Translations under genes and position numbers: made by a program | Assembly (NCBI GenBank): GCA_050298055.1 | Contig: JBNKTL010000067.1 | Location: 3,702 to 15,550, forward strand | Length of the DNA stretch: 11,849 bases | Source of the DNA: Spirochaetota bacterium | GTDB taxonomy: Bacteria; Spirochaetota; UBA4802; UBA5550 | Reading direction: 5' to 3' | Part shown: one piece after another, positions 1 to 11,849 of the stretch | How the letters are laid out: each line of letters begins with the position of its first letter | Position numbering within the stretch: position 1 is the first letter of the stretch | Notes under the pieces: generated by a model | Seen by the model: only the letters and a program-made list of their open reading frames with translations | What the model was told of the DNA's origin: nothing | Databases searched by the model: none

Positions 1-436
1 GGGAATCCCTCTCGAAGCCGACCTCTTCAAGGAGGTCCAGGGCGATGTCGTCCCTTTCGCCGTATTTACCTCCCTCCATCTCCTTCACCCTGGGGGAGCA
101 GAGGGGGATAATAAGATTTTTATAGGCTGCCAGCTGATAAAAGGGCTTTACCATCTGAAATGTCCGGGCAATGCCCAGGAGCACCCTTTTGTGGGGCTGA
201 AGGTTCTGTATCTCTTTCCCATGGAAACGGATTCTACCGGATGTGGGCTTCACAAAACCGGTGATCAGGTTCGCAAGTGTTGTTTTCCCCGATCCGTTGG
301 GGCCGATGACTCCCAGTATTTCACCTTTTTTCAGCTCAAAGCTAATACTGTTTACCGCCTTTATTCCCCCGAAACTTTTAGAGATATTGTCAACTTGTAA
401 TAATGGATGATCTTCTAAAAACGGTTTTTTCCTCAC
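1..436 (-). CDS. livG: Branched-chain amino acid (HAAT) family ABC transporter ATP-binding protein, LivG-like; 3' part runs off the window
   Basis: Not in the ORF track; translated by hand from GTG at 436, which overlaps the livM stop (TAGTG) and has GGAGGTG upstream: MRKKPFLEDHPLLQVDNISKSFGGIKAVNSISFELKKGEILGVIGPNGSGKTTLANLITGFVKPTSGRIRFHGKEIQNLQPHKRVLLGIARTFQMVKPF... Walker A GPNGSGKT and the LivG-type GIARTFQ Q-loop; open to the window edge. Confidence 0.93.
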   Translation of the reverse strand, partial: MRKKPFLEDHPLLQVDNISKSFGGIKAVNSISFELKKGEILGVIGPNGSGKTTLANLITGFVKPTSGRIRFHGKEIQNLQPHKRVLLGIARTFQMVKPFYQLAAYKNLIIPLCSPRVKEMEGGKYGERDDIALDLLEEVGFERDS

Positions 437-1437
437 TACTTCACCTCCACCCAGCGCTCAAACTGCTGGTACTTTCTCTGGATATAGGGGAAAATGCCGT
501 CGGGGAGGGCCACGATAAAGAATACAAGGAACATTCCGTAGAAAACAATTCTGAGACCGCCGAATTCTCTCAACATCTCCGAAAGGGGCACAAGAATAAA
601 AGCTCCCAGGACCGGGCCGGCGAATGTTCCCACGCCGCCGACAACCGATGCGGCTATGGGAAGAATGGCGTAATCCAGGGCAAAGTCGGGGACCCCCACG
701 AAGAGGTATACGTGGGTGATAAATGCCCCTGCGAAACATCCGACTGCGCTTGCAATAAAGAGAACAAAGGCTTTGTAGTTATTTATATTAATGCCGGAGC
801 TTTTTACCGACTGATCATTATCATGGATCCCCTTGAGGACAAGCCCGTAATCTGAAGACATGAAACGTCTGAAACCGAAAAGTACCAGGAGGAGAAAGAT
901 AAGGGGGAGATAAAGCTCAAGCCAGGAGAAGGTAAGCCCGTCAAGCCCTGTAAGTCCCTCGGTCCCGCCGAAAATACGGGTTGCTTCAATGAGTCTTTCG
1001 AAGAATATGGGGAGGATCAGGGTGGTCATGGAAAAGTATATGCCCCGGAGCCTCACAAGGGGCATCAGGATAAAAGTTGAAAAGAGCCCCCCGGCAACCA
1101 TTGCAACAGGTATGGTGATAAAGGGGTGCCAGCCGAAATAGAAATTGAGGACCCCGGAGAAGTAGGCCCCGATCCCGAAAAAGAGGCTCTGACCCAGGGA
1201 GATCATCCCTGTCTGGTTCAGCATGTCCCAGCTCAGGGAGAGTATCCCGAAAACTGCCACCGAAAGGAGCACTCTCTGCCAGTAGGGACCCAGAAACAGC
1301 GCGAGAAAGATAATGATCATAATGGGGAGTACCCTGGGTGCCGCCAGGTAGAGCATCTCCCTCCATGAACTCAGCGCGAATAAATCGCTGGACCGGACCT
1401 TTATACCTCTGTCAATTCTCTCTTTTCTCTTTGCCAT
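436..1437 (-). CDS. livM: HAAT family ABC transporter permease, LivM-like
   Basis: 333 aa, multi-pass hydrophobic. Motifs GMISLGQSLFFGIGAY, RLRGIYFSMTT, GGTEGL, VVGGVGTFAGPVLGA. Start overlaps the livH stop (TAATG). Confidence 0.93.
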   Translation of the reverse strand: MAKRKERIDRGIKVRSSDLFALSSWREMLYLAAPRVLPIMIIIFLALFLGPYWQRVLLSVAVFGILSLSWDMLNQTGMISLGQSLFFGIGAYFSGVLNFYFGWHPFITIPVAMVAGGLFSTFILMPLVRLRGIYFSMTTLILPIFFERLIEATRIFGGTEGLTGLDGLTFSWLELYLPLIFLLLVLFGFRRFMSSDYGLVLKGIHDNDQSVKSSGININNYKAFVLFIASAVGCFAGAFITHVYLFVGVPDFALDYAILPIAASVVGGVGTFAGPVLGAFILVPLSEMLREFGGLRIVFYGMFLVFFIVALPDGIFPYIQRKYQQFERWVEVK

Positions 1438-2309
1438 TATACTCTCTCTTCAAGTTCTTTCTGTTTCCCGAACAATCCTGACGGCTTAAAGGCCAGCACA
1501 AAGAGGATTGTAAGGGGCGGGACAAACATTACCCAGTGTGTGTCAAAGTAAGCGGATGTGAAAGTCTGTATATACCCTATGATGAATGCCGCAATGATAA
1601 GGCCGCCGGTGGAACCCAATCCTCCCACAATGCTCACCGCAAGGGCATTGATAAGGACAACATATCCCTGTTCGATGGATATTGTTCCCAGGGGAAATAT
1701 GGTTATTGCGGAAATGGCAGCAATTGCGGACCCGAAAGCAACGCTCAGGCTTGCGATAAAGTCGGTGTCGATCCCCAGGGTGAGGGCGGTAAATTCGTCC
1801 TGGGCGATCCCCCTGAACGCAAGACCGATCTTGGTATGGTGCGTAAAGACCCAGAGTCCCCCGGTGAGGAAAAGACCGATAATAACAATCATAATCCGCT
1901 GGATAGAAACAGTCACCACTCCCAGGTCGATGCTCCCTTCTATCATTACGGGAAGAGTATACTCGAACCCGTAGAAACCGAGATACCTGAACAGTTCAAG
2001 GACTGCAAGACCGATACCGAATGTGGCAATCACCTCGGAAAGCTCTATTCCCCGGACCCTCTGCAGAATAAACCTGTAGATAAGGGCGCCGAAAAGAGCT
2101 GTTATTAAAATGGATAAAATTGCTGAAAAGGCGTAAGGTATCCCTCCCTTGTGCATCAGTATCCAGGTCATGAGGCCGGCAAAGACATAGAGCCCGCCGT
2201 ATGCGAAATTAGCAATACCGCTGATCCCGAAGACGAGACTGAATCCCAGCGCAACCAGTGCAAGTATGATGCTGTTGATAAAACCCAGAACCATTGTGGA
2301 AAGAAACAT
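1437..2309 (-). CDS. livH: HAAT family ABC transporter permease, LivH-like
   Basis: 290 aa, hydrophobic. Motifs ALVALGFSLVFGISGIANFAYG, TKIGLAFRGIAQD, IVGGLGS, KPSGLFG. GGGGA upstream of the ATG. Confidence 0.93.
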   Translation of the reverse strand: MFLSTMVLGFINSIILALVALGFSLVFGISGIANFAYGGLYVFAGLMTWILMHKGGIPYAFSAILSILITALFGALIYRFILQRVRGIELSEVIATFGIGLAVLELFRYLGFYGFEYTLPVMIEGSIDLGVVTVSIQRIMIVIIGLFLTGGLWVFTHHTKIGLAFRGIAQDEFTALTLGIDTDFIASLSVAFGSAIAAISAITIFPLGTISIEQGYVVLINALAVSIVGGLGSTGGLIIAAFIIGYIQTFTSAYFDTHWVMFVPPLTILFVLAFKPSGLFGKQKELEERV

Positions 2310-2565
2310 CAGATTTCCCCATATTAAGTTGAGATATAAAGTCTCATTTATGATCTCAAACTGTTTTAATTAAGTTTGTAACTACTCACATCTGTCTATA
2401 AAAAGAGATATTTTTATCTTTTTTAACAGTTTTATTCTATTATAACAATGATTTTTCACAATTTCTCAACTCTTTAAATGAGATCTTATAGGGTAATAAA
2501 TAAAAAAACAGATATTTGTTTCGTACCAAAAAGCTGATTAATTACCTGATTTTATTTGTTTACCA

Positions 2566-2600
2566 GATACATATCAGCTATGTTGTAGCTAATATGTATC
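2566..2600. promoter_or_regulatory. Palindromic operator-like element, copy 1 (upstream of livH)
   Basis: GATACATATCAGCTA-tgttg-TAGCTAATATGTATC: 15-bp inverted arms matching at 14/15, with a 5-bp spacer. Homologous copies at ~4251-4276 and ~5165-5190. Confidence 0.8.
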
Positions 2601-2619
2601 CATATTTGATATTTGTCAA
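2591..2619 (-). promoter_or_regulatory. Putative sigma70 promoter for livHMG
   Basis: TTGACA (2619-2614), 17 bp, CATATT (2596-2591). The -10 lies inside operator copy 1. Confidence 0.6.
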
Positions 2620-2670
2620 CAAAAAAGTAAATAATTTTTAATCTTGGGATCTTATTGTGAGGTTATCTTG

Positions 2671-2719
2671 AAAAAATAATATCTCTCGGTCCCTCTCAAT
2701 ACCACAGGGACCGGGAGAG
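2671..2719 (-). terminator. Probable intrinsic terminator downstream of livK-like gene
   Basis: Minus-strand TCTCCCGGTCCCT-11 nt-AGGGACCGAGAGA (13-bp stem, one mismatch) followed by TATTATTTTTT, ~15 nt after the stop codon. Confidence 0.7.
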
Positions 2720-2732
2720 TTGTCAATAAAGA

Positions 2733-4013
2733 CTATTTCTTTCCAATTTTTACCCAGGAAGGAAGTTTGATCTTATCTTCCTGGAGTGATGCAGGATAAA
2801 AAATCTTACGCTTTCCATCATCTTTCCATTGATAAAAAGCTGCAACAGCGGTCTTGTCGGGATCATTTCCGTAGATAACCTGATGTCCCTGGTCAAACTT
2901 GATCCTTCCCATAACACCCTTTCTATCGGTTTTTTCAAGTTCCGCGACTATTTTTTCGGAATCCGTTGAATTTGCTCTTTCTATGGCCTCTTTCAGGAGA
3001 TAAACTGATTCATATGAGGGAGCAGGTCCATGACCGGCCTGGATCTTTTTGCCGAATTTAGCGGCATAGGCGTTGTAGAATTTCTTTGCCGGGGCATATT
3101 TATCTGAGGGAATGTTCCCCAGTTCAAAGATCGCGTTCATGAGCCCGCCGATATTCTTGTCGAAGGTTTTCCATGCAACTTCCCCTGCCATTGGAGATAT
3201 AAAACCGGCAATCAGTGCGGGTACCTGCATACTCTTCCACTGCTTAACCAGAATACCGCTTTCCGGCATATCGAAGGTAACAAAGAGTACCTCTGCGCCG
3301 GAATCTTTGACCTTTTTCAGGCCGGTTGCGAAATCCTGCGCTCCCAGGGGAAACTGTTCGTGACCGGTAACATCCCATCCGGTCTTTTTAAAGAACTTTT
3401 CCTTCATGGCATTGGCTGTACCCCGGGCCCAGGCTACATCCTGGTTCATGAGAAAGACCTTATTCACACCGAACTCCTTTTTCAGGGTCATCATGGTCCC
3501 TCCCAGGAGTTTTGCCCAGTAGATAACATTAAGAGAAACCCTGAAGATATACTTATACTTTTCAGGATCTTTTTTGATCTTTGCTTCGGTTCCGGGAGTC
3601 ATGGCTATGGTACCGAGCAGAGGGACCTTGTGCTTCGCAATAATGTCCATGCTTGCCATGAGAGCTTCGGAACGGAATGGCCCCACAACCAGGGCAGCGG
3701 GTTTCTTCTCGAGGATTATTTTTTCTATTCCCAGCAGCGCTTCGGGAACACGAACGCCCGGGAGACCGTCTCTGATATCGATTTTTTCAACAGATAAAGG
3801 ACGGTTTTTTCCGCCAACTTTAACCCCGCCGGCTTTGTTGATCTCATCAACAGCAAGCATTACAGCATTGAGGGACTCACTCCCTTCAATCAATCCCAGA
3901 GAGGTTGGCAGACCGATAACTATCGGATCACCCCCGGCTTTCTTTTTGCCGCAACTTGAAAAGCCAAAAGTGATCACCACAGCTACAATAAAAAGCAAAA
4001 ATCTTCTCATCAT
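2733..4013 (-). CDS. HAAT/LivK-family ABC transporter substrate-binding lipoprotein (ligand uncertain)
   Basis: 426 aa. Signal peptide with lipobox FSS-C21. LivJ/K-family motifs AVDEINKAGGV, QDFATGLKKVKDSGAEV, YESVYLLKEAIERANSTD, GVMGRIKFD. AAGGAG upstream; adjacent to livHMG. Confidence 0.9.
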   Translation of the reverse strand: MMRRFLLFIVAVVITFGFSSCGKKKAGGDPIVIGLPTSLGLIEGSESLNAVMLAVDEINKAGGVKVGGKNRPLSVEKIDIRDGLPGVRVPEALLGIEKIILEKKPAALVVGPFRSEALMASMDIIAKHKVPLLGTIAMTPGTEAKIKKDPEKYKYIFRVSLNVIYWAKLLGGTMMTLKKEFGVNKVFLMNQDVAWARGTANAMKEKFFKKTGWDVTGHEQFPLGAQDFATGLKKVKDSGAEVLFVTFDMPESGILVKQWKSMQVPALIAGFISPMAGEVAWKTFDKNIGGLMNAIFELGNIPSDKYAPAKKFYNAYAAKFGKKIQAGHGPAPSYESVYLLKEAIERANSTDSEKIVAELEKTDRKGVMGRIKFDQGHQVIYGNDPDKTAVAAFYQWKDDGKRKIFYPASLQEDKIKLPSWVKIGKK

Positions 4014-4250
4014 ACAATCTTCTCCTTTTTAAAATATTTTTTTCTGGTAACGACTCAATTCTGTGGCAAAAAAATCTTTACTAAAATATTAACACCCAAT
4101 TCCTGCAGCCTGTCACAGGGAGGACATACCGGTTATATTCATGAATAGAGTTATTTTTATATATAGCTGAGCCGTTATTTTTTTTCTCCCATAGATCGTA
4201 AAATCAAATGAATATCTTAATACAGTTTTATTTTTTCACCAGGCAAACAC

Positions 4251-4276
4251 TAGCTACTTTATAGCTAAAATGTATC
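4251..4276. promoter_or_regulatory. Operator-like element, copy 2 (upstream of livK-like gene)
   Basis: TAGCTA-cttta-TAGCTAAAATGTATC. Right arm is 14/15 identical to the copy 1 right arm. Confidence 0.78.
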
Positions 4277-4295
4277 TATCCTGGCAATTTGTCAA
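4267..4295 (-). promoter_or_regulatory. Putative sigma70 promoter for livK-like gene
   Basis: TTGACA (4295-4290), 17 bp, CATTTT (4272-4267). The -35 is at exactly the same distance from the operator as in the livH promoter. Confidence 0.55.
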
Positions 4296-4472
4296 GAAGA
4301 TTACTATTATTTATTAAATTAGAAGAAAATTAGAGCGCTATAAAAACCTTTTGTCAACGAGAAATCAATTTTAACATTTAAAGCCGGAAGGGCGTAATTG
4401 AAAATCCGGGACGGGAACCGGATGACTGGATTTGATAATAATTATGTTCTATTTGGTTTTCTCAGTTTTTTT

Positions 4473-4919
4473 TCAGGTTTTTTTGCTTTGTGTTTCCATC
4501 ATTGTGATAAATACACGCATACTACCTACCATTTTAGAAATATAAACATAATCTTTCACATAGTTATCCAGAGTCTCTTCACTATTTCCTGAATTACTCA
4601 AATCATTTAATAAATCATCAAGATAATTAAGAATACCAAAAGCAACAAACCACGAAACAGAAAACTTAAAGTGTCTCCTTAAATCAAGGACCTTCTCATA
4701 AAATACAGGCTCCAGGTTGATATGTTCGATTTTCCAAACTCTCTCCGGACCGCTATCCTGGTACATCACTGTTTCACTGGGCTTAGGAACAAAGCTGTTT
4801 TTCTTAATGAGCCGTGATATTAGGAGTTTAATCAGTTCATTCTTTGACAGACCAACTTCAGCCGTGGCTTCTCTCAGCTTTAAGATCAGTATTGTGTCTG
4901 CATTAATAGTCGTTCTCAT
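4473..4919 (-). CDS. Hypothetical protein with putative ribbon-helix-helix elements (resembles spirochaetal DUF1564-like proteins)
   Basis: The ORF track gives 4473..4973, but ATG at 4919 (MRTTINADTILILKLREATAEVGLSKNELIKLLI, a beta-strand-helix-helix RHH-like pattern) has AAGGA upstream and is preferred (148 aa). A YQ motif and a second RHH-like segment (HINLEPVFYEKVLDLRRHFKFSVSWFVAFGI) follow. Family assignment is from recalled resemblance only. Confidence 0.65.
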   Translation of the reverse strand: MRTTINADTILILKLREATAEVGLSKNELIKLLISRLIKKNSFVPKPSETVMYQDSGPERVWKIEHINLEPVFYEKVLDLRRHFKFSVSWFVAFGILNYLDDLLNDLSNSGNSEETLDNYVKDYVYISKMVGSMRVFITMMETQSKKT

Positions 4920-5135
4920 ATTATCCATCCTTTTATAGTAAAATGCGGGAAGAGAGTAATTCTTCCCAAACATTAATACGATTGAGGAGTGGGATTAATA
5001 AAAACTTTTTACAAAAAGTGAATTCATGCTGTAATTTCCTGGAATTTAATTCACGCTCAACCGGAACATAAATTATTGAAATCCTGAGAGGAAAAACAGG
5101 GAGCCGGGAATTTTAAAACGGATAAAATTTTTTTC

Positions 5136-5165
5136 TTTACAATTTTCATGTTAATAGTATAAATT
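5136..5165 (+). promoter_or_regulatory. Putative sigma70 promoter for the dehydrogenase/hydratase gene
   Basis: TTTACA (5136-5141), 18 bp, TAAATT (5160-5165). The -10 occupies the mirror-equivalent position in operator copy 3. Confidence 0.45.
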
Positions 5166-5190
5166 AGCTAAAATATAGCTATAATGTATC
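5156..5190. promoter_or_regulatory. Operator-like element, copy 3 (upstream of dehydrogenase/hydratase gene)
   Basis: AGTATAAATTAGCTA-aaata-TAGCTATAATGTATC. Core TAGCTA-N5-TAGCTA and the ATGTATC tail are conserved. Confidence 0.78.
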
Positions 5191-5280
5191 CTTTACTTTG
5201 ATGATTATTAATACAGAGGAGGTTCCGGAATTAATACCGGATCGTTGCCCGGTGAGGGACCGGGAGGCGATTAAAATTCT

Positions 5281-7299
5281 ATGAGTAAAAATGAATTAAA
5301 ATCAATTTCCGAGGTCGCCGTTATCGGGGCGGGAACAATGGGGGCTGCAATAGCCCAGCATTTCTGCATGAAAAATCTCAAGGTCGTCCTGGTGGACCTT
5401 AACGAGGAGAGTCTCAAAAGGGGAAAAAAGAATATTGAAGGTTCACTGGGTGAAGCGGTTGAACGAAAGATCATGACCCCTGAAGAGATGGAAGAGTGCC
5501 TGGGAAGGATAAACTTTACCGATTCATACGAAGACCTGGAAAACTGCCAGTATGTTGTGGAAGCGGTATTTGAGGACTTTAATGTGAAAAAATCGGTCTT
5601 CAGTAAAATCGAGGAAAATGTTTCAGATGACTGTGTCATCGCATCCAATACCTCCTCCTTTCCCATCACAGAGTTGGGTAAAGACCTGAAAAATCCGGAA
5701 AGATTTCTCGGGATCCACTACTTCTACCATGCGGCAAAAAACAAGCTGGTGGAGATCATCCCGGGTGAGAAGACAGCGGGACACTTCACAGATTCTCTCA
5801 ACGACTTCTATTTCTACTACGACAAGCTCCCCATAATTGTGGGGGATGTTCCCGGATTTGCGGTGAACCGGTTTTTTGTTCCCTGGCTCAATGAAGCGGT
5901 AAGGCTCTTTGAAGAGGGACAGGGTTCCAGGGAACAGATCGACAGGATCTCCTGCGAGGTTTTTCGGGTGGGGATGGGCCCCTTCGCGCTGATGAACGCT
6001 ACCGGTGTGCCTATTGCACAGCATGCCTCCCAGACCCTTGCAGATGCATTTGGCCCTTTTTATACCCCGGCGGAAAAACTGAAAAGCCAGGTTGAGGCGG
6101 GAAAGGAGTGGGAGATAAACGACCAGGGGGCTGATCCCGGTTCCGATGATATCATCAAAGAGCGGATGCTGGGGGCGACCCTGGGTGTGGCCGCCCAGAT
6201 GGTCACCGAGGGAGTAACAAATCCCACTGATACTGACCTCGGGGCTCGCATCGGACTTCGCTGGCCGCAGGGCCCTTTTGAAATGATGAACCGGATCGGG
6301 ATTGATACGGCAATAAATTCAATTAAAAATGTCTTCTCAAAGTGGGACCTTGAACTCCCCGGGATATTTTCTCAAATAGATAAAAAGAAGGGGTTCCCCT
6401 GCGAATATGTGAGGGTCCATTTTTCCGGGAATACAGCGGTTATTGAATTTAACCGGCCCGACAGTATGAATGCCCTCAACGAGGAGGTCATGGAACAGCT
6501 CTCAGATGTTTTTATCAGGGCGGAGAGCAGTGCCGATGTTGAAAAGATCATCTTCTTCGGCAAGGGGAAAGCCTTTATTGCCGGAGCGGACATCAAGTTC
6601 TTTATCGATAATATTGACAGCGGGAAGATAGATTCAATTTATGAATTTACCGATTTTGGACAGAAGGTTCTTTCCCGAATTTCCGGCTCGAAAAAAACAA
6701 CCATCGCCTATGTTGACGGCCTGGCGCTGGGAGGAGGGCTGGAGTTCGCTCTTGCCTGCGATTACAGGATCGGGACTGCCAGGACAACACTTGCATTCCC
6801 CGAAACCGGGATCGGTATTTATCCCGGCCTGGGGGGAACACAGAGGACAACCCGCCTTGTGGGAAAGGGACTGGCCAAGTTCCTGGTGGCAACCGGGAGG
6901 ATGATAAACGCTGACAAGGCACTTTCAATGGGACTCATCGATTCACTCTCGGAAAGGATCGAGGGAATTGATGAACTGGCCGGGATATCCGCCCCCAAAA
7001 GAAATAAAGTCGATCCTTCAACCCATCCTGAGAACGGATTTGAGAGCTATGACGGAACAGTAAATGAGAAGCTCTTTGAAAATGAACTCTTTGCAAAGTA
7101 TGAAAAGCAGCTGAAGAGCAGGGCCCCCCTGGCGTTAAAGAAAGCCATGGAGCTCATTGATGAAGGTGAAAAGTCAGACCTGGATGAGGCCCTGCAGCTT
7201 GAACTGAAATCCCTGAAAGAGATGTTCGCAACAAAGGACGCCCGGGAGGGATTGGGAAGCGTCATTGAAAGGAAAAGGCCCGTATATAAAGGAGAATAA
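5281..7299 (+). CDS. Bifunctional 3-hydroxyacyl-CoA dehydrogenase (N-terminal) / enoyl-CoA hydratase (C-terminal)
   Basis: 672 aa. Rossmann GAGTMG, VEAVFE, SNTSS, catalytic His146/Glu158 pair (GIHYFYHAAKNKLVE), GFAVNR, and two 3HCDH C-terminal repeats (MGPF, QGPF). Crotonase motifs NRPDSMNALN, FIAGADI, LGGGLEFALACDYR and FPETGIGIYPGLGGTQR, with both catalytic Glu present. Confidence 0.95.
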   Translation: MSKNELKSISEVAVIGAGTMGAAIAQHFCMKNLKVVLVDLNEESLKRGKKNIEGSLGEAVERKIMTPEEMEECLGRINFTDSYEDLENCQYVVEAVFEDFNVKKSVFSKIEENVSDDCVIASNTSSFPITELGKDLKNPERFLGIHYFYHAAKNKLVEIIPGEKTAGHFTDSLNDFYFYYDKLPIIVGDVPGFAVNRFFVPWLNEAVRLFEEGQGSREQIDRISCEVFRVGMGPFALMNATGVPIAQHASQTLADAFGPFYTPAEKLKSQVEAGKEWEINDQGADPGSDDIIKERMLGATLGVAAQMVTEGVTNPTDTDLGARIGLRWPQGPFEMMNRIGIDTAINSIKNVFSKWDLELPGIFSQIDKKKGFPCEYVRVHFSGNTAVIEFNRPDSMNALNEEVMEQLSDVFIRAESSADVEKIIFFGKGKAFIAGADIKFFIDNIDSGKIDSIYEFTDFGQKVLSRISGSKKTTIAYVDGLALGGGLEFALACDYRIGTARTTLAFPETGIGIYPGLGGTQRTTRLVGKGLAKFLVATGRMINADKALSMGLIDSLSERIEGIDELAGISAPKRNKVDPSTHPENGFESYDGTVNEKLFENELFAKYEKQLKSRAPLALKKAMELIDEGEKSDLDEALQLELKSLKEMFATKDAREGLGSVIERKRPVYKGE

Positions 7300-7347
7300 A
7301 AAAATCCTCCATTGTTATAAAAAAATAAAGAATCATTATCATTAGAC

Positions 7348-7374
7348 CCGCCTGATCTCCAGGCGGTTTTTTTT
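7348..7374 (+). terminator. Intrinsic terminator of the dehydrogenase/hydratase gene
   Basis: CCGCCTG-atctc-CAGGCGG perfect 7-bp GC-rich stem followed by T8. Confidence 0.9.
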
Positions 7375-7401
7375 GTGAGTAAATGAGAGTCGCCGGCAGA
7401 T

Positions 7402-7444
7402 AAATGAAAGAGGCCGTCACGAAAGAAATCCGGGACGGCCCTTT
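7402..7444 (-). terminator. Probable terminator downstream of tRNA-Pro
   Basis: Minus-strand GGCCGTC...GACGGCC stem (extendable with AAAG/CTTT) followed by TCTTTCATTT, ~12 nt after the tRNA 3' end. Confidence 0.6.
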
Positions 7445-7456
7445 GATTTTAAGCTT

Positions 7457-7530
7457 TCGGGGCGACTGGATTTGAACCAGCGACCACATGACCCCCAGTC
7501 ATGTGCGCTACCTGACTGCGCCACGCCCCG
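7457..7530 (-). tRNA. tRNA-Pro(GGG), CCA not encoded
   Basis: Reverse complement folds as a cloverleaf: acceptor CGGGGCG/CGCCCCG plus A discriminator, D-arm GCGC/GCGC, anticodon arm CATGA-CT GGG GG-TCATG (anticodon 7496-7494), T-arm GCTGG-TTCAAAT-CCAGT. Confidence 0.97.
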
Positions 7531-7668
7531 CTCTGAAATATGATGTATAACTAATTATCAGCCCTGATTTTGTAAAGGAAAAACCGGTAAATTCGGGTAT
7601 TTTTGTTAGATATTTTATTTTATAAAAAAAGGTGACAAAATGTAAGGGATCATTCCCTCATCAGCCCC

Positions 7669-8496
7669 TTACTGCTCTTTGCCACCCGTCTTCTTAAACA
7701 GCTTCCCGTCCCAGAGATAATTCTCGGTGCTCCTGTCTATCTCCTTCCCGCATACTGACTCACTTTTAATGATGACGGTATTGATATTTTTCTCCCTCTC
7801 TCCTGGGAAAAAGATCATCTCCTTTCCGGTTATTCCCGCGCAGTTGACCTGGTCCCCGTCCATATCAAAATTGTATTTTACGTCAAATGCCGAAAGGATC
7901 TTTTTATTGTTCATATAAAAGAAATGTTCTCCGTCAATACCGGGATAGGAGACGCTATACCTGATGCTGAAGAGTTTTACCGGGGGAGAAAACTTTTTTC
8001 CGGGATAGTAGATAAGCTGCTTCAGGGCAATATCGGTGTCTCCGGTTACCTCTTTTTCGGTGATGAGTCTTTTGTCTTTTGAAATTCGTATCAGTATAAC
8101 CGGGTATTGGCGGATACTGTTTCTTGCCAGTATGGTTTCATGTTTTCCGTCATTATCGATATCCGCTTCAAAGGCGTAAGGGGTTAACAGACCCCCCCAT
8201 ATGTAGCCTTCCAGAGCGCCTGCTTTTATTTTATACCAGAAGTCCTCCAGTCCTTTTACCTTCAGCGGCTGAGCTGTTTTTTTTATGATCCTGATTTTTT
8301 TCCCAATGGTGAGAAGGCCTGCCTTTTTCCCTCCTGTTGAAGGTCGTGAACGTATATTGACCCGGTCCCCGAATATAAAAACGGTGCTCCCCGGTTTTAA
8401 TCCCGGATTGTTTTCATCGGGGAGTGCCGATGAAAAAGAAAAAGGATCAATAAGAAGAAAGAAAACAATCATTAATAATACAGAATAATATTTCAT
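7669..8496 (-). CDS. Secreted SH3b-domain-containing protein
   Basis: 275 aa. N-terminal signal peptide; bacterial SH3 pattern VNIRSRPS...G..I.II...FWYKIK...EGYIWGGLL; then DIDNDG (DxDxDG) and a beta-rich C-terminus ending YLWDGKLFKK. AGGGA upstream. Confidence 0.82.
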   Translation of the reverse strand: MKYYSVLLMIVFFLLIDPFSFSSALPDENNPGLKPGSTVFIFGDRVNIRSRPSTGGKKAGLLTIGKKIRIIKKTAQPLKVKGLEDFWYKIKAGALEGYIWGGLLTPYAFEADIDNDGKHETILARNSIRQYPVILIRISKDKRLITEKEVTGDTDIALKQLIYYPGKKFSPPVKLFSIRYSVSYPGIDGEHFFYMNNKKILSAFDVKYNFDMDGDQVNCAGITGKEMIFFPGEREKNINTVIIKSESVCGKEIDRSTENYLWDGKLFKKTGGKEQ

Positions 8497-8696
8497 AACA
8501 ATGTCCCTGTATGAATAGTTGGTTTTTTATAACTACTCAGCTATATGGCTATAATTATCTTTTTTAATGATACTCATTGATAATAATATTTCAAGCAGAT
8601 TAATATATTTTTTATTCCCTGCTCTTCGCTTGATAGGAGATGTTTTGCCTGTTTCTTCCCTGTTATTTCCCAATCAATTAATATAAAAATTTCTAC

Positions 8697-8725
8697 TTGT
8701 ATACTCTATTTTTTCAATGTAAACT
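8697..8725 (+). promoter_or_regulatory. Putative sigma70 promoter for the binding protein/kinase operon
   Basis: TTGTAT (8697-8702), 17 bp, TAAACT (8720-8725). The AT-rich background makes chance matches possible. Confidence 0.4.
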
Positions 8726-8828
8726 ACGGATTATTCTTATAAAGCGGCAGTGGTAAAAAAAGGAAATTCAATTACGATTTATTATTTTTATAAAGATATT
8801 ATATATATTATTTTTCCGGAGGTGAAAA

Positions 8829-9677
8829 ATGATCATTCACCGATTCAGATTAAAAATTCACATTCTCCTTCTGATGGTATTTCTTATCCCGGGGGCGGGG
8901 CCTGCTTCAGAAAAAAAAACCTATACTATCGGAGTCATCCCTACCTGGCCCCCGGTTGTGACCTATGCGCAATGGTCCCCATTTGTGGAGAGACTTTCTC
9001 ATGATACCGGTCTGAAGCTGCGGCTCAGGGTTTATGAAAAAATGTCTGACTTTGAACGTGAGATAATTACTTCAAAGGGCCCTGATTTCATATTCGCCAA
9101 CGCTTTGCAGGCAGTTATTGCCCACAGGGAACAGGGATATATCCCCCTTGTCAGGGGTAAGAACGGTGTTGAAGGCATACTCTTTGTAAAAAGAGACTCA
9201 AATATAAGGAATGTGGAGGATCTCTCCGGAAAAAGGATTGCCTTTGTGGGAAGCAAGAACCTTTGAACAGTCTTTATCAGACACGTGCTGTCTGAAAAGA
9301 GCAGCAAACTGAATTTTAAATATTCCTACACGGGGTCCACAAAGAACTCCATCATGAATGTTTTCCTGGGAAAAGCGGATGCGGGTGTTACCTTGAGTCC
9401 TGTTTTTGACACGGAACCGGAGAATATCAGGAACCGGGTCCGTGTTCTATTAAAAACAGAGAAAATAACTTCACACCCTCTCTGTTCCCATCCCCGTGTT
9501 CCGGAAGTGGTGAGAAAGATCTTCAAAAAAACGGTGCTGGCTCTGCCAAAAACCGAAAGGGGAAAGGAACTTCTGAAAAAGACGAGGCTTCCCATGCCGG
9601 TTGAAGCCGGATATAACCGGGACTACAGGTATTTACAAAAGGTGAATATTAAAAAACTGTCAGACTGGGGCATGTAA
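8829..9677 (+). CDS. PhnD-like (phosphate/phosphite/phosphonate-binding fold) periplasmic binding protein, predicted selenoprotein (Sec at codon 146, TGA 9264-9266), 282 aa
   Basis: Track ORFs 8829..9266 and 9285..9677 are in the same frame, separated only by one TGA: ...[27 protein letters not shown]... Joined, they give a full-length PhnD-like protein (signal peptide, [64 protein letters not shown]). GGAGG SD at 8818-8822; SECIS-like hairpin follows the TGA. Confidence 0.85.
9264..9300 (+). promoter_or_regulatory. Bacterial SECIS element (cis-acting Sec recoding hairpin)
   Basis: TGA-ACAG-TCTTT(A)TCAGACA-CGTGC-TGTCTGA-AAAGA: 12 Watson-Crick pairs with one bulged A and a 5-nt apical loop with GU at positions 2-3. 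There are 17 nt between the UGA and the loop, which fits the bacterial SECIS consensus. Confidence 0.82.
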
Positions 9678-9678
9678 T

Positions 9679-11849
9679 ATGGGTCTCTTCCCGCGTCACC
9701 TGAAGATGCAGATAGTCACAATGGTCACCACTATCCTTCTGGCAACGGGTGCCACAATAGGGTGGTTAAATGCCAGGAGGCATTCAGATTTTCTCGAAAA
9801 GTCCCTGCAGAGCAATGCAAAAACAATGACTCTTCATTATGCTGACCGGAGTGCCTATTATATGGTACTGGGTGATTTTGCGGGTTTAGAGAGCTTTCTT
9901 ATACGCTCGGCAGCACATTCTGATATTTCACAACTCCAGGTCTGCGAAACAAATGGATTTGTGCTGGGAAGCACAAAGAAGCATTCAAATGGTAAAAATG
10001 AGCCTGTGCGGGATAACGAGTTCATTATACCGCCTCTCACCTTCAGGGAGACCCTTGTAATTCAGGGTAACGATCTTATCATCTGGCAGCCAATTTCCGC
10101 GGGAACTCCCCTTGGGTGGTTAAAGGCCCGTTTCAATCTTGAATCGGTAAAAGCACTTCAGACTGAAGCATGGATGGAGATATTTTTCGTTACCCAGTTC
10201 TGGATCCTCTGCAGTGCTCTCCTCCTCCTCTTATTGCTGCGTCCTGTCGTCAGGGATATCGGTCTGCTGTCGAAATTTGCCAGGAGACTTGATGAAAAGA
10301 AAGGGGAAGAGGTAAACATCAGGGTTCAAACAGATGAAATTACGGAACTGGCAGCATCATTGAACCATGCTTCCCGCAGACTCTTCCAAACGGAAAACCA
10401 GCTGGTGGAAGAACAGGAGAGACTGAGATTCAGTGAGGAGAAGTACAGGAGGCTGATTCAGAAAGTAAAAGCCGCGGTGATAATGTACGGTACGGATGGC
10501 CGTATTCTTTCAGGAAATGTCATTGCCCGGCAGATGCTGGGAGTTTCCGAAAAGGAGATGCTTCAGGTAACAGAAGATGCTTTAGGCTTTAAACTCCTCC
10601 GGGAGGATGGATCAGAGATCCGATATGACTCCTATCCTGCGAACCTGGCTTTAACCCGGAACAGATACATGGACAACCGGATAATCGGCATCAGGAGAAA
10701 TGACCGGGAGGATGCAGTATGGGCTCTGGCCAGTACAGACTCCATGAAGGATGACAGCGGCAGAGTAACTGAAATCATACTGACCCTGATCGATATTACC
10801 GATTTGAAAAATGCCGAGGATGAAATAACAAGACATCAGCGCCATCTCGAGTCGCTGGTGCACGAAAGAACGTCTGAGCTTGAGAATGCAACAAAGCTGA
10901 ACCGGCAGTATCTAGACATTGCAGGTGTAATCCTTGTTGCCATAAATGCAGACCAGACGGTAACCATGATCAACAGCAAGGGGTGCGATGTTCTTGGTGC
11001 GGAATCCCATGAGATTATAGGTAAAAACTGGTTCACAACATTCATCCCCGAAAGAAACCGTGAAGATGTTCTCACCAGTTTTCATAAAATAATAACCGGT
11101 GAGATCGCACCTGTAGAATATTTTGAAAATCCTGTTTTAACCAGGGACGGGAAAGAGCGCCTTATAGCCTGGCACAATTCCCTCGTTAAAGATGATAAAG
11201 GGAAAATAACCGGTTCACTCAGTTCAGGTGAGGATATTACAGAGCAGAGGCGTGCCGAGGAACAGATACAAAAACTTAATGAAGACCTCCGGAAACGGGC
11301 AGCTGACCTTGAGGAAGCAAACAGGGAGCTTGAATCCTTCGCATATACGGTTTCACATGATCTCAGGGCACCAATAAGGCATATTGACGGTTTTGTAGGG
11401 CTCCTGGAAAAAAAAACCGGAGATAAGCTGGATAAAGAAGAGGCATACTATTTGCAGATGGTATCGCAATCGGCCAGAAAAATGGGTGAGTTGATCGACG
11501 ATCTTCTCTCCTTCTCACGGATGGGACGGCTGGCAATTAATCTGAAAAAAGTGGATCTGGATTATATGGTCCATGATATTGTGCGTGAACTTAGACCTGA
11601 CTGCAGGGGGAGGAGGATTAAGTGGCAAATCGGCAGGCTTCCTCAGGTTTTCGGTGACTATTCCATGCTTCGAATTGTTCTTATAAACCTGATTTCAAAT
11701 GCGGTGAAGTTTACAAAAAACCGTAAAGAGGCTGTGAAAATCCTTTCCAAGAGTCAGTATGTTGGTGCGGATTACGAAGTTATCGCCAACAGTATGACTG
11801 GCACTTTTGAGTATGAAAAAGGCGATAAGCGCGATGTGCCAGATTTCAA
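9679..11849 (+). CDS. Membrane-bound PAS-domain sensor histidine kinase (TM-periplasmic-TM-HAMP-PAS-PAS-HisKA-partial HATPase); open at window end, last ~38 codons are not kinase-like
   Basis: Not in the ORF track because there is no stop in the window. ATG 9679: [30 protein letters not shown] (TM1); [20 protein letters not shown] (TM2, ~10180-10239); [23 protein letters not shown]...DITDLK (PAS1); YLDIAGV...GEDITEQR (PAS2); H-box [16 protein letters not shown] (His at 11356-11358); [11 protein letters not shown]-box NLISNAVKF (to 11712). Confidence 0.92.
11719..11849 (+). other. In-frame fragment resembling an NrtA/CmpA/NasF-type nitrate ABC transporter substrate-binding protein (probable chimeric junction)
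   Basis: Translation [43 protein letters not shown] matches my recollection of the conserved C-terminal half of proteobacterial NrtA-type proteins. It replaces the expected kinase G1 box (V.DNG.GF). Confidence 0.75.

Follow-up and report, generated by a model that had tools for sequence, protein, structure and literature searches.

The window described here, the whole stretch of 11,849 nucleotides that was analysed, contains a gene for a binding protein of the PhnD type that is interrupted by an in-frame TGA. A hairpin follows the TGA, and a gene for a sensor histidine kinase follows the binding-protein gene. The features of the locus are:

8818..8824, forward strand: Shine-Dalgarno sequence GGAGGTG, 4 nt upstream of the ATG, read from the sequence
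8829..9677, forward strand: UGA-containing binding-protein gene, 282 codons plus TAA in the read-through translation, with residue 146 as U
8829..8909, forward strand: probable Sec-pathway signal peptide, about residues 1-27, predicted from the sequence
9264..9266, forward strand: UGA, predicted selenocysteine codon of residue 146; most homologues have Cys at the aligned column, and 17 other genes have TGA there
9277..9295, forward strand: conserved core of the putative SECIS element, a 7-bp stem (9277-9283/9289-9295) with the loop CGUGC (9284-9288) and an invariant G at 9285
9679..11847, forward strand: sensor histidine kinase, the likely partner, truncated where the contig stops, from Pfam and the translation

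Read with the standard code, the binding-protein gene falls into two open reading frames. The upstream one (8829-9266, 145 aa) closes with the TGA at 9264-9266, and the downstream one (9285-9677) lies in the identical frame and ends with the TAA at 9675-9677. A preliminary description of this DNA had proposed that the two are one gene divided by a single TGA. Joined, they do give a protein of 282 amino acids, and the family-like sequence runs unbroken across the TGA: one Pfam match, PF12974 (Phosphonate-bd), covers residues 34-253 (E 6e-40, 137.6 bits against a cut-off of 27). The GTG that would start the second frame (9285-9287) falls within the hairpin loop, as the same description had it, and has no GGAGG-like site upstream, whereas the ATG at 8829 has its GGAGGTG.

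The N-terminus has the layout of a signal peptide, with a basic start, a run of 12 hydrophobic residues and then PA|SE. In the AlphaFold2 model, residues 3-18 form a detached helix with lower pLDDT. The binding protein is thus probably exported via the Sec pathway.

Evidence for the identity of residue 146 can be found in homologues of the protein. Cysteine occupies the UGA column in 103 of 119 full-length homologues, and the 16 without it, which are the most distant, show G, A, V or a gap. All 44 short database proteins terminate exactly at this column, which bears out the expectation that annotation pipelines would split the gene; three of them bear NCBI names, as “substrate-binding proteins” of 145-146 aa. 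Among the best 150 representatives at 50% identity, 13 have Cys at the column and five are truncated there.

The column is also occupied by TGA in 17 other distinct genes. One is a paralogue of the same genome (at C16), 55% identical to the protein described here, and with the remaining 16 and the gene itself there are 18 distinct TGA-type genes from at least two phyla. Their records carry Desulfobacter, Geobacter, Trichlorobacter, Thermodesulfovibrio and Nitrospirota titles or come from metagenomes. Among the loci retrieved, none of the Sec type came from a cultured host, while Cys-type orthologues occur in records of cultured strains such as Geomonas spp., Geobacter sp. OR-1, Citrifermentans bremense R1 and Geothrix rubra. 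The prediction that Cys or TGA would be found at the position aligned with GSKNL-U is therefore borne out, and the column is common to 57 TGC/TGT genes and the 18 TGA genes. Genome contigs were scanned with one pattern that ended in Cys, so the Cys:Sec ratio among the loci is skewed to Cys.

The TGA at 9264-9266 is identical in the assembled contigs of two runs (X1 and X2), including a second sample, which argues against a sequencing error. In contigs of a further run (X4), which hold a relative at about 87% identity, no change at 9264-9266 is among the differences listed. The part of the gene after the TGA keeps 135-136 codons in all eight gene pairs compared. In four of these eight pairs, the closer ones, more of the codon differences are synonymous than non-synonymous; the pair L049/L056, for instance, has 51 synonymous and 27 non-synonymous differences after the TGA. 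Judged by these codon comparisons, the half after the TGA has remained intact and evolves under purifying selection.

In bacteria, a SECIS element presents its loop about 16-37 nt after the UGA, with a G in the first two loop positions. Here the 7-bp stem starts 10 nt downstream of the UGA, the gap between UGA and loop is 17 nt, and the loop starts at +20. RNAfold extends the hairpin to 9271-9300, with 5 + 7 bp. The 12-bp hairpin of the preliminary description is thus present, with the CGUGC loop where it had been placed, but only the upper 6-7 bp are conserved in homologues and the lower 5 bp are not. Folding of the single sequence gives a weak signal (z = -1.56; 14 of 200 shuffles fold equally well). 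A terminator was considered as well and rejected, there being no terminator-like site at the hairpin. Searching 9200-9360 against Rfam gave nothing relevant up to E = 10, and no curated bacterial SECIS model matched; for the whole window at the gathering threshold, the only hit is a tRNA.

The comparison of homologues is more informative. All 18 TGA genes share one register, in which +13..+19 pairs with +25..+31 around a 5-nt loop with an invariant G at position 2. At least six of the seven pairs are retained in every one of them, and all seven in 13. The 57 Cys-type genes retain two to six pairs, six being reached by one gene only (Mann-Whitney p = 4.5e-11 for TGA-type against Cys-type pair counts, the rows not being independent). 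Paired cells make up 96% in TGA-type genes, compared with 26-47% after the partner is slid. Double compensatory changes occur at three stem pairs; pair 21-37, for example, is CG in nine genes, GC in four, UA in four and UG in one, and pair 22-36 is AU in 16 and CG in two. Covariation scores 0.343, compared with 0.126 in shuffles, and none of 500 shuffles matched this value. The suggestion that a covarying hairpin would be confined to TGA-type homologues has therefore held up.

The pairing is also visible in the choice among synonymous codons. For Sec-type peptides, only 0.9-5.6% of synonymous recodings (median 1.2%) keep as many pairs as the natural gene. For Cys-type genes the median is 62%, and none of the 57 lies under 5%. 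By this measure, codon choice in the TGA-type genes is selected for hairpin pairing. The hairpin would be a clean example of a SECIS element that imposes a peptide motif, R-H/Q-V/G-L/M-S, on its own protein.

The genome contains the machinery for selenocysteine insertion. SelA (391.7 bits) and a SelB wing domain (50.2 bits) are encoded by adjoining genes, a tRNA-SeC has the anticodon tca, and SelD (360.8 bits) has a TGA of its own; all four of the genes selA, selB, selC and selD that had been named as worth looking for are therefore found. Further TGA-bearing genes are those for FdhA, an Fdh-like protein and two matches of the HdrA/MvhD type. The hairpin loops of these genes start at +20 to about +30 (+20 to +22 for SelD, FdhA and the Fdh-like gene), and the geometry of the binding-protein hairpin matches the SelD and Fdh hairpins. 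Its loop starts with C, and the five other SECIS loops examined in the genome start with G.

The AlphaFold2 model (pLDDT 93.9) shows a periplasmic binding protein with two lobes and the PhnD/PtxB/ArrX fold, in agreement with Pfam and the fold search. Foldseek matches PtxB, ArrX, PhnD and AioX, with E values of about 1e-18 to 1e-19 for PtxB, PhnD and ArrX (2.8e-19 for PtxB) and TM scores of 0.73/0.79 for ArrX. In the model, helix 145-157 follows strand 136-139, and Sec146 lies on the first turn of this helix. In the profile alignment to ArrX, the Cys/Sec column falls on the second Ser of SFSG, which is the S-x-S motif that binds the oxyanion.

Among solved structures, ArrX of Chrysiogenes arsenatis is the best sequence match (E 5e-15), with the PhnD-type fold in common. 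ArrX and AioX of Rhizobium sp. NT-26 are the arsenic-oxyanion sensors of XSR modules, and their genes lie directly before a sensor kinase gene, as the gene does here. The AioX paper describes a pocket cysteine that bonds the ligand arsenite, equates AioX Ser161/Ser163 with PhnD Ser127/Ser129 and finds the pocket conserved in ArrX. When the pocket is mapped through ArrX, by a profile alignment at about 20% identity in which single positions may be off by one, AioX Tyr88, Cys106 and Tyr131 correspond to Met72, Asn91 and a variable residue, and Ser161, Ser163, His192 and Asp210 to Asn144, Sec146, Thr171 and Ser190. The phosphonate-binding Tyr, Tyr, Ser-Thr-Ser and His of PhnD likewise align with Met72, a variable residue, Asn144-Leu145-Sec146 and Thr171.

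Unlike in these sensors, the sulfur or selenium atom here replaces the second Ser of S-x-S, and the residues Tyr, Tyr and His that bind the oxyanion are absent. Cys106 of AioX lies on the other lobe, and its equivalent, Asn91 here, is Ser in most homologues. Arsenic-metabolism genes are also missing beside the related loci scanned. We know of no selenoprotein form of ArrX or AioX. On the alignment, then, other residues stand in for the classical oxyanion ligands (Met72 for Tyr, Asn144 for Ser, Thr171 for His), and for this reason a tetrahedral oxyanion such as phosphate, a phosphonate or arsenate is an unlikely ligand.

Other relatives help to define the family. The phosphonate and phosphite ABC transporter binding proteins PhnD and PtxB share PF12974 and the fold, whereas their phosph(on)ate-binding residues are not kept here and no phnC or phnE is adjacent; the protein scores 51.4 bits with the PhnD equivalog TIGR03431, far under the cut-off of 261.1. 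A sister subfamily with Gly or Ala at the column (..FPSPNAFGAS..), found in Thiobacillus and Rhodocyclaceae-type records, has the invariants W49, D86, R109, H216, H221, R223, D265 and Y266 in common with the Cys/Sec subfamily. It is without the Cys/Sec, keeps His at the equivalent of PhnD His157, and has Pro140, Ala144 and Gly146 where the Cys/Sec subfamily has Val, Asn and Cys/Sec. In the alignment, residues specific to the Cys/Sec subfamily cluster in the pocket loops.

Binding proteins with selenocysteine have been proposed before. SaoB and SaoX are ABC transporter binding proteins predicted to contain Sec (Haft and Gwadz; bioRxiv 10.1101/2022.07.06.499078). They resemble the present protein in having binding-protein folds, a Sec/Cys proposed in the substrate pocket and, typically, a split into two ORFs in databases. 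Their motifs are CU for SaoB and UxP for SaoX, and their genes lie in a nine-gene transporter and organometallic neighbourhood; here the motif is L-U-T/S (KNL-U-T in the protein of 8829-9677) and a sensor kinase adjoins. The SaoB/SaoX models NF040727 and NF040735 are not among the six NCBIfam matches of the binding protein at E <= 0.01.

The kinase gene begins 2 nt past the stop of the binding-protein gene. Its product has a first transmembrane segment, a periplasmic domain of about 135 aa, a second transmembrane segment, a HAMP-like segment, PAS domains and HisKA. A homologue of its N-terminal 250 aa (TM-periplasmic-TM-HAMP) is encoded immediately downstream in 70 of 73 loci, namely 15 of 17 Sec-type and 55 of 56 Cys-type loci. 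The output domains of these sensor genes vary and include HisKA/HATPase, receiver and GAF domains; a receiver domain is fused or encoded next in the related loci L049, L058, L015 and L028. The pairing is not obligatory, since the C16 paralogue has no adjacent kinase gene.

The remaining neighbours differ from locus to locus and include other kinases, TonB receptors, OEP and Phenol_MetA_deg. No recurrent metabolic partner appears among the upstream and second-downstream genes of related loci. The neighbours do not indicate a ligand or a regulated pathway. None of 83 up- and downstream neighbour proteins scanned in related loci matched an ABC permease or ATPase family, and the only ABC genes in the window are of the Liv type, encoded on the opposite strand at a distance of about 5 kb.

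In the kinase periplasmic domain, Cys is semi-conserved at two columns, with 27 of 47 sequences having it at either one. Neither column is universal, so that an Se-S switch between the two proteins is not supported as an obligatory mechanism.

Records of the Geobacter, Desulfuromonas, Rhodocyclales and Nitrospirota types widely contain the cassette of binding protein and membrane sensor module. A search of 40 relatives of the host, at family and order level, gave no match at E <= 1e-20. By this survey the distribution of the gene is patchy, and kin provide neither synteny nor a guide to its role in the host. NCBIfam (release 20) has no dedicated model for the family. The family is also absent from a 2026 review table of 119 prokaryotic selenoprotein families, although Haft and Tolstoy 2025 and Deng et al. 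2026 could list it. Judging from these records, the Sec-containing binding proteins form a widespread, mis-annotated family that the 119-family table lacks.

Several explanations can be considered for such a locus. One is that the UGA is not a selenocysteine codon at all, and that the gene is a pseudogene, contains a sequencing error, represents two genes or is read through by a standard tRNA. In its favour, folding of the single sequence gives the hairpin no significance. The recurrence of the TGA in the paralogue and 16 other genes, its persistence in the second sample's contigs and the selected downstream half speak against it, as do the hairpin, which is specific to TGA-type genes, covaries and is maintained by codon choice, the Cys of most homologues, and the full Sec machinery of the genome. 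Two separate genes would, in addition, require a start within the hairpin loop without a ribosome-binding site. This explanation is therefore very improbable, and it is nearly certain that the UGA at 9264-9266 is decoded as selenocysteine by SelB with Sec-tRNA(Sec), directed by the hairpin. Alternatively, the protein may be a real selenoprotein that binds the solute for an ABC importer whose other genes lie elsewhere, with the Sec helping to capture a thiophilic substrate that is to be taken up. ABC transporter binding proteins gave the Pfam family its name, SaoB and SaoX have been proposed as just such Sec-containing proteins, and the C16 paralogue is an orphan without a kinase. However, the homologous sensor module next in nearly all loci, the neighbour proteins without ABC permease or ATPase matches and the distant, oppositely oriented Liv-type genes make an importer improbable. 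The preliminary description of an exported 282-aa Sec-containing solute-binding protein is thus upheld as to the selenoprotein, but a transporter subunit is less likely than a kinase partner.

Finally, the selenoprotein may be a kinase partner in which Sec146 acts as a redox switch, oxidised by periplasmic oxidants or polysulfide, possibly with formation of a mixed Se-S bond, so that the oxidised state is what would be signalled. The protein has a single universally kept Cys/Sec without a conserved partner Cys, its hosts are mostly anaerobes or microaerophiles, judged from record titles, and the kinase periplasmic domain offers its semi-conserved cysteines. These cysteines are not universal, however, and both are missing in four Geobacter-group Sec-type partners; residue 146 is at the canonical ligand position of the fold, and neighbouring pocket residues changed along with it, which suggests a defined ligand. 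A redox switch is therefore unlikely, if somewhat less so than an importer.

The reading preferred here is that the binding protein is the ligand-sensing partner of the downstream kinase and not an importer subunit, in the manner of AioX-AioS and ArrX-ArrS. By analogy with these systems it is likely, because a membrane signalling gene is next in almost every locus and no ABC transporter genes are seen beside it. Sec would be inserted by SelB and Sec-tRNA(Sec) at the UGA, under the direction of the 7-bp stem and 5-nt loop located 10 nt downstream. Binding of a ligand would close the two lobes, and the closed protein would dock on the periplasmic domain of the kinase and switch the phosphorelay. 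In the pocket, Sec146 may hold a thiophilic species reversibly through an Se-X bond; metalloids, soft metals and reactive compounds of sulfur or selenium are examples. Chances are about even that the selenolate, or the thiolate in Cys forms, contacts the signal molecule directly. Taken as a whole, it is probable that 8829-9677 encodes one exported selenoprotein, with a Sec-decoded UGA, a PhnD-type fold, a kinase as sensor partner and a chemistry based on Sec in the pocket.

To our knowledge, the bacterial selenoproteins catalogued so far are almost without exception redox enzymes or proteins that assist them. In the present case the Sec would line the ligand pocket of a binding fold that is not an enzyme and whose gene is linked to signal transduction. 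Confirmation would add the family to the prokaryotic selenoproteome and correct the annotations of dozens of public entries, now 145-aa “phosph(on)ate ABC transporter substrate-binding proteins”. A sensor cassette of binding protein and membrane sensor module would also be defined. Since Sec-type and Cys-type sensors exist side by side, they would provide a natural comparison in which the contribution of selenium to ligand recognition can be asked.

More tentatively, and at somewhat less than even chances, this may be the first selenoprotein family in bacterial signal perception, in which a pocket selenolate replaces an oxyanion-binding Ser, captures the signal through a reversible Se-X bond and reports to the sensor. 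If so, selenium would tune how sensitively a two-component system responds, not how fast a redox enzyme works, and the repeated exchanges of Sec and Cys in the family tree would be tuning events.

The gene at positions 8829-9677, which carries one in-frame TGA codon, is almost certainly that of a real selenoprotein. The window holds it among the following features.

Within 436-4013, minus strand: two Liv-type ABC permeases and a Peripla_BP_6 binding protein
4473-4973, minus strand: ORF of 166 aa with no Pfam or NCBIfam match
5281-7299, plus strand: FadB-like fusion of 672 aa (3-hydroxyacyl-CoA dehydrogenase and enoyl-CoA hydratase)
7457-7530, minus strand: tRNA-Pro, anticodon GGG, the sole Rfam/ARAGORN match in the window
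8829-9266, plus strand: ORF of 145 aa ending in TGA 9264-9266, read from the sequence
9285-9677, plus strand: second ORF, in the same frame, read from the sequence
9679-11847, plus strand, cut by the contig end: partner sensor (TM1, periplasmic domain of about 135 aa, TM2, HAMP-like segment, PAS domains, HisKA)

Reading through the TGA joins the two ORFs into a protein of 282 residues that ends at TAA, and a single continuous match to Pfam PF12974 (Phosphonate-bd, residues 34-253, E 6e-40) runs across the codon. A strong ribosome-binding site, GGAGGTG, stands ahead of the ATG at 8829. No such site precedes the GTG start of the second ORF, which falls within the loop of a hairpin. RNAfold places this hairpin at 9271-9300, with 5+7 bp and the loop CGUGC (9284-9288) 17 nt past the UGA. 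On the split frame, the hairpin and the GTG, the sequence bears out a preliminary description of this DNA. Taken alone, the window hairpin is not significant in a shuffle test (z = -1.56; 14 of 200 shuffles fold equally well).

The same description expected Cys or TGA at the aligned position of homologues, and both occur. With the read-through protein as query, 119 relatives are found, and 103 of them have Cys at the column of residue 146; among the 16 most distant, 11 have Gly, three Ala, one Val and one a gap. This Cys is the only one conserved in the binding protein among these relatives. A search of the whole source genome finds a second copy (contig C16:50215-51027; locus L008:1468-2319), 55% identical to the window protein. 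It has one TGA, at the same column (..GEKNV-U-TIF..), followed by the same apical hairpin. No sensor gene follows the C16 copy, which has a Lys-rich ORF of 189 aa on its upstream side and, about 800 nt downstream, a 227-aa ORF with an open 3' end.

Automated pipelines had been predicted to split such genes, and they do. Searching with the N-terminal 145 residues gives 44 short proteins (93-147 aa), all ending one residue before column 146. Two come from the source genome itself, and three, of 145-146 aa, are named by NCBI 'phosphate/phosphite/phosphonate ABC transporter substrate-binding protein'. When 50%-identity representatives are searched exhaustively, 13 of the 150 best matches have Cys at the column and five end there. 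The ENA protein P0110 (273 aa) holds the family's N-terminal half as residues 131-273 and stops precisely at the Sec column, being the product of a Sec-type gene cut at the TGA, to which the gene caller added a 130-residue upstream extension.

A sequencing error could also produce an isolated TGA, and the preliminary description named this as one way the proposal might fail. Contigs of genomes and metagenomes hold 18 distinct genes in which the column is TGA (Sec-type) and 58 in which it is TGC or TGT (Cys-type), a ratio biased to the Cys-type by one scan pattern that ended in Cys. The TGA-type records are titled Desulfobacter, Geobacter, Trichlorobacter, Thermodesulfovibrio, Nitrospirota and 'Proteobacteria bacterium', and seven more are metagenome contigs. 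Positions 9264-9266 are identical in assembled contigs, as distinct from raw reads, of two sequencing runs: X1, which may be the source, and X2, from a different sample in that study. Since 17 other genes share the TGA and both runs leave it unchanged, sequencing error is excluded for practical purposes.

Counting the U of UGA as position 0, seven pairs of the hairpin can be scored, +13 to +19 with +31 to +25. All 18 TGA genes keep at least six (six in 5 genes, seven in 13). The 57 Cys genes, one having been left out as too near a contig end, keep two (11 genes), three (18), four (22), five (5) or six (1). The two types differ (Mann-Whitney p = 4.5e-11, related rows not being independent), which agrees with the forecast of a covarying hairpin confined to TGA-type homologues. 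In the 18-row alignment, G at loop position 2 is invariant, and 96.0% of cells pair in the named structure, against 26-47% when the partner is slid by 1-3 columns. Pair 21-37 is CG in nine rows, GC in four, UA in four and UG in one; pair 22-36 is AU in 16 and CG in two. The covariation score of 0.343 is reached by none of 500 shuffles (0.126 ± 0.024), and RNAalifold independently returns the same 6-bp stem. In locus L094 one compensatory change leaves the amino acid on either side as it was: Arg AGA becomes CGG, and the paired Ser UCU becomes UCG. Of the 12 bp first described, the upper stem is conserved and the lower 5 bp are not.

Codon choice provides a control. When every synonymous recoding of the seven codons is enumerated gene by gene, only 0.9-5.6% (median 1.2%) of recodings match the observed pair number in Sec-type genes. 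The corresponding median for the 57 Cys-type genes is 62%, with no gene below 5%. Thus selection acts on the hairpin as RNA, and does so only in genes whose codon is TGA. The hairpin imposes the peptide R-H/Q-V/G-L/M-S on 17 of the 18 Sec forms (L103 has Phe instead of Ser); Cys forms mostly have (Q/R)-H-L-L-(A/G) there.

Beyond the TGA the gene runs for 135-136 codons in each of eight pairwise comparisons. Synonymous differences outnumber non-synonymous ones in four pairs (L009/L102 23:17, L049/L056 51:27, L048/L058 44:33, L008/L102 32:27); the reverse holds in the other four, for instance 44 synonymous to 68 non-synonymous between the window gene and its paralogue. The source genome, G000, is 98% complete and has the selenocysteine genes whose presence was to be checked: selA, adjoining selB, one tRNA-SeC, and selD with its own TGA.

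G000 contig C5:43611-50226 (L001, L002): selB and selA, adjacent
48989-49078, complement: tRNA-SeC, the only one in G000 (ARAGORN, contig unnamed; the coordinates fall just past selA on C5)

Besides selD, one TGA occurs in each of four others in this genome: FdhA, another Fdh-like gene and two HdrA/MvhD-type matches. Hairpin loops of these controls are GUC, GGUCU, GGA, GGA and GGA, starting at +20 to about +30 (SelD +20, Fdh-like +21, FdhA +22). The window loop starts at +20 and has C first and G second, the one small difference from the controls.

True selenoprotein families usually show dynamic exchange between Sec and Cys, and the changes on the tree fit this pattern. The tree (73 rows, quick IQ-TREE search, LG+G4, Sec/Cys column set to one letter, two partial genes excluded) needs seven Sec/Cys changes, at least four of them forced by well-supported branches. 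The window protein's clade (support 96) joins eight Sec forms with one Cys form, a Sedimenticolaceae record, and the Geobacter-group Sec forms have Cys forms without the hairpin as their sister group.

An AlphaFold2 model (pLDDT 93.9, pTM 0.85) is matched by Foldseek to PtxB (E 2.8e-19), ArrX (TM 0.73/0.79), PhnD and AioX. By sequence profile, ArrX is the best solved relative (E 5e-15), followed by PtxB, PhnD and AioX. In the model, residue 146 lies in the first turn of helix 145-157, after strand 136-139, and the profile alignment, at about 20% identity, sets it against the second Ser of ArrX S-F-S-G. One study reports that AioX Ser161 and Ser163 are identical to oxyanion-binding PhnD residues, that Asn162 corresponds to PhnD Thr128, and that the AioX pocket is conserved in ArrX (PMC5908839). 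At the same low identity, the two pocket Tyr appear to be replaced by Met72 and a variable residue, the pocket His by Thr171, and the arsenite-bonding Cys106 of AioX by Asn91 (Ser in most homologues). When the 15 Gly/Ala/Val-type sister proteins are set against 103 of the Cys-type, the residues specific to the Cys/Sec subfamily are Pro41, Val140, Gly141, Asn144, Cys146, Ser170 and Lys182. Met72 is present in 80% of the Cys-type and is Ile in the sister group; Thr171 is likewise His there. Most of these changes seem to fall in ligand loops.

The partner sensor starts 2 nt past the binding-protein stop. When its first 250 residues are the tblastn query, a homologue immediately follows the binding-protein gene in 70 of the 73 loci that have sufficient DNA (15 of 17 Sec-type, 55 of 56 Cys-type), the exceptions being the C16 paralogue, a short contig and a single locus of the Cys-type. 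Past residue 250 the partners vary (histidine kinase, hybrid kinase with receiver, GAF and PAS arrays), and the genes upstream are heterogeneous. No ABC permease or ATPase family occurs among 83 neighbour proteins scanned in related loci. The conserved unit is thus a binding protein with a membrane sensor module, as in aioXSR and arrXSR, and the window protein is probably the partner of its adjacent sensor.

The ligand-loaded protein would dock on the partner's periplasmic domain. The position of Sec, with Met, Asn and Sec/Cys replacing hard oxygen ligands, suggests that a thiophilic or redox-active signal is contacted directly, although the chance that Sec itself touches the ligand is about even. 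Covalent sensing has a precedent in this fold, the AioX Cys106-arsenite bond, at a pocket position different from Sec146. In an alignment of partner periplasmic domains (A5; residues 30-165, window 9679-10428), Cys is semi-conserved at two columns (..AESCA.. and ..LQVCEP..), occurring at each in 27 of 47 sequences. The window partner carries Ser in the first column and Cys89 in the second, and the four Geobacter-group Sec-type partners lack Cys in both.

Some loci hold further genes. In L010 a second PhnD-family binding-protein gene (6876-7754, PF12974, E 1.9e-43) directly follows the sensor, and in L011 a Gly-type motif lies upstream, near 1373; these suggest tandem cassettes of binding protein and sensor. 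Just upstream of two Sec-type genes of the window's clade is a gene (L089:2591-3430, L092:2561-3400) for a 279-aa protein of Phenol_MetA_deg (PF13557), an outer-membrane channel-like family. The window has no such gene; a divergent 275-aa SH3_3 protein (7669-8496) stands there instead.

A May 2026 review tabulates 119 prokaryotic selenoprotein families without a PF12974 or PhnD entry; its binding proteins are SaoB, SaoX and BtuF (PMC13188914). The available portion of the Haft preprint on SaoB/SaoX states that no Sec-containing binding protein was known before these two, and mentions neither phosphonate nor PhnD. There is likewise no entry for this family in the main text and four supplementary files of the deep-Sep paper, no dedicated model in NCBIfam release 20 (the best matches, TIGR01098 and TIGR03431, are far below cut-offs), and no report of a PhnD-fold selenoprotein family in full-text literature searches. 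Judged against these sources, the family is thus apparently uncatalogued. The window protein belongs among the bacterial Sec/Cys protein families already recognised as a class. Its family is notable for a probable non-enzymatic role in signalling, and for being widely mis-annotated in databases.
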